Part shown: one piece after another, positions 1 through 64,000 of the stretch
Layout of the letters: the number at the start of each line of letters is the position of its first letter
How positions within the stretch are numbered: the stretch's first letter is position 1
DNA from: an uncultured Bacillales bacterium
Lineage (GTDB): Bacteria > Bacillota_I > Bacilli_A > RF39 > UBA660
Direction: 5' to 3'
DNA length: 64,000 bases
Assembly: GCA_946534345.1 (NCBI GenBank)
Contig: CAMNCL010000001.1
Location: 87,175-151,174 of the forward strand
Notes under the pieces: generated by a model
What the model was told of the DNA's origin: nothing
The model's database searches: none
The model's input: the letters and a program-made list of their open reading frames with translations, nothing else
Translations under genes and position numbers: made by a program

Positions 1-749
1 CTGCTTTAGCTAAGAGTAGTAATGTATATCAATTTAAAACAGCTATTAGAGTTAATGGACAAGAATACTTTTATAATATGAAACTTAATTTCAATCAAAA
101 GTCTTTTGATATTTATCGTAATATGTATCGTTCTTTTGGATTGGGTACTAAAACAGGTATAGATTTACCAGTTGAAAGTAGTGGTTATACTTCTAAAGAC
201 AAAGCAGCTGGTAATTTATTAGACTATGTAATAGGTCAATATGAAACATATACTCCTATTCAGTTATCTCAGTATATTTCAACTATTGCTAATGGAGGAG
301 AGAGACTAGAACCACATCTTTTAAAAGAAGTTCATGCATCTAGTGAAAATGAAAATATAGGTAAATTAGAGAAAAAAGTAGATGTCAAAGTATTAAATAA
401 AATAGATACTAAACCAGAATATATGAATAGAGTTAGAGAAGGCTTTATTGCAGTACTTAATTCTCCTGGAGGATATGGAGTAGGTTATATGAATAGTGAT
501 ATGAAACCTGCAGGTAAGACTGGTACTTCTCAAAGTTTTATTGATACTGATAATGATGGAAGAATAGATACTGAGACAATAACTAGTTCATTTATAGGAT
601 ATGCTCCATATGATAATCCTAAGATGAGTATTATGGTTACTTCACCAGATTCTTCTCATCCTAATTCAACAACTGATCATGCATCACTAGTTACTTATAG
701 AATTACAAGAGAAATAACTAGTAAATATAGTGAAATGTATGGTTATTAG
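1..749 (+). CDS. Penicillin-binding protein (transpeptidase) C-terminal fragment; 5' end lies upstream of the window
   Basis: Open frame from nt 3 in the same frame as ORF 78..749 with no stop. KTG(T) motif 'PAGKTGTSQ' typical of the PBP transpeptidase domain. Confidence 0.75.
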   Translation, partial: ALAKSSNVYQFKTAIRVNGQEYFYNMKLNFNQKSFDIYRNMYRSFGLGTKTGIDLPVESSGYTSKDKAAGNLLDYVIGQYETYTPIQLSQYISTIANGGERLEPHLLKEVHASSENENIGKLEKKVDVKVLNKIDTKPEYMNRVREGFIAVLNSPGGYGVGYMNSDMKPAGKTGTSQSFIDTDNDGRIDTETITSSFIGYAPYDNPKMSIMVTSPDSSHPNSTTDHASLVTYRITREITSKYSEMYGY

Positions 750-805
750 TTGCTTAAATTAAAAAAGTAGTGTATAATACCGATAGACGTGAAGGAGGGA
801 TAAAA

Positions 806-970
806 ATGGCTAAGGTCGGAAATAGACAATATAAAACTCTAGTATGTAGTGAATGTAAAGAAGAAAATTATAGAGAACCAAGAAATGTAAGAAATACAAC
901 AGAACGTCTTGAAATGAATAAATACTGTCCTAAATGTAGAAAACACACTGTACATAAGGAAAAGAAATAA
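806..970 (+). CDS. rpmG: 50S ribosomal protein L33
   Basis: 'MAKVGNRQYKTLVCSECKEENY...CPKCRKHTVHKE' is an L33 signature with a CxxC..CxxC zinc ribbon. GGAGG RBS 8 nt upstream of the ATG at 806. The 770 start in the ORF track is likely too far upstream. Confidence 0.9.
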   Translation: MAKVGNRQYKTLVCSECKEENYREPRNVRNTTERLEMNKYCPKCRKHTVHKEKK

Positions 971-1018
971 AATAAGAAAATAAGCTAATAACTTATTTTT
1001 TAATTTAGGAGTGAGAGA

Positions 1019-1576
1019 ATGATAAGTACAAATGATTTAAAAAATGGTATTACTATTGAATATGAAGGAAATATTTATGTAGTAATGGAAACTCAACATG
1101 TTAAACCTGGTAAAGGAGCAGCTATTGTTAAAGCAAAATTAAAGAATTTAAGAACTGGTTCAATTATTGAACAAACTTTTAATGCTGGAGTAAAAGTAGC
1201 TACTGCTAGAATTGAAAAGCAATTAATGCAATATTTATATAATATGAATGATGTATATTATTTTATGAATATGGAAAGTTATGAACAATTAGAAATTCCT
1301 GCAGAAAAAATTGCTGATCAAGCAAAACTATTAAAAGAAAATCTAGAAGTATATATTACTAGCTATGAAGGAGAAATACTAGGTGTTGCTTTACCTGATA
1401 AAGTAGAATTAGTAGTAACTCATACAGAACCTGCTGTTAAAGGAAATACTACTCAAAATGCTTTAAAAGATGCAACTGTTGAAACAGGATTATTAGTAAG
1501 AGTACCTTTATTTATTGAAGAAGGAGAAACTATAATTGTTTCTACTGCAGATGGGAAGTATGTATCAAGAGCGTAA
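1019..1576 (+). CDS. efp: Elongation factor P
   Basis: 'MISTNDLKNGITIEYEGNIYVV...KPGKGAAIVKAKLKNL' is the canonical EF-P N-terminus with the KPGKG loop. 185 aa. Confidence 0.95.
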   Translation: MISTNDLKNGITIEYEGNIYVVMETQHVKPGKGAAIVKAKLKNLRTGSIIEQTFNAGVKVATARIEKQLMQYLYNMNDVYYFMNMESYEQLEIPAEKIADQAKLLKENLEVYITSYEGEILGVALPDKVELVVTHTEPAVKGNTTQNALKDATVETGLLVRVPLFIEEGETIIVSTADGKYVSRA

Positions 1577-1640
1577 AGCTCTTTTTTTTATTATTGAAAG
1601 TATTATTAAATCTATCTATAATTATTATAGAGGTGGTATT

Positions 1641-2126
1641 GTGAAAAGAGAAGGTTTAAGAGTTAGTTTGGTAGTAATAATAATTGGTATTGCAGCTACA
1701 GTTTTACCAATAATTAGTGTTCTTAAAGACGATACTGTTCCTAATGAATTGGCACCATTAACTACATTACCTGGATTGTTTTTTCTAGGAGTTGGTATTT
1801 GGATGTTTAATGAAGAAAATAAAGCAATAAAAAAATATAATAAGATACAATCATCTCCCGTAATTATTAAGACAAAATTTAAAGAAATTAGAGAACATTA
1901 TGATCGTGATACTGGATCTGATTATTATATAATTACGTCATGGGTTAATCCTGATGATAGAAAAATATATTTTTTTAAAAGCGATAATGTTGTATATGAT
2001 TATACTGAAGCAATTAAAAAGAATGGTATAACAGAATTTACAGTTAACTATGAAGCTGGTAATATAGAGAATTATAAGGTTGATACTAGTATATTAAAGG
2101 AGATTAATCATGAACAAAGCGAATAG
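1641..2126 (+). CDS. Hypothetical membrane protein
   Basis: GTG at 1641 preceded by 'agaggtgg' RBS. Two predicted TM helices. The longer ORF start at 1536 overlaps efp and is less likely. Confidence 0.45.
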   Translation: MKREGLRVSLVVIIIGIAATVLPIISVLKDDTVPNELAPLTTLPGLFFLGVGIWMFNEENKAIKKYNKIQSSPVIIKTKFKEIREHYDRDTGSDYYIITSWVNPDDRKIYFFKSDNVVYDYTEAIKKNGITEFTVNYEAGNIENYKVDTSILKEINHEQSE

Positions 2127-2613
2127 TTCTTTCAATAAGAAAAAGCAAGAGATTATAGTTGCTACAATTATAAGTATAATTCTTATAGTTTTTGGAGCCT
2201 TTTTTTTATATTTATATTTACTAATAAATTCCCGTGATGGGGATGGTTACTTAGCTATGATGATTTCATGCTCTGCAATTGGAATAATTACATTAATATT
2301 GAACTTAAAAGGTTTATTAAAGATGAATAATGAAAAAAAGAAATTGGAAGTTCTTAAAAATACAGGAACAATAATACAAGCAAAAATAATAGATGAAAAA
2401 CATAGCTTTTTAGAAAATAATCAATTAATTTGTAATGGTGAAATTAATGGTACTTCATATGAGTTTATTAGTTCAACTGTTCCTAGGTATTCTTTATATG
2501 CCTGTAAAGAATTAGGTATTGAAGAATTACCAGTATATGTTAATATGCAAAATCCTAAAGAATATGCTGTGGATGCAAGAGAAGTAGAAGATAGAATAGT
2601 TGACTTAACATAA
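2110..2613 (+). CDS. Hypothetical membrane protein
   Basis: ORF with two TM helices near the N-terminus. No recognisable motif. Confidence 0.45.
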   Translation: MNKANSSFNKKKQEIIVATIISIILIVFGAFFLYLYLLINSRDGDGYLAMMISCSAIGIITLILNLKGLLKMNNEKKKLEVLKNTGTIIQAKIIDEKHSFLENNQLICNGEINGTSYEFISSTVPRYSLYACKELGIEELPVYVNMQNPKEYAVDAREVEDRIVDLT

Positions 2614-2692
2614 ATAATGTAAATTTATTGTAAATGTTTAATTGTTTTACACTTTTTATAGTATAATATAGTTAGGAAGATAGGAGAAATAT

Positions 2693-4918
2693 ATGGCAAA
2701 GAGAAGAAGAAGAAAAAGAAAAAATACTTTTGAAATGTCTGCAAGTTTATATGCTATATTATTTATAATACTAGCTATTTTAGGTTTGGGTAAATTAGGA
2801 CCTGCTGGTAGAATAATAGCTTTTTGTAGTATGAGTTTAACTGGTTCTTTGTATATGGCTTTCTTAGCTATATTATTAATATTAGGAATATATGTTTTAT
2901 TTAAAGGTGAATGGCCAGACTTTTTCTCTAGTAAAATGTTTGGAATATATTTATTAGTACTTGGAGTACTTACTTTTACGCATTGGAGTATAGTATCTAA
3001 TGCTAGTAATACAGATGCTATATTTAAAATAACTTTAGATCAATTACAATTAGGTTTTAAAGATATGATGGCTAATGGTACTATTGGAGAAAATATTACT
3101 TTAGGTGGAGGATTAATTGGAGGAGTATTTTCATTAACTTTTACTAAATTATTCTCATATTTAGGAATGCAAATAGTCACAATAGTATTTATAGTTGGAG
3201 GAGTATGCTTATTTACTGGATTCTCTATTGTAGAATTCATTAAGAATAGAGTTGAAGATATTGAAGAATCTAAAGCTAATCGTAAAACAGCATCTGAAGA
3301 AGATGAACATCCTAGTAAGAAAGTTAAGATTAGTAATGGTAATGAAATGGAAGAAGTGGAAAAGCCAGTTGTTAAAAGAGAAGATGTTATGAAAACATCT
3401 AATCAAGCAGTAGAAGAAGAAAAGGGAACACCTAGTCAAAACTCTGTTATTAATCCTAGTTATCAATTACCTTCACTTGATTTATTAAATAAACCTAGTA
3501 ATAAAAATACAACTACTGATAATGCTGCAATAGAGGCAAATATTGAGAAATTAGAAAAAGTATTAAAGAGTTTTGGAGTAGAGGCAAAAGTAGTAGAAGT
3601 TCATGTTGGTCCTACTGTAGCTCAATATGAATTAGAAATAGCTAGTGGTACTAGAGTTAATAAAATTACTACTTTGAGTAGGGAAATAGCCTTAGCTTTA
3701 TCAAAGAAAGATGTACGTATTGAAGCGCCTATTCCTGGTAAGAGTACTGTAGGTGTTGAGTTTGCAAATGATAAACCATTACCAGTTAGTTTCTATGAAA
3801 TAATGGCTAGTCGTACAATGCAAGCAGCTAAGGATAAGAAATTAATGGTACCTTTAGGTAAATCTATAATGGGAGAAATTGGTGTTTGTGAAATTAATAA
3901 AATGCCACACTTACTTATCGCTGGTACTACTGGTTCAGGTAAATCAGTATGTGTTAATGGTATTATTTGTTCTATATTAATGAGAGCTAAACCAGATGAA
4001 GTAAAACTAGCCATGATTGATCCTAAAGTAGTTGAGTTATCAGTATATAATGGAATACCACATTTAATGTGTCCTGTTGTATCTGATCCTAAACAAGCAG
4101 CAGTATTACTTCAAAAAATGGTAGCTGAAATGGAAAAGAGATATCAAATGTTTGCTAGTTCGGGTACTAAAAAGATTGAAGGATACAATGAATATGTAGA
4201 AAAATATAATAAGAAACATAGTGATGATCCATTACCAAAAATGCCATATGTAGTAATTATTATTGATGAGTTATCTGATTTAATGATGGTAGCTGCTAAA
4301 GAAGTTGAAGATTCGATTCTACGTATTACGCAAAAAGCAAGAGCTGCAGGAATACACTTAATAGTTGCTACTCAAAGACCATCAACGGAAGTTATTACTG
4401 GATTGATTAAGGCTAATATTCCGTCCCGTATTGCATTCGCAGTAGGTAGTGGTATAGATTCTAGAACTATTCTAGATCAAGTTGGTGCTGAAAAACTATT
4501 AGGTAAAGGTGATATGTTCTTCTTACCAATTGGTATGAATTCACCAATTCGTATTCAAGGATCATTTATTACTGATGGAGAAATTCAAAAAATAATTGAT
4601 TTTACTAAGAATCAACAAGCTGCTTCATATGATGATTCTCTAATGAAATTAGATGAAGTAAAAACTGATAGTAAAGGTGATAATGACAGTGTTGGCGGAG
4701 GCAATGGTGGAGATGAACTATATGATGAAATTGTAGATTTCGTTGTTAAGTCTGGTAAAGCTTCTGCATCACTATTACAAAGAAAGTTTAAAATTGGCTA
4801 TAATAAAGCTGCCACTATGATAGATTTATTAGAAGAAAATGGTATTATTGGACCAGCTACTGGTAATTCTAAACCACGTGAAGTTTTAGTACAATTTAGT
4901 GAAAATGAAGAAGAATAG
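2693..4918 (+). CDS. ftsK: DNA translocase FtsK/SpoIIIE
   Basis: N-terminal 4-TM region, linker, motor domain with Walker A 'GTTGSGKS' and 'VIIIDELSDLMM' Walker B. C-terminal gamma winged-helix 'LLQRKFKIGYNKAATMIDLLEENGIIGP'. Confidence 0.9.
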   Translation: MAKRRRRKRKNTFEMSASLYAILFIILAILGLGKLGPAGRIIAFCSMSLTGSLYMAFLAILLILGIYVLFKGEWPDFFSSKMFGIYLLVLGVLTFTHWSIVSNASNTDAIFKITLDQLQLGFKDMMANGTIGENITLGGGLIGGVFSLTFTKLFSYLGMQIVTIVFIVGGVCLFTGFSIVEFIKNRVEDIEESKANRKTASEEDEHPSKKVKISNGNEMEEVEKPVVKREDVMKTSNQAVEEEKGTPSQNSVINPSYQLPSLDLLNKPSNKNTTTDNAAIEANIEKLEKVLKSFGVEAKVVEVHVGPTVAQYELEIASGTRVNKITTLSREIALALSKKDVRIEAPIPGKSTVGVEFANDKPLPVSFYEIMASRTMQAAKDKKLMVPLGKSIMGEIGVCEINKMPHLLIAGTTGSGKSVCVNGIICSILMRAKPDEVKLAMIDPKVVELSVYNGIPHLMCPVVSDPKQAAVLLQKMVAEMEKRYQMFASSGTKKIEGYNEYVEKYNKKHSDDPLPKMPYVVIIIDELSDLMMVAAKEVEDSILRITQKARAAGIHLIVATQRPSTEVITGLIKANIPSRIAFAVGSGIDSRTILDQVGAEKLLGKGDMFFLPIGMNSPIRIQGSFITDGEIQKIIDFTKNQQAASYDDSLMKLDEVKTDSKGDNDSVGGGNGGDELYDEIVDFVVKSGKASASLLQRKFKIGYNKAATMIDLLEENGIIGPATGNSKPREVLVQFSENEEE

Positions 4919-4959
4919 AGAAATGATTATCATTTCTCTTTAACTAAATGAGGTGTCTT

Positions 4960-6192
4960 ATGAAAATATTATTTGTTAATCATTTTCCACTTACTGGTTC
5001 TGGAAGTGGAGTATATACTTTAAATTTAGCTAAATCTTTAATGAAGAGAGGGCATGAATGTGCGGTTGTTTTCCCGGAAAATAGACGTGAGTATGAAAAG
5101 TTTCCAGGAATTAAATTATATCCAGTTTTCTTTAAAAATGAAGATAAAATAGAGGGTCAATTGGATTTTAATTTTCCTTGTTTTAGTACTCATCCTAGAA
5201 GTGATTTTAACTTTATGGATATGACTAAAAAGGAAAGGTCTGCATATCAGGAAGCATTCTATCGTAAGACATTTGAAGCAGTATATGATTTTAATCCTGA
5301 TATAATACATGGGCAACATTTATGGACTTTATCTGGTATTAGTTGTACTTTAGGAGAAATATATAGATTACCATTAATTGTTACTTGTCATGGTACAGAT
5401 ATTATTGGGATTAATAATGAAAGAGAAAAGAATATTAATTGGGGTACTGAATGGGCTCATGAAGCTTTTGAATACGCTAGTAGTGTAATTGCTATTTCTA
5501 CTGATAATTTAAAATTATTAACTAAAGAATTTGGTAAAAGTAAAAAAGTTAAGTTAATAAAAAATGGTATTAATACTGATATATTTTATAGAGATAGTAA
5601 CCTAAGTAGAGAAGAAGTTTTAAAAGAATATGGTATTGAAAATAACTGTGATAATGTTATTAGCTATGTAGGTAAACTTACTGAGATTAAAGGTGTTGAT
5701 ACATTGCTTGATGCTTTGGCAATTAATAATGATGATAATCTAATGACTTTAATTGTTGGAGATGGTGAATTAAGAGATGAATTAGAAGGAAAAGCTAAGT
5801 TATATGGTTTAAAAAATGTTCATTTCTTAGGTAATCTTCCTCAAGATGAATTACAAAAAATATATAATATTGTGGATTGTTCTATTGTTCCATCTAGAAA
5901 AGAAGCTTTTGGCTTAGTAGCGGCTGAAGCACTAGCTTGTGGGGCTCCTGTAATCGTATCTAACATTGGTGGATTAACAGAAATAGTAAGTGATGATTTG
6001 GGATTAGTTTTCAAAGTTAATGATTCTAAAGACTTAGCTTCTAAAATAAATGAAGTATTAAGTAAAGAAAAAACATTTAATAAGAATCATTTATGTTCAG
6101 TAATAAAAAATAATTATTCACAAGATAAAATAATATCTGATATAGAAGATATTTATAATGAAGCAATTAAAAAGAATATTAAGACTAAATAA
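4960..6192 (+). CDS. GT4-family glycosyltransferase
   Basis: 'EAFGLVAAEALACGAPVIVSNIGGL' matches the GT4 E-x7-E region. ATG at 4960 sits behind a 'gaggtg' RBS. Confidence 0.75.
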   Translation: MKILFVNHFPLTGSGSGVYTLNLAKSLMKRGHECAVVFPENRREYEKFPGIKLYPVFFKNEDKIEGQLDFNFPCFSTHPRSDFNFMDMTKKERSAYQEAFYRKTFEAVYDFNPDIIHGQHLWTLSGISCTLGEIYRLPLIVTCHGTDIIGINNEREKNINWGTEWAHEAFEYASSVIAISTDNLKLLTKEFGKSKKVKLIKNGINTDIFYRDSNLSREEVLKEYGIENNCDNVISYVGKLTEIKGVDTLLDALAINNDDNLMTLIVGDGELRDELEGKAKLYGLKNVHFLGNLPQDELQKIYNIVDCSIVPSRKEAFGLVAAEALACGAPVIVSNIGGLTEIVSDDLGLVFKVNDSKDLASKINEVLSKEKTFNKNHLCSVIKNNYSQDKIISDIEDIYNEAIKKNIKTK

Positions 6193-6276
6193 TTTTATTG
6201 CAAAAATCAAACTGTTTTATTAAAATCAAATTAAGGAAGATAGCCTTTTTCTACAGACGAATTCCTTTTGGATTTC

Positions 6277-6305
6277 ATCTGGGGTCTAAACCCAGATGTT
6301 TTTTA
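6277..6305 (+). terminator. Rho-independent terminator
   Basis: Hairpin 'catctggggtctaaacccagatg' followed by a T6 run. Confidence 0.7.
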
Positions 6306-6332
6306 TTTGAATATTATAATTAGAAAATATTA

Positions 6333-6359
6333 AGCAGTAAAAATTTTACTGCTTTTTTA
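6333..6359 (+). terminator. Second tandem rho-independent terminator
   Basis: Hairpin 'agcagtaaaaattttactgct' followed by 'ttttt'. Confidence 0.65.
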
Positions 6360-6403
6360 TTATTGTTATTTTTGATATAATAAATAAGAAAGAAGGTATG
6401 AAT

Positions 6404-7117
6404 ATGGCTACACCTCATATTGAGAGTAAAAAGGGAGATATTGCGAAAGTAGTTTTAATGCCAGGTGATCCCTTAAGAGCAAAATATATTGCGGAGAATT
6501 TTTTAGAAGATGCAAAACTTATTAATACAGTGCGTAATATGTATGGATATACTGGTAAATATAAAAATAGAAGAGTAACTGTATTTGCTAGTGGAATGGG
6601 CATTCCAAGTATTGGTATATATGCTTATGAATTATATAAGTTTTATGATGTTGAAAAAATAATTAGAATTGGTACTAGTGGTTCATTTAATGAAGATGTT
6701 AAATTACTAGATGTAGTATTATCAACAGGAGCTTATTGTAAGAGCTATTTTGATGAATTATTAGATGGAGTAGATGTTGATTTTATTCAGTCATCTGCTG
6801 AGTTAAATAGAGAAATAATGAATGCTGCTAAAAAGAATAATACTGATTTAAAAGTTGGTAAAACTATTACTAGTGATGTTTTTGATTTATATTGTGATGA
6901 TGAAAATAAATTCAGAAATACATTTCCAGATATGAGTTTTTTAGCTGTAGAAATGGAAGCATTTGGCTTGTTCTATGTAGCTAAAAAATTAGGTCGTGAA
7001 GCAACTGCTTTAATGACTGTAGTTGATTCATTATATGATAAGAGAAGTTTATCTAGTGAAGATAGAGAAAAATCTTTAAATGATATGATTGAATTAGCTT
7101 TAGAATCTATAATCTAA
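6404..7117 (+). CDS. deoD: Purine nucleoside phosphorylase, DeoD type
   Basis: 'MATPHIESKKGDIAKVVLMPGDPLRAKYIAENFLEDAKLIN' is nearly identical in pattern to the E. coli DeoD N-terminus. Confidence 0.9.
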   Translation: MATPHIESKKGDIAKVVLMPGDPLRAKYIAENFLEDAKLINTVRNMYGYTGKYKNRRVTVFASGMGIPSIGIYAYELYKFYDVEKIIRIGTSGSFNEDVKLLDVVLSTGAYCKSYFDELLDGVDVDFIQSSAELNREIMNAAKKNNTDLKVGKTITSDVFDLYCDDENKFRNTFPDMSFLAVEMEAFGLFYVAKKLGREATALMTVVDSLYDKRSLSSEDREKSLNDMIELALESII

Positions 7118-7152
7118 TAAAGAGGGGCAGATTATTAAACAGGAGGGAATTT

Positions 7153-8424
7153 ATGGATTATATTAGAAAAGATTTAGGATCTTTTAATTTACATATGATT
7201 AAAACAGAGAAGTTTAAAACAATTACTGTTAAAGTATTATTTCATACACCAATTATTAAAGAAGAAATTACTAAACGTAATGTTTTAGCAGACATTTTAC
7301 TTCAGTCTTCAAAGAAATATAAGACTAAAAGAGATTTGGTTATTGCGGCAGAAGACTTATATGCCGCAAGTATTAGTAATAGTAATAGAAGATTAGGTAA
7401 TTATATTTTAACTAGTTTTAACTTCCAAGTATTAATGGATAAATATACAGAAGAAGGTAATTTAGAAAAAGCTTTTTCTTTTTTTAGTGAGATATTATTA
7501 AATCCAGATATAAGTGATAATAAGTTTAAAAAAGAAAAATTAGATATTTCTAAGAATAATGCTTTAATGATACTTAATTCTATTAAGGAAAGTTCTTCTA
7601 GTTACAGTATGATTAAAATGTTAGAAGCTTATGATTCTAACAGTCCAGTATCATATAGATCTATTGGTTATTTAGAAGACTTAGATATGATTACTGAGAG
7701 TAGTTTATATGATGCATATCAAAAGATGATTAATAATGACTATGTAGATATCTTTGTAGTTGGTAATTTTGATAATAAAGAAATGCTTTCTTTGATTAAG
7801 AAATATTTTAAATTTAAAAGAATTAAAAAGAGAAAAGCAAGTTATTCTTTAAAAGAACATATTCCTCGTAAAAAGAGATTGTTTACTGGAGAAGAAATTA
7901 ATAATACTCAATCTAAACTCGCAATAGCTTGTCCAATGAATAAATTAACTGAATATGAAAAGAACTATCCTTTAGTATTAGCTAATTTAATATTTGGTGG
8001 GGGAGTAGAATCAAAACTATTTAAAAATGTTAGAGAAGAGAACTCTCTATGTTATACAATTAGATCTTCTATTAATAAATTAGATAATTTATTATTAATA
8101 GGTGCAGGTATAGATAGAGATAATTATGCAAAAACAGTTAATTTGATTACTAGAAATTTAAATGATTTAAAGAAGGGTAAATTTACTGATAGAGATATAG
8201 AAGTAGCTAAAGAGTTTTACTATACATCAATAGAAGAATTAGAAGAAGATGAATATCGTATTATTAATGAATTTTTAAATGAAGAATTATTAGGGTTACC
8301 TCCAATAGTTGAAAGATTAAAGAAGATGAATAAGGTAACTAAAAAAGAAATACTAAAGGTATATAAAAAGATTACTATGGATACAGTATTTTTATTGGAG
8401 GGGGTAAAGAATGAAGAAGATTAA
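7153..8424 (+). CDS. M16-family peptidase-like protein lacking the HxxEH motif (inactive partner subunit)
   Basis: Length and architecture fit the M16 family but no HxxEH. Overlaps the next M16 gene by 14 nt. Confidence 0.65.
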   Translation: MDYIRKDLGSFNLHMIKTEKFKTITVKVLFHTPIIKEEITKRNVLADILLQSSKKYKTKRDLVIAAEDLYAASISNSNRRLGNYILTSFNFQVLMDKYTEEGNLEKAFSFFSEILLNPDISDNKFKKEKLDISKNNALMILNSIKESSSSYSMIKMLEAYDSNSPVSYRSIGYLEDLDMITESSLYDAYQKMINNDYVDIFVVGNFDNKEMLSLIKKYFKFKRIKKRKASYSLKEHIPRKKRLFTGEEINNTQSKLAIACPMNKLTEYEKNYPLVLANLIFGGGVESKLFKNVREENSLCYTIRSSINKLDNLLLIGAGIDRDNYAKTVNLITRNLNDLKKGKFTDRDIEVAKEFYYTSIEELEEDEYRIINEFLNEELLGLPPIVERLKKMNKVTKKEILKVYKKITMDTVFLLEGVKNEED

Positions 8425-9673
8425 TCTAGATGGTTTAGATAGAGATTGTTTTATAGAAACCCTTGAGAATGGATTAGATATCTTTATGATACCTATGGTT
8501 GATAAAAAGAATTATTTTATTAGTTATGCTACTAGATTTGGTAGTGATATTATAGAGTTTAGTAGGGATAATAAGAAGTTTAAACCACCTCTTGGTATAG
8601 CTCATTTCCTAGAACATAAAATGTTTGAACAAGAAGATGGTATAGATCCATTTACTTATTTTTCTGAAAGTGGTACTGATTCTAATGCATCTACTTCTTT
8701 TGATAGTACACAGTATATTTGTTTTGGTACTAAGAATTTTAAAAGTAATTTAAAATATTTATTGAACTTTGTAAATGATCCATATTATACAGATGAAAAT
8801 GTTGAAAAAGAAAAAGGTATTATTGCTGAAGAAATAAATATGTATAAAGATATACCTGACTTTGAATTAGAAATGAAATTAAGAGAATGTATCTATCATA
8901 AACATCCTCGTAGAATAGATATTGCAGGTACAGTAGAAGAGATTAATAAGATTACTAAAGAAGATTTATATGACTGTTATAATAATTTCTATGTACCAAA
9001 TAATATGTTTATTTTAATAGTAGGTAATTTTTCTAAAGAAGAAGCTTTAAATATTATTAAAGAAGAATTAAAAGATAAGAAAAAAATAGATTTACCTACA
9101 GTAAAAGCTGTTGAAGAAAAAGAAAGTGTTAATAAGAAAGAATTATCTATTAAAGGTAATATAGAAGTACCTAAGGTAGCTTTAGGGTTAAAGATACCTA
9201 CAAAGGATTTAAAACTAAATGATGTAGAATTAGATTTATATCTTAATATGCTTTTTACATTATTATTTGGAGCTTCATCATTATTTAGAGAAAGAGTTAG
9301 ACAACAGAAATTACTATTAGGACTATCTACAGAAGTAGAAAGTATAGAAGCTTATAAAGTTTTCTATTTAATGGCTTCTACTCCTGATGCTGATAAGTTA
9401 ATTACAGAGATAAAGAATGTATTAGATAAGGTTAAATTAGATAGTGCTTCTTTTGAAAGAATTAAAAAAGTTTGGATCGCAAATGAAGTAAGAATTTATG
9501 ATAATGTAGAAATGGTTGTTAATAATAGTTATGATGATATTATTAAATATGGTGATATTATTCCTAATAGGATGGAATTAATTAGAAAAATGAAATATAA
9601 AAAACTAGAAGATTTAGTTAAGAATATTGATTTTAAAAACACTAGTATTGTTAAAATGAATCCTAATAAATAG
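8411..9673 (+). CDS. M16-family zinc peptidase (active subunit)
   Basis: Inverzincin motif 'GIAHFLEHKMFE' (HxxEH). GGAGGGGG RBS. Confidence 0.8.
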   Translation: MKKINLDGLDRDCFIETLENGLDIFMIPMVDKKNYFISYATRFGSDIIEFSRDNKKFKPPLGIAHFLEHKMFEQEDGIDPFTYFSESGTDSNASTSFDSTQYICFGTKNFKSNLKYLLNFVNDPYYTDENVEKEKGIIAEEINMYKDIPDFELEMKLRECIYHKHPRRIDIAGTVEEINKITKEDLYDCYNNFYVPNNMFILIVGNFSKEEALNIIKEELKDKKKIDLPTVKAVEEKESVNKKELSIKGNIEVPKVALGLKIPTKDLKLNDVELDLYLNMLFTLLFGASSLFRERVRQQKLLLGLSTEVESIEAYKVFYLMASTPDADKLITEIKNVLDKVKLDSASFERIKKVWIANEVRIYDNVEMVVNNSYDDIIKYGDIIPNRMELIRKMKYKKLEDLVKNIDFKNTSIVKMNPNK

Positions 9674-9739
9674 AAATACAAAAAGGTATTTCTTTTTTTC
9701 TTAATTTATTGTAAAATTAAATAGAATAGAGGTGAATCT

Positions 9740-10636
9740 ATGGATGATTTCAAAATAGGTGATGACTTCGATGAAAATGGTAATGCTAAAGAGCATAAAA
9801 TGGATAAAAAAGTAGTTATTACTATTGTTGTAGTTATATCAATTGTTATAGGTTTATTAGTATTCTTTATTAGTAATGCTATATTTGGTGGACATGATGA
9901 AGAAGAACCAGTTGTTGATAAACAAGTACCTATTAGTGATGAGAATGTTAAAATATTGTATAAATATGTTTCTTATGATGTTGGTAATTATGGTAATGAT
10001 AAATTATTAAAAGGAACTAGTATACAAGCCAGTTCACTTACTGATGAAGATAAACTATATTATGCATTGTATTTTATACCACCAGAAGATTTAACTTATA
10101 GTGGTAAATTAACTGAAGAAAAACAAAAAATATATGATTTATCTGTTTCTAAAATTAAGAAACAATTACCTCGTTTCTTTGGAAAAGATGTTAGTTTTAC
10201 ACCACCAGCAGAATTACAATATAAATTTAATTTCACAATTAATGATTTAGGTGTTGCAAAATTAACATATTCAGAAGAGGAAGAAGTTTATAAAGTAGTG
10301 TTTAGTAAGGATGAAAAAGAAGAAGAATTAATAAAACCATATTATACAGAGTTATCTTCTGCTACTAAGAAAGCTAATGGGGATTTAATTATTAATGAAA
10401 AAGTAATATATACTACTTCTTCTAAAGAAGGAGATACATATAAGATTAATATTTATAAAGATGCTAATCATACTACTTTAATTGAAATGATTCAGAGTGT
10501 TACAGAAGAAGACTTAAAAGCAAATCCTATTTCAATTACTAAGTATAAAGATAAAGCTGCTACTGTATCTTATACATTTAAAGTAAATGATTTAAATAAG
10601 AATTATTACTTTGATAGTAGTACAATTACATATTAG
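9740..10636 (+). CDS. Hypothetical single-pass membrane protein with extracellular domain
   Basis: TM helix 'VVITIVVVISIVIGLLVFFI' after a short cytoplasmic N-terminus. Confidence 0.45.
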   Translation: MDDFKIGDDFDENGNAKEHKMDKKVVITIVVVISIVIGLLVFFISNAIFGGHDEEEPVVDKQVPISDENVKILYKYVSYDVGNYGNDKLLKGTSIQASSLTDEDKLYYALYFIPPEDLTYSGKLTEEKQKIYDLSVSKIKKQLPRFFGKDVSFTPPAELQYKFNFTINDLGVAKLTYSEEEEVYKVVFSKDEKEEELIKPYYTELSSATKKANGDLIINEKVIYTTSSKEGDTYKINIYKDANHTTLIEMIQSVTEEDLKANPISITKYKDKAATVSYTFKVNDLNKNYYFDSSTITY

Positions 10637-10648
10637 AGGAGAATAGTT

Positions 10649-12151
10649 ATGAAAAAGAATGGTTTAATTATTTTACTGATTGCTATTATTCTAGGCTTAA
10701 CAATAAATACTTCTAAAGTAGTAATTGGAGTAGATAAGAAAGAGTATAAAGCTAGTGAAGAAGCAGAAGCTTTAGGGTTTAAATCTGAGTCATTATATAC
10801 TTGTGTATTAAATAGTTTTGATGAAGAAGCAACTGTTACAAAGGCTGATTTAGCTAATGTTGAATATTTATATTGTGTAGGTGAAAAGATAGAAGATACT
10901 ACTGGTATAGAGCAATTAACAGGGTTACAATCAATTAATTTAGGTGAAAATAAAATAACTAGTATAGATTTATCTAAGAATACAAATTTAGTAAGTGTTT
11001 CATTATATGATAACAAGTTATCAAGTATTAAATTACCAGAGACTAATAATATAGAGTATCTAGATCTACAAAAAAATAATCTAAGTAGTATAGATTTAAG
11101 TAAATTAACTAGTCTAAAGAGGTTATCTATTGCGAATAATAATCTATCAAGTTTAGATGTCTCTAAAAATACTTTTTTACAAAAGCTATATGCTGCTAGT
11201 AATAATATAAGTAGTATTAATTTAGATAATAATACTCAATTATATATGTTAGATTTATATAATAATTCTATTAGTAGTATTGATTTATCTAAGTTAACAG
11301 CTTTATATTATTTGAATTTATCATTAAATAATTTAAAAGATATAGATTTAAGTAAGAATATAAATCTTGCGGAGTTATATATTTCATCTAATAATTTAGA
11401 TAAATTAGATTTATCAAATCAAGATTATTTGATGTATCTAAATGCAGTATTCAATCACTTTAAGGGCTATGATATTAATCATAAAGAAAGAATTCGCTAT
11501 TTAGCTGTTGATTATGATTGGTTAGATAGTTTTGGTTTTAATGATTATTCTAGTTTAGAGCTTTTAGATGTTAATTATCATGGAATTATTTCAGTAGATG
11601 GTACTCAAATTAAAAGGGATGAAATTCTAAAACGTTTACCAGAGGATGTTAAAGTTGAAGATGTAGGAGTATTTTCATCTGACAATTATTTAAATCCTGC
11701 TTGTTCTAGAGGTTATGTTTCTTCACCAAGTGCTCAGGTATTTAATATGCTAAGTGCAAATGCTGGATTTATGGTTGCTGCTATGCCTACAACTAATTTC
11801 ATGGAAAGTTCTATGGGATTTGATGACAATATAGGTTATTCTGATATTTGTCAATCACAAATATTAAATAATTCAGTAATAAGTGAAGACGATTCTGATA
11901 AAATAGAAGTTCGCTCTCTTAACTTTAGAGTAGATGGAGTAGATGATGATGTACAAGTTAGATTCACTGCTTATTATGATATAAACTTTATGCAAACTGG
12001 TGTTGATAATAATGGAGATACTATACTAACTAATGTACCAAATACAGGAGCTACTATTGCAAGTATTATTGTTTTTGGAATTATGATATTAGGAATAGGA
12101 ATGTGTATAGTATTAAGATCAATACAAAATAAAGAAGTTAGAAATGACTAA
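10649..12151 (+). CDS. Leucine-rich-repeat surface protein with C-terminal TM anchor
   Basis: Signal peptide, then about 12 tandem ~22-aa LRR units ('LSKNTNLVSVSLYDNKLSSIKL', 'LSKLTSLKRLSIANNNLSSLDV' and similar). C-terminal helix 'ATIASIIVFGIMILGIGMCIVL'. Confidence 0.7.
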   Translation: MKKNGLIILLIAIILGLTINTSKVVIGVDKKEYKASEEAEALGFKSESLYTCVLNSFDEEATVTKADLANVEYLYCVGEKIEDTTGIEQLTGLQSINLGENKITSIDLSKNTNLVSVSLYDNKLSSIKLPETNNIEYLDLQKNNLSSIDLSKLTSLKRLSIANNNLSSLDVSKNTFLQKLYAASNNISSINLDNNTQLYMLDLYNNSISSIDLSKLTALYYLNLSLNNLKDIDLSKNINLAELYISSNNLDKLDLSNQDYLMYLNAVFNHFKGYDINHKERIRYLAVDYDWLDSFGFNDYSSLELLDVNYHGIISVDGTQIKRDEILKRLPEDVKVEDVGVFSSDNYLNPACSRGYVSSPSAQVFNMLSANAGFMVAAMPTTNFMESSMGFDDNIGYSDICQSQILNNSVISEDDSDKIEVRSLNFRVDGVDDDVQVRFTAYYDINFMQTGVDNNGDTILTNVPNTGATIASIIVFGIMILGIGMCIVLRSIQNKEVRND

Positions 12152-12168
12152 GTCATTTCTTTTTTTTT
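12137..12168 (+). terminator. Rho-independent terminator
   Basis: Hairpin 'aaatgactaagtcattt' followed by a T9 run. Confidence 0.7.
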
Positions 12169-12226
12169 CTTCTTTGTGATATAATCTTATTAATACTTAA
12201 CTACACCTAGATTGGAGGTCTTATTG

Positions 12227-14014
12227 ATGCAACAAAATATTAGAAACTTTTGTATAATAGCTCATATAGATCATGGTAAAAGTACTTTAGCTGATAGAAT
12301 TCTAGAACTAACAGGCGCAATAGATAAAAGAGAATTGAAAGAGCAAATGTTAGATTCAATGGATCTAGAAAGAGAAAGAGGAATTACCATTAAGTTGAAT
12401 GCTGTTCAACTAACTTATAAAAAGAATAATCAAGAATATATGTTAAATCTTATTGATACACCTGGACATGTAGATTTCTCTTATGAAGTATCTCGTAGTT
12501 TAGCAGCCTGTGAAGGAGCAATTCTAGTAGTAGATGCTACTCAAGGAGTAGAAGCACAAACTCTAGCTAATTTGTATTTAGCTCTTGATAATAATTTGAC
12601 AGTTATTCCAGTTATTAATAAAATAGATCTTCCATCTGCAGATGTAGATAAAGTAAGTGAAGAATTAGAAAACTTAGGTTTTGATAAAGAAAATATTGTT
12701 CTAACTTCAGGTAAAACTGGAGAAGGAGTAGATAAACTACTTGATAAAGTAATTGAATTAATCCCAGCACCTAAAGGTGATGCAAATAGTAAATTAAAAG
12801 CCTTAATATTTGATTCTAAATTTGATAATTATCGTGGAATAATTACTAGTATTAGAGTTATGGAAGGTAAAATATCAGTAGGGGATGAAATACTAATGAT
12901 GCAGACTAATGCAAGTTATGAAGTATTAGGAATATCTATTGATACACCGAATGAAAAAAAGGTTAAAGAATTAAAAGCTGGAGAAGTTGGTTATTTATAT
13001 GCATCAATAAAGTCTCTTAAAGATGTCTCTGTAGGAGATACTATTACTTTAAAAAAGAATCCTGCAGAAGAGAAGTTACCTGGTTATAAACCAATGAAAG
13101 CTAGTGTTTATTCAGGATTATATCCAATAGATCCTAGTAGATTTGAAGATTTAAGAGAAGCTCTTGAAAAACTACAATTAAATGATTCAGCTTTATCATT
13201 TGAACCAGAAACTTCAGCTGCACTAGGTTTTGGATTTAGAGTAGGTTTCTTAGGATTATTACATATGGAGATAGTAGAAGAGAGAATATCTCGTGAATTT
13301 AATATTGAGATAATTGCTACTTCACCATCAGTAGTTTATAAATTAATTTTAAATGATAATAGTGAAATAGAAGTAGATGCACCTTATAAAATGCCTACTC
13401 CTGAGAAAATTAAAACTATAATGGAACCTTATGTAAAAGCAGTTGTTTTCTCGCCATCTGACTATATAGGAGATATTATGAAACTATGTCAGGATAAAAG
13501 AGGAATATTTATAAATATGGATTATATAGATACTACTAGAGTAACTATTGAATATAAATTACCTTTATCAGAAATGATCTTTGATTTCTTTGATAAATTA
13601 AAATCATGTACTAAAGGTTATGCTTCTTTTGACTATGAAGTGATTGGTTATGAAGAAAGCAAATTAGTTAAGATGGATATATTAATTAATGGAGAAGTAG
13701 TAGATGCTTTATCATTAATTGTATATAAAGATTTTGCTTATAATCGTGGTAAAGAGATAGTTGAAAAGTTAAAAGATATTATACCTAGACAACTATTTGA
13801 AGTACCAATACAAGCAGCACTAGGTAATCACATAATATCTAGAAGTACAGTAAAAGCACTTAGAAAAGATGTTCTAGCAAAGTGTTACGGGGGAGATATC
13901 ACAAGAAAGAAAAAACTACTAGAGAAACAAAAAGAGGGTAAAAAAAGAATGAAGAAAGTAGGTAGTATTGAATTACCTCAAGAAGCATTCTTGTCAATTC
14001 TTTCAAAAGATTAG
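12227..14014 (+). CDS. lepA: Elongation factor 4 (LepA)
   Basis: '[20 protein letters not shown]' G1 motif and 'DTPGHVDF' G3 motif; about 595 aa. GGAGG RBS before the ATG at 12227. Confidence 0.95.
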
Positions 14015-14025
14015 GAGGTTTGAAT

Positions 14026-14517
14026 ATGGAAAGGAATAGTACAAAGAGAGGTTTAGTAACAGGAAGAAGTTATGTAGTTGCGAATGCAATTATAAGAGCA
14101 AAAGAAGTAGAAGATAGAGTTATTATTGATCAAAAAGATGTAGAAAACTTAGAATTTATGGTTTTAAACAGATTAAATTATATGGGAATAAATGCTAAGT
14201 TCGTTGATGATTTAAAAGAAGATATTTTAAATGGAGAAATATTATGTATAAGTGATTCAAAAGATAAATTATATATGTTAATTCCTGGAGTTGATATAGA
14301 AAAGTTTACTGATGAATATCGTAATAGAATAGCTCTTACAGAACTTGCTGATGCATTTAGATCATTAGATCATAATGATAACTTATTAAGACATGAAGAT
14401 GATGTAGAATATTTAAAAGAAAAAGAAAAGAAACTACAAGAATTTTGTTCAAAAGAATTAATTATTCCTGTAAAAGAATCTAAGCCTAGACAATATACAA
14501 AAGTAAGTGAAAAGTAA
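14026..14517 (+). CDS. Hypothetical protein
   Basis: ATG at 14026, 7 nt after AGGAGG. No recognisable motif. Confidence 0.45.
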   Translation: MERNSTKRGLVTGRSYVVANAIIRAKEVEDRVIIDQKDVENLEFMVLNRLNYMGINAKFVDDLKEDILNGEILCISDSKDKLYMLIPGVDIEKFTDEYRNRIALTELADAFRSLDHNDNLLRHEDDVEYLKEKEKKLQEFCSKELIIPVKESKPRQYTKVSEK

Positions 14518-15601
14518 AATAACTAATTGTTATATACACATTCCCTTTTGTAATACGATATGCTCTTACTGTGACTTTTGTAAATTATATTATGATGATA
14601 AATATATTAATAATTATCTTAGTCAGTTAGAAAAAGAAATTAATTCTATTTATAAAGGAGAAGAATTAGAAACTATCTATATAGGAGGAGGTACTCCTAG
14701 TTCTCTAAATATAAAAGAGTTAGAAAGATTGTTTAATATATTAAAAGTATTTAATAAATCTAAAGATATAGAATTTACTATTGAATCTAATTTTGAAAAT
14801 ATAGATGAAGATAAATTAAAACTATATAAGAAATATGGTATTAATAGATTAAGTTTTGGACTAGAATCAATAAGTAAAAAGAATTTAGATTTTCTAAATA
14901 GAAATATTAGTAAAGAAAAAATTAATAAGACTATAGATATGTGTAGAAAGTTAGGTTTTAATAATATTAATGTAGATTTAATGTATGCTTTACCAACTGA
15001 GTCTATTGAAGATTTAAAGAGTGATTTAGATTATATCTTTTCTTTAGATATAGAACATATATCTACATATTCTTTAATAATAGAAGATCATACGATGTTA
15101 AAGATTAATAATGTTAAAAATATTTCTGAAGATTTAGATTATGAAATGTATAAACTAATATGTACTGAGATGAAAAAACATAATTATGAACATTATGAAA
15201 TAAGTAATTTTTCTAAACCAGATTTTTATTCAAAACATAATTTGTGTTATTGGAATAATTCTAATTATTATGGTTTTGGATTAGGAGCTAGTAGTTATGC
15301 TGGTAATAAGAGAATTACTAATACTCGTTCAATCAATAAATACTTAGAAGGTAATTATATATTAGAAAATATAGAATTAGATGATAGAGATTTATATGAG
15401 TATGAAATAATGTTAAATTTAAGAAAAGCTGATGGTATTTTAATCAGTGATTTTGAAAATAAATATAATTGTAATTTAAGAAGCAAGTTTAAAGAATTAT
15501 TAGATGATGGTTTATTAGTAGAAATTAATGGAAGAATTAGAATACCAGAAGATAAATGGTATATTAGTAATGAAATAATTGTAAGGATGTTGGAGGATTA
15601 A
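14507..15601 (+). CDS. hemW: Radical SAM heme chaperone HemW (coproporphyrinogen III oxidase-like)
   Basis: 'YIHIPFCNTICSYCDF' is a CxxxCxxC radical-SAM motif, and 'IYIGGGTPS' fits the HemN/HemW family. It follows lepA as in many Firmicutes. Confidence 0.8.
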   Translation: MKSKITNCYIHIPFCNTICSYCDFCKLYYDDKYINNYLSQLEKEINSIYKGEELETIYIGGGTPSSLNIKELERLFNILKVFNKSKDIEFTIESNFENIDEDKLKLYKKYGINRLSFGLESISKKNLDFLNRNISKEKINKTIDMCRKLGFNNINVDLMYALPTESIEDLKSDLDYIFSLDIEHISTYSLIIEDHTMLKINNVKNISEDLDYEMYKLICTEMKKHNYEHYEISNFSKPDFYSKHNLCYWNNSNYYGFGLGASSYAGNKRITNTRSINKYLEGNYILENIELDDRDLYEYEIMLNLRKADGILISDFENKYNCNLRSKFKELLDDGLLVEINGRIRIPEDKWYISNEIIVRMLED

Positions 15602-15602
15602 T

Positions 15603-16184
15603 ATGAGTAGAGAAGATATATTTAAAGAAGAGTTATTATTGATTAAAGATAAGTCTTTAAGAGAATCTCTTTTAAAAATAATTAATTTATTACCTGAATA
15701 TTGGTTACATGAAGCAGCTTCTTCAACTGGTAAGTATCATCCAGAGTATGCACTTGGAGAAGGTGGACTACTTAGACATTCTAAGGCTGCGATGAGAATA
15801 GGTTATGAGTTGTTGAATGATCCATGTATTGGTGATAAATATACTTCTCATGAAAAAGATTTAATGTTAATGTCTTTACTAGTACATGATGGATTAAAAT
15901 TAGGAGATCCACAAGAAAAATACACTAGGTTTGATCATCCTATTCTTATGGCGAATTTTGTAGTAGAGAAGAGTGATGAATTAGAATTGTCACCTGAAGA
16001 TGCAAAATTTATGGGGGATGTTATTAAAACTCATATGGGTCCTTGGACTACTGATTATAATGGTAATGAAGTTTTAGAGAAACCAAAAACTAAATATCAG
16101 AACTTTGTTCATATGTGTGATTATTTAGCTAGTAGAAAATGTTTACTAGTACCATTTGATGAAAATAGTAAAATAAGTGTCTAA
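15603..16184 (+). CDS. HD-domain phosphohydrolase
   Basis: 'GKYHP...H' followed by 'LLVHDGLKLGD' (H...HD motif). Confidence 0.65.
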   Translation: MSREDIFKEELLLIKDKSLRESLLKIINLLPEYWLHEAASSTGKYHPEYALGEGGLLRHSKAAMRIGYELLNDPCIGDKYTSHEKDLMLMSLLVHDGLKLGDPQEKYTRFDHPILMANFVVEKSDELELSPEDAKFMGDVIKTHMGPWTTDYNGNEVLEKPKTKYQNFVHMCDYLASRKCLLVPFDENSKISV

Positions 16185-16259
16185 TAGACACTTATTTTTT
16201 GTTCTTTATTGTGCAGGATGCTTATGTTTGTTAATATTATAATAGAAGGGGAAATAGCT

Positions 16260-16829
16260 ATGGGAAAGAAAAAAAGGACTAAAAAACTTACTAAAAAACA
16301 GCTAAAACAGAGAAGACAATTATTAAAAAATACAGTTATTAGTACTTTGTTACTTTTATTAGTATTAGGTGTTAGTTATCTAATATTTGTTACTGATGTA
16401 TTAGAACCTCATGTTAATGAAGTTACTGCTGGCTATATTTCTTTTTATAATAATGATACTACTGATATGATAAAAATAAATAATTTAAAAAAGTTATCTG
16501 ACGATGTAGGTAAAAGTATTGTTAATACTAGATCACAAGAATTAAAAGTTACAGGAGAGAATAATAATAAATATCAAGTTGTTGTATACCCAATGATTAA
16601 TAATATTGATTTGAAATATATTAATTTCTCTATTACTAAAGGAGAAATTACTTATACAAATAATTTAGAAGATATGCCTATAGGTGACGATGAAGGAATA
16701 ATTGTTTATCAAGGAAATGTTTCTGAAGGTAAAGAGTTAACTCTTAGAATGTGGATTTCAAAAGAATATGAGGGTAAAATAGATAATAATTCATTTAGTG
16801 TTAAAATAAATCCAGGACAGGAGAATTGA
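16260..16829 (+). CDS. Hypothetical single-pass membrane protein
   Basis: 'MGKKKRTKK..' basic N-terminus then TM 'VISTLLLLLVLGVSYLIFV', followed by an extracellular domain. RBS 'gaagggg'. Confidence 0.45.
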   Translation: MGKKKRTKKLTKKQLKQRRQLLKNTVISTLLLLLVLGVSYLIFVTDVLEPHVNEVTAGYISFYNNDTTDMIKINNLKKLSDDVGKSIVNTRSQELKVTGENNNKYQVVVYPMINNIDLKYINFSITKGEITYTNNLEDMPIGDDEGIIVYQGNVSEGKELTLRMWISKEYEGKIDNNSFSVKINPGQEN

Positions 16830-16830
16830 T

Positions 16831-17499
16831 ATGGCAGGAAAAGTGATTGTTATTGAAGGAACTGATTGTTCAGGAAAGGAAACGCAAACTAAACTTTTGG
16901 AGGAGAGATTAACTGAATCAGGTAAAAAATGTATTAGATTTAGTTTTCCAATGTATGATACTCCAACAGGTAAAATTATTGGAGGAGATTATCTAGGTAA
17001 ACCTGAAATAGGAGAGAGTTTGTTTAGTGAAGGAGCAGTTAATGTTGATCCTTATGTAGTTAGTCTTTATTATGCTGCTGATAGGAAATATAATATGCCT
17101 AAGATACAAGAGTATTTGAAGAAAGACTACTATGTCATTTTAGATAGATATACTACTTCTAATTTAGCTCATCAAGGAAGTAAGATTCATGATAAAGATG
17201 AAAGATTTGATATGTATCAATGGATAGATAAATTAGAATATTGGTTATTAAAATTCCCTAAGCCAGATAAAACTATATTTCTACATGTTCCTTATGAGTA
17301 TTCTCTTGAGCTTCGTAAGAATAGAGAAACTATTGATGAACATGAAAAATCTACAGAATACTTAAAAGCATCTGAAGAAGCATACGTTGAATTATCTGAA
17401 TTATATAATTGGGATAAGATAGAATGTATAAAAGATAACAAGCTAAGAACTATAGAAGATATTAATGATGAAATACTAAATAAAATTAATGAATTATAA
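16831..17499 (+). CDS. tmk: Thymidylate (dTMP) kinase-like P-loop kinase
   Basis: 'VIEGTDCSGKETQ' P-loop and 'LDRYTTS' DRY motif. 222 aa. Confidence 0.65.
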   Translation: MAGKVIVIEGTDCSGKETQTKLLEERLTESGKKCIRFSFPMYDTPTGKIIGGDYLGKPEIGESLFSEGAVNVDPYVVSLYYAADRKYNMPKIQEYLKKDYYVILDRYTTSNLAHQGSKIHDKDERFDMYQWIDKLEYWLLKFPKPDKTIFLHVPYEYSLELRKNRETIDEHEKSTEYLKASEEAYVELSELYNWDKIECIKDNKLRTIEDINDEILNKINEL

Positions 17500-17527
17500 A
17501 AGCTACTAATTAATAGTAGCTTTTTTA
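17498..17527. terminator. Bidirectional rho-independent terminator between convergent genes
   Basis: Hairpin 'aaagctactaattaatagtagcttt' flanked by A-run and T-run. Confidence 0.7.
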
Positions 17528-19336
17528 TTATTTCTTTATTGGTTGTATTTGTTGAACAGGTTGTATAGGTTTAATTGGTTGTATTTGTTGTACGCTTTGT
17601 GTTGCTTCTGTACTTTGGGCAGCTGTTTGAATAATTGGTTGAGTTTGAAGTGTTGACTGTGCTTGAACAACAGGTTGTGCTCCACTAGAAGCATTTATTC
17701 CAACTACAGCTGTACTTGCTGGTGCTTGTTTAATTGGTTGAACAGGTTGTACAGTTGGAATAGTTGAAACTTTTGGTACAGTTTTAACTGGAGGTACTGT
17801 TGCCTGACTGTTAGCAGTAGGAGTTGTTTGAGTAGGAGTATTTTCCTTCTTTTCTTCTCCTTCACCTTCTTTTTTCTCATCTTCAGCAGGTAATAGTCCA
17901 GCTTCTTTCTTTTCTTCTTCACTCATAAAGTCTGCTGCTGTAAATGCAGGAGCCTCAATTACATTTGAAATATCATTTTCAGTATTTGTTTTCTTAGACT
18001 CATCTAATAAGTCGTCACTTTCTGTTTCAACAATAGCTTCTGGAATAGTAGCTTTAATTTCTGTTGCCATTTCATTTTCATAGTTATCGTCATCTTCATT
18101 TTCAATTTCAATTGTACGATATACTTCTTCAAATGAAGTTTTTCCCTCTAAACATTTTATTAAAGCATCTTGTAACATTGTAATAGTACCACCATCGTAA
18201 ACCATTTTAGCTAAATCTTCTTTTTCAAGATTTTCATTACTAATAGCGGCTCTTATTTGATCAGTTAATTCTAATACTTCATGAACTGCAATACGTCCAT
18301 GGTAACCACGACGACAATGATCGCAACCATGTGGATTAGCATCCCAAACAGTAGCTACATCCATATGCATATATTTTTTAAATACTTTTTTCTCATATTT
18401 AGTAGTTTCTCTTTGATATCTACAGTCAGGACATAACATTTTCGCAAGTCTTTGTGAAATGATACCTGATAGGGCAGTAGATAATAAGTAACGTTCAACA
18501 TCCATATCTAATAAACGTTCAACAGTAGCTAAGGCATTGTTTGTATGGATTGTAGATAAAACCAAGTGTCCAGTAATAGATGCACGTACGGCAATTTGTG
18601 CTGTTTCAGAGTCACGAATCTCTCCGATTAATATAACGTTCGGGTCCTGACGTAAGATAGAACGTAAGGCAGCTGCGAATGTCATACCAATTTCTGCATT
18701 AACTTGAACTTGATTGATACCTTCGATATTCATTTCTATCGGATCCTCAACAGTAATAACATTAGTCTCAGGTTTGTTTAATCCTTGTAGAATTGAATAA
18801 GTAGTTGTAGATTTACCAGAACCAGTAGCTCCAGTAGTAAGAATAATACCATTAGGTATTCCCATCATTCTCTTAATCTTTTCAAGGTTTTTAGGATGGA
18901 AACCTAAACTATCAATACCTTGCAAACTACGAGTATAATCTAAGATACGAATAACTATTTTCTCACCTTCATTAAGTGGTAGTGCAGACACACGCATATC
19001 TAGATAAGTATCACCAAACATACCTTTAATCGCACCATCTTGTGGAAGACGAGACTCTGTAATATTCATATTTGCTAATAATTTTAAACGTGTTGTTAAG
19101 TTTCTTTCATAAGCTTTAGGAACAAAAGTATAATCCTGACAGTCACCATCAATTCTGAATCTTACCATCATTCCTTCTTCACGCGGATCGAAATGAATAT
19201 CTGAAGCGTTATGCTTAGATGCAGAAATAATAATATAATCAGCTATTTGTGTAACAGGAGTCTTAGTAAAATCAAAAGACACCATGAAACTTTCGGTTCC
19301 CTTTTGGACACGTTTGACATCAAATTGAACCATCAT
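17528..19336 (-). CDS. Type IV filament assembly ATPase (GspE/PilB/ComGA family) with a ~190-aa acidic and Pro/Gln-rich C-terminal extension
   Basis: N-terminal GspE-N2-like 'ASDIHF...RIDG', Walker A 'GATGSGKSTTTYS' and tetracysteine 'CPDCRYQ...CDHCRRGY'. Tail 'QPVQPIKQAP...QIQPIKPIQPVQQIQPIKK'. Confidence 0.85.
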   Translation of the reverse strand: MMVQFDVKRVQKGTESFMVSFDFTKTPVTQIADYIIISASKHNASDIHFDPREEGMMVRFRIDGDCQDYTFVPKAYERNLTTRLKLLANMNITESRLPQDGAIKGMFGDTYLDMRVSALPLNEGEKIVIRILDYTRSLQGIDSLGFHPKNLEKIKRMMGIPNGIILTTGATGSGKSTTTYSILQGLNKPETNVITVEDPIEMNIEGINQVQVNAEIGMTFAAALRSILRQDPNVILIGEIRDSETAQIAVRASITGHLVLSTIHTNNALATVERLLDMDVERYLLSTALSGIISQRLAKMLCPDCRYQRETTKYEKKVFKKYMHMDVATVWDANPHGCDHCRRGYHGRIAVHEVLELTDQIRAAISNENLEKEDLAKMVYDGGTITMLQDALIKCLEGKTSFEEVYRTIEIENEDDDNYENEMATEIKATIPEAIVETESDDLLDESKKTNTENDISNVIEAPAFTAADFMSEEEKKEAGLLPAEDEKKEGEGEEKKENTPTQTTPTANSQATVPPVKTVPKVSTIPTVQPVQPIKQAPASTAVVGINASSGAQPVVQAQSTLQTQPIIQTAAQSTEATQSVQQIQPIKPIQPVQQIQPIKK

Positions 19337-19427
19337 TTCAACCCCTTTGTCTACTTTCTATGGTATTTTTATCATAATTATTATATAATGATTTTAAGAT
19401 AATATCAAGGAAAGAGAGAAATAATTT

Positions 19428-20189
19428 ATGAAAAAATTTAATAATAAAGGTTTCGTTCTTGCTGAAACCCTGGTAGTTACAGTTTTCCTAATGACTATTT
19501 TTTCAATGATTTATTACTATTTCTATCCTTTAATTGGTGAGTATGAAAAAAGAGAAGTATATGATGATGTTGACGACAAGTACTCAGCATATTGGATAAA
19601 AAGAATAATAGAAGACTCTGGATATGGAAGTAGTATTGCTAGAACTAGTGTTAAAGGAAAGAATTTTACCCAATATGGTTATTTACGTTTTGAGTGTAAA
19701 GATGTACCTAACACAGATGAAAAAGCTCAAATGTGTAAAACACTTGTCAATGCTTTACAGGTAGCAAACTGTTCTTCAGATGGTAATATGTGTGATATCT
19801 TTTTAACTCCGTATAGAATTGGAGATAATGATCCAACTAAATTGAAGAATTTTAAAGATACAGTAGCTATTCAAGATAGTAAAAAGAAGGGAACTAAAGC
19901 TCTTAGAAGGTTTAGAGAAGAGTGTACTGGAACTGATGCAGCTTGTACTAATGCCTTTGTTGCTAAATGTAAGGCAGCTCATATCTATGATCAAAAAAAA
20001 GAAGATGAAAAGTGTAAGGAATTAGCTAATGAAAAAGTATTTAGTAGTGCTTTTCAAGAATATGTTGCATTATTACCTGATTACAGAAATGCTTCTGCTA
20101 ATAATGCTAAATATAGAATTGTAATAAGATTTAAGCATACTGTTGATAATAATAATTTTTATTCGTATGCTACGATAGAGGTGGGGTAA
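19428..20189 (+). CDS. Type IV prepilin-like protein, cysteine-rich
   Basis: Class III signal 'MKKFNNKG|FVLAETLVV' with Glu at +5 and a hydrophobic helix. 10 Cys in the globular part. Confidence 0.7.
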   Translation: MKKFNNKGFVLAETLVVTVFLMTIFSMIYYYFYPLIGEYEKREVYDDVDDKYSAYWIKRIIEDSGYGSSIARTSVKGKNFTQYGYLRFECKDVPNTDEKAQMCKTLVNALQVANCSSDGNMCDIFLTPYRIGDNDPTKLKNFKDTVAIQDSKKKGTKALRRFREECTGTDAACTNAFVAKCKAAHIYDQKKEDEKCKELANEKVFSSAFQEYVALLPDYRNASANNAKYRIVIRFKHTVDNNNFYSYATIEVG

Positions 20190-20193
20190 GATT

Positions 20194-20820
20194 ATGAAAC
20201 ATTTAAATAATAAGGGAATTACTACCATCGAAGTAATAATATGTTTTATTTTAGTTGTTACTATTTCATCTTCTATGTTTTCAACGGTTGCTGCATTTAA
20301 TGAAAAACGTATTCTAGAACAATATAAAGAAGAAATATATACATATAAAAACTTATTAACAAGAGAAATACAAGATGATTTTATTAAAGTAGGTATAACT
20401 GAAGCCCACTATGATATAAAGGTTACTGGAAATCAAACTACACATACTGTTGATTGTATTATGAAAGATGGTACTAATAGAAGATTAGTAATTAAACAAG
20501 CTTTTGCTTATTCGGATTTTCATCCTTCAGGATCTAGGACTACAGATGATAATTTTATGATTTCTTATGGTACTCAAGAAGATTTAATTGATTATCCTAT
20601 TCCAGAACTAGGATATACCACTAATGAATATGGAAAGAAAGTTCAAGACTTTAGTATCAATAACGTTTTGATTAAGATTGAAAATGATAATATTTTAAGA
20701 ATTTATATAGGTTTTTATCATCCAGAGTTAACTACTAGATTTGGTATTCAAGTTATATGTCCTATAAACTATGTTTCATCAGGAAGAGATGTTTCATCAA
20801 GCCTTAATTTATATGGTTAA
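20194..20820 (+). CDS. Type IV prepilin-like (minor pilin/pseudopilin-like) protein
   Basis: 'MKHLNNKG|ITTIEVIICFILVV' with Glu at +5. Starts 5 nt after the previous pilin gene. Confidence 0.65.
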   Translation: MKHLNNKGITTIEVIICFILVVTISSSMFSTVAAFNEKRILEQYKEEIYTYKNLLTREIQDDFIKVGITEAHYDIKVTGNQTTHTVDCIMKDGTNRRLVIKQAFAYSDFHPSGSRTTDDNFMISYGTQEDLIDYPIPELGYTTNEYGKKVQDFSINNVLIKIENDNILRIYIGFYHPELTTRFGIQVICPINYVSSGRDVSSSLNLYG

Positions 20821-20973
20821 GATCTAATAGCTTCTTTGAAAAATTCTCAAGTATTTAGAATAGTTAATAGAGTACAGTTTAAAACTGTACTTTTTTTGAC
20901 AAGTATTATGATGTTTCAAGCTTTTTCATTCATATTTTTCTTATTATTTGTTATAATTAAATAAGGTGATAAT

Positions 20974-21996
20974 ATGAAGAAATATCTACACGAAGTAAAG
21001 AAAACTATAGTAGAAGAATATAAGTTTATTATTACTTTACTTGTTATATATTGTCTTTTACAAATACCTGTTAATTACTATATTACTGTAGGGGGAGGAA
21101 TTAGTGATGTATCAAGTAGAATTAAAGTAGAAGATAAATATAATAGTAAAGGTAGTTTTAATATAAGTTATGTTACTGAATTAAAGGGTACAGTACTTAC
21201 ATATTTATTAAGTTATGTAGTTCCTACATGGGAAAGAGAAAATGCTAATAATTATAAATATAATGATAAAGAAAGTATTGATGATATTGAATTTAGGAGT
21301 GATTTAGATTTAATTAGTGCTAATGAAAAAGCTAAATACTGGGCTTATACTTTAGCTAATAAAGATATTAAAGAGAAATCTTCTAAATTATATATAATTA
21401 CTATTTTAGATGGATTTAAAACTAATTTAAAAGTACAAGATCAAGTACTAGCTATGGATGATAATTCATATACTGATTATCATGATTATCAAAAATATCT
21501 TCAAACAAAGAATGAAAATGATATAGTAAATGTAAAAGTACTTAGAAATAATAAAGAAAGAATTATTAAAGCTAAATTATATAAATATAAGGATAAAAAT
21601 GGAGAACGTTTAATGTTAGGAACAGGCCTTCAAAATGTAGTTGAATATACTACTAATCCTAAAGTAACTATTAAGTTTAAAGAATCAGAATCTGGTCCTT
21701 CTGGAGGTTTAATAGCTACCTTAGAAATGTATAATCAATTAACTAAAAATGATTTAACTAAGGGTTATAAAATAGCTGGTACTGGTACAATAGAAGCAGA
21801 TGGATCAATTGGTGAAATTGGTGGAATAGAACATAAATTATTAGGCGCAGAAAAAGATAAAGCAAAATATTTTTTGGCTCCAAAAGGTAATTATAAAGCT
21901 GCACTTAAGTATAAGAAAAAACATTCATTAAAAATAAAAATAATAAAAGTAAATAATATAAAAGATGCGATTACAAAGTTGGAGAAGATAAAATGA
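20974..21996 (+). CDS. YlbL-like membrane protein with Lon (S16) protease C-terminal domain
   Basis: 'SGPSGGLIATLEMYNQLT...GTGTIEADGSIGEIGGIEHKL' resembles the Lon proteolytic domain. N-terminal TM. Confidence 0.6.
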   Translation: MKKYLHEVKKTIVEEYKFIITLLVIYCLLQIPVNYYITVGGGISDVSSRIKVEDKYNSKGSFNISYVTELKGTVLTYLLSYVVPTWERENANNYKYNDKESIDDIEFRSDLDLISANEKAKYWAYTLANKDIKEKSSKLYIITILDGFKTNLKVQDQVLAMDDNSYTDYHDYQKYLQTKNENDIVNVKVLRNNKERIIKAKLYKYKDKNGERLMLGTGLQNVVEYTTNPKVTIKFKESESGPSGGLIATLEMYNQLTKNDLTKGYKIAGTGTIEADGSIGEIGGIEHKLLGAEKDKAKYFLAPKGNYKAALKYKKKHSLKIKIIKVNNIKDAITKLEKIK

Positions 21997-22538
21997 GAAT
22001 AGGAATAGACTTAGATAATACTTTATGTAATACTTCTACTATTATAAATGAATTAGCTTCTACTTACGCAACAAGTCATAATATTAATCAAGAAGATATA
22101 TTTAGTAATATAGAAATAAAAGATGATTTCTTTATACAAAATATGACTAATATTTTTAAAGATGTACCTATAAAGAATAATGCTAGTGAAGTATTAAGAT
22201 ATTTAAAAGAAAAAGGTCATGAATTATACGTAATAACTGCTCGTAGTAATCATTTCACTTCTAAAGAAATAGATATTATAGAACCTACTATGAATTGGTT
22301 AAATAATCACAAAATATCTATAGATAAGATTATTACTGATTCATATGGTATAGATAAAGCTACTACTTGTTTAGATAATAAAATAGATATAATGATAGAT
22401 GATGATTTACATAATATAGAAGAAATAAGTAAAGTAGGTATAAAATGTATATTATTTGATGATAATAATAAGTATAATATAGATAATAGAGTAACTAATT
22501 GGTTAGAAGTAAAAGATATAATTGAAAGGAATGAATAA
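21993..22538 (+). CDS. HAD-superfamily hydrolase (5'(3')-deoxyribonucleotidase-like)
   Basis: 'MRIGIDLDNTLCNT' DxD motif I and 'YVITARS' motif II. Confidence 0.6.
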   Translation: MRIGIDLDNTLCNTSTIINELASTYATSHNINQEDIFSNIEIKDDFFIQNMTNIFKDVPIKNNASEVLRYLKEKGHELYVITARSNHFTSKEIDIIEPTMNWLNNHKISIDKIITDSYGIDKATTCLDNKIDIMIDDDLHNIEEISKVGIKCILFDDNNKYNIDNRVTNWLEVKDIIERNE

Positions 22539-22539
22539 T

Positions 22540-23319
22540 ATGAAAAAATTATATATATTAAGTTTATTATTAATTAGTTTGTTTGTCATAAATGTAAAAG
22601 CGGCTAATTATGATTTCAAGGAATTAATCCCAGCTGATATTAAGACTACTTTAGTCACAAATAATTTTAGTTATAGAGAATTCTCTTATAATAGTAATTC
22701 TGGAACAGTAGAATTCACAAATATAAAGAATTTAACTAATAAAGAATTACCTGTATCTATTTCAATAGCTTTCTTTGATGAAAATAAGAAGAATTTAGGA
22801 ATAATGAATTTCTGTTCTAAGGATGATGTTCTTAAATCAAAAGAAGAAAAGAATTATACTATTCACATTGATAAAAGTGATGTTGCTGAAGGAAAAAGTG
22901 TTAATGATATTAAATATATTGCTATTATAACTGATAATATTAATTGTAATACTGAAAGATATTTTGATTATGTAGGTTATGATGTTAGTTATATTGGTAT
23001 GCCTAAAAATACTTCTTTAGATGATAAAACTAATCGTTTAATTTTAATAATGAGTGTATTAGGCTTAGTATTATTAGTATTATTCTTATATAACTTTGTC
23101 TTCACAAATGCTTATCAAAATATGGATGGTGATGATGTAAGAAAAGGTTATAAGAAGTATAATAAACAGTTAGCTAAAGAAAGAGAAGAAGAATTAAAGA
23201 GAAATCCACCTAAGCCTAAAGAAAAAGTAAAAGTAAAAACTGATGAAGTTATTGCTCAAGAAGAAAGTGCTAAGAAAGAAGATAAATCAGATACTGATTT
23301 ACATAAGTTATATAAGTAA
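22540..23319 (+). CDS. Hypothetical secreted and membrane-anchored protein
   Basis: Signal peptide 'MKKLYILSLLLISLFVINVKA', C-terminal TM and a Lys/Glu-rich tail. Confidence 0.45.
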   Translation: MKKLYILSLLLISLFVINVKAANYDFKELIPADIKTTLVTNNFSYREFSYNSNSGTVEFTNIKNLTNKELPVSISIAFFDENKKNLGIMNFCSKDDVLKSKEEKNYTIHIDKSDVAEGKSVNDIKYIAIITDNINCNTERYFDYVGYDVSYIGMPKNTSLDDKTNRLILIMSVLGLVLLVLFLYNFVFTNAYQNMDGDDVRKGYKKYNKQLAKEREEELKRNPPKPKEKVKVKTDEVIAQEESAKKEDKSDTDLHKLYK

Positions 23320-23321
23320 TT

Positions 23322-23792
23322 ATGGAAGAGATAATTAGATTATTAAAAGAAAAAGGTTTATATATCTCTACTATGGAGTCTTGTACAGGTGGAGGATTAG
23401 TTAATGCTTTGACTAATGTTGAAGGCTCTAGTGAAGTATTAAAATATAGTGCAGTAACTTACTCTAATGAATTTAAAATTAAAATGGGTGTTAGTAGTGA
23501 AGTAATAGATAAATATAGTGTTTATAGTATTGAAACAGCTAATGAAATGGCTTTGAAAATAAGTGAATTTACTAATAGTGATTTAGGAGTAGGTATTACT
23601 GGTAAATTAAATAGAGTAGATATTAATAATAATTATGGTGATGATAATAAAGTATTTATAAGTATTTATGATAGGAATAATAATACTTATATGGATAAAG
23701 AATTATTAGTTAATAAAAGTAATAGAGTAGATAACAAGGAAGATGTTATAAATACTGTAAAAGATATGTTATTAGAAATATTAAGTAGATAA
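23322..23792 (+). CDS. CinA C-terminal domain protein (NMN deamidase PncC-like)
   Basis: 'MESCTGGGLVNALTNVEGSS' CinA_C signature. Confidence 0.75.
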   Translation: MEEIIRLLKEKGLYISTMESCTGGGLVNALTNVEGSSEVLKYSAVTYSNEFKIKMGVSSEVIDKYSVYSIETANEMALKISEFTNSDLGVGITGKLNRVDINNNYGDDNKVFISIYDRNNNTYMDKELLVNKSNRVDNKEDVINTVKDMLLEILSR

Positions 23793-23845
23793 TAGTATCT
23801 ACTTTTTTTATTTGTGTTATAATTGTTTAAAGAGGGCATGTTATT

Positions 23846-24343
23846 ATGAAAGGTTATAAAGCATTTAATGCAGATATGACAAACCGTTATGGAGCTTCTT
23901 ATACTGAAGGTTCTATTTATAGTGTTGAAGGGGATTTAAAGTTTGGAATTGATGGAAATGGTATTCATTTCTGTAGAAGATTAGAAGATACTCTAAGATA
24001 TGTTCCTGCTATGGAAGAAGAAGTTCAAATAGCTGAAGTTACTAGTTTAGGAGAAGTAATAGAAAGTTATGATGAATATTATGGATATTATGATTTGTAT
24101 GCAGCTAGAGATTTAAAAATAGATAAAGTATTAGATAGATCTGAAATAATAACAATGTACTTAAATATGGAAGAAGAGAGAGTAATAAGATTTGTTTCAG
24201 GATATAGATTAACTCCTGAAGAAATTGAATTATTTAAAATAAGGTATAGTGATAATAATAGAATAATTAAAGCAATTATGTATTATCAAGAGAATAATAA
24301 AACAGTATATAATAAACAGAAAGTAAAAAAGGGAGATTTATGA
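23846..24343 (+). CDS. Hypothetical protein
   Basis: ORF behind an extended -10 'tgtgttataat'. N-terminus 'MKGYKAFNADMTNRYG'. Confidence 0.45.
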   Translation: MKGYKAFNADMTNRYGASYTEGSIYSVEGDLKFGIDGNGIHFCRRLEDTLRYVPAMEEEVQIAEVTSLGEVIESYDEYYGYYDLYAARDLKIDKVLDRSEIITMYLNMEEERVIRFVSGYRLTPEEIELFKIRYSDNNRIIKAIMYYQENNKTVYNKQKVKKGDL

Positions 24344-24915
24344 CAGATACAAAATTTTATAAAATAGTAAAACCATTAGTAAAAATATATATAAAATTAT
24401 TCTATCCTTCTCAAGTGATAGGTCTAGATAATATACCCAAAGAAGGACGTATACTACTCGCAGGAAATCATACTAAATGGCTAGATCCAGTATTGATTGT
24501 TGGAGTTGTGAATAGACAAGTACATTTCTTAGCTAAAGATGAATTATTCCATGGAATGACAAAGGGTATTGTCAAAGGAATGGGATGTATTCCTGTTAAT
24601 CGTAAGATTCATGATAAGGATGCCCTACATGGAGCTATTGAATGTTTAGATAAAGATTTATGTGTAGGTATATTTCCTGAAGGAACTATTAATAGGACTA
24701 ATGATCCTGTTATGCCTTTTAAAATAGGAGCAGTTAAAGCTTGCTCTGATAGTAATTCTAAATTAGTTCCCTTTGTTATAAAAGGAAAGTATAAGCTATT
24801 CAGAAAGAATGTTACTATTGAGTTTTTAAAACCTATTACTATAGGTGATGATTTAGAGAAAGACAATGAGATATTAATGAATTTAATTAGTAATAAATTA
24901 ACTGGAGGTGAGTAA
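24340..24915 (+). CDS. plsC: 1-acyl-sn-glycerol-3-phosphate acyltransferase
   Basis: 'LAGNHTKWLDP' HxxxxD-type motif and 'FPEGT'. Confidence 0.75.
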   Translation: MTDTKFYKIVKPLVKIYIKLFYPSQVIGLDNIPKEGRILLAGNHTKWLDPVLIVGVVNRQVHFLAKDELFHGMTKGIVKGMGCIPVNRKIHDKDALHGAIECLDKDLCVGIFPEGTINRTNDPVMPFKIGAVKACSDSNSKLVPFVIKGKYKLFRKNVTIEFLKPITIGDDLEKDNEILMNLISNKLTGGE

Positions 24916-25767
24916 ATGGATCATCATACAAATGAGTCTATGCCAGTATATAAAATAGCTAAACCTATTTTAGGTATAATCTATAAACTGTGGTATAATC
25001 CCAAAATAATTGGTAAAGAAAATATTCCTAAGACTGGATCTTTCTTAATAGTTGGAAATCATGTTCATTTGATGGATCAATGTAATGTTATAATTGCGAC
25101 TAAAAGACATATTCATTACTTGGCTAAAATGGAATATTTTGATCCTAATAATAAAGTGGGAAAATTTGCTTGGTTCTTTAGAGGTTCAGGTTGTATTCCA
25201 GTAGATAGAGAAAAGAAAGATACAGAAGCAACTGATATGGCTCTAGAAGTATTAAAGAATAATCATGCTTTAGGTTTATTCCCAGAAGGAACTAGAAATG
25301 CTTTTAAAGAGCCTAGAATTAAAGAATTATATGATGAATTTTCCCCTGAAAATATGACATATGAGACATTTTATAAGAAAATAAAAAAACAAAAGAGAAC
25401 TTTTGTGGAATACTTAATTGAGTTAAGAAATAATATGTTTATTACTCAAGATGAATTTGATGATAACTTGTTTAATGCAGAAGAATTTTTAGATGATTTA
25501 TTGTTGAATCATAGAATAACTCTTGAAGAATATGTAGATCATTATTTATTACCATTTAAGTTTGGAGCAGTTTCAATGTCGCATAAGAGCGCAAGTGTAA
25601 TAGTTCCATATGCAATTACAGGTAAATATAAGTTTAGAAGTAAAGATTTAACAATTAGATTTGGAGAACCATTTATGGCAGAAGATGATCTAGAAAAGTC
25701 TAATTTAGAACTTCAAGAGAGAATTAAACAATTGATAAAATTAAGTCTAAAAGATAGTGGCAAATAG
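24916..25767 (+). CDS. Second lysophospholipid acyltransferase-family protein with a ~90-aa insertion
   Basis: 'VGNHVHLMDQ' and 'FPEGTRN'. Tandem with plsC. Confidence 0.6.
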   Translation: MDHHTNESMPVYKIAKPILGIIYKLWYNPKIIGKENIPKTGSFLIVGNHVHLMDQCNVIIATKRHIHYLAKMEYFDPNNKVGKFAWFFRGSGCIPVDREKKDTEATDMALEVLKNNHALGLFPEGTRNAFKEPRIKELYDEFSPENMTYETFYKKIKKQKRTFVEYLIELRNNMFITQDEFDDNLFNAEEFLDDLLLNHRITLEEYVDHYLLPFKFGAVSMSHKSASVIVPYAITGKYKFRSKDLTIRFGEPFMAEDDLEKSNLELQERIKQLIKLSLKDSGK

Positions 25768-25833
25768 TGTCAACTTAAAGGAACTAACTAATGATTAGTT
25801 CTTTTTCTATGATATGATATATTTGGTGATAAT

Positions 25834-26637
25834 ATGGGAGAAGTTAAACTATATAGAAATATTAAAGAATTATTACATCCATCCATTTCAAAGAAAAATA
25901 TAAGTAGTTATACAATTATTATTGATGAAGATATTTTACCTGTACAAGTATATTATCCAAATAAAGTATCTAGTATTAATAAAGCTATTATTTATGTTCA
26001 TGGTAATAGTGATGTTACTGAGACTGATTATTCTAATGTTTATAAATTACTTAGTAAAGAATTAGATAGTGTTTTAATTGCTATTGAATATGAAGATACT
26101 AATTATAAAAAATTATATAAAGATGTTTATGAAACAGTTAAATACTTATATAAAGGTTTAGAGAGAAATACATTGGAACCTAATAATATTATATTAATGG
26201 GAGATTCTACTGGTTGTAATATAATTACTGGTATTAATTATTTAAATAATAATGAATTTGAAATAGATAATGAAATATTATTTTATCCAGTATTAAGCTT
26301 AGATTATGATAAAGCTAACTATGAATCTATGATTAAGAATAAAGATTTTAATTTAGGTATCTTATCTAAGTTAAAAAACTATTATAATTCATTAGAATAT
26401 GAAAATGATGATATGTTAAAGCCATTAAAATTAAAAGATTATAGTCATGTACCAAAGACATTAATTATATCTGGTAATGTTGATTCTTTAAAGGATGAAG
26501 CAAAAGAATATTACAATAAGTTATCTGGTGATAATAAATATTTAGAATTAGAATTTTTAGCTCATGGCTTTTTAAAAAAAATGGATAAAGAAGTAGAAAA
26601 AGAAGTTTTTAAAGAGATTACTAAGTTTATTAATTAA
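25834..26637 (+). CDS. Alpha/beta hydrolase (esterase/lipase-like)
   Basis: 'IYVHGNS' oxyanion region and 'MGDSTGCN' GxSxG nucleophile elbow. Confidence 0.6.
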   Translation: MGEVKLYRNIKELLHPSISKKNISSYTIIIDEDILPVQVYYPNKVSSINKAIIYVHGNSDVTETDYSNVYKLLSKELDSVLIAIEYEDTNYKKLYKDVYETVKYLYKGLERNTLEPNNIILMGDSTGCNIITGINYLNNNEFEIDNEILFYPVLSLDYDKANYESMIKNKDFNLGILSKLKNYYNSLEYENDDMLKPLKLKDYSHVPKTLIISGNVDSLKDEAKEYYNKLSGDNKYLELEFLAHGFLKKMDKEVEKEVFKEITKFIN

Positions 26638-26701
26638 AAACAAAAGAACAATTATTTGTTCTTTTTTTATTTGATGTGCTATAATTAATATGGTGATAAT
26701 T

Positions 26702-27229
26702 ATGGAAGCTAAAAGAACTACTAAAAAAGAAATTGTTAAAATGTTATTAAAGAATGCTGAATTAGATTCTCAAGATGAAGAAGAATTAATTGATTTACTT
26801 ATTGATCAACCAATTAGTATTGATATAGATAAACAAGAAGAAGCTAAACTTACTTTTGGAGATAAAGTAGCAGATAAAGTAAGTGAAAAAGCTGGTTCTT
26901 GGGGATTTATTTTTGGATTTACTTTATTTTTAATATTTTGGGTTATTTTAAATACTGTAATAATGATGGATGGTCAAGAAATAGACCCATATCCATTTAT
27001 TCTACTTAATTTAGTATTATCATGTATTGCAGCTTTACAAGCTCCAATAATTATGATGAGTCAAAATAGACAAGCTGCGAAAGATAGTTTAAGAAACCAA
27101 AATGATTATCGTATTGATTTAAAAAGTGAAATTATTCTAGAAGAGTTACATGATAAAATGGAATTGATTTTAAAGAATCAAAGAAAGATAATTAGAACTT
27201 TAGAGGAGGACGAAGATGAAGAAAAGTAG
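26702..27229 (+). CDS. DUF1003-like membrane protein
   Basis: 'FGDKVADKVSEKAGSWGFIFGFTLFLIFWVILN' followed by a second TM. Confidence 0.55.
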   Translation: MEAKRTTKKEIVKMLLKNAELDSQDEEELIDLLIDQPISIDIDKQEEAKLTFGDKVADKVSEKAGSWGFIFGFTLFLIFWVILNTVIMMDGQEIDPYPFILLNLVLSCIAALQAPIIMMSQNRQAAKDSLRNQNDYRIDLKSEIILEELHDKMELILKNQRKIIRTLEEDEDEEK

Positions 27230-27743
27230 TCTATTGTTACTATTATTATTCTTAAGTTTAGTTGTAGTAACTGGTTGCGAAAAACAAGAGACTATTGAAT
27301 CAGATGGAGAAGAGATTAATGTTACTAAGATGGAACATAAACATTGTACTAGAGCTGCTACTGCAACAGGAGCCGAAGTTAAATTAAATTATGATATTTA
27401 TTATACTGGAGATATTTTAAATGTATTGAAGTCTGAGGAACAAGTTATATCTTCAAGTCCTGATGTTTTAACAACTTATGAAGATGCTTATAAGAAGATT
27501 CAAAAGAATTATGAAGGATTACAATATTATGATACTAATGTTGTTAGAGGGGATACTTCAGTTACTAATACAATAGTTATTAATTATGATAAAGTAGATA
27601 TTGATACATTAATTGATATTGAAGGTGAAGAAGATAATATTTTTGAGAATAAAAAACCTATGGTTAATAAATGGTTAACATTAGCTAAAAAGTTTGGAAC
27701 AGAATGTGAAATTGTTGATGATAAAGAAAATAGTGAAGAGTAA
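27216..27743 (+). CDS. Lipoprotein
   Basis: 'MKKSSLLLLLLFLSLVVVTGC' signal with lipobox. Confidence 0.55.
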   Translation: MKKSSLLLLLLFLSLVVVTGCEKQETIESDGEEINVTKMEHKHCTRAATATGAEVKLNYDIYYTGDILNVLKSEEQVISSSPDVLTTYEDAYKKIQKNYEGLQYYDTNVVRGDTSVTNTIVINYDKVDIDTLIDIEGEEDNIFENKKPMVNKWLTLAKKFGTECEIVDDKENSEE

Positions 27744-27757
27744 TCTTCACTATTAAT

Positions 27758-27832
27758 GTTTAGGTAGTTTAATGGATAAAATGTTTCCCTCCGACGGAAG
27801 AGATGGAGGTTCGACTCCTCTCCTAAACACCA
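27758..27832 (+). tRNA. tRNA-Arg (anticodon CCG)
   Basis: Acceptor 'gtttagg'/'cctaaac'; anticodon loop 'ctCCGac'; T-arm 'ggaggttcgactcctct'; encoded CCA. Confidence 0.8.
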
Positions 27833-27900
27833 TAAATATTACTATTTATAGTAATTTTTTTTATTTTGTGCTATAATATGACACCTAGGAGGAATATAGT

Positions 27901-28359
27901 ATGAAATTATTAAGAGATATTGTTTGTTCTAGTACACCTTTTGGTGAAATGTATACAAGTAATGATTTATCGGGAAAAGTAATTGTTGATGATAATAAAT
28001 TAGAAGGTTTAATAGGGGATGGTTTTACATCATATGTAGTTTTTGGAACTATAGATGATAATGAAATCAAACTTATTATGAGTAGTAATCATGATAAGGA
28101 AGTACCTAAGATGTATAAAGGGGATTTTAATAACAAGAAATATTGTGGAGAGAAATTAGTAGTGAATAGATTTTGTGAAATTCCATATGAAGAATGTCAG
28201 GTTGCTTTATACAATCCAGATATCTACCGTGATGTATCAGAAAATGAAATAGATGATTTAGAAGAATTAATAAACTTACGAAAAAGATTATTTGGTGAAG
28301 AATCTAAGTATTTATATGATAATTATCAAGAAAAGGAATCTGTTTTAAAACATATTTAA
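27901..28359 (+). CDS. Hypothetical protein between two tRNA genes
   Basis: ORF with RBS 'ctaggagg' and extended -10 'tgtgctataat'. Confidence 0.45.
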   Translation: MKLLRDIVCSSTPFGEMYTSNDLSGKVIVDDNKLEGLIGDGFTSYVVFGTIDDNEIKLIMSSNHDKEVPKMYKGDFNNKKYCGEKLVVNRFCEIPYEECQVALYNPDIYRDVSENEIDDLEELINLRKRLFGEESKYLYDNYQEKESVLKHI

Positions 28360-28382
28360 TTATGCTATAATGAAATGGTAAA

Positions 28383-28458
28383 GCCGATTTAGCTCAGTTG
28401 GTAGAGCAACTCATTCGTAATGAGTAGGTCAAAGGTTCAAGTCCCTTAATCGGCACCA
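28383..28458 (+). tRNA. tRNA-Thr (anticodon CGU)
   Basis: Acceptor 'gccgatt'/'aatcggc'; D-arm 'agctcagttggtagagc'; anticodon loop 'ttCGTaa'; T-arm 'ggttcaagtcc'; encoded CCA. Confidence 0.85.
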
Positions 28459-28465
28459 TTACAGT

Positions 28466-28494
28466 AAAAAAAAGAGAATTTTTTCTCTTTTTTA
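28466..28494. terminator. Bidirectional rho-independent terminator
   Basis: 'aaaaaaagagaattttttctctttttt': stem aaagagaa/ttctcttt with A- and T-runs. Confidence 0.7.
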
Positions 28495-29127
28495 ATTTGG
28501 TAAAAAGAATTGTTGTATTAACCAGTTATCGTTGTCTTTGACAATTATAAAGTCTTCTGTAATTAAACCATTACTATAAGTAGATGCAGCTTTAAAAGTG
28601 ATTTTGTCTTCCTCAATAGTTCCAATACTTAATTCGGTTTTTTCATATGTTGATAAGCTTCCTCTAGCTCCGGCACTACCACAGTCTGCAGGTACAAAAT
28701 TATCTATCGTATCTTCCATAACATCTTCGGTGCTTCCTTGAGCTAAATATTTGTATTTAAAATCACTAGCATATTTTTTTAGAACTTCTTCTTTAGTAGT
28801 ATCACATTCTACAGGAATTCCTCCAGCTTCATTTTTTTCACCTTCATGAGTAGGCCAAGCAGGTTCTCCTCCCCAATAAGTAGTTCTTGCATATTCCCAT
28901 AATTCATTTCCGATTTTTAGAGCTTCTTCATCAGTTAATTTAGAATCTGTAACTTCTTCAGTTGTAGTTTCTTCTTCTTCAGTAGTTTCATTTGGAGTGT
29001 TTGCTTCCTTTTTAGTAGTCATATCTTTATATGTTAAATAACCACCGGCGCCACATAAACATAAAGCTATAATTATTAAGATAATGGCAAAAGTACTGCC
29101 ACCTTTCTTTTTAGTTTCTGTTTCCAT
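28492..29127 (-). CDS. Hypothetical membrane-anchored extracellular protein
   Basis: 'METETKKKGGSTFAIILIIIALCLCGAGG' TM, then a Thr/Glu-rich linker and a globular domain. GGAGG RBS. Confidence 0.5.
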   Translation of the reverse strand: METETKKKGGSTFAIILIIIALCLCGAGGYLTYKDMTTKKEANTPNETTEEEETTTEEVTDSKLTDEEALKIGNELWEYARTTYWGGEPAWPTHEGEKNEAGGIPVECDTTKEEVLKKYASDFKYKYLAQGSTEDVMEDTIDNFVPADCGSAGARGSLSTYEKTELSIGTIEEDKITFKAASTYSNGLITEDFIIVKDNDNWLIQQFFLPN

Positions 29128-29242
29128 AAGTACCTCCATTTTTACTTAATTATAACATAATAATATTTTTTTGTTGAAAAGTGTCAATAAAAGACTTTAC
29201 TTTACTGTAAATATGGTATAATTGTTTCTGAGGGTGTTATAG

Positions 29243-29938
29243 ATGGATAAAGATGTAGAAGAAGTAATTAAAAGAATTAATGAACTTAGTGGTAAAGAAC
29301 TAGGAAGTTATATAGATCAATTATTAAATGAAAATGATGATAAGATTATGAAAAACAAAGAAGTACTTCTTACAATAGCTAATAGAATAAATGGATTTGG
29401 TTTTCATCATCGTATAATTAGGGAAAAATTTCATGATATTGGGCTTAATATGCAAGCTGAGTTAGATAAATTAGATTACGAGAAAACAGTCCAATACTTA
29501 GAAGATCATCCAGAATTAATTGAGACTATAGATATAGCTGTTAATTGGTGGATAAGTGTTATTAAGCAACCATTTTTTGCAAATTATAGTAATTTTCAAA
29601 TACCATTAGAAATGGCTCCTTATTTTCAATTAGATTATTCAGAGAAAAAGATTGAGAAATCAAATCAAAAAAATATAACTCCTGAAAAGGAAAAAGTATT
29701 TAGACAAGTACTAGTTCATGAAATTGCAGATGCAATTAGAAAAGAAGGTTCATGTAGGTTAAGAGCAGATACTTTTGGTTTTGATAGATTAGGACATGCT
29801 TTAGAAAAAGCTAATTTAAGAGTTTCTTTTCCTAAAAATATTAATATGTTAGTTAAACCAACTGAAATTGAATTAGCTAATAGTAGTGGACACTTTGATG
29901 TTGTGTATGAAGCTAGTAATAATTCTAAGAAAAAATAG
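29243..29938 (+). CDS. Hypothetical protein
   Basis: ORF with no recognisable motif. Confidence 0.45.
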   Translation: MDKDVEEVIKRINELSGKELGSYIDQLLNENDDKIMKNKEVLLTIANRINGFGFHHRIIREKFHDIGLNMQAELDKLDYEKTVQYLEDHPELIETIDIAVNWWISVIKQPFFANYSNFQIPLEMAPYFQLDYSEKKIEKSNQKNITPEKEKVFRQVLVHEIADAIRKEGSCRLRADTFGFDRLGHALEKANLRVSFPKNINMLVKPTEIELANSSGHFDVVYEASNNSKKK

Positions 29939-29980
29939 TCACGATGTGACTTTTTTTGTTTACTGTAAAGTTAGTCCTAT

Positions 29981-30013
29981 TTACATCTAGTTAGTCATTT
30001 ATGTGTTATAATG
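29981..30013 (+). promoter_or_regulatory. Sigma-A type promoter with extended -10
   Basis: 'tgtgttataat' (TGnTATAAT) about 35 nt upstream of the SDR gene. Confidence 0.45.
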
Positions 30014-30047
30014 AAAATGTAATATATAATAATTAGGAGGATATAAT

Positions 30048-30812
30048 ATGTTTGAATTAAAAGGAAGAGTAGCTGTTATAACTGGAGCATCTAGTGGCCT
30101 TGGAAAACAAATGACTAGAGCATTTGCTAAACAAGGTGCTGATTTAGTTATTTTAGCTAGAAGAATAGAAAGATTAGAGGAATTAAAAGAAGAATTAGAA
30201 AAAGAATATGAAGGAATTAAAGTATTACCAATTAAGTGTGATGTTACATCAACTGAAGATATTGATGCTGCAGCTGCTAAGGCTAAAGAAGTTTATGGTA
30301 AAGTAGATATTTTAGTAAACTGTGCAGGATCTGCTAAAAATGCAGGAGTACTTACTATGACTGATGAAGAATGGGATTTTACTATTTCAACAGACCAAAC
30401 TTCTGTATTTAAGATGACTAGAGCATTTGCAAATATTATGAAGGAAAATAACTATGGAAGAATCATTAATATTGCTTCTATGTATGGATTAGTAGGTAAT
30501 ACTGCATTAGATACAGTAGCTTATCATTCATCTAAAGGTGGAGTAGTTAATTTTACAAGAGCTGTGGCTGCAGAACTTGCAAAATATAATATTACATGTA
30601 ATGCAATTTGTCCTGGATATTTTGATACAGAATTAACTCATGAAACATTAATTACAGATGAGTTTACTCAATATATGAAAGCAACTGTACCACTAGGAAG
30701 ATATGGACATGAAGGTGAATTAAATGCAGGAGCAATCTTCTTAGCTAGTGATGAAGCAAGTTATGTTACTGGAGTAATTTTACCAATAGATGGTGGTTAT
30801 ACAGCAGTTTAA
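30048..30812 (+). CDS. Short-chain dehydrogenase/reductase (FabG/gluconate 5-dehydrogenase-like)
   Basis: 'VITGASSGLGK' cofactor motif, 'NCAG' and 'YHSSKGG' (YxxxK). Confidence 0.85.
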   Translation: MFELKGRVAVITGASSGLGKQMTRAFAKQGADLVILARRIERLEELKEELEKEYEGIKVLPIKCDVTSTEDIDAAAAKAKEVYGKVDILVNCAGSAKNAGVLTMTDEEWDFTISTDQTSVFKMTRAFANIMKENNYGRIINIASMYGLVGNTALDTVAYHSSKGGVVNFTRAVAAELAKYNITCNAICPGYFDTELTHETLITDEFTQYMKATVPLGRYGHEGELNAGAIFLASDEASYVTGVILPIDGGYTAV

Positions 30813-30836
30813 GAGAATTAATTCAGGAGGTATAAT

Positions 30837-31511
30837 ATGCCTAGTTTTACAAACGAAAAAGTAAATGACATTAATTTGGGTATAAAAGCATCTGAAGTAA
30901 GTACAAGTGGTGGATATGTACAACAAAATAGTGTATATGTTGATGATATTGTTAAAAACGATCCATCTTCTGCTGTAATTGTTGATTTTGGAGAATTAAC
31001 AACACCAAATAATCAAGAACTTGTTGATTCTTTATACGATGAAATTGGTAAAAGAAGTTGGGATTTTGATGATTCGCCAGTAAAGTTTACTGATAATAAA
31101 TGGTGTGCGGATTTTGTAAGTTATATGCTTTGGAAGAATGGTTATAATTATGAATGGGGTTCTTGGGCTGGTAGAGAAAGTGTAGAAGGATCCATATTTA
31201 CAGCATTGCGAAAAGGCGGAGCAGAGATTCATTATGGGGAATATGCTGCTGCAAGTGGGCATACTCCAGATCTTGATTATGTGCCTCAACCTGGAGACGT
31301 CTTTTTACTAAACACTGAGGAAAATCCACCCGGAGATGTATATCCAGATCATGTTGGAATAGTTGTTAAAGATAATGGAGATGGAACTGTCACAACTATA
31401 GAAGGAAATACAAGTAATGAAAATGGTGAGATTGTGGATGGTGGTATAGTCGCAATAAAGATAAGACCTAAATCAGAGATATATGGTTATGCTACTCCTG
31501 AAAAGTCTTAA
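30837..31511 (+). CDS. CHAP-domain amidase/peptidase without signal peptide
   Basis: 'NKWCADFVSYMLWKNG' (Cys) ... 'PDHVGIVV' (His) in CHAP order. N-terminus 'MPSFTNEKV' is not a signal peptide. Confidence 0.6.
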   Translation: MPSFTNEKVNDINLGIKASEVSTSGGYVQQNSVYVDDIVKNDPSSAVIVDFGELTTPNNQELVDSLYDEIGKRSWDFDDSPVKFTDNKWCADFVSYMLWKNGYNYEWGSWAGRESVEGSIFTALRKGGAEIHYGEYAAASGHTPDLDYVPQPGDVFLLNTEENPPGDVYPDHVGIVVKDNGDGTVTTIEGNTSNENGEIVDGGIVAIKIRPKSEIYGYATPEKS

Positions 31512-31604
31512 TAATATGTAAAACTGTAAAATTTATAGTTACAGTTTTTATAAAAAAAATATGCTATACTAAATACACATTGAGAGAAAGTCAGGTAGAA
31601 ATAA

Positions 31605-31838
31605 ATGATTAATAATGATAATAGATTTGGATATCTAAGAGTAGAATCATTAGAAGATTTAGAAGAAAAATATCGTGCTTTAATTGATGAAAGAGATAGT
31701 TGTGAAAAATTTTTACAAAGAAAAAATATTCGTAGTGAAGCAAGAACTGATATCCATAATGATATTATGTATCTAAATGATATTATTGATTATATTGAAT
31801 TATTAATTAATGAAAAAAGAGAACAGAAATCTAGATAG
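31605..31838 (+). CDS. Small helical hypothetical protein
   Basis: 77-aa ORF. Confidence 0.4.
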   Translation: MINNDNRFGYLRVESLEDLEEKYRALIDERDSCEKFLQRKNIRSEARTDIHNDIMYLNDIIDYIELLINEKREQKSR

Positions 31839-31880
31839 ATTTGTTCTTTTTTTATGCTATAATTATTCTAGGTGAGAATT

Positions 31881-32807
31881 ATGAGTTATATTCAAATTCT
31901 AAGTTGTAGTAATGATTTAGGTAATTGTTGCAACGATAAAGCTTTATTAAAAATTTGGTCAATTACTAGTAATGTTTTAAGTATAATTCAAATAGTTGTT
32001 CCTATCTTATTATTAATAGTAGTTACAATATCATTGGCTAAGTTAATGATTGATCCAGATAATAACAAAGAATTAAAAGCTATTAAGAATAAATTTATTG
32101 CGGCAGTTATAGTATTTTTTATTCCAGTATTTATAAATGCAGCAATAAATATAACTTCAGAATCATCTTCAAAGTCATTAAATTTTGTTGATTGCCTGAA
32201 GGAAGCTAAGAATGTTAAAATTGATATGAAGTCGAAGTATATTCCAATCGATGAAAAAGGTACTGTTCCAATAGTCCCTACTGGTGATTATGAAGAGGGC
32301 ACTCCTAGTAAAGAGTCTATAGGAGATAAGATCTCATCAAGAGTTTGTACTGTAGGTGATAAATCAGTAAAGTTAGTATATAATGATTCGCATGCTGAAG
32401 CTAAGATTTCAAGAAAAGTAAACGGACAAGAAGTTGTGGACTATGCTAAATCTTGGATAGGAAAAATGTCATATGAATTTACTGCTCAAGGACCATTGAA
32501 AGTTGGAGGTAAATGTAGTTGTTCACATTTTGTCTATCAAGTATTAAAACATTTTGATATGATTGAAGGAAACTTTATTCGTTCTACTGTTTGGGGATCA
32601 TGTAATGTAAAAGGCACAACAATTTACTCTGATTATTCAAAACTAGTACCTGGTGATGTAGTATTTATGACTCTAGGTGGAACTGCAGGACATGTAGGAA
32701 TATATGCTGGTAATGGAAAAGTAATCGATTGTAATACTGGAACGGGTGTAAGAACATCTAATGCTAAAAACTATACTGCTTTTATTCACTTAAATGCTTA
32801 TGATTAG
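31881..32807 (+). CDS. Membrane-anchored NlpC/P60-family peptidoglycan hydrolase with Cys-rich two-TM N-terminus
   Basis: 'GGKCSCSHFVYQVL' (Cys) ... 'GHVGIYAGNGKVIDC' (His). N-terminal 'SCSNDLGNCCNDK' plus two TM helices. ATG at 31881 after 'aggtga'. Confidence 0.6.
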   Translation: MSYIQILSCSNDLGNCCNDKALLKIWSITSNVLSIIQIVVPILLLIVVTISLAKLMIDPDNNKELKAIKNKFIAAVIVFFIPVFINAAINITSESSSKSLNFVDCLKEAKNVKIDMKSKYIPIDEKGTVPIVPTGDYEEGTPSKESIGDKISSRVCTVGDKSVKLVYNDSHAEAKISRKVNGQEVVDYAKSWIGKMSYEFTAQGPLKVGGKCSCSHFVYQVLKHFDMIEGNFIRSTVWGSCNVKGTTIYSDYSKLVPGDVVFMTLGGTAGHVGIYAGNGKVIDCNTGTGVRTSNAKNYTAFIHLNAYD

Positions 32808-32816
32808 GAGAAAAAT

Positions 32817-33497
32817 ATGAATGAAAAAAAATTAAAAAAATATTTTCTATTAGTTATTCTTATTATTATATTATTGATAATATATGGAATATATCTATTA
32901 GCTAATAGAAATGAAAAAGTAGTTAAAGATTCTTCAAAAAATATTGTTTATACATATTATGAAAATAGTGATTATAATCAAAAGATACCTAATGTTAATA
33001 TAAATAAACTAGATAAGAAAATAAATGATTCTATTATAGAATTTACTAATAACTTTAAAGATTCTAAGACTGCTTCTATATCATATCAATATAGTTTATC
33101 TGGAAATATTTTATCTTTATTGATAACTGTAGAAGATTCTAAATATGAAGGTTCACCGGATGTTAGTTTTAAATCATATATTATTGACTTGAAAAAATTA
33201 AAAATATTAAATGACGATCAAGTGTTAAAATTATTTGCTATAGATAAAAAAACTGTTGTGGATGAAATAAACAATAGATTTAAAAAGTATTATGAAGAAG
33301 AAATTGATAAGAAAATAATATCTAATATGACTTATAAAGAATACATGGATAAAAGAAATCTTAATAATATAGGAGATAGTATTTATTTGTATATTGAAGA
33401 TGCTAAATTAAATGTTTATCTTGATTATAATTCTTTTGTTGCAGAAGAGAAGACTTATTATTTAGCTAATATTGGTTATAAATTTGAAATTAGTTGA
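32817..33497 (+). CDS. Hypothetical single-pass membrane protein
   Basis: TM 'YFLLVILIIILLIIYGIYLL'. Confidence 0.45.
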   Translation: MNEKKLKKYFLLVILIIILLIIYGIYLLANRNEKVVKDSSKNIVYTYYENSDYNQKIPNVNINKLDKKINDSIIEFTNNFKDSKTASISYQYSLSGNILSLLITVEDSKYEGSPDVSFKSYIIDLKKLKILNDDQVLKLFAIDKKTVVDEINNRFKKYYEEEIDKKIISNMTYKEYMDKRNLNNIGDSIYLYIEDAKLNVYLDYNSFVAEEKTYYLANIGYKFEIS

Positions 33498-33572
33498 TGT
33501 AAAGAAGGTAAATACCTTCTTTTTTATTTGTGTTTATATGTTATAATGTTATAAGAATAGGAGTTTGTGTTT

Positions 33573-36200
33573 ATGAAAGAAAATCGATATTATTCAATGA
33601 CAATAGATGAAGTTTTTAAGAAATTTCAAGTCGATGATAGTGGACTTAGTTCTAGAGAAGCCCTAAAAAGAATTAATAAACATGGTAAGAATGAATTACC
33701 TAAAAAAGAAAGAGATAGTATCTTTAAAATCTTTTTTATGGAATTATTAGATCCTATTGTTTTATTACTAGTAGTAGCAATAATTGCATCTCTTGTAGTA
33801 GGAGAAGTAGTAGATGCTTTAGCTATTGCATTTATTGTTTTAGTTGATTTAATAATTGGAACTTATGAAGAAAATAAGGCCAATACAACAGTGGAAGCAT
33901 TAGCCTCTCTAGTTCCAGAAAAGGTAAAAGTAGATCGTGATGGAAAAGAAGTTTTAATAGATGCTAAAGATTTAACAGTAGGAGATTATGTTTATCTAGA
34001 ATCAGGAGATAAGATTAGTGCAGACTTACGTCTAGTTGAAGCTCATAATTTTACTGTTGATGAATCTATTCTTACAGGTGAGAGTATTACAGTAGATAAG
34101 AATGCTAAAATGTTACCTAATAAAGAATTAGCAATTACATCTCAAACTAATATGGTATTTGCTGGTACTACAGTAGTAACTGGTAGAGCAAGAGCAATCG
34201 TAGTAGGTGTTGGATTAAATACTGAAATAGGTAAGATTGCTAATACATTAAATGAAACAGTAGAAGAGAAATCTCCACTTACTATTAGAGTTGATAAATT
34301 CTCTAAGCAAATAAGTATTTTAATTGGAGTTTTAGCAGTTATTTTAGCTATTATGTTATTTAGTAAAGGATTACCATTCCAAGAAGTATTAGTATCAGTT
34401 ATAGCTTTAGCAGTATCTGCTATGCCTGAAGGACTACCGTTAGCCTTGACTATGGCTTTAACTATTGCATCTAATAAGATGGCTAAAAGAAAAGTTGTTG
34501 CGAAAAAATTAAATTATGTAGAATCTCTTGGTAGTTGTACTGTAATTGCTAGTGATAAAACAGGAACACTTACAGTTAACGAACAAACTGCTAAGAAGAT
34601 AGTATTACCAAATGATTTAGAATATGAAATATCTGGATCAGGTTATTCAGTTGATGGAAACGTAGTTGGACGAAACTTAAAATATGCTCGTGAAATTGCT
34701 AAACTAGGTGTTATTAATAACGAAGCTAAGTTTAGTAAAACAGAACAAATAGGTGATTCTATTGATATAGCATTCTTAGTCTTAGGAGAAAAGATGAAAA
34801 CTAAGATTAATGATATTAAAGTATTAGAGACTATTCCATATGAATCAGCTAATAAGTATTCTGCAGTATTCTATGAAAAAGATGGAGAAACTTATTGTAC
34901 TATTAAAGGGTCATTAGAAGTAGTAATGTCTTTCTGTAATAAAATAAATCTAAAGAAAGATTTTAATTCTAAGAAAATAGAAGAACAGAATGAAGCTTTA
35001 TCTAGTGATGGATATCGTGTTATTGCTGTAGCTAATGGAAAGATTAGAAAAAAACATGAATATAGTGAAAAAGATATTAAAGACTTAACATTTATGGGAT
35101 TAGTTGGTTTTATTGATCCTATTCGTAAAGAAGCAGTTAAAGCTATTAAGAATTGTACTAGTGCTGGTATTAAAGTATTAATGATTACTGGGGATCACCC
35201 TTTAACTGCATTTAAAATAGCTAAGGATTTAAAATTAACTAATACTTTTGATGAAGTAACTACTGGTAGTGAAGTGGAAGAATATCTTAAGAAGACTGAA
35301 AAAGAATTTGATAAGTTTGTTATGAGTAAAAAAATATTTACTAGAGTTACTCCAATGGAAAAATTAAAAATAGTAGAATCATTAAAAAGACAAGGTGAAT
35401 TTGTCGCAGTTACTGGTGATGGAGTAAATGATGCTCCTGCTCTAAAGGTTGCTAATATTGGTATTGCTATGGGTAGTGGTACAGATATTGCTAAAGAAAC
35501 AGCTAAAATGATTGTTATAGATGATAACTTTAAATCTATTGTTAATGGTGTATTAGAAGGAAGAGTTGCTTATGCTAATATTCGTAAGATTACTTATTTC
35601 TTAATATCTTGTGGTTTAGCAGAAGTATTATTCTTTACATTATCTATTGCTTTTAATATGCCAATGCCATTAGTTGCTATTCAATTACTTTGGTTAAATG
35701 TTGTTACTGATGGTATACAAGATATTGCTTTATCATTTGAAAAAGCAGAAGATGATATTATGAAGAGACCTCCTAGAGATCCTAAAGAAAGTTTATTTGA
35801 TAAAAACTTATTTAGTGAAATAATTGTATCTGGATTATTCATTGGATTAATTGTCTTTGGATTATGGTATTACTTATTAAATGTTATGCATATGGATGCT
35901 AGTGTAGCTAGGGGTTATACTATGGCATTAATGATTATTATTCAAAATATTCATGCATTTAATTGTCGTAGTGAAGATAAAAGTTCATTTAGTATACCAT
36001 TATCTTCTAATCCAATATTCTTAATTGGAGTAGTAGGTTCAATGGTTTTAGGAGTTGCTGTATTAGAAGTAGATTTCTTAACAGTATTCTTAAAAACTGC
36101 TCATGTTCCTGGATTACATTTATTCTATTTATTACTTTTAGGATTAACTATTTTAGTAGTAATGGAAATATACAAAAAACTTAGAAATTTAAAGAAATAA
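33573..36200 (+). CDS. Calcium-translocating P-type ATPase (type IIA)
   Basis: 'DKTGTLT' phosphorylation site, 'TGDGVNDAPAL', and 'MPEGLPLALT' from the Ca-ATPase ion site. Confidence 0.9.
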   Translation: MKENRYYSMTIDEVFKKFQVDDSGLSSREALKRINKHGKNELPKKERDSIFKIFFMELLDPIVLLLVVAIIASLVVGEVVDALAIAFIVLVDLIIGTYEENKANTTVEALASLVPEKVKVDRDGKEVLIDAKDLTVGDYVYLESGDKISADLRLVEAHNFTVDESILTGESITVDKNAKMLPNKELAITSQTNMVFAGTTVVTGRARAIVVGVGLNTEIGKIANTLNETVEEKSPLTIRVDKFSKQISILIGVLAVILAIMLFSKGLPFQEVLVSVIALAVSAMPEGLPLALTMALTIASNKMAKRKVVAKKLNYVESLGSCTVIASDKTGTLTVNEQTAKKIVLPNDLEYEISGSGYSVDGNVVGRNLKYAREIAKLGVINNEAKFSKTEQIGDSIDIAFLVLGEKMKTKINDIKVLETIPYESANKYSAVFYEKDGETYCTIKGSLEVVMSFCNKINLKKDFNSKKIEEQNEALSSDGYRVIAVANGKIRKKHEYSEKDIKDLTFMGLVGFIDPIRKEAVKAIKNCTSAGIKVLMITGDHPLTAFKIAKDLKLTNTFDEVTTGSEVEEYLKKTEKEFDKFVMSKKIFTRVTPMEKLKIVESLKRQGEFVAVTGDGVNDAPALKVANIGIAMGSGTDIAKETAKMIVIDDNFKSIVNGVLEGRVAYANIRKITYFLISCGLAEVLFFTLSIAFNMPMPLVAIQLLWLNVVTDGIQDIALSFEKAEDDIMKRPPRDPKESLFDKNLFSEIIVSGLFIGLIVFGLWYYLLNVMHMDASVARGYTMALMIIIQNIHAFNCRSEDKSSFSIPLSSNPIFLIGVVGSMVLGVAVLEVDFLTVFLKTAHVPGLHLFYLLLLGLTILVVMEIYKKLRNLKK

Positions 36201-36246
36201 TAAAATATGTTATAATATTAGAACGATGGGAGTGGATTAATTATTT

Positions 36247-38208
36247 ATGGAAATAGAAATTAACGAATCAAAAATAATTGATCAAATTAGATGCTTAGGT
36301 ATAGATATGATAGATAAGGCTAATAGTGGACATCCTGGTATTGTTCTAGGAGCTGCACCTATCATCTATACTTTATATGCTCATCATTTAAATTTTGATC
36401 GTAAGCATCCTGATTATTTTAATAGAGATAGATTTGTAATGTCTGCAGGTCATGGATCAGCCTTATTATACGCAACTCTTCATATGGCAGGGTTTGGTAT
36501 TGATTTAAATGATTTGAAGAACTTTAGACAAATTGATTCAATTACTCCAGGACATCCTGAATATGGAGTAACTCCAGGAGTAGATTGTACTACAGGTCCA
36601 TTAGGGCAAGGTATCGCAACTGCAGTAGGAATGGCTATCGCAGAAGCTAATTTAAGTAATAGATATAAAGGTTTAGTTGATCATTATACTTATGTTTTAT
36701 GTGGTGATGGAGATTTAATGGAAGGTATTTCATATGAGGCTGCATCTCTCGCAGGTACATTAGGATTAAATAAATTAATAGTATTATATGATTCTAATGA
36801 TATATGTTTGGATGGTAAAACATCTGATACTTTTAGAGATAATGTTTCAATGAGATTTGTAGCTCAAGGATGGAATGCTATTACAGTAGATGATGGAACT
36901 AATATAGAAATGATTTCTAAAGCTATTGAAACAGCTAAACAAAGTACAGATAAACCAACACTTATTGAAATTAAAACAATTATTGGTAAATATTCTGAAT
37001 TAGAAGGAACTAATAAAGTACATGGAGCTCCTTTGAAAAAAGAGGATATTACTAAGATAAAAGAAAAGATGGATTTTAGAGATATACCTTTTGCAGTTAG
37101 TCAAAAATCTATGGAAGAAATGCAAGCTATGATAGATGAGCGTTGCATTGATTTAAATGATAAGTTTTTAGAACTTGTATCTTCTCAAGATGATAAAACT
37201 AAAGAAGAATTAGAATACTTTATGAATAAAGATAAAAGTATTGAATTAAAAGACTTTTTCTATGATTTACCTGATAATAAAATGGAGTCTCCTAGAGATG
37301 CTTCATCTAAAGTATTGAATGCTATAGTAAAAGATTCACCATTCTTATTTGGAGGAGCTGCTGATTTATTCGCAGCTAATAAGACTTATATTAAAGATGG
37401 TGGAGATTTTTCTAAAAATAATTATCTTGGAAAAAATATTTTCTTTGGAGTAAGAGAACATGCTATGGGAGCAATCTTAAATGGATTATCTCTTCATGGA
37501 TTTAGACCATATGGTTCTACTTTCCTAGCATTCAGTGATTATTTAAAACCTGCTATGAGACTTGCTTCTATGATGAATTTATCTAATATATATGTATTTA
37601 CACATGATTCTATTGGAGTAGGAGAAGATGGACCAACTCATCAACCAGTAGAACAATTAGTTATGCTTAGAAGTTTACCTAATTTAGATGTCTTTAGACC
37701 AGCAGATACTAATGAGGTTTTAGGTACATATCGTACAATTCTAAAGAAAGAATCTGGTCCAAGTGCTATTGCTTTAGCTAGAAATACTCTTCCTATTTTA
37801 GAAGAAACTAAAGCAAGTGAAGTAGAAAAAGGTGGATATGTTGCTTTAGACACAGTAGAAAAACCTAAAGGAATTGTAATTACTTGTGGTGAAGAATTAC
37901 ATGCAGTTCTAGAAGCTGCTAAGAATTTAAAAACCAAGGGAGTAAATATTAGAGTAGTATCTATGCCTAACTTAGAAAGATTCTTAGTACAAAGTGATGA
38001 ATATAAAGAAGAAGTATTACCAGTAGAAGTAAGAAAAATAGTTGTAGAAGCATCATCTAGTTTCTCTTGGAATAGATTAGTATATAATAGTAAATATCTA
38101 ATTACATTAGATAAGTTTGGTTGTAGTGGACCATCATCTGATGTTTATAAGAAATATGGATTTGATGCAGAATCATTAGAAGAAAAAATAGATAATTTAT
38201 TAAAATAA
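36247..38208 (+). CDS. tkt: Transketolase
   Basis: 'SGHPGIVLGAAP', 'GDGDLMEG' TPP motif; 653 aa. Confidence 0.95.
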   Translation: MEIEINESKIIDQIRCLGIDMIDKANSGHPGIVLGAAPIIYTLYAHHLNFDRKHPDYFNRDRFVMSAGHGSALLYATLHMAGFGIDLNDLKNFRQIDSITPGHPEYGVTPGVDCTTGPLGQGIATAVGMAIAEANLSNRYKGLVDHYTYVLCGDGDLMEGISYEAASLAGTLGLNKLIVLYDSNDICLDGKTSDTFRDNVSMRFVAQGWNAITVDDGTNIEMISKAIETAKQSTDKPTLIEIKTIIGKYSELEGTNKVHGAPLKKEDITKIKEKMDFRDIPFAVSQKSMEEMQAMIDERCIDLNDKFLELVSSQDDKTKEELEYFMNKDKSIELKDFFYDLPDNKMESPRDASSKVLNAIVKDSPFLFGGAADLFAANKTYIKDGGDFSKNNYLGKNIFFGVREHAMGAILNGLSLHGFRPYGSTFLAFSDYLKPAMRLASMMNLSNIYVFTHDSIGVGEDGPTHQPVEQLVMLRSLPNLDVFRPADTNEVLGTYRTILKKESGPSAIALARNTLPILEETKASEVEKGGYVALDTVEKPKGIVITCGEELHAVLEAAKNLKTKGVNIRVVSMPNLERFLVQSDEYKEEVLPVEVRKIVVEASSSFSWNRLVYNSKYLITLDKFGCSGPSSDVYKKYGFDAESLEEKIDNLLK

Positions 38209-38269
38209 TTATCTATTTTCTTGTCTAATATAATAATTTTATGTAAAATATAAACAAGGAGATGAAATT

Positions 38270-38479
38270 ATGTTACATGATATATTAATATTAGTAGTAG
38301 GATTATTACTAGGTGCAGTAATAGGTTTCTTCGCATCAAGAAAGTTTATGCAAAATTATTTAAAGAAGAATCCACCAATAAATGAAGATATGATTAAAGC
38401 TTTAATGATGCAAATGGGTAGAAAACCAAATCAAAAACAAATTAATCAAATGATGAAAGCAATGGAAAAATACCAATAA
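38270..38479 (+). CDS. UPF0154/YneF-like small membrane protein
   Basis: '[39 protein letters not shown]' pattern. Confidence 0.55.
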
Positions 38480-38562
38480 TGGTATTTTTTTGTTGACAAT
38501 TTTTACAGTATAAATCATTGTTTGAAACTGTTATATATATTAAAATAGTAGTAGGTGAGACT

Positions 38563-39315
38563 ATGAAAAAGAGAAGTAAAACATTGAAAGTAGAATCATT
38601 AGTTTATATATTTGTATTTTTATTATTAGGTGTTGAATTATCCGCAATAGCAGGATTGTTTATAAGTATTAAATCAGGCTATCCCTTTGATGAAATGCCA
38701 GTATATTTAGTGTGTTCATTCTTTGTACTAGTATTTTTTATAGTATGTATTGTTTCATTAGATAGTTTTTTACAAAAAAGAGGTAAAAATAAACTATTTA
38801 AAGTACCAAGTAATATATATGGGCCCTTAAAAGTATTATTAGCTATCGTAGTTACTATAAGTGTACCAATAGTATTATTTTTAATAAGTTATGAAGACTA
38901 TATTAATTTTATGAGAGGATCTAACACAATATATCGTTATGGTTTAGGTGAACAATTAGTAAAAGAAAGCACTGAAATAGATTCGTTAAATACAGTGAAA
39001 AAATATAAAAAACTAAAAAGTAATATTTTTATAAGATATGAATTAAATGATAATAGTATAGTTAATCAAGCTGTATGCTTTATTAAAAATAAAAGACTAG
39101 TATGTTTAGATGGAAATCTTGACAGTAACTATAATTCTAATTATATAAGTTTGATGAAAGCTTTTGGAGATAATAACTGTACTGATTCAAATAAAGTAAT
39201 TTGTTCTGATGATGACTTAGTTGCTACTATGGATAAAAATGGATCGGTATATGTTAGTAATAAGAATAAGACTTGTAGAATCACTGGTGAAGGATCTATA
39301 TGTCATAATAAATAA
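38563..39315 (+). CDS. Hypothetical membrane protein
   Basis: ATG after 'aggtgag'; three TM segments. Confidence 0.45.
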   Translation: MKKRSKTLKVESLVYIFVFLLLGVELSAIAGLFISIKSGYPFDEMPVYLVCSFFVLVFFIVCIVSLDSFLQKRGKNKLFKVPSNIYGPLKVLLAIVVTISVPIVLFLISYEDYINFMRGSNTIYRYGLGEQLVKESTEIDSLNTVKKYKKLKSNIFIRYELNDNSIVNQAVCFIKNKRLVCLDGNLDSNYNSNYISLMKAFGDNNCTDSNKVICSDDDLVATMDKNGSVYVSNKNKTCRITGEGSICHNK

Positions 39316-39328
39316 TTAGAGGTGTATT

Positions 39329-39919
39329 ATGAATAATAATGAATATAAAGAAATAAAGCTACCAGAAGAAATGTCAAAAGAAGAAAAAATAGATCTAATG
39401 TTAGAAACTCCTATTTCTAAGAATGAAGGAGAAAATGTACATGGATTACTATATAACATTGTTGGATTTATTGGGTTTTTGTTTTTTACTGTTTTTTTTG
39501 GTGGAGCTGGATTATTAGCCTTACTAAATGAAGATAGCGATAGTGGTACTAAAGCAGTAGCTAGTATATTTTTGATATTTACTGTTGTACTTATATATAA
39601 AACTATTAAATATGCTATAAGTATTAAAAGTGTTTTAAAAGGTATGAAAGAAGAAAAAAGAGTAGTTATTTCTCTTCAAAATATAGGATACTTTATCTAT
39701 TCTTTAGCCTTTTTAATAATAATGAGTATGTTTATTCTTATGTTTATTAATCCAGAAAGTAAGTTATTAAATGATAATTTTATGTTACTTCCGTATATCG
39801 CAATTGGTTTTGGTATTGTTGGTACAATAATAATATATATAGATCGAGGAATGAGATTATTTCATAAAGAAACAAAAGTTGTAGAAATAAACAGTGATAA
39901 AAAGGATATTGATAAATAG
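39329..39919 (+). CDS. Hypothetical membrane protein
   Basis: Four predicted TM helices. Confidence 0.45.
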   Translation: MNNNEYKEIKLPEEMSKEEKIDLMLETPISKNEGENVHGLLYNIVGFIGFLFFTVFFGGAGLLALLNEDSDSGTKAVASIFLIFTVVLIYKTIKYAISIKSVLKGMKEEKRVVISLQNIGYFIYSLAFLIIMSMFILMFINPESKLLNDNFMLLPYIAIGFGIVGTIIIYIDRGMRLFHKETKVVEINSDKKDIDK

Positions 39920-39966
39920 ATAGATTTGATTTAAAATAATAAAATATTATTTTGGGATGTGATTAT

Positions 39967-41727
39967 ATGAAAGATTTTAAAGAAAAATTAGCTTTAGTCC
40001 CAACTAAACCTGGTAGTTATCAAATGAAGAATAAAGATGGAGTAGTTATCTATGTTGGTAAAGCTAAGAATTTACAAAGAAGATTAAGAAGTTATTTTAC
40101 TAGAACAGTTACTGGTAAAACTAAAATGTTAGTAGAAGATATAGATGACTTTGAATATATTGTTACATCTTCAGAATTAGAAAGCTTAATATTAGAAATA
40201 ACTTTAATTAAAAAATATGATCCTAAATATAATATCTTACTTAGAGATGATAAATCATATCCCTATATAGAATTAACTAATGATAAATATCCTACTTTAA
40301 AAATAGTTAGAAATGTTCATAGAAAAAAGAATAAAAATCATTTATATGGTCCATATCCAAATGTAAGTGCAGCTCGTAAGACTGTTAATATGATTAATAG
40401 AATATATCCATTACGTAAATGTGATAAGTTAAAAAAAGATTTATGTCTGTATTACCATATTGGAGAATGTCTAGGTTATTGTAAAAAAGATATAGATCCA
40501 ACTGTAATAGAAGAAATGAAAAAAGAAATAATTACTTTCTTAAAAGGAGATCCTACTCATATTACTGAAAAGATTAAGGCTGATATGGAAATTGCTTCAA
40601 GTAATATGAATTATGAAAAAGCTTTAGAATTAAAAGGTATGTTAGATGATATAGATACTACATTAAGACGTCAAAAGATAGATCTAAATAAAGGATATAA
40701 CTTTGATATGGTTAATTACTATTATGATAATAACTATTTAAGTATAGAATTATTCTTTATTAGAGATGGATTATTATTTGGTAGACATAATGAAATAATT
40801 AGTTCTTTAGGAGATATTTCTAATGAAATTATTGAGTACTTAATTAAGTTTTATGATAAAGGAATTCTACCTCGTGAATTATTAGTCCCAGGTGATATAG
40901 ATAGTGAATTATTAAGTAATTATTTTGAAATAAAAGTTAATTGTCCACAAAAAGGCAAATTAAAAAGTTTATTAGATTTATGTGGAGAGAACGCAAAAGA
41001 ACAAATGGAATTACAAGAAGAGACTCTAAAGAAAGATGATGAAGAAAGATTAAAAGCAATTACTGAGTTAAAAGAATTATTAGGTTTAGAAAAACTAAGT
41101 AGAATGGAATCTTTTGATAATAGTCATTTATTTGGTACTTTCTATGTAGGTGGAATGGTAGTATTTGATGACTTCTTACCTAATAAAGATTTATATAGAA
41201 AGTATAAGATTAGTACTGATGTAAAAGATGATTTAGGTGCTATGAGAGAAGTAATATATAGAAGGTATTTTAAGACATTAATGGAAGAAGCTTATACACC
41301 AGATTTAATAGTAATGGATGGAGGTAAACTACAAATAAGTGTCTGTAAAGAAGTATTAGATTCTCTTGGATTAAAGATACCAATCATAGGATTAGTAAAA
41401 GATAAGAATCATAGAACTAATCAAATTATGAATGATAATTATGAGATATTAGATGTAAGTAAAGACTCTAAATTATTCTTATTCTTAACTCGTATTCAGG
41501 ATGAAGTACATAGATATGCTATTACATATCATAGAAATATTAAGGCTAAAGGTGCTCTTTCTAGTATTTTAGATGTAGTACCTGGAATAGGTGAAGTAAG
41601 AAAAAAAGAATTATTAAAAAAGTTTGGATCTTTAAAGAAAATGAAGGAAGCATCACTTGAAGAATTAAGTGCTGTAGTAGGTAAAGATGTAGCAGAAAAA
41701 CTAAAAGAATATTTAAATGAAGTGTAA
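39967..41727 (+). CDS. uvrC: Excinuclease ABC subunit C
   Basis: GIY-YIG 'GSYQMKNKDGVVIYVGKAKNLQRRLRSYF'. C-terminal (HhH)2. Confidence 0.95.
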   Translation: MKDFKEKLALVPTKPGSYQMKNKDGVVIYVGKAKNLQRRLRSYFTRTVTGKTKMLVEDIDDFEYIVTSSELESLILEITLIKKYDPKYNILLRDDKSYPYIELTNDKYPTLKIVRNVHRKKNKNHLYGPYPNVSAARKTVNMINRIYPLRKCDKLKKDLCLYYHIGECLGYCKKDIDPTVIEEMKKEIITFLKGDPTHITEKIKADMEIASSNMNYEKALELKGMLDDIDTTLRRQKIDLNKGYNFDMVNYYYDNNYLSIELFFIRDGLLFGRHNEIISSLGDISNEIIEYLIKFYDKGILPRELLVPGDIDSELLSNYFEIKVNCPQKGKLKSLLDLCGENAKEQMELQEETLKKDDEERLKAITELKELLGLEKLSRMESFDNSHLFGTFYVGGMVVFDDFLPNKDLYRKYKISTDVKDDLGAMREVIYRRYFKTLMEEAYTPDLIVMDGGKLQISVCKEVLDSLGLKIPIIGLVKDKNHRTNQIMNDNYEILDVSKDSKLFLFLTRIQDEVHRYAITYHRNIKAKGALSSILDVVPGIGEVRKKELLKKFGSLKKMKEASLEELSAVVGKDVAEKLKEYLNEV

Positions 41728-41801
41728 AGAACTAATAACTAGTTCTTTTTCTTTTTCTATATTATGGTATAATTTAGTTAATAGAAATAGGAGTGAATAG
41801 T

Positions 41802-42038
41802 ATGAAAGATAATAAAGATATAGAAGAGTTAGAAGAATTTTTAGATGAAGATAATTCGAAAGAATCTAAAATTAAAAAGAATCTAGGCTTTGATGAAATA
41901 TTTAAACATTATAACAAGAAAGGTCCTAAAATATTTAGTGGTTCTTTAGTAGTGTTTATAATTATTTCAATATTAGTTGTATTATGTATACTATATTTTT
42001 ATTTCTTTGTAATACCAGAACTTCAAAATTTTAGATAG
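41802..42038 (+). CDS. Small membrane protein
   Basis: ATG after 'aggagtg'. C-terminal TM. Confidence 0.4.
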   Translation: MKDNKDIEELEEFLDEDNSKESKIKKNLGFDEIFKHYNKKGPKIFSGSLVVFIIISILVVLCILYFYFFVIPELQNFR

Positions 42039-42052
42039 AACAAGGAGATATT

Positions 42053-43063
42053 ATGACAAAGAAGCAAAAGAAGATTAAAGGAAAAATATCTAAATACTTA
42101 AAATTTGAAAATGTTATTAGTTTAGTAATTGTATTATTACTTTCATTTGGATACTTTTTAGTAAGACTTACTGATAGTTATATGTTAGAAACGTTCGCTA
42201 TGATTGTATCTTTCATAGTATTATTACTACAAGTAGCATTTAATAAAGCTAAGTTTTCTCATTCTTTATGTACATTATTAATATTTATAGTTTTAAATAT
42301 TATATTAGGATTTATCTTAGGTTTTATTAATTATCCAAAGGGTGGAGTGTTTGTTTATTTTAATATGCTTTATGCATTATTATTTTTTGTAATTTATAGT
42401 GTTGAAACAGCCTTTAAAAAAGAAAAGTATTATATAATTGTTGGAATTATAATCGCAATAGGAGTGATATTATATTTTGCATTAAATTATAATATTAAAC
42501 ATATACGACCAGGATTTTGGTATAAGCCAATAATTTATATTTATCCAGAAGAAGATACGGATGTAGAAATAACTGTATCTAATCCGGAAAATTTAACAGT
42601 AACCTATCCAAAGTATAATGATGGCTGGAAAGTAAAAGCATTAAAAGATGGAACTTTAATAGATAAGAATAATAAAAAGTATTATGCATTATACTGGGAA
42701 GGTAAAGGAGATAATAATACTATTAAGAACGATGGTTTTATAGTAAAAGGTGAAGATACAGCTAGTTTCTTAGAAGAAAAATTAGAAACACTTGGATTAA
42801 ATTATAAAGAAGCTAATGAATTTATAATGTATTGGTTACCTAAACTAGAAAGTAATAAATATAACTATATTAGATTTAAAACAATGGATGAAATAAATAG
42901 TAATATGAAATTAAATATTACTCCTGAACCAGATACATTAATCAGAATAATGATGGAGTATAAAGGATTAGATAAGAAAATAAAAGTTAAAGAACAAAAG
43001 CTAGAAAGAAGAGAAAGATCAGGTTACTCAGTAATTGAATGGGGCGGAACTGAAATAAAATAG
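42053..43063 (+). CDS. Polytopic membrane protein with C-terminal ~180-aa conserved domain (paralog A)
   Basis: Four to five TM helices, then the 'WYKPIIYIYPEED...' domain shared with the next gene. Confidence 0.55.
   Translation: MTKKQKKIKGKISKYLKFENVISLVIVLLLSFGYFLVRLTDSYMLETFAMIVSFIVLLLQVAFNKAKFSHSLCTLLIFIVLNIILGFILGFINYPKGGVFVYFNMLYALLFFVIYSVETAFKKEKYYIIVGIIIAIGVILYFALNYNIKHIRPGFWYKPIIYIYPEEDTDVEITVSNPENLTVTYPKYNDGWKVKALKDGTLIDKNNKKYYALYWEGKGDNNTIKNDGFIVKGEDTASFLEEKLETLGLNYKEANEFIMYWLPKLESNKYNYIRFKTMDEINSNMKLNITPEPDTLIRIMMEYKGLDKKIKVKEQKLERRERSGYSVIEWGGTEIK
42518..43063 (+). repeat. Tandem paralogous segment, copy 1 (copy 2 at 43423..43958); the last 252 nt are about 99% identical, the rest about 85%
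   Basis: Direct comparison of 42812..43063 with 43707..43958 shows only two mismatches. Confidence 0.85.
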
Positions 43064-43073
43064 AGGTGATAAG

Positions 43074-43958
43074 ATGAATAATCAAGAAGAATCAAAGGTA
43101 TTGGAAGAACAAAATGCTGCAGGAACAAATCCTGAAAAAATAGAAGTGGTTGAACACGTTGAATCTAAATTTGATAATCTTCAACCAAGAACAGAAATGA
43201 GTACTATTACTCCGGAAGAAAAACAAGAAATACTTCAAGCCAATCCAACTCCTGAACAAAAGTCAGAAACAAGTAATATGCAGGAACAGCCAGTTAATAA
43301 AAAGAAGAGTAGCGCAACTCCTGTATTAATTGTACTTTTAGTTATATTTGGAGGCATTATTGGTTTTTTCTGGGTAATGTGGCCAAGTATTCAAGCGTCA
43401 ATTAATAATCAATGGGTTAAGCCAGTTATTTATATTTATCCAGAAGAAGATATGAATGTAGAAGTAACTGTATCTAATCCAGAAAAGCTTACAGTAACTT
43501 ATCCAAAATATAATGATGGATGGAAAGTTAAAGCATTGACTGATGGTACCTTAATAGATAAAAACAATAAAAAATACTATGCTCTATATTGGGATGGTGA
43601 AGGTGATGATAGTACTATTAAGAGTGATGGATTTATAGTAAAAAGAGAAGATGCAGAGAAATTTTTAGAAGAAAAATTAGAAATATTAGGATTAAATTAT
43701 AGAGAAGCTAATGAATTTATAATGTATTGGTTACCTAAATTAGAAAGTAATAAATATAACTATATTAGATTTAAAACAATGGATGAAATAAATAGTAATA
43801 TGAAATTAAATATTACTCCTGAACCAGATACATTAATCAGAATAATGATGGAGTATAAAGGATTAGATAAGAAAATAAAAGTTAAAGAACAAAAGCTAGA
43901 AAGAAGAGAAAGATCAGGTTACTCAGTAATTGAATGGGGCGGAACTGAGATAAAATAG
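43074..43958 (+). CDS. Single-TM protein with the same C-terminal domain (paralog B) and a disordered N-terminus
   Basis: 'FFWVMWPSIQASINNQWVKPVIYIYPEED...'. Last 84 aa identical to paralog A. Confidence 0.55.
   Translation: MNNQEESKVLEEQNAAGTNPEKIEVVEHVESKFDNLQPRTEMSTITPEEKQEILQANPTPEQKSETSNMQEQPVNKKKSSATPVLIVLLVIFGGIIGFFWVMWPSIQASINNQWVKPVIYIYPEEDMNVEVTVSNPEKLTVTYPKYNDGWKVKALTDGTLIDKNNKKYYALYWDGEGDDSTIKSDGFIVKREDAEKFLEEKLEILGLNYREANEFIMYWLPKLESNKYNYIRFKTMDEINSNMKLNITPEPDTLIRIMMEYKGLDKKIKVKEQKLERRERSGYSVIEWGGTEIK
43423..43958 (+). repeat. Tandem paralogous segment, copy 2
   Basis: See copy 1. Confidence 0.85.
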
Positions 43959-43967
43959 GAGTGCATT

Positions 43968-44273
43968 ATGGCAAAAAAGATAAGAGCAATATATATTCTT
44001 TTAATTGTTTTATACTTACCAATATTTATATGTGGTATCTACAGTTTAATTAATGATCCATCAATGATAAATGGTATATTCTTTTTACCAATTGAAATAA
44101 TTGTTCTATTTTTACCATGTTTATTGTTATATCTAGGGTTAAAGCTCAAAAAAGATAATTCAGTAATAATAGGATTCTTAATTATTAATATTATTATTTC
44201 TTTCTTTTGGTTTGTATGGCCAATAATCAATAATCCAGTAACAACGGGACCTATTGCAATTGAAAAAAGATAA
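43968..44273 (+). CDS. Small three-TM membrane protein (family member)
   Basis: 'MAKKIRAIYILL...FWFVWPIINNP' motif shared with neighbours. Confidence 0.45.
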   Translation: MAKKIRAIYILLIVLYLPIFICGIYSLINDPSMINGIFFLPIEIIVLFLPCLLLYLGLKLKKDNSVIIGFLIINIIISFFWFVWPIINNPVTTGPIAIEKR

Positions 44274-44289
44274 TAGAGGGGATGATGTT

Positions 44290-44601
44290 ATGGCAAAGAA
44301 AAAAGATAAAAGTAAGACTTTGAATAAAATTGATATCGTAGTAACAATTATATATACATTAGTATTTTGCTATGGCGTATATGCTGTGTTTATAATACCA
44401 GAAAGTCTTGATATTAGTAGTTTTATTATATTAGGTGTTTTGATTCTACCATATTTATTAAGATTATTTAGTAAGGACTCATTACTCGCAATAATAGCAT
44501 TAGAAATATTACTAACAATTATTTTTGGATTCTTTATTGTTACTTGGCCAACAATTAAGTCAAGTATTAATTATGATTGTGGCTGGGGAGAGATGGATTA
44601 A
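44290..44601 (+). CDS. Small three-TM membrane protein (family member)
   Basis: 'MAKKKDKSK...FFIVTWPTIKSSINYD'. RBS 'agagggga'. Confidence 0.45.
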   Translation: MAKKKDKSKTLNKIDIVVTIIYTLVFCYGVYAVFIIPESLDISSFIILGVLILPYLLRLFSKDSLLAIIALEILLTIIFGFFIVTWPTIKSSINYDCGWGEMD

Positions 44602-44602
44602 T

Positions 44603-45046
44603 ATGAAGAATAAAAAAAGTGTGATTTCTAAACCGTTATTAATCACATGCATTGTTTTAACGATTATCTATACGATCATTATAATAATTCCATTATTTGA
44701 TTTTATAGTGTTAACTGTAACTAGTATGGTAGATAATGAAACTGATTTGATTTCAAAGATAATGGGTTTATTTACTGACTTAATGTGTCTGGGTGTACTT
44801 ATTTTACCTTATTATTTTCTTATGGAAAAAGTTAATAAGAAAAAGAGTATATGTAATGCAATAATAGCTGAAATTGTAATTGGTTTTTCATTATGCTTTT
44901 TTCTTTGGGTTATGGCACCTAGAGTATTTTGTACATCGGGTGATAGTTCTGGTGGACAATGGATTCCTATAAATGAGCAGGATAATGCTAAAGTAAACAA
45001 GGATGAAAAAAACGACTCATTAATATGTAGAATATTTAATAAATAA
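44603..45046 (+). CDS. Small three-TM membrane protein (family member)
   Basis: 'MKNKKSVISKPLLITCIVL...LWVMAPRVF'. Confidence 0.45.
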   Translation: MKNKKSVISKPLLITCIVLTIIYTIIIIIPLFDFIVLTVTSMVDNETDLISKIMGLFTDLMCLGVLILPYYFLMEKVNKKKSICNAIIAEIVIGFSLCFFLWVMAPRVFCTSGDSSGGQWIPINEQDNAKVNKDEKNDSLICRIFNK

Positions 45047-45114
45047 AAAGTAATGATTAATATCATTTCTTTTTATTTTATGTTATATTATTAATGTTAG
45101 AAGTAGGTGAGACT

Positions 45115-46899
45115 ATGAGTAAGATACATGTAATGGATGAAATTCTGGCTAATAAGATTGCTGCTGGAGAAGTAGTTGAAAAGACTATGAATGTAGTTAA
45201 AGAATTAGTTGAGAATTCTATTGATGCAGAAGCTACTGAAATTAGTATTAAGTTAATTGATTCTGGAGTAAAAGAAATTGAAGTTAGTGATAATGGAATT
45301 GGGATGGATCCAGAAGATGCTAAGTTAGCTTTTGAGCGTCATGCTACTTCTAAATTAAAGAACTTGGATGATTTATTTTATATTGAATCATTAGGATTTC
45401 GTGGTGAGGCACTTCCAAGTATTGCTAGTGTATCTGATATGAGACTTAAAACTAGTAATGGAGAAGTAGGTACTCTAATAACTATTTCTGGTGGAAAGAA
45501 TATGAAAGTAGAGAAGAGTGATCTACAAGTTGGTACTACTATAACTGTAAGTAATTTGTTTTATAATACACCAGTAAGATTGAAATATTTAAAGAACTTA
45601 TATGTCGAATTATCTTATATAGTTGAATATATAAATAAGATGGCATTGTCTTATCCTAATATTAAATTTACTTTAATCAATAATGATAAATTATTATTAA
45701 GTACTGATGGTAGTGGAGATTTATTAAAAGTAATCTATGAAATATATGGAGTAGATATTACTAAAAAGATGATTCCAATAAATGCAGAGAATGATGATTA
45801 TAATATAAGTGGTTATATATCATATCCAGAAGTTAATAAAGGAAATAGGAATTCTATTACTACATTAGTTAATGGTAGAGTAATTAAAAATAATGATTTA
45901 AATAAATGTATAGTTGATTGTTATCACACATATATGCATAAAGGTAGATTTCCTGTAATAGTATTAAATATAGATGTTGATCCTATACTAATAGATATTA
46001 ATATACATCCTACTAAGATGGATATTAAGTTTAGTAAGATGGATACTTTAAAAGAGTTAATTGAAAAAACTATTACTAAGAGACTAGAAGAAATTACTTT
46101 AATACCAGAAGTATCTGTTAGAGATAGTTATTCAGTTAGTGAAGTAAGTAGACAAATAAAACATAATGATGTAGAAGTAGTAAAAGATGATAAAAAGTAT
46201 GAAGAGATTAAATTAGATTTTGAAGTATTTGAAGAAAAACAAGAATATGATAAACAAGTAGAAGAAGAATTAAAAGAAGAATTACCATTTGAAATAGAAG
46301 AAGAAAAGGTAAAACCTAAGATTAAGAAAATGATTCCACGTGGTGTGGTTCTATTAACTTATATAGTTGCGGAGAATGAAGATGGAATGTATCTGATAGA
46401 TCAACATGCTGCGGCAGAACGTATTAATTATGAAAAGATACTAAAACAAATGAAAGAAAAGCCGGTTGTAATTGACTTATTAATTCCAATTAAGATAGAA
46501 CTTCGTAAAGATGAGTTTATTCTTGCGAAAGAAAGACTTGGTTTATTAGAAGAATATGGATTCTCTTCTGAAGAATTTGGTAAAAATACAATTATTATTA
46601 GAAGTCATCCAGCTTGGATTCCAGAAGACAGGGCAGAATATATTATTAGAGGGCTAGTTGATTTAGTAATTGAAAAAGGTGAATTTGACTTTGATCAGTT
46701 TATTTGGAGAATGGCTGCGACTACCGCTTGTCGTATGAGTGTTATGGCTAATACTTATATTTCTCCTGAAGATGAAGAATGGATATTAGAGAATATTAGA
46801 TATTGTGATAATCCATTTACTTGTCCACATGGAAGACCAACTATTATTACTTATACTAAATATGAATTAGAGAAGTTATTTAAAAGACAACTTGATTAG
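45115..46899 (+). CDS. mutL: DNA mismatch repair protein MutL
   Basis: 'KIAAGEVVE', 'ENSIDA', 'GFRGEAL' GHKL ATPase motifs. 595 aa. Confidence 0.95.
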   Translation: MSKIHVMDEILANKIAAGEVVEKTMNVVKELVENSIDAEATEISIKLIDSGVKEIEVSDNGIGMDPEDAKLAFERHATSKLKNLDDLFYIESLGFRGEALPSIASVSDMRLKTSNGEVGTLITISGGKNMKVEKSDLQVGTTITVSNLFYNTPVRLKYLKNLYVELSYIVEYINKMALSYPNIKFTLINNDKLLLSTDGSGDLLKVIYEIYGVDITKKMIPINAENDDYNISGYISYPEVNKGNRNSITTLVNGRVIKNNDLNKCIVDCYHTYMHKGRFPVIVLNIDVDPILIDINIHPTKMDIKFSKMDTLKELIEKTITKRLEEITLIPEVSVRDSYSVSEVSRQIKHNDVEVVKDDKKYEEIKLDFEVFEEKQEYDKQVEEELKEELPFEIEEEKVKPKIKKMIPRGVVLLTYIVAENEDGMYLIDQHAAAERINYEKILKQMKEKPVVIDLLIPIKIELRKDEFILAKERLGLLEEYGFSSEEFGKNTIIIRSHPAWIPEDRAEYIIRGLVDLVIEKGEFDFDQFIWRMAATTACRMSVMANTYISPEDEEWILENIRYCDNPFTCPHGRPTIITYTKYELEKLFKRQLD

Positions 46900-46920
46900 T
46901 TGTCTTTTGCTTGTTATAAT
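46892..46920 (+). promoter_or_regulatory. Sigma-A promoter (TTGATT, 17 bp spacer, extended -10 'tgttataat')
   Basis: Sequence match just upstream of the 46943 gene. Confidence 0.5.
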
Positions 46921-46942
46921 ATGACCGAAATGAAGTGTTACT

Positions 46943-47689
46943 ATGATGAACTTTAAGAAAGATGTATATCTTTTTACGACAGAGAATATTTGCGGTTATA
47001 TAAAAGAATTAGATTTAGATGGTAAAACATTATTAACTTTGGGTTCTAGTCTAGATCAAGCTTATAATGCTTTATTAATGGGTGCAGATAGAGTAGATGT
47101 ATTTGATATAAATGTAAATGTAGAAAAGTTTCATAAATTAAAGAGTAATTTAATATTAACTCATCCTAGAGAAGAATTATTTACTGAAGTAATGCATACT
47201 GGTTTTACTGATGATACATATCCAAGTGATCGTAAAAGTGCCTTTATAGATAATTTATATCTTCAAAGTGATGATAATTATGAAGTATTAAGAAATAGAT
47301 TATTAGAGAATAGAATAGGTTTTATTAATGGTAGTATATTTGATATTGGAGATAATCTAGATAGTAAAACATATGACAGAATGATTCTATCTAATGTTAT
47401 TCAATATTTAGAAATGTATAGTATAAATACAGATAAGTATAAAGTTCTAAAAAATATGTTTGAGACATTAAAAGATCATTTAAATGAAGAAGGTATTATT
47501 CAATTACTATATTACTTTAATACATATTTAATAAATGGCTATAATAACTATGATGATTTCTTTGATGGTTATAATTTAGATAAAATATTAGATGTTTTAT
47601 CTGAAGATGATAGAGATAGTTTTAAATTAATAGAGTTTTCTAATGATTATGTTGGAAAAGATGCAGCTGTTTTATATAAAAAAAGGTAG
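46943..47689 (+). CDS. Hypothetical protein, possibly a SAM-binding (DUF3419-like) fold
   Basis: 'TLLTLGSSLDQAYNALLMGADRVDVFDIN' resembles a Rossmann SAM motif I. Inserted between mutL and miaA. Confidence 0.4.
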   Translation: MMNFKKDVYLFTTENICGYIKELDLDGKTLLTLGSSLDQAYNALLMGADRVDVFDINVNVEKFHKLKSNLILTHPREELFTEVMHTGFTDDTYPSDRKSAFIDNLYLQSDDNYEVLRNRLLENRIGFINGSIFDIGDNLDSKTYDRMILSNVIQYLEMYSINTDKYKVLKNMFETLKDHLNEEGIIQLLYYFNTYLINGYNNYDDFFDGYNLDKILDVLSEDDRDSFKLIEFSNDYVGKDAAVLYKKR

Positions 47690-47696
47690 TGATTAG

Positions 47697-48575
47697 ATGA
47701 AAGATATTATTGTGATAGTTGGTCCAACTGGTGTTGGTAAAACTAAAATGAGTATTGAACTTGCGAAAAAGTTAGATGCTGAAATAATTAATGGTGATAG
47801 TGTATCTATCTATAAATATTTAGATATTGGTAGTGCTAAACCTAGTGTTGAAGAGAGAGAGGGTATAGTACATCACTTAATAGATATAAAAGATCCTTGT
47901 GAAGATTATACTGTATTTGATTATCAAAAAGATGTTAGAGAGTTAATTGAAGATATTAATTCTAGAGGTAAAAGAATAATCATAGTAGGTGGTACTGGTC
48001 TATATATAAAAGCAGCTTTATATGATTATAAGTTTACTGAAGGTACTACTTATAATGAATATAATAATCTAACTAATGAAGAATTAATTAATAAAATAAA
48101 AGAATATGATATAGATGATATTCCTGATATGAATAATCGTAAAAGAGCAGTTAGACTTCTTAATAAATTAGAAAATAATGAAGAGATTACTCATGATAAA
48201 GATAAACTATTATATCCTGTTAAAGTAATAGGTCTTACTACTGATAGAGATATTCTATATGATAGAATTAATAAAAGAGTCGATATAATGGTAAATAACG
48301 GCCTATTAGACGAGATTAATTCTCTAAAGGATAAATATATGGATTCACGTGTTTTAAACACAGGAATAGGTTATAAAGAGTTTTATGAGTACTTATTTAA
48401 TAATAAAGAATTAGATGAAGTCTTAGAAGAGATAAAAAAAGACTCTAGAAGATTTGCGAAGAGACAATATACTTTCTTTAATCATCAATTTGATACTAAA
48501 TGGTTTAATGTAAACTTTGATAACTTTAATGAAACAATAAATGAAGTAGTTGAATATATAAAAAAAGAAACTTAA
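47697..48575 (+). CDS. miaA: tRNA dimethylallyltransferase
   Basis: 'IVIVGPTGVGKT' P-loop and 'INGDSVSIYKYLDIGSAKP'. Confidence 0.9.
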   Translation: MKDIIVIVGPTGVGKTKMSIELAKKLDAEIINGDSVSIYKYLDIGSAKPSVEEREGIVHHLIDIKDPCEDYTVFDYQKDVRELIEDINSRGKRIIIVGGTGLYIKAALYDYKFTEGTTYNEYNNLTNEELINKIKEYDIDDIPDMNNRKRAVRLLNKLENNEEITHDKDKLLYPVKVIGLTTDRDILYDRINKRVDIMVNNGLLDEINSLKDKYMDSRVLNTGIGYKEFYEYLFNNKELDEVLEEIKKDSRRFAKRQYTFFNHQFDTKWFNVNFDNFNETINEVVEYIKKET

Positions 48576-48596
48576 TTATTAAGTTTCTTTTAATTC
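48563..48596. terminator. Bidirectional terminator between convergent miaA and the transglutaminase-like gene
   Basis: 'aaaagaaacttaattattaagtttctttt' hairpin. Confidence 0.65.
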
Positions 48597-49490
48597 TAAA
48601 TAAATATCCTGATTATAGATGTGTTGAGTTCTTTCTAGTTTTAATAATTTATTAGTATCTATTAAGAAATAAACATCTTCTAGGAACTCTTCTCCATCTA
48701 TGGATACTGGATCATCCCAAGTTAAATCTAAATGTTTCCAACTACCATTTATATAAACTGCATTCCATACATGTTGATTACTAGAAATTTTATAACTTTT
48801 TATATTCATTCTCTCTAAGAATAATTCCATTACATCAGTATAACCACCACATATACCATAACCTTCTATTAAAGGACCATATGCTATATCAGATTTATAA
48901 TTAATAATTTTTTTATCACTACGATCTGAATCATATTTAGTATGAGTAATAATATAATCATGAATTGTTTTAATATTTTCAACATCACTTTTTTTCTCAT
49001 CTACTAATTTAGGATATAACTCATCAATTTTAGCATTAATTTCACTTATATCATTAATACTATAACTCTTATTAACTCTAATTGATACTTTACCTAGAGA
49101 ATTAAATTCTGTCTCAATATGAGAAAAACCATTATATGGATGAACAAAATTATTTATATCTGATAACATATCTTGACTTCTAGCTAATACTTGAACATCA
49201 TTTAAACATTCAGTATATTCTTTTGGACAATAAAATGAAAATTCTGTTTTACCTGCATTAATAACAGTATAATAAATATTTAATATATCTTGCATACTAC
49301 TTGGACTAAAATCAGTTGTATTTTGTACATACAAAAAATCATAATCTCGGTAATACTCATTCTTTTCTCCTAACTCAACATTATGATTTGGATATAGATA
49401 AGTATTAATAATTGTCGTTATATCATCTTTTCTTATCATAATTAATCCAGCTAGTATCATGATAAGACCTAAGGTAAGTATCTTTCTCAT
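48579..49490 (-). CDS. Transglutaminase-like cysteine protease-fold protein, membrane-anchored
   Basis: 'CGGYTDVMELFL' (Cys) ... 'HVWNAVYINGSWKHLDLTWDDP' (His/Asp). N-terminal TM. GGAGG RBS. Confidence 0.7.
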   Translation of the reverse strand: MRKILTLGLIMILAGLIMIRKDDITTIINTYLYPNHNVELGEKNEYYRDYDFLYVQNTTDFSPSSMQDILNIYYTVINAGKTEFSFYCPKEYTECLNDVQVLARSQDMLSDINNFVHPYNGFSHIETEFNSLGKVSIRVNKSYSINDISEINAKIDELYPKLVDEKKSDVENIKTIHDYIITHTKYDSDRSDKKIINYKSDIAYGPLIEGYGICGGYTDVMELFLERMNIKSYKISSNQHVWNAVYINGSWKHLDLTWDDPVSIDGEEFLEDVYFLIDTNKLLKLERTQHIYNQDIYLELKET

Positions 49491-49581
49491 ATTATCCTCC
49501 AATTATAATCTAATTTTAATCTATATTTTCTCTAAAGTAAATAAAAAGTACTACTACAATAGAAGTACTTTACGTATTATT

Positions 49582-49845
49582 TTATTCCATAGTATTTTTC
49601 ATTTTAGTAAGTCTTGATTTTAAACGAGCTGCTTTATTCTTATGAATTTTACCACTTGACATAGCTTTATCAATTCTTTGAATAGCTATATTTAAGTTAT
49701 TGCTTGCTTCTTCTTTATTTCCTGCTTTAACTTCTTTTTCAAATTTTTTAATTGCAGTCTTCATGCTTGAAGTGATTAGTGTATTAACATCAGCTTTCTT
49801 CGCATTAGAACGCATACGTTTTTTAGCACTTTTGATATTTGGCAT
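49582..49845 (-). CDS. rpsT: 30S ribosomal protein S20
   Basis: 'MPNIKSAKKRMRSNAKKA' S20 N-terminus; 87 aa. Confidence 0.9.
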   Translation of the reverse strand: MPNIKSAKKRMRSNAKKADVNTLITSSMKTAIKKFEKEVKAGNKEEASNNLNIAIQRIDKAMSSGKIHKNKAARLKSRLTKMKNTME

Positions 49846-49965
49846 ATTTTCACCTCTCTTTTTGTAAACATATTAATAATAACAAATAATTTGGAAAAAA
49901 GCAAATGAAATTGACTATTTCTCGAAAATATGTTATAATATGCCCTTGTATTAGGGGGTTATTAT

Positions 49966-50424
49966 ATGAAATATTCATCAATTAAAGATTATCAAGCAAA
50001 TGATAAGTTACCAGGAGCAGTCTCTGTAGATACTGAATTTAGTTATGTTGACAATAATGATGTATCTTTTATTCCGTTAAGAGACTATGTTCCAGATAAT
50101 TATGCAGAGGATTTAGAGAATGGTTTATTTGTCAGTCATGATGGAGCAGTAGCTAATGCTTTTGATATGAAGTTTTTAAATGAAGAAGAAAAAAAGGAAG
50201 CTATTAAAGAAATATTAACTGAATATCGTATGAAGTATCCTGAATATGATTTTGAATTAAAACAAGCACAATTCCCAGTAAAAGTTGATTTGGGCTATAA
50301 ATTGACATCAGGTTATAGATTACAGAATTATTCAACTATGTCTACTCATGTATTATTTATTAAGAATTTCGGTAAATATGTAAAAACACCAAAATTATTA
50401 ATAAAAAGAAATCAGGTGAAATAA
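49966..50424 (+). CDS. Hypothetical protein
   Basis: ORF behind 'tgttataat' and 'agggggt' RBS. Stop overlaps the next start (TAATG). Confidence 0.45.
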   Translation: MKYSSIKDYQANDKLPGAVSVDTEFSYVDNNDVSFIPLRDYVPDNYAEDLENGLFVSHDGAVANAFDMKFLNEEEKKEAIKEILTEYRMKYPEYDFELKQAQFPVKVDLGYKLTSGYRLQNYSTMSTHVLFIKNFGKYVKTPKLLIKRNQVK

Positions 50425-51752
50425 TGGAAAAAGCAACTATTAATTTAAATACTAAACAATTAATTAAATATTGTTCAAATGGAAATCTATCAAATGAAGA
50501 ATTATTTCGTAAATTAAGTTTAATAAATAGAAAATCAGAGAGTAGTGTTCATAATGTATTTGGATATAGAAAGTTTAATGATGACTTCGTAGATAGAGTA
50601 ACTGTTTATGTAAATGAAGATGGTAATAGTACTATTAAATTAAGTTATGATGATTTCTTAATTAAACTATTTAAATATTTAAATATATCTAAGAAGCCGT
50701 TTGAAATGACTGAAGAAGAAATAGAAGAAACTTTAAATGAAAGATTAAATGTTTTAAATAGTTCTAATATTAAACAAAGATTACGTTATGAATTTCCTCT
50801 TATTTATGAAGATTATATTCAAGGAAATAATTACTTAAGAGATAATCAGAGAAGAAATATTAATACTCCAATGGATAAAAAACGTAAAGATTATAAAACA
50901 AATTATTTTTATAGATGTGCACTTCATTCTAGTTATAATAAGTTCTTAGATAGACAAAAGGATTTATATAGTAGATTTGTAACTAGAAGAGAAGATTATA
51001 AAAAGGCAATTGAAACTGGAGGATTAAACCATTTCTTTAATAAATTCTTTGATATGGATAAAGTAGCTATGTATATTGCTAATAGTTATTTAAATGTTTG
51101 TGATTTAAAAGATGATCCTGACTTTATATTAGACTATGTATCATTAGTAGAAGATTATTTAAATTCTGATTATGACAAGAGTGTTGAAATAGAAGTAGAA
51201 AATAATCGTAAGATTAATATCGATGTAATTAAAGAAAGATTAGCAGAAGCTAAGAAAAAGATTGCTCCTGAAATAGCTTTAGTAGATTGGGAATTAGTTC
51301 CAGCAGGAAAAGATTATATAGTTAGAGGAGAACCATCATATCATAGAAGAAAAGCTCTTTTATCTGAAGAAGAATTAGCATTTATGAGAGAAAAAGGTAA
51401 GATTAAAACCGAATTTTATGATAGATCTAATCCATATGCAAAAGCTTATAGTGTATTAAGTCCAGTAAGTTATGTTGCATATATCTACCGAAATGGAGAA
51501 GTATTATTAGATACTATTTATGATGATGATAATCCTAAGACTGCTATTGGAAATGCTACATATAATATTAAGGCAAAAGACTTTGATAGAATATCTGGTT
51601 TAGATAAAGGTGAGTTAAAACTTTGTCCAGAAGCTAGAAAAATAAATCACTCTAAACATTGGGAAGATAGGGTAAACGAAATAATTAATCGTGAAAACAA
51701 TCAAAGTGATAGAGAAGCAGCAGTTAAACTAGTTAAGAGGTTAAAAAAATAG
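50424..51752 (+). CDS. Hypothetical protein (442 aa)
   Basis: Translationally coupled to the upstream ORF. No recognisable motif. Confidence 0.5.
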   Translation: MEKATINLNTKQLIKYCSNGNLSNEELFRKLSLINRKSESSVHNVFGYRKFNDDFVDRVTVYVNEDGNSTIKLSYDDFLIKLFKYLNISKKPFEMTEEEIEETLNERLNVLNSSNIKQRLRYEFPLIYEDYIQGNNYLRDNQRRNINTPMDKKRKDYKTNYFYRCALHSSYNKFLDRQKDLYSRFVTRREDYKKAIETGGLNHFFNKFFDMDKVAMYIANSYLNVCDLKDDPDFILDYVSLVEDYLNSDYDKSVEIEVENNRKINIDVIKERLAEAKKKIAPEIALVDWELVPAGKDYIVRGEPSYHRRKALLSEEELAFMREKGKIKTEFYDRSNPYAKAYSVLSPVSYVAYIYRNGEVLLDTIYDDDNPKTAIGNATYNIKAKDFDRISGLDKGELKLCPEARKINHSKHWEDRVNEIINRENNQSDREAAVKLVKRLKK

Positions 51753-51882
51753 AGAATAGAAATATTCTTTATTTTTTTGTAAAAAAACATGTCTAATTAT
51801 GTTTAATAAATCAGTTTAATTGTCATTTTTTCTTATGATATATTATAATTATATAAGATAGTAGTGAAGATGGTGTTGTATA

Positions 51883-54183
51883 ATGAATAAAAAAGGTTTT
51901 ACTTTGACAGAATTATTAGTCACAATTGTAATACTAGGAATAATTACAGGATTAGCAATTCCAGTATTAAGAATGGTTGAAGGAACTCAAACTGAGAGGA
52001 AATACTCCTTGTATTTAGACAATGTTAAGTATGCTGCGAAAGTATATGTTGATTCATATTCAGTAGATCTCTTTGAAAGTGATACTGGATGTAATTATAT
52101 TACCTATAAGGATATGAGTAAGTATAATTTCTTGAAGGATATTGATATTCCAGAAACAAGTTGTAATACAGATTATACTGTTGTTAAAGTAGTTAAATAT
52201 TATGACCAGTATTATTATAGTCCATATATAGGATGTGGTTCTAAAATTAATAATAAAGTAACTCCTGATATCTTTAAACCATATAAAGTAGGAAAAATAG
52301 ATACTTGTGATGGATCTACTAATGCTATTGCTATAACAGCTACTCCTGATAAAAGCTCTAGTAATACTAATAAAGTAGTTTCTCCTTTTGTAAAATTAGT
52401 ATCAGAAACGGGAGTAAAGAAGTCTCCTTTATTAATTGAATATGGATATAGTAGGGGACAAAATATTGATGTAATTAATGGTTGGACTAAATTAACTTTT
52501 GATGTTCCAGCTAGAGATGTTCAAGAGAATAATATAAAGGCTGTTCGAACTCAAACGATAAATGCTCATAGTCCTGCATTAACTCCTAAAGATACTGGTG
52601 AGTTTTATTTGGTAATAAAAGTTACTTCACTTGTAGATTTACAAGGTAGACCTTGGAAAGAAATTGATGAAAAAGATAATAATAAACTAGATCATTATGT
52701 AATTATTGGACCATATAAAGTTGATAATTCAGCTCCTAAGATTAATTCAATTAATGTTAAATCAAGTAAAGATACACATAATGATAAAACTCCAATTCTA
52801 GAAATAGATGCAGTTGATGAAAAATATTCTTCTATAGGAGAATTAAAAATGTGTTATTCATATGACGATAAACAAGAATGTCCTATTCCAAAGAATGGAG
52901 AAGAATTAAAAAATATGAGTATGTATACTAAATATAATAGTACTCTAGCTTTAAATACAATTAATACAGATTATAATGGTTCTAATCATAAAATATTTGT
53001 AACTGTTGCAGATGCAGCTGGTAATACAACAACACAATCTGTGGATTATGCAGTTTCAAACACTCATACGTTGACATTTAATACTGAGGGAGGCAGTACT
53101 TGTGATCCAATTAAGCAAATAGAAAATAAACCATGGAATGCTAAAGTTATAGAAGATGCTGGTTATGCTAATGGTAATTTCTGTAATACAACAAAAGCTG
53201 GGTCTACATTCTTAGGCTGGTATACAGGTAAGGATGGTACAGGTACTAAAATTAATGCAACTGATTTAGCAACTAAAGATGTAACTGCTTATGCATTATG
53301 GAGCTCAACTAAACCATCTTGTTCAATTACAGCATCAGTAAAACCTAATGCAAATGGTTGGAATAAGACTAATGTAAAATTAACATTAAATAGAAATGGT
53401 CAAGGAATAACTAGTTATGGTTTAGCAAAAACTAAAAATTCTACAAACCAAACTACATCTGTAACAGTTACTGCTAATGGAACTACCACATATTATGGAT
53501 ATGTAGAAACAGCAACTGGTAGTTATACTTGTTCTTATACGGTTAAAATTGATAAAACAGCGCCTACATGCGGAAAATTCACAGGTGGATCTACAACATG
53601 GTCAAACGCTAAGTATAGAACGATAAAAGTTGCTTGTAAAGACAGTGGATCTAAATGCAAAAAAACTCAATTCTCAACTAATGTAAAAAATGAAGTAAAA
53701 ACAAAAAATGTTTCTATTACAATAAAAGACAAAGCAGGAAACACTAGAATTTGTAAAAGTACTCGTAATATTTATCTTGATAGGACTGCTCCAAGATATG
53801 TACCAAAGAGTAAGGGACAATTTATTGCTGATGGTCATAATCAGTGGTATAGTTATTGGGCAGATAGTTTATCTGGACTATCTACCGCAAACTCAGGAAA
53901 TTATTCTAAAATATATTATTGTTATGCAGATTGCAATAGTGGATGTAGTAGTAGTTGCTGTAAAGCTCCAAGACCAAATTTTGAACATCGTGGTACAGAT
54001 GGATATTATTTAAGAGAAGCAGATATTGCTGATAATTTAGATAATGGTAAAAATAAAGATAGAGTATTAATGCAAACACTTAGACGTTGTAATTACGGAG
54101 AATATGCTGTAAGAGCAGATTTCCATATATGTGACCGTGCTAATAATTGTAGTAATTTGTTCTTATATTATAGTTTTGATTAA
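51883..54183 (+). CDS. Giant prepilin-like protein (766 aa) with Flg_new/Listeria-Bacteroides-repeat-like segment
   Basis: 'MNKKG|FTLTELLVTIVILGIITGLAIP' class III signal with Glu at +5. 'HTLTFNTEGG...STFLGWYTGKDGTG...YALW' resembles a Flg_new repeat. Cys-rich C-terminus. Confidence 0.7.
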   Translation: MNKKGFTLTELLVTIVILGIITGLAIPVLRMVEGTQTERKYSLYLDNVKYAAKVYVDSYSVDLFESDTGCNYITYKDMSKYNFLKDIDIPETSCNTDYTVVKVVKYYDQYYYSPYIGCGSKINNKVTPDIFKPYKVGKIDTCDGSTNAIAITATPDKSSSNTNKVVSPFVKLVSETGVKKSPLLIEYGYSRGQNIDVINGWTKLTFDVPARDVQENNIKAVRTQTINAHSPALTPKDTGEFYLVIKVTSLVDLQGRPWKEIDEKDNNKLDHYVIIGPYKVDNSAPKINSINVKSSKDTHNDKTPILEIDAVDEKYSSIGELKMCYSYDDKQECPIPKNGEELKNMSMYTKYNSTLALNTINTDYNGSNHKIFVTVADAAGNTTTQSVDYAVSNTHTLTFNTEGGSTCDPIKQIENKPWNAKVIEDAGYANGNFCNTTKAGSTFLGWYTGKDGTGTKINATDLATKDVTAYALWSSTKPSCSITASVKPNANGWNKTNVKLTLNRNGQGITSYGLAKTKNSTNQTTSVTVTANGTTTYYGYVETATGSYTCSYTVKIDKTAPTCGKFTGGSTTWSNAKYRTIKVACKDSGSKCKKTQFSTNVKNEVKTKNVSITIKDKAGNTRICKSTRNIYLDRTAPRYVPKSKGQFIADGHNQWYSYWADSLSGLSTANSGNYSKIYYCYADCNSGCSSSCCKAPRPNFEHRGTDGYYLREADIADNLDNGKNKDRVLMQTLRRCNYGEYAVRADFHICDRANNCSNLFLYYSFD

Positions 54184-54186
54184 ATA

Positions 54187-54217
54187 AAAAAAGAGAAAAA
54201 TAAATTTCTCTTTTTTA
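54187..54217. terminator. Bidirectional rho-independent terminator
   Basis: 'aaaagagaaaaataaatttctctttttt'. Confidence 0.7.
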
Positions 54218-55075
54218 TTGATATAATTCTTTCTTTATTAGTTCAAGATTATTAGTCATTATAGATATATAATCTTCTTTATTACTTCTTTCTTCATCAC
54301 TTAAATTATCTAGTTTATGAAGTTCAATAGTTTTTAAATCACTATGATTATTAATAATATTATTAGCATTTTCATTAAGTTTTTGATCTTTAAATAATAA
54401 TATATAACTAATAGAACCATTATTAATTAATTCTTCAGCATCACTTAATGTCTTTTGACTAGCATCACTATCTATACATATTACATTTAATCCAAACTTT
54501 TCTAAGTATTTTAAAGCACTATCCGCAACTATAATAGTTTTATTATCAGTACTATCTACAGTTAATCTATATTCAGCATCTAATTCACTTAATTTTATTT
54601 TTAATTCATTATAATCTTCTTCTACTTCTTTCTTTAAATAAGTACTAGTAACATATTCATTTAAACTATTTCTAACATTTTGACTCATCATTAGTAGTGA
54701 AGAAGGATTTAGCCATAATTCTTCAGGTGAATAATCAGTTTCTAATACATATGCTGTATCAATAATTTTTAAATCTGGATTAAGAGCTAATAGATCAAGA
54801 GCAAGATTTCTTTCTTTTTCAAGTAATCCATTATAGACAAATAAATCTTTAGTAGAGTATTCTCTTTTCTCTTTATTACTAATAGTATAATTATTAATAT
54901 CAACTCCATCTGGATAAATAGACTTAATAGTAGAATGATTACCATATAAGTTTTTAACTATATATTCATTAGGATAATTAGTTACTATAACTTCAATATT
55001 ATCCATAGTATCGTTAGTACAACCAGTAATTAATGGTATTAAGAATAGTAATAATAAATATTTAATTTTTTTCAT
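54215..55075 (-). CDS. ZnuA/TroA-fold (cluster A-I) lipoprotein with degenerate metal-binding site
   Basis: Lipobox 'LITGC'. 'IKSIYPDGVDINNYTI' and 'KDLFVYNGLLEKE' align with the canonical 'VTSLVPPGADPHEYEP' and 'DADLILYNG', but the conserved His residues are replaced. Confidence 0.55.
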   Translation of the reverse strand: MKKIKYLLLLFLIPLITGCTNDTMDNIEVIVTNYPNEYIVKNLYGNHSTIKSIYPDGVDINNYTISNKEKREYSTKDLFVYNGLLEKERNLALDLLALNPDLKIIDTAYVLETDYSPEELWLNPSSLLMMSQNVRNSLNEYVTSTYLKKEVEEDYNELKIKLSELDAEYRLTVDSTDNKTIIVADSALKYLEKFGLNVICIDSDASQKTLSDAEELINNGSISYILLFKDQKLNENANNIINNHSDLKTIELHKLDNLSDEERSNKEDYISIMTNNLELIKKELYQ

Positions 55076-55298
55076 GTTTTTTCTCCTTCTTTATTGGTAC
55101 TGGATCATATCCATAAGGACCAAATGGGTTACACTTTAAAACTCTTTTAATTGCTAAAAAAGTACCTTTAATTGATCCATAATTTAAAATAGCTTCTTTC
55201 GCATAATTACTACATGTCGGAGTAAAACGACATTGTTTATGACTAGAGAAGGGTATTTTTTGATATAAATTAATGATAGAAATCAAAAGATATTTCAT
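55062..55298 (-). CDS. yidD: Membrane protein insertion efficiency factor YidD
   Basis: 'CRFTPTCSNYAKEAI...NPFGPYGYDPVP' YidD signature. Confidence 0.75.
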   Translation of the reverse strand: MKYLLISIINLYQKIPFSSHKQCRFTPTCSNYAKEAILNYGSIKGTFLAIKRVLKCNPFGPYGYDPVPIKKEKKHEKN

Positions 55299-55389
55299 AC
55301 TATCACCATATTCATTTTACTATGGATAGTATCTTTTTTCAAGACTATTAATCTTATCATTTTTTTGATATAATGATGATGGTGGTAGT

Positions 55390-56052
55390 ATGAAAGAATT
55401 GTTTAATAGATTGAAAATTAAACCTAAGAATCTAGATTTATATAAAACTGCTTTTTCTCATAGTTCTTATGCTAATGAACATAAAGCTAAGAGTAATTAT
55501 GAAAGATTAGAATTCTTAGGAGATGCAGTTCTTGATTTAGTAGTAGCTGATTACTTATATAATAATTATAAGGAAGACGAAGGTGAAATGACTAAAGAGA
55601 AAGCTAGTTATGTCTGTGAGAATGCTAATTACAGTTATGCTTTAAGTCTAAATCTACAAGATTATATCTTAGTAGGTGAAGGTGAGAAAAAAGAAGGTCT
55701 AAAGAAAGCAATAGTTGCGGATATATTTGAAGCTTTAATGGGAGCTATTTATTTAGATTTAGGATATGCTACTGTAAGAAAAGTTATTTTAAATATTATA
55801 GTTCCATATATAGAAGATCCATATACTAGTTTCTTTAGTGATTATAAAAGTGCTCTTCAGGAATATGTTCAAACAGAACAAAAATCTATTGAATATTTAT
55901 TAGTAAAAGAAGAAGGTCCTGCTCATAATAGAAGATTTACTGTTGAAGTTAATATAGATGGAATTGTCTATGGTAGAGGAGTAGGTAATTCAAAGAAAGA
56001 AGCAGAACAAGAAGCTGCAAAAGAAGCAATAAATAAGATGTCGAAGTATTAG
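55390..56052 (+). CDS. rnc: Ribonuclease III
   Basis: 'ERLEFLGDAVLDLVVADYLY' RNase III signature and C-terminal dsRBD. Confidence 0.9.
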   Translation: MKELFNRLKIKPKNLDLYKTAFSHSSYANEHKAKSNYERLEFLGDAVLDLVVADYLYNNYKEDEGEMTKEKASYVCENANYSYALSLNLQDYILVGEGEKKEGLKKAIVADIFEALMGAIYLDLGYATVRKVILNIIVPYIEDPYTSFFSDYKSALQEYVQTEQKSIEYLLVKEEGPAHNRRFTVEVNIDGIVYGRGVGNSKKEAEQEAAKEAINKMSKY

Positions 56053-56146
56053 ATATATATCTAATATTTTTTGTATATCTTTATTTTCTAAAAGAAAAGT
56101 GTTATAATTATAATGCTGTTTGTTGCTTATGAGGAAAGGAGAAAAA

Positions 56147-57796
56147 ATGAGTAAAATTAAAATTTTTGCCTTAGGGGGCTTAAATGAAAATGGAAAAAAT
56201 TGCTACGTTGTAGAAGTAGATGAAGATATTTTTGTTTTTGATGCCGGTTTAAAATATGATAATGCTACTAATTTAGGAATTGATTATATTATTCCTAATG
56301 TAGATTATTTAATGAAGAATAAAAAAAGAATTAAAGGAATTTTCTTAACACATGGACATGATGGTAATATGGGGGCTATTCCTGATATTTTAGAAAGAAT
56401 ACCTGAAGTTCCTGTTTATGGTACTAAATTAACTTTAGAAATAGCTAGAAGTGATATGAGTCAAGAATTACTTGATAAAGTAAAACTTATAGAAATAAAA
56501 CCACATGTAAAAATAGATTTTGGAAAGAATTCAATATTTCCAATTAGTGTAACACATTCAATTCCAGATTGTGTTTGTTATGTATTATATACACCAGATG
56601 GAGCTATAGTTTATACTGGTGACTATGTGTTTGATTCTACTATGAGAGGTAATTATAAGACTGATATAGGTAAATTAGCTTATGTTGGAAAACAAGGAGT
56701 ATTATGTCTATTAAATGAGTCTTTTTATGCAGATAAACCGGGTCATACTTCACCACAAAATAGAGTAAGTGATTTTGTTAGAGAAGTAATAAATAAATCA
56801 CAAGATAGAATAATTGCGACTATTTTCCCAGCACATTACTATCGTATACAAGAAATATTTAATGAAGTAATGAAAACACATCGTAAAATTGTTATTATGG
56901 GTAAAGCATTACAAAATCAAATAAATACTGCTATTAAAGAAGGATATTTAGTAATAGATAAAGATAAGATTGGTACATTATCTGATTTAGAAAGTAAAAA
57001 TGCAGTAGTTTTAATATCAGATGAAAAAGAAAAACCATTTGCTAATCTAGAAAGAATTATAAAAGGATTTGATAAATTCATAAGCATTAAAGAAACAGAT
57101 ACTATTTTTATTACTGAACCTTCATATGCAGGAATTGAAAAAAGAATGGCTGTAATTATGGATGATATCGCAATGCTTGGAGCTAATGCAGTAAGTTTAT
57201 CTAGTAAGAAACATTTATTACACCATGCATCAAGAGAAGACTTAATGCTAATGATTGATTTAATGAATCCAAAGTATTATTTCCCGGTAAAAGGAGAATA
57301 TCGTAATCAATATGCAAATGCTGAAATAGCTGAAGAAGTTGGTATTCCAAAAGAAAATATTATTTTAAAATTAAACGGTGATGTTTTTGAAATGGTTAAT
57401 GGAGAAAACACTAACTCATTAGAACATATTGATACTGATGAAATATTAATATCAGGAAACAAAAGTGAAGATATTGGAGACTTAGTATTAAAAGATCGTG
57501 AAATGTTAGGTTCAAGTGGAATAGTTATTATTAGTTGTACACTTGATAAGAATACTAAAAAAATATTAGGTGGACCAGAAATATTAACTAGAGGATTTAT
57601 CTATGTTAAAGAAAGCCAAAGTTTCTTAGAAGAGACTAAAGAAATATCACGTGAAGTAATTGAAAACTGTATTGAAAGTAATAAGAGAGTAGATTATGCA
57701 AAAATAAAAAATGATGTACGTGATGTTCTAGGTAAATTCTTCTATCAAGAAACAGAAGCTAAACCAATGATTATTACTGTAGTACAAGAAATATAG
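56147..57796 (+). CDS. RNase J-family protein with degenerate beta-lactamase motif 2 (J2-like)
   Basis: 'KIFALGGLNENGKNCYVV', 'THSIPD' and 'TGDY' are conserved, but 'LTHGHDGNMG' replaces the canonical HxHxDH. Confidence 0.8.
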   Translation: MSKIKIFALGGLNENGKNCYVVEVDEDIFVFDAGLKYDNATNLGIDYIIPNVDYLMKNKKRIKGIFLTHGHDGNMGAIPDILERIPEVPVYGTKLTLEIARSDMSQELLDKVKLIEIKPHVKIDFGKNSIFPISVTHSIPDCVCYVLYTPDGAIVYTGDYVFDSTMRGNYKTDIGKLAYVGKQGVLCLLNESFYADKPGHTSPQNRVSDFVREVINKSQDRIIATIFPAHYYRIQEIFNEVMKTHRKIVIMGKALQNQINTAIKEGYLVIDKDKIGTLSDLESKNAVVLISDEKEKPFANLERIIKGFDKFISIKETDTIFITEPSYAGIEKRMAVIMDDIAMLGANAVSLSSKKHLLHHASREDLMLMIDLMNPKYYFPVKGEYRNQYANAEIAEEVGIPKENIILKLNGDVFEMVNGENTNSLEHIDTDEILISGNKSEDIGDLVLKDREMLGSSGIVIISCTLDKNTKKILGGPEILTRGFIYVKESQSFLEETKEISREVIENCIESNKRVDYAKIKNDVRDVLGKFFYQETEAKPMIITVVQEI

Positions 57797-57806
57797 GAGA
57801 TATGTT

Positions 57807-58031
57807 ATGGAAAATAAGATTACTGGGGCTATATTTTGTTTAACAGCTGGAATAATGACAGGGATATATAAGATGATTCACTTTTTAATTTATTCTAGTG
57901 GCTATAATGAAGTTAGTTCTTTTGCTACATATGATATTTTACAAATATATGCACTTATTTCTTTAGTTATAGGTATAGCATTTATTTGTTATGGGTTCTA
58001 TGTAGAATTTAAGCAAAAAAAGAAAAAATAA
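57807..58031 (+). CDS. Small two-TM membrane protein
   Basis: 74-aa ORF with RBS 'taggaga'. Confidence 0.4.
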   Translation: MENKITGAIFCLTAGIMTGIYKMIHFLIYSSGYNEVSSFATYDILQIYALISLVIGIAFICYGFYVEFKQKKKK

Positions 58032-58049
58032 GCCATTGGCTTATTTTAT

Positions 58050-58126
58050 GTATCCGTAGCTCAGTAGGATAGAGCAATCGCCTCCTAAGCGATAGGTCAC
58101 GAGTTCGACTCTCGTCGGGTACACCA
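58050..58126 (+). tRNA. tRNA-Arg (anticodon CCU)
   Basis: Acceptor 'gtatccg'/'cgggtac' with one G-U pair; D-arm 'agctcagtaggatagagc'; anticodon loop 'ctCCTaa'; T-arm 'cgagttcgactctcg'; encoded CCA. Confidence 0.85.
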
Positions 58127-58204
58127 TATAAAAATAACTATGTGTTATATAGCACATAGTTTTTTATTGTATATGATATAATAAAAATATAGAGGCGATT
58201 AGGT

Positions 58205-58747
58205 ATGAGAAATAATAGTATCTTTGATAAATATATCAATGAGAATAAAAATGATATTATTGTATATTTTATGGTACTTATAGTAGTAAGTATAGTTCTA
58301 TTTATAATTGGTAAAATAACAAATTTTTATTATATTTTATTGTTAGACTTTTTTTCTTTAAATTCTTTTTTATCTAAGATTATTGTAAGAAGAAATCTTA
58401 TACAAATTGAAAAGTATATATATGATAACAACTTAAATAAAAAAATAGGGGAAATAGAATATTGGAATGATAATAATTACTTTTTAACAACTAATTGTAT
58501 TATTTTACTTGAAAACAAAGTAATAGATATTATTCCATATGAGAAGATTAAAAGTATTTATTATAAAAGTAAAATGAATTTAGATTGGATTAGCCATATC
58601 GATAGAATGTTATATATTATTCTAGACAATGACAAGGAATATAGTTTTCTAGTTCATTCTACACTTCTTGTAAATGAAAATACAAAAGATATTGGATCAT
58701 ACTTAAAATCTAAAAATAAAAAGATTAAAATAATAGAGAATAACTAA
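58205..58747 (+). CDS. Hypothetical two-TM membrane protein
   Basis: ORF behind 'gatataat'. Confidence 0.45.
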   Translation: MRNNSIFDKYINENKNDIIVYFMVLIVVSIVLFIIGKITNFYYILLLDFFSLNSFLSKIIVRRNLIQIEKYIYDNNLNKKIGEIEYWNDNNYFLTTNCIILLENKVIDIIPYEKIKSIYYKSKMNLDWISHIDRMLYIILDNDKEYSFLVHSTLLVNENTKDIGSYLKSKNKKIKIIENN

Positions 58748-58841
58748 TTGAAAAATGGAATGAGTAGGGGATAATAATACTTTTTAAATAAAAAAAAGAT
58801 TATGCTATTAAACATAATCTTTTTTTATTAATTTACTATAT

Positions 58842-59312
58842 TTATAGTTGGAATCCTTTTGTATCACTTTCTTCTTTATTTTCAGAAAGCATTTCATCTA
58901 ATTCATTTTTTTTTGTGTCATCATAGATATCAGAAAAACTAATGTCTGGATTATTAGATTTAAGTGTAAATAATTTGTTATAAACATCTAATTCCATTGG
59001 TTCTTCATTATACGTTAATTCTATTTTAAAATAGTAATCTTCAGAATTTTGATACTCTTTCATTTTGGATTTTTCGTAAAACATAAGAGTTTTAGTTCCA
59101 AATTCTTGCATATCTCTTTCCGCTGTTTCTTTGATATCTATACTAATTACATCAACTCCTGGTTTATTCAATCTAGAAATTATTTCATCCAAAGTCATAT
59201 CTTCATATACTACCATTTGTTTCTCTATTCTATCGTCTAATACTTTTCTTCTTTCATTTGCTTTTTTTAGTTTTTCTTTTATTCTTTGTAATTCTTCATC
59301 GTAATTATTCAT
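58842..59312 (-). CDS. Small acidic hypothetical protein immediately downstream of the giant gene (candidate cognate or immunity partner)
   Basis: 156 aa. Starts 11 nt after the giant ORF stop on the same strand. RBS 'taggaggta'. Confidence 0.5.
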   Translation of the reverse strand: MNNYDEELQRIKEKLKKANERRKVLDDRIEKQMVVYEDMTLDEIISRLNKPGVDVISIDIKETAERDMQEFGTKTLMFYEKSKMKEYQNSEDYYFKIELTYNEEPMELDVYNKLFTLKSNNPDISFSDIYDDTKKNELDEMLSENKEESDTKGFQL

Positions 59313-59323
59313 TTATATACCTC

Positions 59324-62300
59324 CTAAACCCACTTAATTCTAAAATTATTTTTACTTAAGAAATCAGTTATACTTTCCACATAATCTGAGTATGAACTAA
59401 GCTCTTTTATTATTTTATCGCTTAATTCTGGATATTTGTTTAATAATTCTTCTATTGTTCTTTCTACATTATCATTACCATTTATGCTAATTTTTTCTGG
59501 AAGGAATTTATTTAGTCTATTCGTTAATCTCGCCTGACTTGTTTTAGTTAATTCATCTAGTTTTTCTGTTCTAAAACTATCCATTCTTTTTTGATACCAT
59601 TTTCCTAATTCACTATCTTCAGGAATAGACAATTCAATTTCATATGTCCTTTCTTTACAATTAGTATATGTAACTACTTCTCCAGCTCTTTCTTCTACCG
59701 CTTCCATTGTTGAGATAGGATTAACTGTAGCATCTTTGATTTTAGCAGTTCCATCGTATATTCTATCACTACCATTTTTGGCATAATTTGAAGAAAAATC
59801 AATATTCATTTCACCGGCATGAATTCTTTTACTCAAATCAATATCTATATCAACATAATTACCATCTGGACCCTTTTTTCTTGTTCCATCTTTATTATAT
59901 ACATTATCTATAATGTTTTTTGATTCTAAGCTTTCATATTCTTCTTTCACCTTTTTAGACATCGATTGATTTATTTGATTTTCTGTTAGTTCTTTTCCCT
60001 CTTTTTTTGCTTTATCGATTATTTCCTGTCGTAATTCTTGCAACCTACTTTCTGTTATTGTGTATTTTGTTTCTGGTGTTTCATCTAAGCTTAGTCTGGT
60101 TTTCTCTACATCTAATATAACATATTCACCTGTTTGCATCAACAAATTACCATCTTTAGTTAATGCTAGTTTTGCCATGGCATCTCCATCTCTTATACAT
60201 AAAGCAGCATCTTTTAATTTAACAAATTCATCTTCGCTATCTATTAGTTTTCTTAATGAATCTCCATCTATTAAATCGCCTTTTCCGCAGTCGTTCATTA
60301 CTTCTTCTAACTTATCAACACACTCATACCACATTTCTTTATCATCAAAACTACTTATTCCTGATGTTGATTTACTATGTGTCATTGCTAGTAGTGCAGA
60401 AATTTGTGGGTCTATGCCGTCTGGTACTGTTTGTTCTTCCAATATTATTACTGCAGAATTAAGAGGGTGATTCTTTCTAACTGTTAGCGCTAGATTAAAC
60501 TCATTTATTTTAAAAGTTGCACCTTCACCTAATGTTTCCTTTATAGTTTTTTGTAATCCTTCAGGATCTAATGTTAAGTATTTTTTGTTATATTTTTCCA
60601 AGAATTCTGTTGCTTGTTCTTCAGATAATCCTATTTTCTTTAGATCTTTTACAGATGGTTTAAAAACTCCACCTTTCATACCTAAATCATGACATTCTGC
60701 ACTATATTTAATCATTTCAATTTCTTCCTCGGAAAATCCTGCTTTTTGTGCTAACTCAACGGCATAATCTCTAACTAATTTTGTGTGTAGTTCCGCATGT
60801 TCTCTAAAGTTTTTAAAGAATGCATTATAATTAACTCTTGCGACTTCCATTCCTTCATCATATAAATTTGACACTTTAGTTTCATATGCCTTCATATCAA
60901 TTTTCTTAAACAAATCTTCATCACATATTTTTCTTAAATCGTCGGTAGATAAATTATCATTTTTATTTATGACTCTATAAACGATTTGATTAAATATTTG
61001 CTTTTGCATATCATCGCCATACTTTGATAAGTCATCAAGCGTTAATTTAGAACCATCAATTTTAATTAAGTCAAATGATGCTCTTACAGCAAAATCTGCT
61101 TTTTGAGTATCATTCATCATATTTACTATTTTTATTATATCTCCACTTTCTAGCTTTTGAATATTTATATATATATCTTCACCTGCTAGATTATTAATTA
61201 TTCTTTGTATTGATGAATCATTATATTCTGTTAAATACTTTGTAAATGATGCACCCTTTTTGCCAGAAAGGAGATTGTCTGCTAACATTTTTGCTTTCTT
61301 AGGACTTATGAATCCTGATGTAACATTTCTCATTCCATCAGAAACTGTATTTAATCCAAAATATCCAATGATTTCAAATGTTAATAATGCTACATCTCCA
61401 GCTGTTAATTCTCCGCTTTTGGCTTTTTCTACAACTTTCATTATCTGAGGACTTGCTTGGAATCCAGCACCTATAAAATTCATAATAACATTTCCTTTTG
61501 AAAACATCATGTTTAGATTCTTTTCAGATATGAAGTCATTTTTTACAATAGTTGCAACTTCAGACCAGCTAGAAACTTTGGCAGCGTCTATCATTTGTCC
61601 TATTCCAGCACCTGCTTTAGCATTAAATGCCCAGGACATTGCTTCTAAGCCACCTCGGCCGATTATTTTTAAGTTATCTAATAATCCTAAAGTTAAATCA
61701 GTTTCTCCATTATATATGGCATTTTGATAAGCGCTTTCAGCTGCCTCTCCGGATCCTTTTAAGAATCCTAAACCTGCAAATGTTCCAATTATCAATGGAG
61801 TTGCTGTTCCTCCGGTAAATACTTCTACTGCGGCAGCAGCAGCAATTACAATTGTAACTTCTGCAAATGTAGTTATTCCTTTGGCTATCTTACTGTCATA
61901 TTTTATTAATGACTTTTGATTTATATATTTCCCTAAATCAGTTTCTTCATAAAGCTTTTTATTTATTTTTTCAACATGGTCTACTGCTGCAAATTTTCTT
62001 AAGTCGTTTGCAGCATCATCAGCACCTAATAAGTCGAGTGCCCCTGCAATTGCGTATCCAAATAATCCATCTATTATTATTGCTTCTAATATATTTCCTA
62101 GTGCACTCAATATAGAAGTTCCTATTACAGAACATGTTGCTAATTGAGAAACTTTTACATTTATTCTTTCTCTAATAAATCCTGTGAAATGTTTTCCTAT
62201 ATGAGCACCAGTATTTTTAAATGCATCCCAAAGATGATTAGATTCATTTTCTGTAAGTGGTAAACTAGTCATTCTAGCTCCAGTTGCATCAATGTTTCCT

Positions 62301-62920
62301 GTAGTTATTACAGGTCTTGAAGATTGCATTGTTTTACCTGCTACCTTTGCACCAGTGGCACTAACACCACCACCTCTACCAGCAATACCTGTAGTTATTC
62401 CAGTTAAACCTCCAGACTTTGAAGATGATTTAGTGCTACTACTTGAAGGTGATGACCAACTACCACCACCACCGCCACCAGAACCACTAGTAGCAGAAAA
62501 ACTACTTCCTCCTGTATTTGCAGTACTTCCTGTGGTATGGTTTCCAGGAATGTTAGTATTACTATCTAATGAAGTATCTTTATTAATCTCTCCTGTTGTT
62601 TGATTTATAGTATCTGTCTTAGTAGTTTCGTTTGTTAAGTTTTCACTTGTTACTTCACTTGAACTTGTAGTAGTATTTTCTATATTTACATTTTCTTTAA
62701 CAACTTTTTGAGCTTCAGTTGTTGCGGCTTTTGCTCCTTCTCCAAAGATATCTCCTAAATTTAATGTTGTCATTTCTGAAGATTTGTTAATCTCTCCAGT
62801 AGATTGTTCTACGGATGATAAATTGATAGTAGATTTATCAATTGATGAACCACCGATAGAAGAGGCTTTGCTTCCTACTGGTCCGGTACTAATATTATGA
62901 TCTGTTATAAAATAACCCAT
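59324..62920 (-). CDS. Giant (1198-aa) signal-less multidomain protein: S/T/G-rich N-terminus, Gly-zipper hydrophobic module, HD-hydrolase-like domain
   Basis: The N-terminus 'MGYFITDHNISTGP' is not a signal peptide. 'SGSGGGGGGSWSSPSSSS' is low complexity. Hydrophobic 'AIIIDGLFGYAIAGALDLLGA' and 'VTIVIAAAAAVEVFTGGTATPLIIGTFAGLGFL'. '..ELHTKL..' and 'YSAECHDLGMKGG' give an H...HD pattern, then 'RKNHP...AMTHSKS'. Confidence 0.75.
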   Translation of the reverse strand: MGYFITDHNISTGPVGSKASSIGGSSIDKSTINLSSVEQSTGEINKSSEMTTLNLGDIFGEGAKAATTEAQKVVKENVNIENTTTSSSEVTSENLTNETTKTDTINQTTGEINKDTSLDSNTNIPGNHTTGSTANTGGSSFSATSGSGGGGGGSWSSPSSSSTKSSSKSGGLTGITTGIAGRGGGVSATGAKVAGKTMQSSRPVITTGNIDATGARMTSLPLTENESNHLWDAFKNTGAHIGKHFTGFIRERINVKVSQLATCSVIGTSILSALGNILEAIIIDGLFGYAIAGALDLLGADDAANDLRKFAAVDHVEKINKKLYEETDLGKYINQKSLIKYDSKIAKGITTFAEVTIVIAAAAAVEVFTGGTATPLIIGTFAGLGFLKGSGEAAESAYQNAIYNGETDLTLGLLDNLKIIGRGGLEAMSWAFNAKAGAGIGQMIDAAKVSSWSEVATIVKNDFISEKNLNMMFSKGNVIMNFIGAGFQASPQIMKVVEKAKSGELTAGDVALLTFEIIGYFGLNTVSDGMRNVTSGFISPKKAKMLADNLLSGKKGASFTKYLTEYNDSSIQRIINNLAGEDIYINIQKLESGDIIKIVNMMNDTQKADFAVRASFDLIKIDGSKLTLDDLSKYGDDMQKQIFNQIVYRVINKNDNLSTDDLRKICDEDLFKKIDMKAYETKVSNLYDEGMEVARVNYNAFFKNFREHAELHTKLVRDYAVELAQKAGFSEEEIEMIKYSAECHDLGMKGGVFKPSVKDLKKIGLSEEQATEFLEKYNKKYLTLDPEGLQKTIKETLGEGATFKINEFNLALTVRKNHPLNSAVIILEEQTVPDGIDPQISALLAMTHSKSTSGISSFDDKEMWYECVDKLEEVMNDCGKGDLIDGDSLRKLIDSEDEFVKLKDAALCIRDGDAMAKLALTKDGNLLMQTGEYVILDVEKTRLSLDETPETKYTITESRLQELRQEIIDKAKKEGKELTENQINQSMSKKVKEEYESLESKNIIDNVYNKDGTRKKGPDGNYVDIDIDLSKRIHAGEMNIDFSSNYAKNGSDRIYDGTAKIKDATVNPISTMEAVEERAGEVVTYTNCKERTYEIELSIPEDSELGKWYQKRMDSFRTEKLDELTKTSQARLTNRLNKFLPEKISINGNDNVERTIEELLNKYPELSDKIIKELSSYSDYVESITDFLSKNNFRIKWV

Positions 62921-63159
62921 AGAACATCTTCCTTTTGCTTATTTTTTATCCTAAATTAAGTATAGCATATGCCCAGAATTATATAATATAAAAAATGTTT
63001 ACTTTACGTTAAATAACTGTAGATAAAAATGATTTAATCAAAGTATTTATATGTATCATGTATTTTTGTACCATGTATATAACTATGTTACTTACTCAAA
63101 GTACATCGTTTCTATTTTTCGGAAAAACTATATATAGTATAAAGAATATGTCAAGTTTA

Positions 63160-63196
63160 CAAAAAAGCAATGATATTTGTAATTTTGTGTGATAAT
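63160..63196 (+). promoter_or_regulatory. Promoter with extended -10 'tgtgataat' in the divergent intergenic region
   Basis: TGnTATAAT-like element about 22 nt upstream of the GGAGG RBS of the 63219 gene. Confidence 0.45.
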
Positions 63197-63218
63197 ATTA
63201 GTATAGGAGGTAATAATT

Positions 63219-63512
63219 ATGGGAGAAAGAATACATGTAGAAGAAAGTGCACTAAATGAATTAAAGAGTGCTTTAGAAACAGCAGGTAATGGATATAAAA
63301 GAGAACTTGCTAGATTAACTGCTTTAATTGAAGAAATCACAAGTGGTCATATACAGGGAGACCCTGCTGAGGATTTATTAGCTAAGTATAAAGCTAAGGA
63401 AGATGATTTCAAATCTCTTGCAAAAGCAATAGATGATGCTGAAGAATATGCAGGAGTTAAAGGAACAAGTTTTACAGATATGATTACAGAATTAAAACAA
63501 AGAGCAAAATAG
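63219..63512 (+). CDS. Small alpha-helical protein, WXG100-like / LXG-associated (DUF3130-type?)
   Basis: 97 aa, predicted helical hairpin, strong GGAGG RBS, first gene of a tight operon. Confidence 0.5.
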   Translation: MGERIHVEESALNELKSALETAGNGYKRELARLTALIEEITSGHIQGDPAEDLLAKYKAKEDDFKSLAKAIDDAEEYAGVKGTSFTDMITELKQRAK

Positions 63513-63527
63513 AAGGGAAGATGAATT

Positions 63528-63797
63528 ATGAATTTAACAATAATGCCAGGAGCAGCTACAGAAGATGTGGCTCAAATTGAAAGTCTTGTTCAAAATATTG
63601 ATGAATATATGACTGAACTAAATGATGTAATAAAAAAATTAATACCTAGTGGAATAGAAACAGATTGGTCTGAAGAATTATTAAATAAATGGACTGAATG
63701 CTACAATGGAAGTGTACAAAATGCCATGGAAGGTATGCTTTTAAGTGCTAAGAACTTAAAAATGGCTATTGATGCAGCATTAGAATATAATAAATAA
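63528..63797 (+). CDS. Small alpha-helical protein, second LXG-associated-like (DUF3958-type?)
   Basis: 89 aa, helical, contains W..W ('ETDWSEELLNKW'). 15-nt spacing from the upstream gene. Confidence 0.5.
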   Translation: MNLTIMPGAATEDVAQIESLVQNIDEYMTELNDVIKKLIPSGIETDWSEELLNKWTECYNGSVQNAMEGMLLSAKNLKMAIDAALEYNK

Positions 63798-63820
63798 TTA
63801 GAAGGTGAAACGTGAGTAAT

Positions 63821-64000
63821 ATGTTACCTGTTGGAAGCAAGGTAAAATTAAAAGATGGAAGAATTTTGGTAATAATTGGTTATTTACCAAATAAACCTAA
63901 TGATGAAAAACTATATGATTATATTTGCTGCAGAAATATATATGGTATTAGACACAAAAAAGAAGATTTAGTTTTAGATAGAGATTATTTTTATATAAAC
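63821..64000 (+). CDS. DUF4176-like small protein; 3' end beyond the window
   Basis: 'MLPVGSKVKLKDGRILVIIGYLP' fits the remembered DUF4176 pattern MLP.GS.V.LK.G....I. No stop before nt 64000. Confidence 0.5.
   Translation, partial: MLPVGSKVKLKDGRILVIIGYLPNKPNDEKLYDYICCRNIYGIRHKKEDLVLDRDYFYIN

Follow-up and report, generated by a model that had tools for sequence, protein, structure and literature searches.

Within a 64-kb stretch of genomic DNA from an uncultured member of the Bacilli (the window, which was analysed at its full length), the gene for a filament assembly ATPase faces two genes for pilin-like proteins on the opposite strand. The question raised by this locus is whether the three genes constitute a minimal, self-contained type IV filament module, as was proposed in a first-pass annotation of the sequence, or are one part of a larger system whose remaining genes lie elsewhere on the chromosome.

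The divergent locus and its ATPase

The open reading frames of the ATPase and of both pilins lie exactly at the positions first assigned to them (Table 1) and confirm the divergent arrangement, with a gap of 91 bp. The genes that flank the module are, as the first-pass annotation had it, tmk (PF02223) and a YlbL/SepM-type protease with Lon_C and PDZ domains. Promoter-like sites are no more numerous in the 91-bp region than is expected from shuffled sequence, and they therefore serve as positional leads only.

Table 1. Positions of the features in the window (aa, amino acids; nt, nucleotides).
Feature	Position	Strand	Details
Terminator-like hairpin between tmk and the ATPase gene (convergent)	17498..17524	+	11-bp stem, then T-run
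GspE/PilB-type filament assembly ATPase	17528..19336	-	602 aa; PF00437, 4.7e-116
ATPase low-complexity tail	nt 17531-18106		~residues 411-602; T/E/A/Q/P-rich
ATPase catalytic core	nt 18107-19336		~residues 1-410; N2 and C-terminal ATPase domain, CxxC...CxxC zinc motif
Divergent intergenic region	19337..19427	.	91 bp; promoter-like sites and ribosome-binding site
Weaker promoter-like site	19347..19375	+	TTGTCT-17-TATCAT
Promoter-like site for ATPase	19408..19380	-	TTGATA-17-TATAAT
GGAAAGAGAG ribosome-binding site before pilin 1	within 19337..19427	+	
Pilin-like protein 1	19428..20189	+	253 aa; leader MKKFNNKG, mature FVLAETLVV...
Pilin-like protein 2	20194..20820	+	208 aa; leader MKHLNNKG, mature ITTIEVIICF...
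Third prepilin, modular	51883-54183	+	766 aa; MNKKG|FTLTELLVTIVILGII...; TIGR02532 8.4e-7, PF07963 8e-7, PF09479 1.9e-7

The assignment of the minus-strand gene to the GspE/PilB type is borne out by the match of residues 26-407 to the Pfam family T2SSE (PF00437) and by GspE and PilB being the best-scoring families in NCBIfam and the PDB (TIGR02533 GspE, 453 bits; TIGR02538 PilB, 436 bits; PDB GspE 4pht, 1.9e-98). Both NCBIfam scores lie under the equivalog cutoffs of 630 bits for GspE and 676 bits for PilB, and the protein is not a ComGA equivalog (NF041000, 264 bits, cutoff 300; its gene is divergent from the pilin genes, with no comGB beside it). Judged by its family match and catalytic motifs, the protein is an assembly ATPase of the kind by which a type IV filament machine is recognized. 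Two features that had not been described before emerge from the sequence. The N1 and MshEN domains are missing, the profile alignment beginning only at position 106 of the GspE model and at position 178 of the PilB model, and the catalytic core is followed by a variable, predicted disordered tail which has no transmembrane segment and ranges in length from 20 to 679 aa across 79 orthologs. In the same 79 orthologs the Asp box and the tetracysteine motif are always present, and strict patterns recover Walker A in 73, Walker B in 74 and the His box in 71. Between strains, the nonsynonymous and synonymous rates (pN 0.0014, pS 0.0178) give a pN/pS of about 0.08, and the ATPase is under purifying selection at this level.

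The two pilin-like proteins and their conservation

In each of the two plus-strand products a short, basic leader with Gly at -1 is followed by Glu at +5 and a stretch of about 20 hydrophobic residues, the N-terminal features expected of a type IV pilin; the predicted cleavage contexts, KG|FVLAE in pilin 1 and KG|ITTIE in pilin 2, are the class III signals that had been claimed for them. A six-frame regular-expression scan found this motif four times in the whole window, three of them at the N-termini of open reading frames. The start of pilin 2 lies 4 nt past the stop of pilin 1, and because of this short gap the two genes probably share a transcript. About 77 of 78 orthologs of pilin 1 and 74 of 75 orthologs of pilin 2 retain Gly(-1) and Glu(+5), while the heads diverge to 22-30% identity; the conservation of the signal despite the divergence of the heads speaks for ongoing selection on cleavage by a peptidase and on assembly into filaments. 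Neither protein matches the N-methylation models PF07963 and TIGR02532 (at E <= 0.1 in Pfam and E <= 1 in NCBIfam), pilin 1 has no Pfam match, and the NCBIfam matches of the pair are weak, N-terminal ones to ComGE and ComGD (for pilin 2, ComGE at 6e-4).

The predicted structures are confident for both proteins, and Foldseek found no PDB fold match for either, points which add to the earlier description. The AlphaFold2 model of pilin 2 (pLDDT 89) has a 58-residue N-terminal helix (9-66) followed by a 10-strand beta domain, an architecture compatible with a pilin, and its search of the PDB returned nothing under E 0.047 and no pilin. The model of pilin 1 (pLDDT 86) has an N-terminal helix of 30 residues (10-39) and a mostly helical head, which as modelled is atypical for a type IV pilin. 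In pilin 1 the mature N-terminus is followed by a conserved YPLIGEYEKRE-YDD motif, and the family comprises 787 representatives among 1.84 billion proteins at E <= 1e-3. The protein is Cys-rich, as had been noted, with 8 conserved Cys rather than the 10 originally counted; in the 52 closest database homologs G8, F9, E13, C90, C103, C115 and C122 are invariant and four further Cys are at least 90% conserved. Since the number of Cys in orthologs from 80 species representatives varies from 2 to 12, a Cys-rich pilin 1 is not general in the clade. Orthologs of pilin 2 reach 841 aa through C-terminal additions. Both proteins are classed here as putative minor pilins.

The comparison of synteny across relatives that had been suggested for this locus shows that the divergent trio is conserved throughout the clade, in about 80 species, which had not been recognized before. 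Among 80 species representatives, pilin 1 is found in 78, pilin 2 in 75 and a clear divergent layout in 72. These relatives, labelled variously as metagenome-assembled Bacilli, Mollicutes, Tenericutes or Erysipelotrichaceae and taken here to be RFN20/RF39-like, belong to a clade of uncultured gut and rumen Bacilli with reduced genomes of about 1.3 Mb.

The conservation bears on two of the alternative explanations of the locus. Conceivably the genes are neighbours without any functional significance, the ATPase serving the PilA-like or other pilins described below or having a ComGA-like role outside a pilus, and the divergent genes encoding pilin-like surface or membrane proteins which form no filament. 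The failure of both pilins to match a pilin model or a pilin fold, the short helix and atypical head of pilin 1 and the lack of a common regulatory motif among the pilin loci are what such a situation would produce, but the class III signal is conserved and the divergent pairing is kept in at least 72 of the 80 species while the neighbours ylbJ, TM206 and tmk come and go, and we regard this explanation as quite improbable. That the trio is a decaying relic, no longer working, of a comG or pil operon in an ancestor is less probable still: fragmentation of an operon in reduced genomes, a pN about equal to pS for pilin 2 between strains (from small counts) and the loss or fragmentary state of pilin 2 in a few species (L039, L043) would agree with decay, but the open reading frames are intact in 75-80 species, ATPase identity spans 60-99%, the catalytic and signal motifs are conserved, and the ATPase shows the low pN/pS given above.

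Dispersed pilin genes and the search for a platform and a peptidase

The description of the module as minimal and self-contained is not supported, since the same genome holds at least three prepilin genes beyond it, at two other loci, and relatives carry further solitary pilin genes, both small ones and ones encoding pilins of 989 to 1182 aa; the pilus genes of the clade are thus dispersed. In the window, the third prepilin, of 766 aa, contains a Listeria-Bacteroides repeat, is Cys-rich in its C-terminal region and is solitary, with no pilus-machinery genes adjoining it. About 1.5-3 kb upstream of the window lie genes for two PilA-like pilins of 188 and 207 aa, both matching PF07963, at a locus upstream of PBP2B-rpmG-efp which is conserved in relatives; from efp it is 16 kb downstream to the ATPase gene. 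Neither the 766-aa prepilin nor the upstream pair appeared in the first-pass annotation. With them, five pilins with class III signals lie in or beside the window, as is expected of the pilin component of a type IV filament machine. A search for a regulatory motif common to three pilin loci gave only terminator T-runs and -10 boxes.

The related order Erysipelotrichales has a canonical comG operon upstream of efp (PMC12786226), where the present genome has its PilA-like pair, and such a position agrees with the break-up of an ancestral operon in the clade. An intact comG operon at this place was considered and rejected: a walk upstream of efp met the two pilins, then a gene for a 449-aa surface protein, trmK, sigA and dnaG.

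Platform and peptidase genes were sought with hidden Markov models (HMMs) built from 92 AT-rich PilC and 19 PilD sequences. A scan for an AT-rich T2SSF motif provided 120 AT-rich metagenome PilC loci for training and as a positive control; none of the 120 belongs to the clade studied here, ATPase identity not exceeding 52%. A separate plasmid search for Firmicutes PilC yielded Proteobacteria only. The statement that no platform or peptidase lies nearby holds over a wider range than that for which it was made. No T2SSF platform or A24 peptidase was found in the 64-kb window by these models or by phmmer with GspF and GspO. In 80 related species the positively controlled HMM searches likewise found none up to 10 kb away from the module, and none was found in a total of 1.44 Mb comprising the window, about 11 kb of flanks, the 10 kb on either side of the module in the 80 species and five pilin-pair loci. 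The non-colinear layout is indeed unusual, as had been asserted: among the 120 control loci, 46 of the 49 PilC genes that could be assessed have a T2SSE ATPase no more than two genes away. KEGG orthology numbers for pilB/C/D and comGA/GB/C are absent from the supplements to two published studies of RFN20/RF39 genomes.

Several candidates for the missing components were set aside. The polytopic protein of about 295 aa whose gene separates pilin 2 from ylbL in about 60 relatives, considered as a peptidase or platform, is a YlbJ homolog (TIGR02871, 1.7e-22); the gene is part of an ancestral ylbJ-ylbL neighbourhood and is missing in the species of the window. A gene of about 235 aa which adjoins the ATPase in one sub-clade, considered as a peptidase, does not match the PilD HMM and looks, by eye only, like a glycerophosphodiester phosphodiesterase. 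The bitopic protein TM206 (16209-16829), considered as a PilN/PilO analogue, has no Pfam or NCBIfam support and is missing from many species, and a weak PilC HMM match in one relative (E 5e-4) comes from a membrane protein that is truncated and that, by eye only, was taken for a permease-type transporter rather than PilC.

The explanation that we favour, and hold to be probable though well short of assured, is that the trio is a conserved part of a type IV filament system, of the Gram-positive type IV pilus or Com-like kind, whose genes are scattered along the chromosome and form no single operon, the genes for platform and peptidase probably having other places in the genome. A hexameric GspE/PilB-type motor, working at the cytoplasmic side of the membrane, would drive the extension of the filament. 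The co-transcribed pilins 1 and 2 would be made as prepilins, processed by a prepilin peptidase that cuts behind the conserved Gly and incorporated as minor subunits that prime the filament or form its tip. The bulk of the filament would probably consist of the PilA-like pilins encoded upstream of PBP2B-rpmG-efp, while large modular pilins such as the 766-aa one would supply adhesive modules. The platform (PilC/ComGB) and peptidase (PilD/ComC) would be expected at other sites in the genome. Counted against this explanation are the lack of any T2SSF or A24 match in the 1.44 Mb and the near-universal adjacency of ATPase and PilC in the controls, as well as the pilins' lack of PF07963 and TIGR02532 matches and the short helix and the helical head of pilin 1, for which no pilin-like fold was matched.

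The negative searches could also mean that the platform has been lost, and perhaps that processing is by a peptidase outside the A24 family, the ATPase using an unrecognised membrane partner or its tail replacing the lost contacts. The lack of platform and peptidase matches in a sensitive search, the missing N1 domain, the clade-specific tail and the reduced genomes all point this way, but the DNA examined is the same neighbourhood of about 20-75 kb in many species, or about 5% of any one genome; the other pilin genes are demonstrably scattered, so that a solitary pilC and pilD are the simpler expectation; all characterised type IV filament machines reportedly have a platform and a peptidase; and Gly(-1) and Glu(+5), being nearly invariant, imply processing by a prepilin peptidase of the classical type. 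We consider loss of the platform unlikely. Its strongest form is slightly less likely still: that this clade of reduced-genome gut Bacilli builds filaments with a PilB-like ATPase, without a T2SSF-family platform and with two pilin families of new fold, the motor engaging an unrecognised membrane partner, possibly through its tail.

Relation to known systems and biological meaning

The closest parallels to the dispersed system favoured here are found in Gram-positive bacteria. The type IVa pilus loci of Clostridium perfringens, C. difficile and Streptococcus sanguinis likewise encode a PilB/GspE-type ATPase with a tetracysteine motif, short-leader prepilins with G|F/M/I-x-x-x-E signals, and several minor pilins together with large modular ones, as in the S. 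sanguinis pil locus; here the modular pilins with extra domains include the 766-aa protein of the window and reach 1182 aa in relatives. Those loci are colinear with pilC, pilD, pilM/N/O and often pilT, whereas here the ATPase faces two pilins alone, lacks the N-terminal domains, has a disordered C-terminal tail and is paired with pilins whose heads have no recognisable fold relatives. The Com pilus (comGA-GG and comC of Bacillus subtilis and Streptococcus pneumoniae) also belongs to monoderm Bacilli, its ATPase likewise consists of only the N2 and C-terminal domains, and it is to its pilins that the N-termini of the present ones have their weak matches. The present locus differs from it in having no comGB near the module and no colinear operon, in an ATPase which scores higher to GspE and PilB than to ComGA and retains the zinc-binding subdomain, and in pilins of 190-250 aa, ComGC having about 100 aa. 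Type II secretion supplies the best sequence matches to the ATPase (TIGR02533; PDB 4pht and 1p9r), but the host here is monoderm, and neither a secretin nor GspC/L/M/F accompanies the ATPase, in which the N1 domain that binds GspL is missing.

The clade is common in human, ruminant and rabbit guts and its genomes are very small; no description of surface filaments in these Bacilli was found in the literature searched. The two pilin families defined here are missed by Pfam, NCBIfam and fold searches, and automated pilus detection would overlook the system because it relies on colocalised ATPase and platform genes and because the standard models miss the pilins. Absence of the platform, if true, would break a rule held for every known type IV filament machine. 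The maintenance of a motor with its own pilin pair across about 80 species, together with scattered and very large modular pilins, suggests that filaments matter to these bacteria for attachment to hosts or partners, or for DNA uptake.

The divergent ATPase and pilin genes

The genes described here form a divergent, clade-conserved module of an ATPase and putative minor pilins, which is most likely part of a dispersed system. The three open reading frames are as the first-pass annotation described them, with the ATPase gene facing two plus-strand prepilin-like genes across the 91 bp that separate the divergent starts of the ATPase and pilin 1 genes, and the pilin 2 gene begins 4 nt past the pilin 1 stop. 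Both the identities of the genes and their unusual local arrangement are firmly established.

Features of the module, its flanks and other regions discussed
Feature	Position	Strand	Description
tmk			PF02223; flank on the ATPase side
ATPase	17528-19336	-	602-aa ORF
ATPase C-terminal tail	17531-18106	-	~190 residues beyond the core
Pilin 1	19428-20189	+	253 aa; start MKKFNNKG|FVLAETLVV
Pilin 2	20194-20820	+	208 aa; start MKHLNNKG|ITTIEVIICF
Spacer	20821-20973		153 bp
YlbL/SepM-type protease	20974-21996		Lon_C + PDZ; NF041438 (SepM, pheromone-processing S16 protease), 155 bits vs cutoff 200
Membrane protein	38518-39315		265 aa
Paralogous gene pair	42053-43958		336 + 294 aa
Third prepilin	51883-54183		766 aa; start MNKKG|FTLTELL; TIGR02532, PF07963, Listeria-Bacteroides repeat
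Region at the right edge	59324-64000; L220:353-6256 (contig)		1198-aa protein (-); 97-aa helical protein (+)
PilA-like pilin pair	~1.5-3 kb upstream of window position 1; L086:1-1288, L093:76-2803 (contigs overlapping the left edge)		both PF07963

The ATPase has a Pfam match to T2SSE (PF00437) over residues 26-407 (4.7e-116), and among the NCBIfam models it scores highest with GspE (453 bits) and PilB (436 bits); the ComGA model scores 264 bits, under its cutoff of 300, and the nearest solved structures are GspE, PilB and PilF. Since the alignments begin at profile positions 106 (GspE) and 178 (PilB), the N-terminal N1/MshEN domains are missing. The Walker A, Asp box, Walker B, His box and CxxC...CxxC motifs were all found; the Asp box and the tetracysteine motif occur in 79/79 orthologs, and strict patterns recover Walker A in 73, Walker B in 74 and the His box in 71 of the 79. 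The C-terminal tail is disordered, is rich in T, E, Q and P (with A and V), contains no TM segment, and varies among the 79 orthologs from 20 to 679 aa, in proteins of up to 1100 aa. To our knowledge no comparable tail is present on characterised PilB, GspE or ComGA proteins, and the domain make-up of the ATPase is unusual.

Each pilin begins with a short basic leader followed by Gly(-1), Glu(+5) and a hydrophobic stretch, which bears out the class III-type signals (G|F and G|I) attributed to the pair. A six-frame regex scan of the whole window finds only four occurrences of the prepilin motif, and in three of these it lies 8-12 residues away from the start of an ORF. Neither pilin has a Pfam match, and the NCBIfam search returns weak N-terminal ComGE/ComGD matches and nothing else. 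In the structure predictions, which the first-pass annotation had proposed for both proteins, the pilin 1 model (53 sequences; pLDDT 86, pTM 0.78) has an N-terminal helix (10-39) ahead of a head that is mostly helical and includes a few strands, and the pilin 2 model (pLDDT 89) has a 58-residue helix (9-66) followed by ten strands, and thereby appears to follow the general pilin plan. Foldseek searches against the PDB gave no match for the pilin 1 model (best E 0.69) and nothing significant for that of pilin 2 (best E 0.047, lipocalin-like barrels), and on this modelling the two are predicted to be two pilin families of unrecognised fold.

Conservation and variation across the clade

A scan with one genome per species identified 283 relatives of the ATPase, and every one of the best 80 is a MAG of an uncultured bacterium from gut or rumen, labelled as Bacilli, Mollicutes, Tenericutes or Erysipelotrichaceae bacterium; one complete genome (1.31 Mb) is among them. 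In the same best 80 of 283, pilin 1 is present in 78 and pilin 2 in 75, and the synteny comparison suggested at first pass finds the divergent layout in at least 72, invariably between tmk and ylbL. Gly(-1) and Glu(+5) are retained in ~77 of 78 pilin 1 and ~74 of 75 pilin 2 orthologs, with the other parts of these proteins diverged to 22-30% identity. Pilin 1 orthologs measure 174 to ~500 aa and pilin 2 orthologs 160 to 841 aa; an 809-aa pilin 1 at L049, one of the compared loci, is a mis-called ORF start.

Pilin 1 contains eight cysteines, not the ten first reported. Its description as cysteine-rich holds among the 52 closest database homologs, in which all eight are invariant or nearly so, but it is not general, as the count runs from 2 to 12 among the 80 species representatives. 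The pilin 1 profile has 787 representatives in 1.84 billion proteins, so the family is modest and lineage-restricted. A further Cys-rich surface protein of the organism is the 265-aa membrane protein, which has no Pfam match and carries its cysteines in an extracellular C-terminal region (...CFIKNKRLVCLDG...NNCTDSNKVICSDD...KTCRITGEGSICHNK).

The flanking genes were correctly named as tmk and a YlbL-like protease, and the latter probably has nothing to do with the pilus genes, because its adjacency to them is ancestral ylb synteny. In ~60 of the 80 relatives the interval from pilin 2 to ylbL contains, in opposite orientation, a gene for a membrane protein of ~295 aa. This protein is ruled out as a pilus component, being a YlbJ homolog (TIGR02871, 1.7e-22), and in the window's species and its closest relatives the gene is absent, with the spacer in its place.

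Comparison of the window with near-identical strain contigs gives small counts: 2 non-synonymous and 7 synonymous changes in the ATPase (pN 0.0014, pS 0.0178), synonymous changes only in YlbL and tmk, and, in pilin 2 against the strain contigs L001, L002 and L004, 4-9 non-synonymous and 0-2 synonymous changes; at 8-9 non-synonymous and 2 synonymous changes pN ~ pS, as wherever a synonymous change is seen. These small counts agree with a motor that is conserved and a surface subunit that evolves fast, and those in pilin 2 may reflect diversifying selection on that subunit.

Platform, peptidase and the dispersed pilin genes

The reported local absence of a platform (T2SSF family: PilC/GspF/ComGB) and of a prepilin peptidase (A24 family: PilD/ComC/GspO) was upheld, there being no match in the whole window to phmmer searches with E. 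coli GspF and GspO or to HMMs from 92 PilC and 19 PilD sequences; the readable DNA, ~75 kb in and around the window plus the corresponding neighbourhoods of relatives, amounts to ~5% of any one genome. As a positive control, 120 loci were taken from metagenomes scanned for the T2SSF motif M[VI]xxGEx[ST]GxL[DE] in AT-rich back-translation; none is from this clade (ATPase identity no higher than 52%). The GspF search gave 122 T2SSF matches over these loci, and a T2SSE ATPase lies within two genes of PilC for 46 of the 49 control PilC genes that have at least two neighbours per side, the common order being pilB-(pilT)-pilC-pilins-(pilD). The search thus copes with AT-rich genomes, and the ATPase and platform genes are normally neighbours; against these 46 of 49 controls such adjacency occurs in 0 of the best 80 of 283 relatives, in agreement with the claim that the layout is unusual.

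The proposed reading as a "minimal" module is not supported, since the pilin genes of the clade are demonstrably scattered amid housekeeping genes over at least three loci, which include those of the third prepilin and the PilA-like pair. The members of the pair (188 aa, MNNKG|FTLVELL; 207 aa, MKKINSKG|FTLIELL) precede PBP2B-rpmG-efp and are themselves preceded by a 449-aa surface protein with a signal peptide and a TM anchor, and the order dnaG-sigA-trmK-X-pilin-pilin-nfo-PBP2B-rpmG-efp is kept across the clade. Relatives also encode giant pilins (989-1182 aa) and, amid housekeeping genes, small solitary ones of 146-154 aa. Given this scattering, pilC and pilD are most simply expected to stand alone elsewhere in the genome.

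The next 5.6 kb beyond the right edge of the window contain DUF4176 genes, three of them directly past that edge on the plus strand, and no pilus genes. The adjoining region, whose 1198-aa protein has a Gly/Ser-rich N-terminal region, resembles a variable region of the type VII secretion or toxin kind, although its Pfam matches are not significant. The paralogous pair has no Pfam match above threshold; its products share a near-identical C-terminal domain of ~190 aa (...KPVIYIYPEED...YSVIEWGGTEIK) and differ in their N-terminal membrane/disordered regions, and three small polytopic membrane ORFs come after.

A probable dispersed filament system

The system is most likely a Gram-positive type IV pilus or a Com-like filament encoded at dispersed loci, in which the ATPase would drive extension, pilins 1 and 2 would be minor, priming or tip subunits, the shaft would be built from the PilA-like pair, and the modular pilins would supply adhesion. 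The filament may serve adhesion, DNA uptake or both. Members of the related order Erysipelotrichales have a canonical comG operon directly upstream of efp (PMC12786226). In the present organism PBP2B-rpmG-efp is preceded by a pilin pair, and the ATPase gene is located 16 kb downstream of efp; these positions would fit the fragmentation of an ancestral operon in this clade.

Type IV pilus genes were reported absent from the Mollicutes examined by Imam et al. 2011 (PMC3244431), where a pilus operon was defined by pilB plus pilC, a definition under which the present system would be overlooked. The main text of the RFN20/RF39 genome papers mentions neither pili nor competence, and their supplements contain none of the KEGG numbers for pilB/C/D or comGA/GB/C. 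It is very unlikely that complete genomes of the clade lack a T2SSF platform; if they did, the interest of the system would be high.

Follow-up and report, generated by a model that had tools for sequence, protein, structure and literature searches.

Near one end of the 64-kb stretch of DNA analysed here (the window), a large minus-strand gene is followed by a small one encoding an acidic protein. Is this pair a secreted toxin with its antidote, as the preliminary description proposed, and by which route would such a toxin reach a target cell? The answer that we consider probable is that the pair is a T7SSb toxin-immunity module, whose toxin belongs to a polymorphic family without a recognisable LXG domain, in an uncultured, low-GC (~27%), Bacillota-like host. 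Both ORFs, of 1198 and 156 aa, exist as claimed, and the spacing from the stop codon of the first to the start of the second is exactly 11 nt. The features of the locus are as follows.

59324..62920, minus strand: putative toxin gene (ORF, 1198 aa), comprising leader, Gly/Ala-rich helical domain, helical linker and HD phosphohydrolase module
62240..62920, minus strand: Ser/Thr/Gly-rich low-complexity leader, residues 1-227, first ~60 aa conserved (composition, identity comparisons)
61286..62239, minus strand: Gly/Ala-rich hydrophobic helical domain, residues 228-545, an unannotated family (profile search, AF2 model)
60836..61285, minus strand: helical linker, residues 546-695, with weak MgtE_N-like similarity (AF2 model, weak MgtE_N matches)
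60176..60835, minus strand: HD metal-dependent phosphohydrolase domain, HD-CE-like, residues 696-915
59327..60175, minus strand: conserved alpha/beta C-terminal extension of the HD module, residues 916-1198 (AF2 model, alignment)
59320..59325, minus strand: AGGAGG Shine-Dalgarno of the candidate immunity gene (read from the sequence)
58842..59312, minus strand: candidate cognate immunity gene for the HD toxin, encoding an acidic, soluble protein of 156 aa (ORF)
63127..63154, minus strand: promoter-like site TTGACA-16-TATAGT, ~200 nt 5' of the toxin start, the best match (11/12)
63219..64000, plus strand: start of a divergent operon of T7SS effector type, with ORFs for helical proteins of 97 and 89 aa and a DUF4176 gene that runs off the window from 63812

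The AGGAGG motif of the 156-aa ORF overlaps the TAG stop codon of the large gene, an overlap by which, judged from the sequence, the two genes are translationally coupled. Promoter-like motifs in the region are in total not above chance, and the TTGACA-16-TATAGT site is only consistent with this gene having its own promoter. The large gene occurs once in the window, where it forms a two-gene cassette with the 156-aa ORF, and a core T7SS locus is not adjacent. Full-length homologues of its product (P0002 and P0003) show 60% identity over 100% of the length. The 156-aa protein is indeed acidic (pI 4.58; 38 D+E against 25 K+R).

A profile of the Gly/Ala-rich domain retrieved 266 representatives (E<=1e-3) among 1.84 billion proteins, and the domain is N-proximal in all family representatives. 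At the other end the proteins diverge: the C-terminal tips of 113 N-domain representatives fall into 36 similarity groups, and the C-termini include ADPrib_exo_Tox, EndoU, TNT, DUF3626 and HD. P0007 has a transglutaminase-like end, the family protein at locus L003 an ADP-ribosyltransferase end, and P0005, which is reported from the same assembly as the window, a Ser-rich tail. One N-terminal module joined to unrelated C-termini is the hallmark of polymorphic toxins for which a search had been proposed, and a second criterion for such toxins, a small downstream gene that co-varies with the toxin domain, is seen as well. Members are found in tandem arrays of large-gene/small-gene pairs, or have a second member downstream; all members found are metagenomic and unannotated. 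The suggestion that the protein may be new holds for its N-terminal architecture and HD payload, but not for its general kind, because type VIIb polymorphic toxins are well known.

Orthologues of the 156-aa ORF, with 55-56% identity, lie directly 3' of HD toxins at loci L001 and L002, and more distant counterparts follow the HD toxins at L012 and L013 (BLASTP 4e-8 between those two); similarity of the 156-aa ORF to this distant pair is weak (BLASTP E 0.048; hhalign probability 42%, P 2.7e-4). Family members with other C-termini are followed by different genes. For example, the ADP-ribosyltransferase member at L003 precedes a DUF4176 gene and then an ADP-ribosylglycohydrolase gene, and the TNT member at L012 precedes a different gene of 119 aa. 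The 156-aa ORF is, as predicted, co-conserved with the HD module, and we infer that it encodes the immunity protein of the HD toxin.

The HD motif noted in the preliminary description is real and conserved: H708, H712, H744-D745, H818, H848 and D911/D913, which include the metal-binding residues, are invariant in an alignment of 32 homologues, and the toxin module has the HD fold. The window protein scores 16.2 bits against the HD-CE Pfam model, below the 27-bit cut-off, but a 32%-identical homologue, P0008, exceeds the threshold at 28.6 bits, and HD membership of the window protein therefore follows by transitive homology. The best structural matches of the HD region are the non-catalytic C-domains of PPX/GppA. 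The closest known enzymes are those of the HD superfamily (Pfam HD PF01966, HD-CE PF24391), with cyclic-nucleotide phosphodiesterases, HD-GYP, PgpH, YqeK and the Cas3 HD nuclease among its members. The C-terminal extension is modelled at pLDDT >90 and is kept in 60 C-terminal homologues; it contains the invariant residues H1034, G1036, E1037, N1039 and Y1085 (position = 560 + alignment number) and, in the homologues, a conserved terminal strand IKV-x-F/W.

Of the two proposed routes, contact-dependent (CDI) delivery found no support, whereas type VII secretion was supported by the gene context of the relatives. An EssC ATPase (TIGR03928, 947 bits against a 778-bit cut-off) is encoded directly upstream of homologues in five loci (L001, L002, L003, L012 and L013/L014). 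These loci contain, in addition, DUF4176 genes and genes for an EsaB/YukD-like protein, for small helical proteins and for a double WXG100 protein, which scores above cut-off on TIGR03930 (46.1 bits). There are 1-3 DUF4176 genes in every homologous locus that reaches past the toxin gene, and they flank P0006 at L005. On two short contigs 100% identical to P0005, this gene is accompanied by the same set of partners (a 106-aa gene, three DUF4176 genes and a 217-aa WXG-like gene); both contigs end before EssC could be reached. In the window, DUF4176 genes begin 0.9 kb from the toxin start, in the divergent operon, which on L007 continues with three DUF4176 genes, genes for proteins of 151 and 419 aa (the latter hydrophobic in its C-terminal half) and a gene for a small membrane protein. 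EssC was not seen within the 64 kb, so the T7SS link of this copy rests on the synteny of its relatives and on the paralogue locus.

Conserved small proteins of ~77, 187 and 104 aa accompany family members at L001, L002, L003 and L005, and gave no match to Lap, DUF3130 or DUF3958 models; directly upstream of the window toxin there are no genes for such small helical proteins. LXG (Pfam PF04740 or the NCBIfam LXG effector models) was sought in ~70 family members and detected in none. The window protein gave no match up to E<=1, 55 family representatives gave none at E<=1e-3, and 10 members whose N-termini are long and helical gave none at E<=0.05; P0036, P0009 and P0005 were likewise negative with NCBIfam. 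The targeting mechanism is thus conjectural, since neither LXG nor Lap1 or Lap2 is detectable in the toxin or its small partners.

EsaA, EssA and EssB were not recognisable in any of the T7SS loci examined, which raises the question of whether the large protein itself stands in for one of them, either as a membrane-associated resident of the producer cell or as an accessory to its T7SS, bearing an intracellular HD enzyme for signalling or housekeeping. The P0005/P0006 type, which has no recognisable toxin domain and is followed by a WXG-like gene in place of an obvious immunity gene, would also fit such a role. Against it, other members carry established toxin domains with matching antidotes (ADP-ribosyltransferase with ADP-ribosylglycohydrolase; TNT; EndoU), replacement of the C-terminus is extreme, members occur in tandem large/small pairs or with a second member downstream, and the window copy is a cassette away from the core locus. 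No homology to a housekeeping protein was found, and we regard a resident role as unlikely.

The constant part of the putative toxin is tripartite, consisting of leader, Gly-rich domain and helical linker. No hydrophobic segment was seen in hydrophobicity windows at the N-terminus, and the toxin thus lacks a Sec-type signal, as had been stated. The low-complexity leader with its G6 run is also as described, although it extends over ~227 aa rather than 170 (residues 1-230 contain 17% Ser, 16% Thr and 14% Gly). Most family members begin with a short, disordered, Ser/Thr/Asn-rich leader. The window leader is 72% identical to that of the paralogue P0005 (85% across the first 60 aa), but only 33% identical to that of the HD orthologue P0002. 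Leader identity tracks the host, whereas identity of the Gly-rich domain and HD module tracks toxin type. Compared with shuffles, the leaders of the family are enriched in short acidic-hydrophobic motifs, although the patterns were picked post hoc. The leader may be a lineage-specific region for T7SS recognition or chaperone binding.

For the Gly/Ala-rich domain (~300 aa), no match was found in Pfam, NCBIfam, PHROGs, PDB or BFVD, and no structural relative of its AF2 model was detected. The model is all-helical and of moderate confidence (pLDDT 71, pTM 0.61). All of the hydrophobic strings quoted earlier are present in the toxin, with the strongest windows at ~262-300 and 350-385 and a weaker one near 514. 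"Glycine zipper" is a loose term for this block, which contains only 3 GxxxG motifs against 25 small-xxx-small motifs in 291 aa. By analogy, the domain is a candidate membrane-insertion or translocation module. A profile of the linker matches 15 family representatives out of 150, and the HD module is present in 3 of these 15.

The preliminary description likened the Gly-rich block to membrane-inserting toxins. Like the T7SSb substrates TelE, TspA and EsxX, which have membrane-inserting hydrophobic helices rich in small residues, the domain itself might form pores or depolarise membranes, with the HD region as an accessory. In those proteins, toxicity resides in the zipper, at the C-terminus, and a membrane protein confers immunity. 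Here, by contrast, the hydrophobic domain is N-proximal and constant, standing before at least 36 C-termini of which several are cytoplasm-acting enzymes, and the partner gene, for a soluble, acidic protein rather than a membrane immunity protein, changes with the C-terminus and not with the Gly-rich domain. It is quite improbable that the domain is the toxic part; it appears instead to be a conserved delivery module.

In AB-type toxins and in CpnT of Mycobacterium tuberculosis, a helical membrane-inserting module, N-terminal or central, carries a C-terminal enzyme (TNT, in CpnT) across a membrane. One member of the present family also carries TNT. The analogy is functional only, and no sequence or structural similarity was detected between the Gly-rich domain and the translocation domains of these toxins.

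Two further readings concern phages. Weak HD-CE and Cas3-HD similarities could point to an intracellular anti-phage effector with an HD nuclease of either type, but PADLOC matches are insignificant (E 0.004-0.04), T7SS context was present at every locus examined, and the N-terminal modules are common to toxins of the secreted type; we consider such a role very improbable. A phage tape-measure or tail protein with an enzymatic domain, which the size, the Gly-rich hydrophobic helices, the missing signal peptide and a few tape-measure proteins among non-significant Foldseek matches might call to mind, is effectively refuted and has a negligible probability, in agreement with the original assessment: there is no PHROG match, no Pfam tape-measure match, no BFVD match at E<0.1 and no relative in 2.9 million viral contigs, and the neighbours are housekeeping and T7SS-type genes, with no phage genes nearby.

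For the toxin-immunity module that we favour, module anatomy and gene context were observed directly, and from these we infer each functional step. The leader, whose sequence follows host lineage and not toxin type, would be recognised by the small helical targeting proteins of the lineage together with DUF4176 chaperones and be passed to EssC. DUF4176 proteins chaperone those regions of cytoplasm-acting T7SSb toxins that are hydrophobic or disordered and that have been proposed as translocation domains (PMC12478183), and here they may keep the Gly/Ala-rich domain soluble in the producer. After export, this domain, conserved before many unrelated cytoplasm-acting enzymes, would insert in the membrane of a neighbour and carry the C-terminus across, by analogy with the model for the middle domain of LXG toxins (PMC12478183). 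The C-terminal 500-640 aa, which have the fold and motifs of an HD phosphohydrolase/phosphodiesterase with an intact metal-binding site, would then hydrolyse a nucleotide or nucleic-acid substrate and thereby damage the target. The translationally coupled, cytoplasmic 156-aa protein would bind the HD module and neutralise it in the producer and its kin, as its position and co-variation suggest.

The nearest known systems are the LXG toxins, such as TelA/TelB of Streptococcus intermedius with the small helical targeting factors Lap1 (DUF3130) and Lap2 (DUF3958), encoded upstream, and the DUF4176 chaperones LtcA/LtcB. Like the relatives of the window toxin, they are encoded next to EssC, WXG100 and DUF4176 genes. 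Their cognate immunity gene lies immediately downstream, and a hydrophobic or amphipathic stretch separates the targeting part from a toxin domain that acts in the cytoplasm (PMC12478183). Unlike them, the present family has no detected LXG domain, its small partners match no Lap family, and in place of a short, variable, disordered segment its middle region forms a conserved domain, which is predicted to fold.

A stronger formulation is that the Gly/Ala-rich domain is an autonomous, portable module that translocates at least 36 enzyme payloads into the target cytoplasm, and that the disordered leader is a new, LXG-independent export signal read by a reduced T7SS that lacks EsaA, EssA and EssB and consists only of EssC, a double WXG100 protein and an EsaB-like protein. 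We put this forward tentatively, as possible but rather doubtful.

How cytoplasm-acting type VIIb toxins cross the target membrane is a question raised explicitly in PMC12478183. The Gly/Ala-rich domain may be a concrete candidate for the missing translocation device, because a conserved, membrane-like domain that is predicted to fold always lies between the leader and interchangeable payloads. The family would also indicate that a recognisable LXG domain is not indispensable to T7SSb toxins, and that in uncultured low-GC bacteria some T7SS loci show no more than part of the set of six components described as universal. The known T7SS payloads would come to include an HD phosphohydrolase, and the N-domain profile built here could serve to annotate further members of the family.

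The gene pair is best explained as a polymorphic toxin of type VIIb secretion (T7SSb) together with its immunity protein. The window sequence agrees with the preliminary description of two ORFs 11 nt apart, of a G6 run within the larger product (1198 aa, hereafter the toxin) and of an acidic smaller one (156 aa, pI 4.58), and every peptide quoted there was found in the toxin. The stop codon of the 1198-aa ORF is overlapped by an AGGAGG ribosome-binding site. The features of this region are:

59324-62920, minus strand: 1198-aa ORF, the toxin
58842-59312, minus strand: 156-aa ORF, candidate immunity gene
58205-58747, plus strand: small membrane protein of 180 aa
57807-58031, plus strand: 74-aa membrane protein with two hydrophobic helices and weak Saf_2TM similarity
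63219-64000, plus strand, continued on matching contig L007 (353-4762): divergent operon, adjoining the toxin gene and transcribed in the opposite direction

The toxin consists of a Ser/Thr/Gly leader, a Gly/Ala-rich domain, a helical linker and an HD module. In residues 1-230 Ser accounts for 17%, Thr for 16% and Gly for 14%, and the N-terminus has no hydrophobic segment. The low-complexity leader is real, but longer than the roughly 170 residues first estimated (~227 aa as measured). Hydrophobic windows are strongest at ~262-300 and 350-385 and weaker near 514. The name “glycine zipper” applies to this part only loosely, as a stretch of 291 aa has 25 small-xxx-small motifs and 3 GxxxG motifs. 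The stop codons of 33 long ORFs in the window are TAA (19), TAG (13) and TGA (1); an alternative genetic code, considered because of the scarcity of TGA, was rejected since translation with table 11 gives long, unbroken ORFs. The 74-aa and 180-aa membrane proteins, which lie between RNase J and the 156-aa gene, were assigned to no family and could be orphan immunity genes. Another ORF of the window (51883-54183, plus strand) encodes a protein of 766 aa that starts like a type IV pilin (MNKKGFTLTELLVTIVILGIITG...) and continues into a very large, Cys-rich C-terminal region, an unusual length for a pilin or pseudopilin.

The sole Pfam match of the toxin is HD-CE (PF24391, residues 703-844), which at 16.2 bits lies below the 27-bit cut-off; the first 560 residues match no Pfam family. 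NCBIfam gave nothing useful for the toxin, and the 156-aa ORF belongs to no family in either collection. The toxin has an HD fold, with structural matches of the module to the C-domains of PPX/GppA (values of 8-11), cyclic-nucleotide phosphodiesterases (7-8), HD-GYP, PgpH and YqeK (about 7) and Cas3 HD (5.2). Its HD motifs are present too: R706, H708, H712, H744-D745, H818, H848, R910, D911 and D913 are invariant in all 32 homologues, and the site therefore looks catalytically competent. A literature search found nothing relevant on Pfam HD-CE and no description of an HD-domain T7SS toxin.

A word-index search with the whole protein returned 7 homologues, a short list because the low-complexity leader had saturated the candidate list. 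An extremely rare family, as this number might imply, was rejected when C-terminal-only and exhaustive profile searches found many more members. P0002 and P0003 are homologous to the toxin over its full length (60% identity), while the similarity of P0004-P0007 is limited to the first ~545 residues. P0004, P0005 and P0006 (800-854 aa) end in a Ser-rich acidic tail, and P0007 (1271 aa) has a transglutaminase-like C-terminal domain. P0005 is most likely a paralogue from the window's own assembly, because it shares its sources with the window protein. The C-terminal 638 aa alone retrieved 60 further proteins at 30-38% identity, and the Gly/Ala-rich domain was present behind varied N-termini in all eight of these that were inspected.

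Among 1.84 billion representative proteins, a profile of the Gly/Ala-rich domain (residues 228-560) matched 266 at E<=1e-3 and, of these, 208 at E<=1e-10; a word-index search with an alignment of this domain retrieved none, which in view of the 266 is uninformative. With few exceptions among the 150 matches listed, the domain starts no more than ~300 residues from the N-terminus. What follows it is highly variable. Pfam recognized ADP-ribosyltransferase (5), EndoU nuclease (2), DUF3626 (2) and TNT NAD-glycohydrolase (1) domains among 55 family representatives, and an LXG domain, the usual T7SSb targeting domain, in none of them. Clustered by similarity, the C-terminal tips of 113 representatives form 36 groups, of which the HD group (n=12) is the second largest, so that the joining of one N-terminal module to different C-termini, named at the outset as the mark of a polymorphic toxin, is found here. 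Clustering was restricted to the tips, as single linkage on longer C-termini joined 100 sequences through the shared linker, an artefact. Nearly all of the cluster members inspected come from metagenome assemblies. The domain itself was modelled as an all-helical bundle (pLDDT 71, pTM 0.61) and has no match among PDB sequence profiles. A conserved L-x-G at residues 297-299 raised the possibility of a divergent LXG domain; it had neither profile nor structural support and was treated as coincidence.

T7SS genes accompany family members in related organisms, although no EssC is encoded within the 64-kb window. Gene orders in these loci are:

L001 and L002 (loci of the two full-length homologues): EssC, 88-aa EsaB/YukD-like protein, 78-, 186- and 104-aa proteins, 220-aa protein, toxin, homologue of the 156-aa ORF, three DUF4176 genes, start of a second family member
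L003: EssC, YukD-like protein, 224-, 75-, 187- and 102-aa proteins, 793-aa family member, DUF4176 gene, ADP-ribosylglycohydrolase gene
L012 (array after EssC): 861-aa protein with a weak TNT match, 119-aa gene, HD-CE protein P0008 (28.6 bits, above threshold), 127-aa gene, two further large-gene/small-gene pairs
L013 and L014: 81-aa EsaB-like protein, EssC, 201-aa double WXG100 protein, 124-aa protein, DUF4176, HD toxin P0037, 126-aa gene

The EssC of L001 and L002 scores 947.5 bits against TIGR03928 (cut-off 778.4), and the 201-aa protein of L013 and L014 matches TIGR03930 above cut-off (46.1 bits) in two stretches. The latter locus is compact (L013 3718-13716) and directly flanked by housekeeping genes. 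The 793-aa protein of L003 carries a C-terminal ADPrib_exo_Tox domain (E 3e-13), which with the downstream ADP-ribosylglycohydrolase (E 2e-33) makes a classical toxin-antidote pairing of predicted activities. In L012 a Zeta-toxin family gene (6883-8073, minus strand) lies between two toxin-immunity pairs of the array.

[quoted passage not shown] In the T7SS loci of L013, L001, L003 and L012 no EsaA, EssA or EssB was recognizable, and the components seen were EssC, the EsaB/YukD-like protein and a double WXG100 protein of 200-220 aa; the genes not seen may be located in other parts of those genomes. Sample labels (WILK20, SHIW14, AUXO01 and others) suggest that L001, L007, L009, L015 and L016, and with them the window's organism, derive from ruminant gut metagenomes.

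P0005 and P0006 represent a separate type. Three DUF4176 genes immediately precede P0006 in L005, and two short metagenome contigs (L015, L016), 100% identical to P0005, carry the same set: a 106-aa gene, three DUF4176 genes, P0005 and a 217-aa WXG-like gene. Proteins of this type (L005 2688-5093; L015/L016) share the leader and Gly-rich domain of the toxin, continue with a ~250-aa region of unassigned role and a long Ser-rich acidic tail, and occupy a core-locus position after the DUF4176 genes. The next gene is double-WXG-like and not an obvious immunity gene. They may be a conserved secreted component and not a toxin.

The small ORF goes with the HD module. Directly 3' of the HD toxins in L001 and L002 lie orthologues of its 156-aa product (55-56% identity), so the expected co-conservation holds. 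The 127-aa and 126-aa proteins after P0008 and P0037 are homologues of one another (BLASTP 4e-8), and hhalign places them in collinear alignment with the window type across 101 columns (P 2.7e-4, probability 42%); pairwise BLASTP of the 156-aa ORF against the 127-aa protein was marginal (E 0.048). Genes after family members with other C-termini differ from the 156-aa type. The partner gene co-varies with the HD module.

The toxin is itself a mosaic, as identities by segment indicate:

Leader, residues 1-227: 72% to P0005 (85% over the first 60 aa), 33% to P0002
Gly-rich domain, residues 255-545: 36% to P0005, 73% to P0002
C-terminus, residues 561-1198: 18% to P0005, 67.5% to P0002

Thus the leader tracks the host lineage and the remainder the toxin type, as expected if the leader were matched to the secretion partners of the host and the rest exchanged by recombination. 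A hydrophobic-Asp/Asn-hydrophobic motif (TTLNLGDIFGE in the window copy) occurs in 73 of 97 short-leader members against 28.5 expected from shuffles; since the patterns were picked post hoc, this enrichment is only suggestive. Some family members have long helical N-termini in place of the short leader, and Pfam LXG was not recognized in these. A trio of small proteins (~77, 187 and 104 aa; L001 7966-9086, L003 6365-7484, L005 377-1507) is conserved beside short-leader members, and the 187-aa protein has a Y-W-x-D motif. The member in L013 has a long helical N-terminus and a single 124-aa partner, which suggests that an LXG-like targeting bundle might be provided in trans by the trio; no sequence similarity backs this idea. 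A “split LXG”, with the 186-aa partner corresponding to the long helical N-terminus of P0036 or P0133, was not supported, as BLASTP detected no similarity between them.

The divergent operon opens with genes for two small helical proteins, of 97 aa and of 89 aa, and the second of these has a W-x-E motif. On matching contigs three DUF4176 genes (131, 88 and 68 aa) come next, followed by a 151-aa protein, by a 419-aa protein that is helical in its N-terminal half and strongly hydrophobic in its C-terminal half, and lastly by a small membrane protein (123 aa in the gene calls, 140 aa in an ORF scan). Apart from DUF4176, no Pfam families were found. The operon looks like a second T7SS effector module, perhaps for a toxin that targets membranes and an immunity protein located in the membrane.

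A study of 2025 established DUF4176 proteins as toxin-specific chaperones; its authors propose that the chaperoned toxin region mediates translocation across a membrane and, until the toxin is exported, is shielded from the membrane of the producer itself (PMC12478183). We suggest that the leader would target the toxin for export, that DUF4176 proteins would chaperone the hydrophobic Gly-rich domain, and that this domain would carry the toxin across the membrane. HD phosphohydrolase activity would make the C-terminus toxic, and the 156-aa protein would neutralize it. Glycine-zipper pore toxins such as TelE have been described (PMC10765036), and the hydrophobic domain might likewise form a pore; against this, the domain is constant in the family and the partner is soluble and payload-specific. 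A resident accessory protein of the producer is difficult to reconcile with a family that contains established toxin-antidote pairs and shows extreme C-terminal turnover. A role as a defence effector is argued against by the absence of any defence context, PADLOC having returned Cas3-HD similarities alone, all insignificant. A tape-measure or phage origin was rejected, as phage homology and context are both absent (no PHROGs match for the toxin; no Foldseek match of the Gly-rich domain to viral structures at E < 0.1).

The toxin pair would work in the manner of LXG toxin systems, but the defining LXG domain is not detectable, and the toxin is therefore best described as a member of a non-LXG family of T7SSb polymorphic toxins. 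The hallmark of this family is a conserved, unannotated Gly/Ala-rich helical domain, which in the window member bears an HD payload. The family offers a concrete candidate for the missing step by which T7SSb toxins enter target cells, and gives a hint of targeting without LXG and of T7SS loci that have fewer components.
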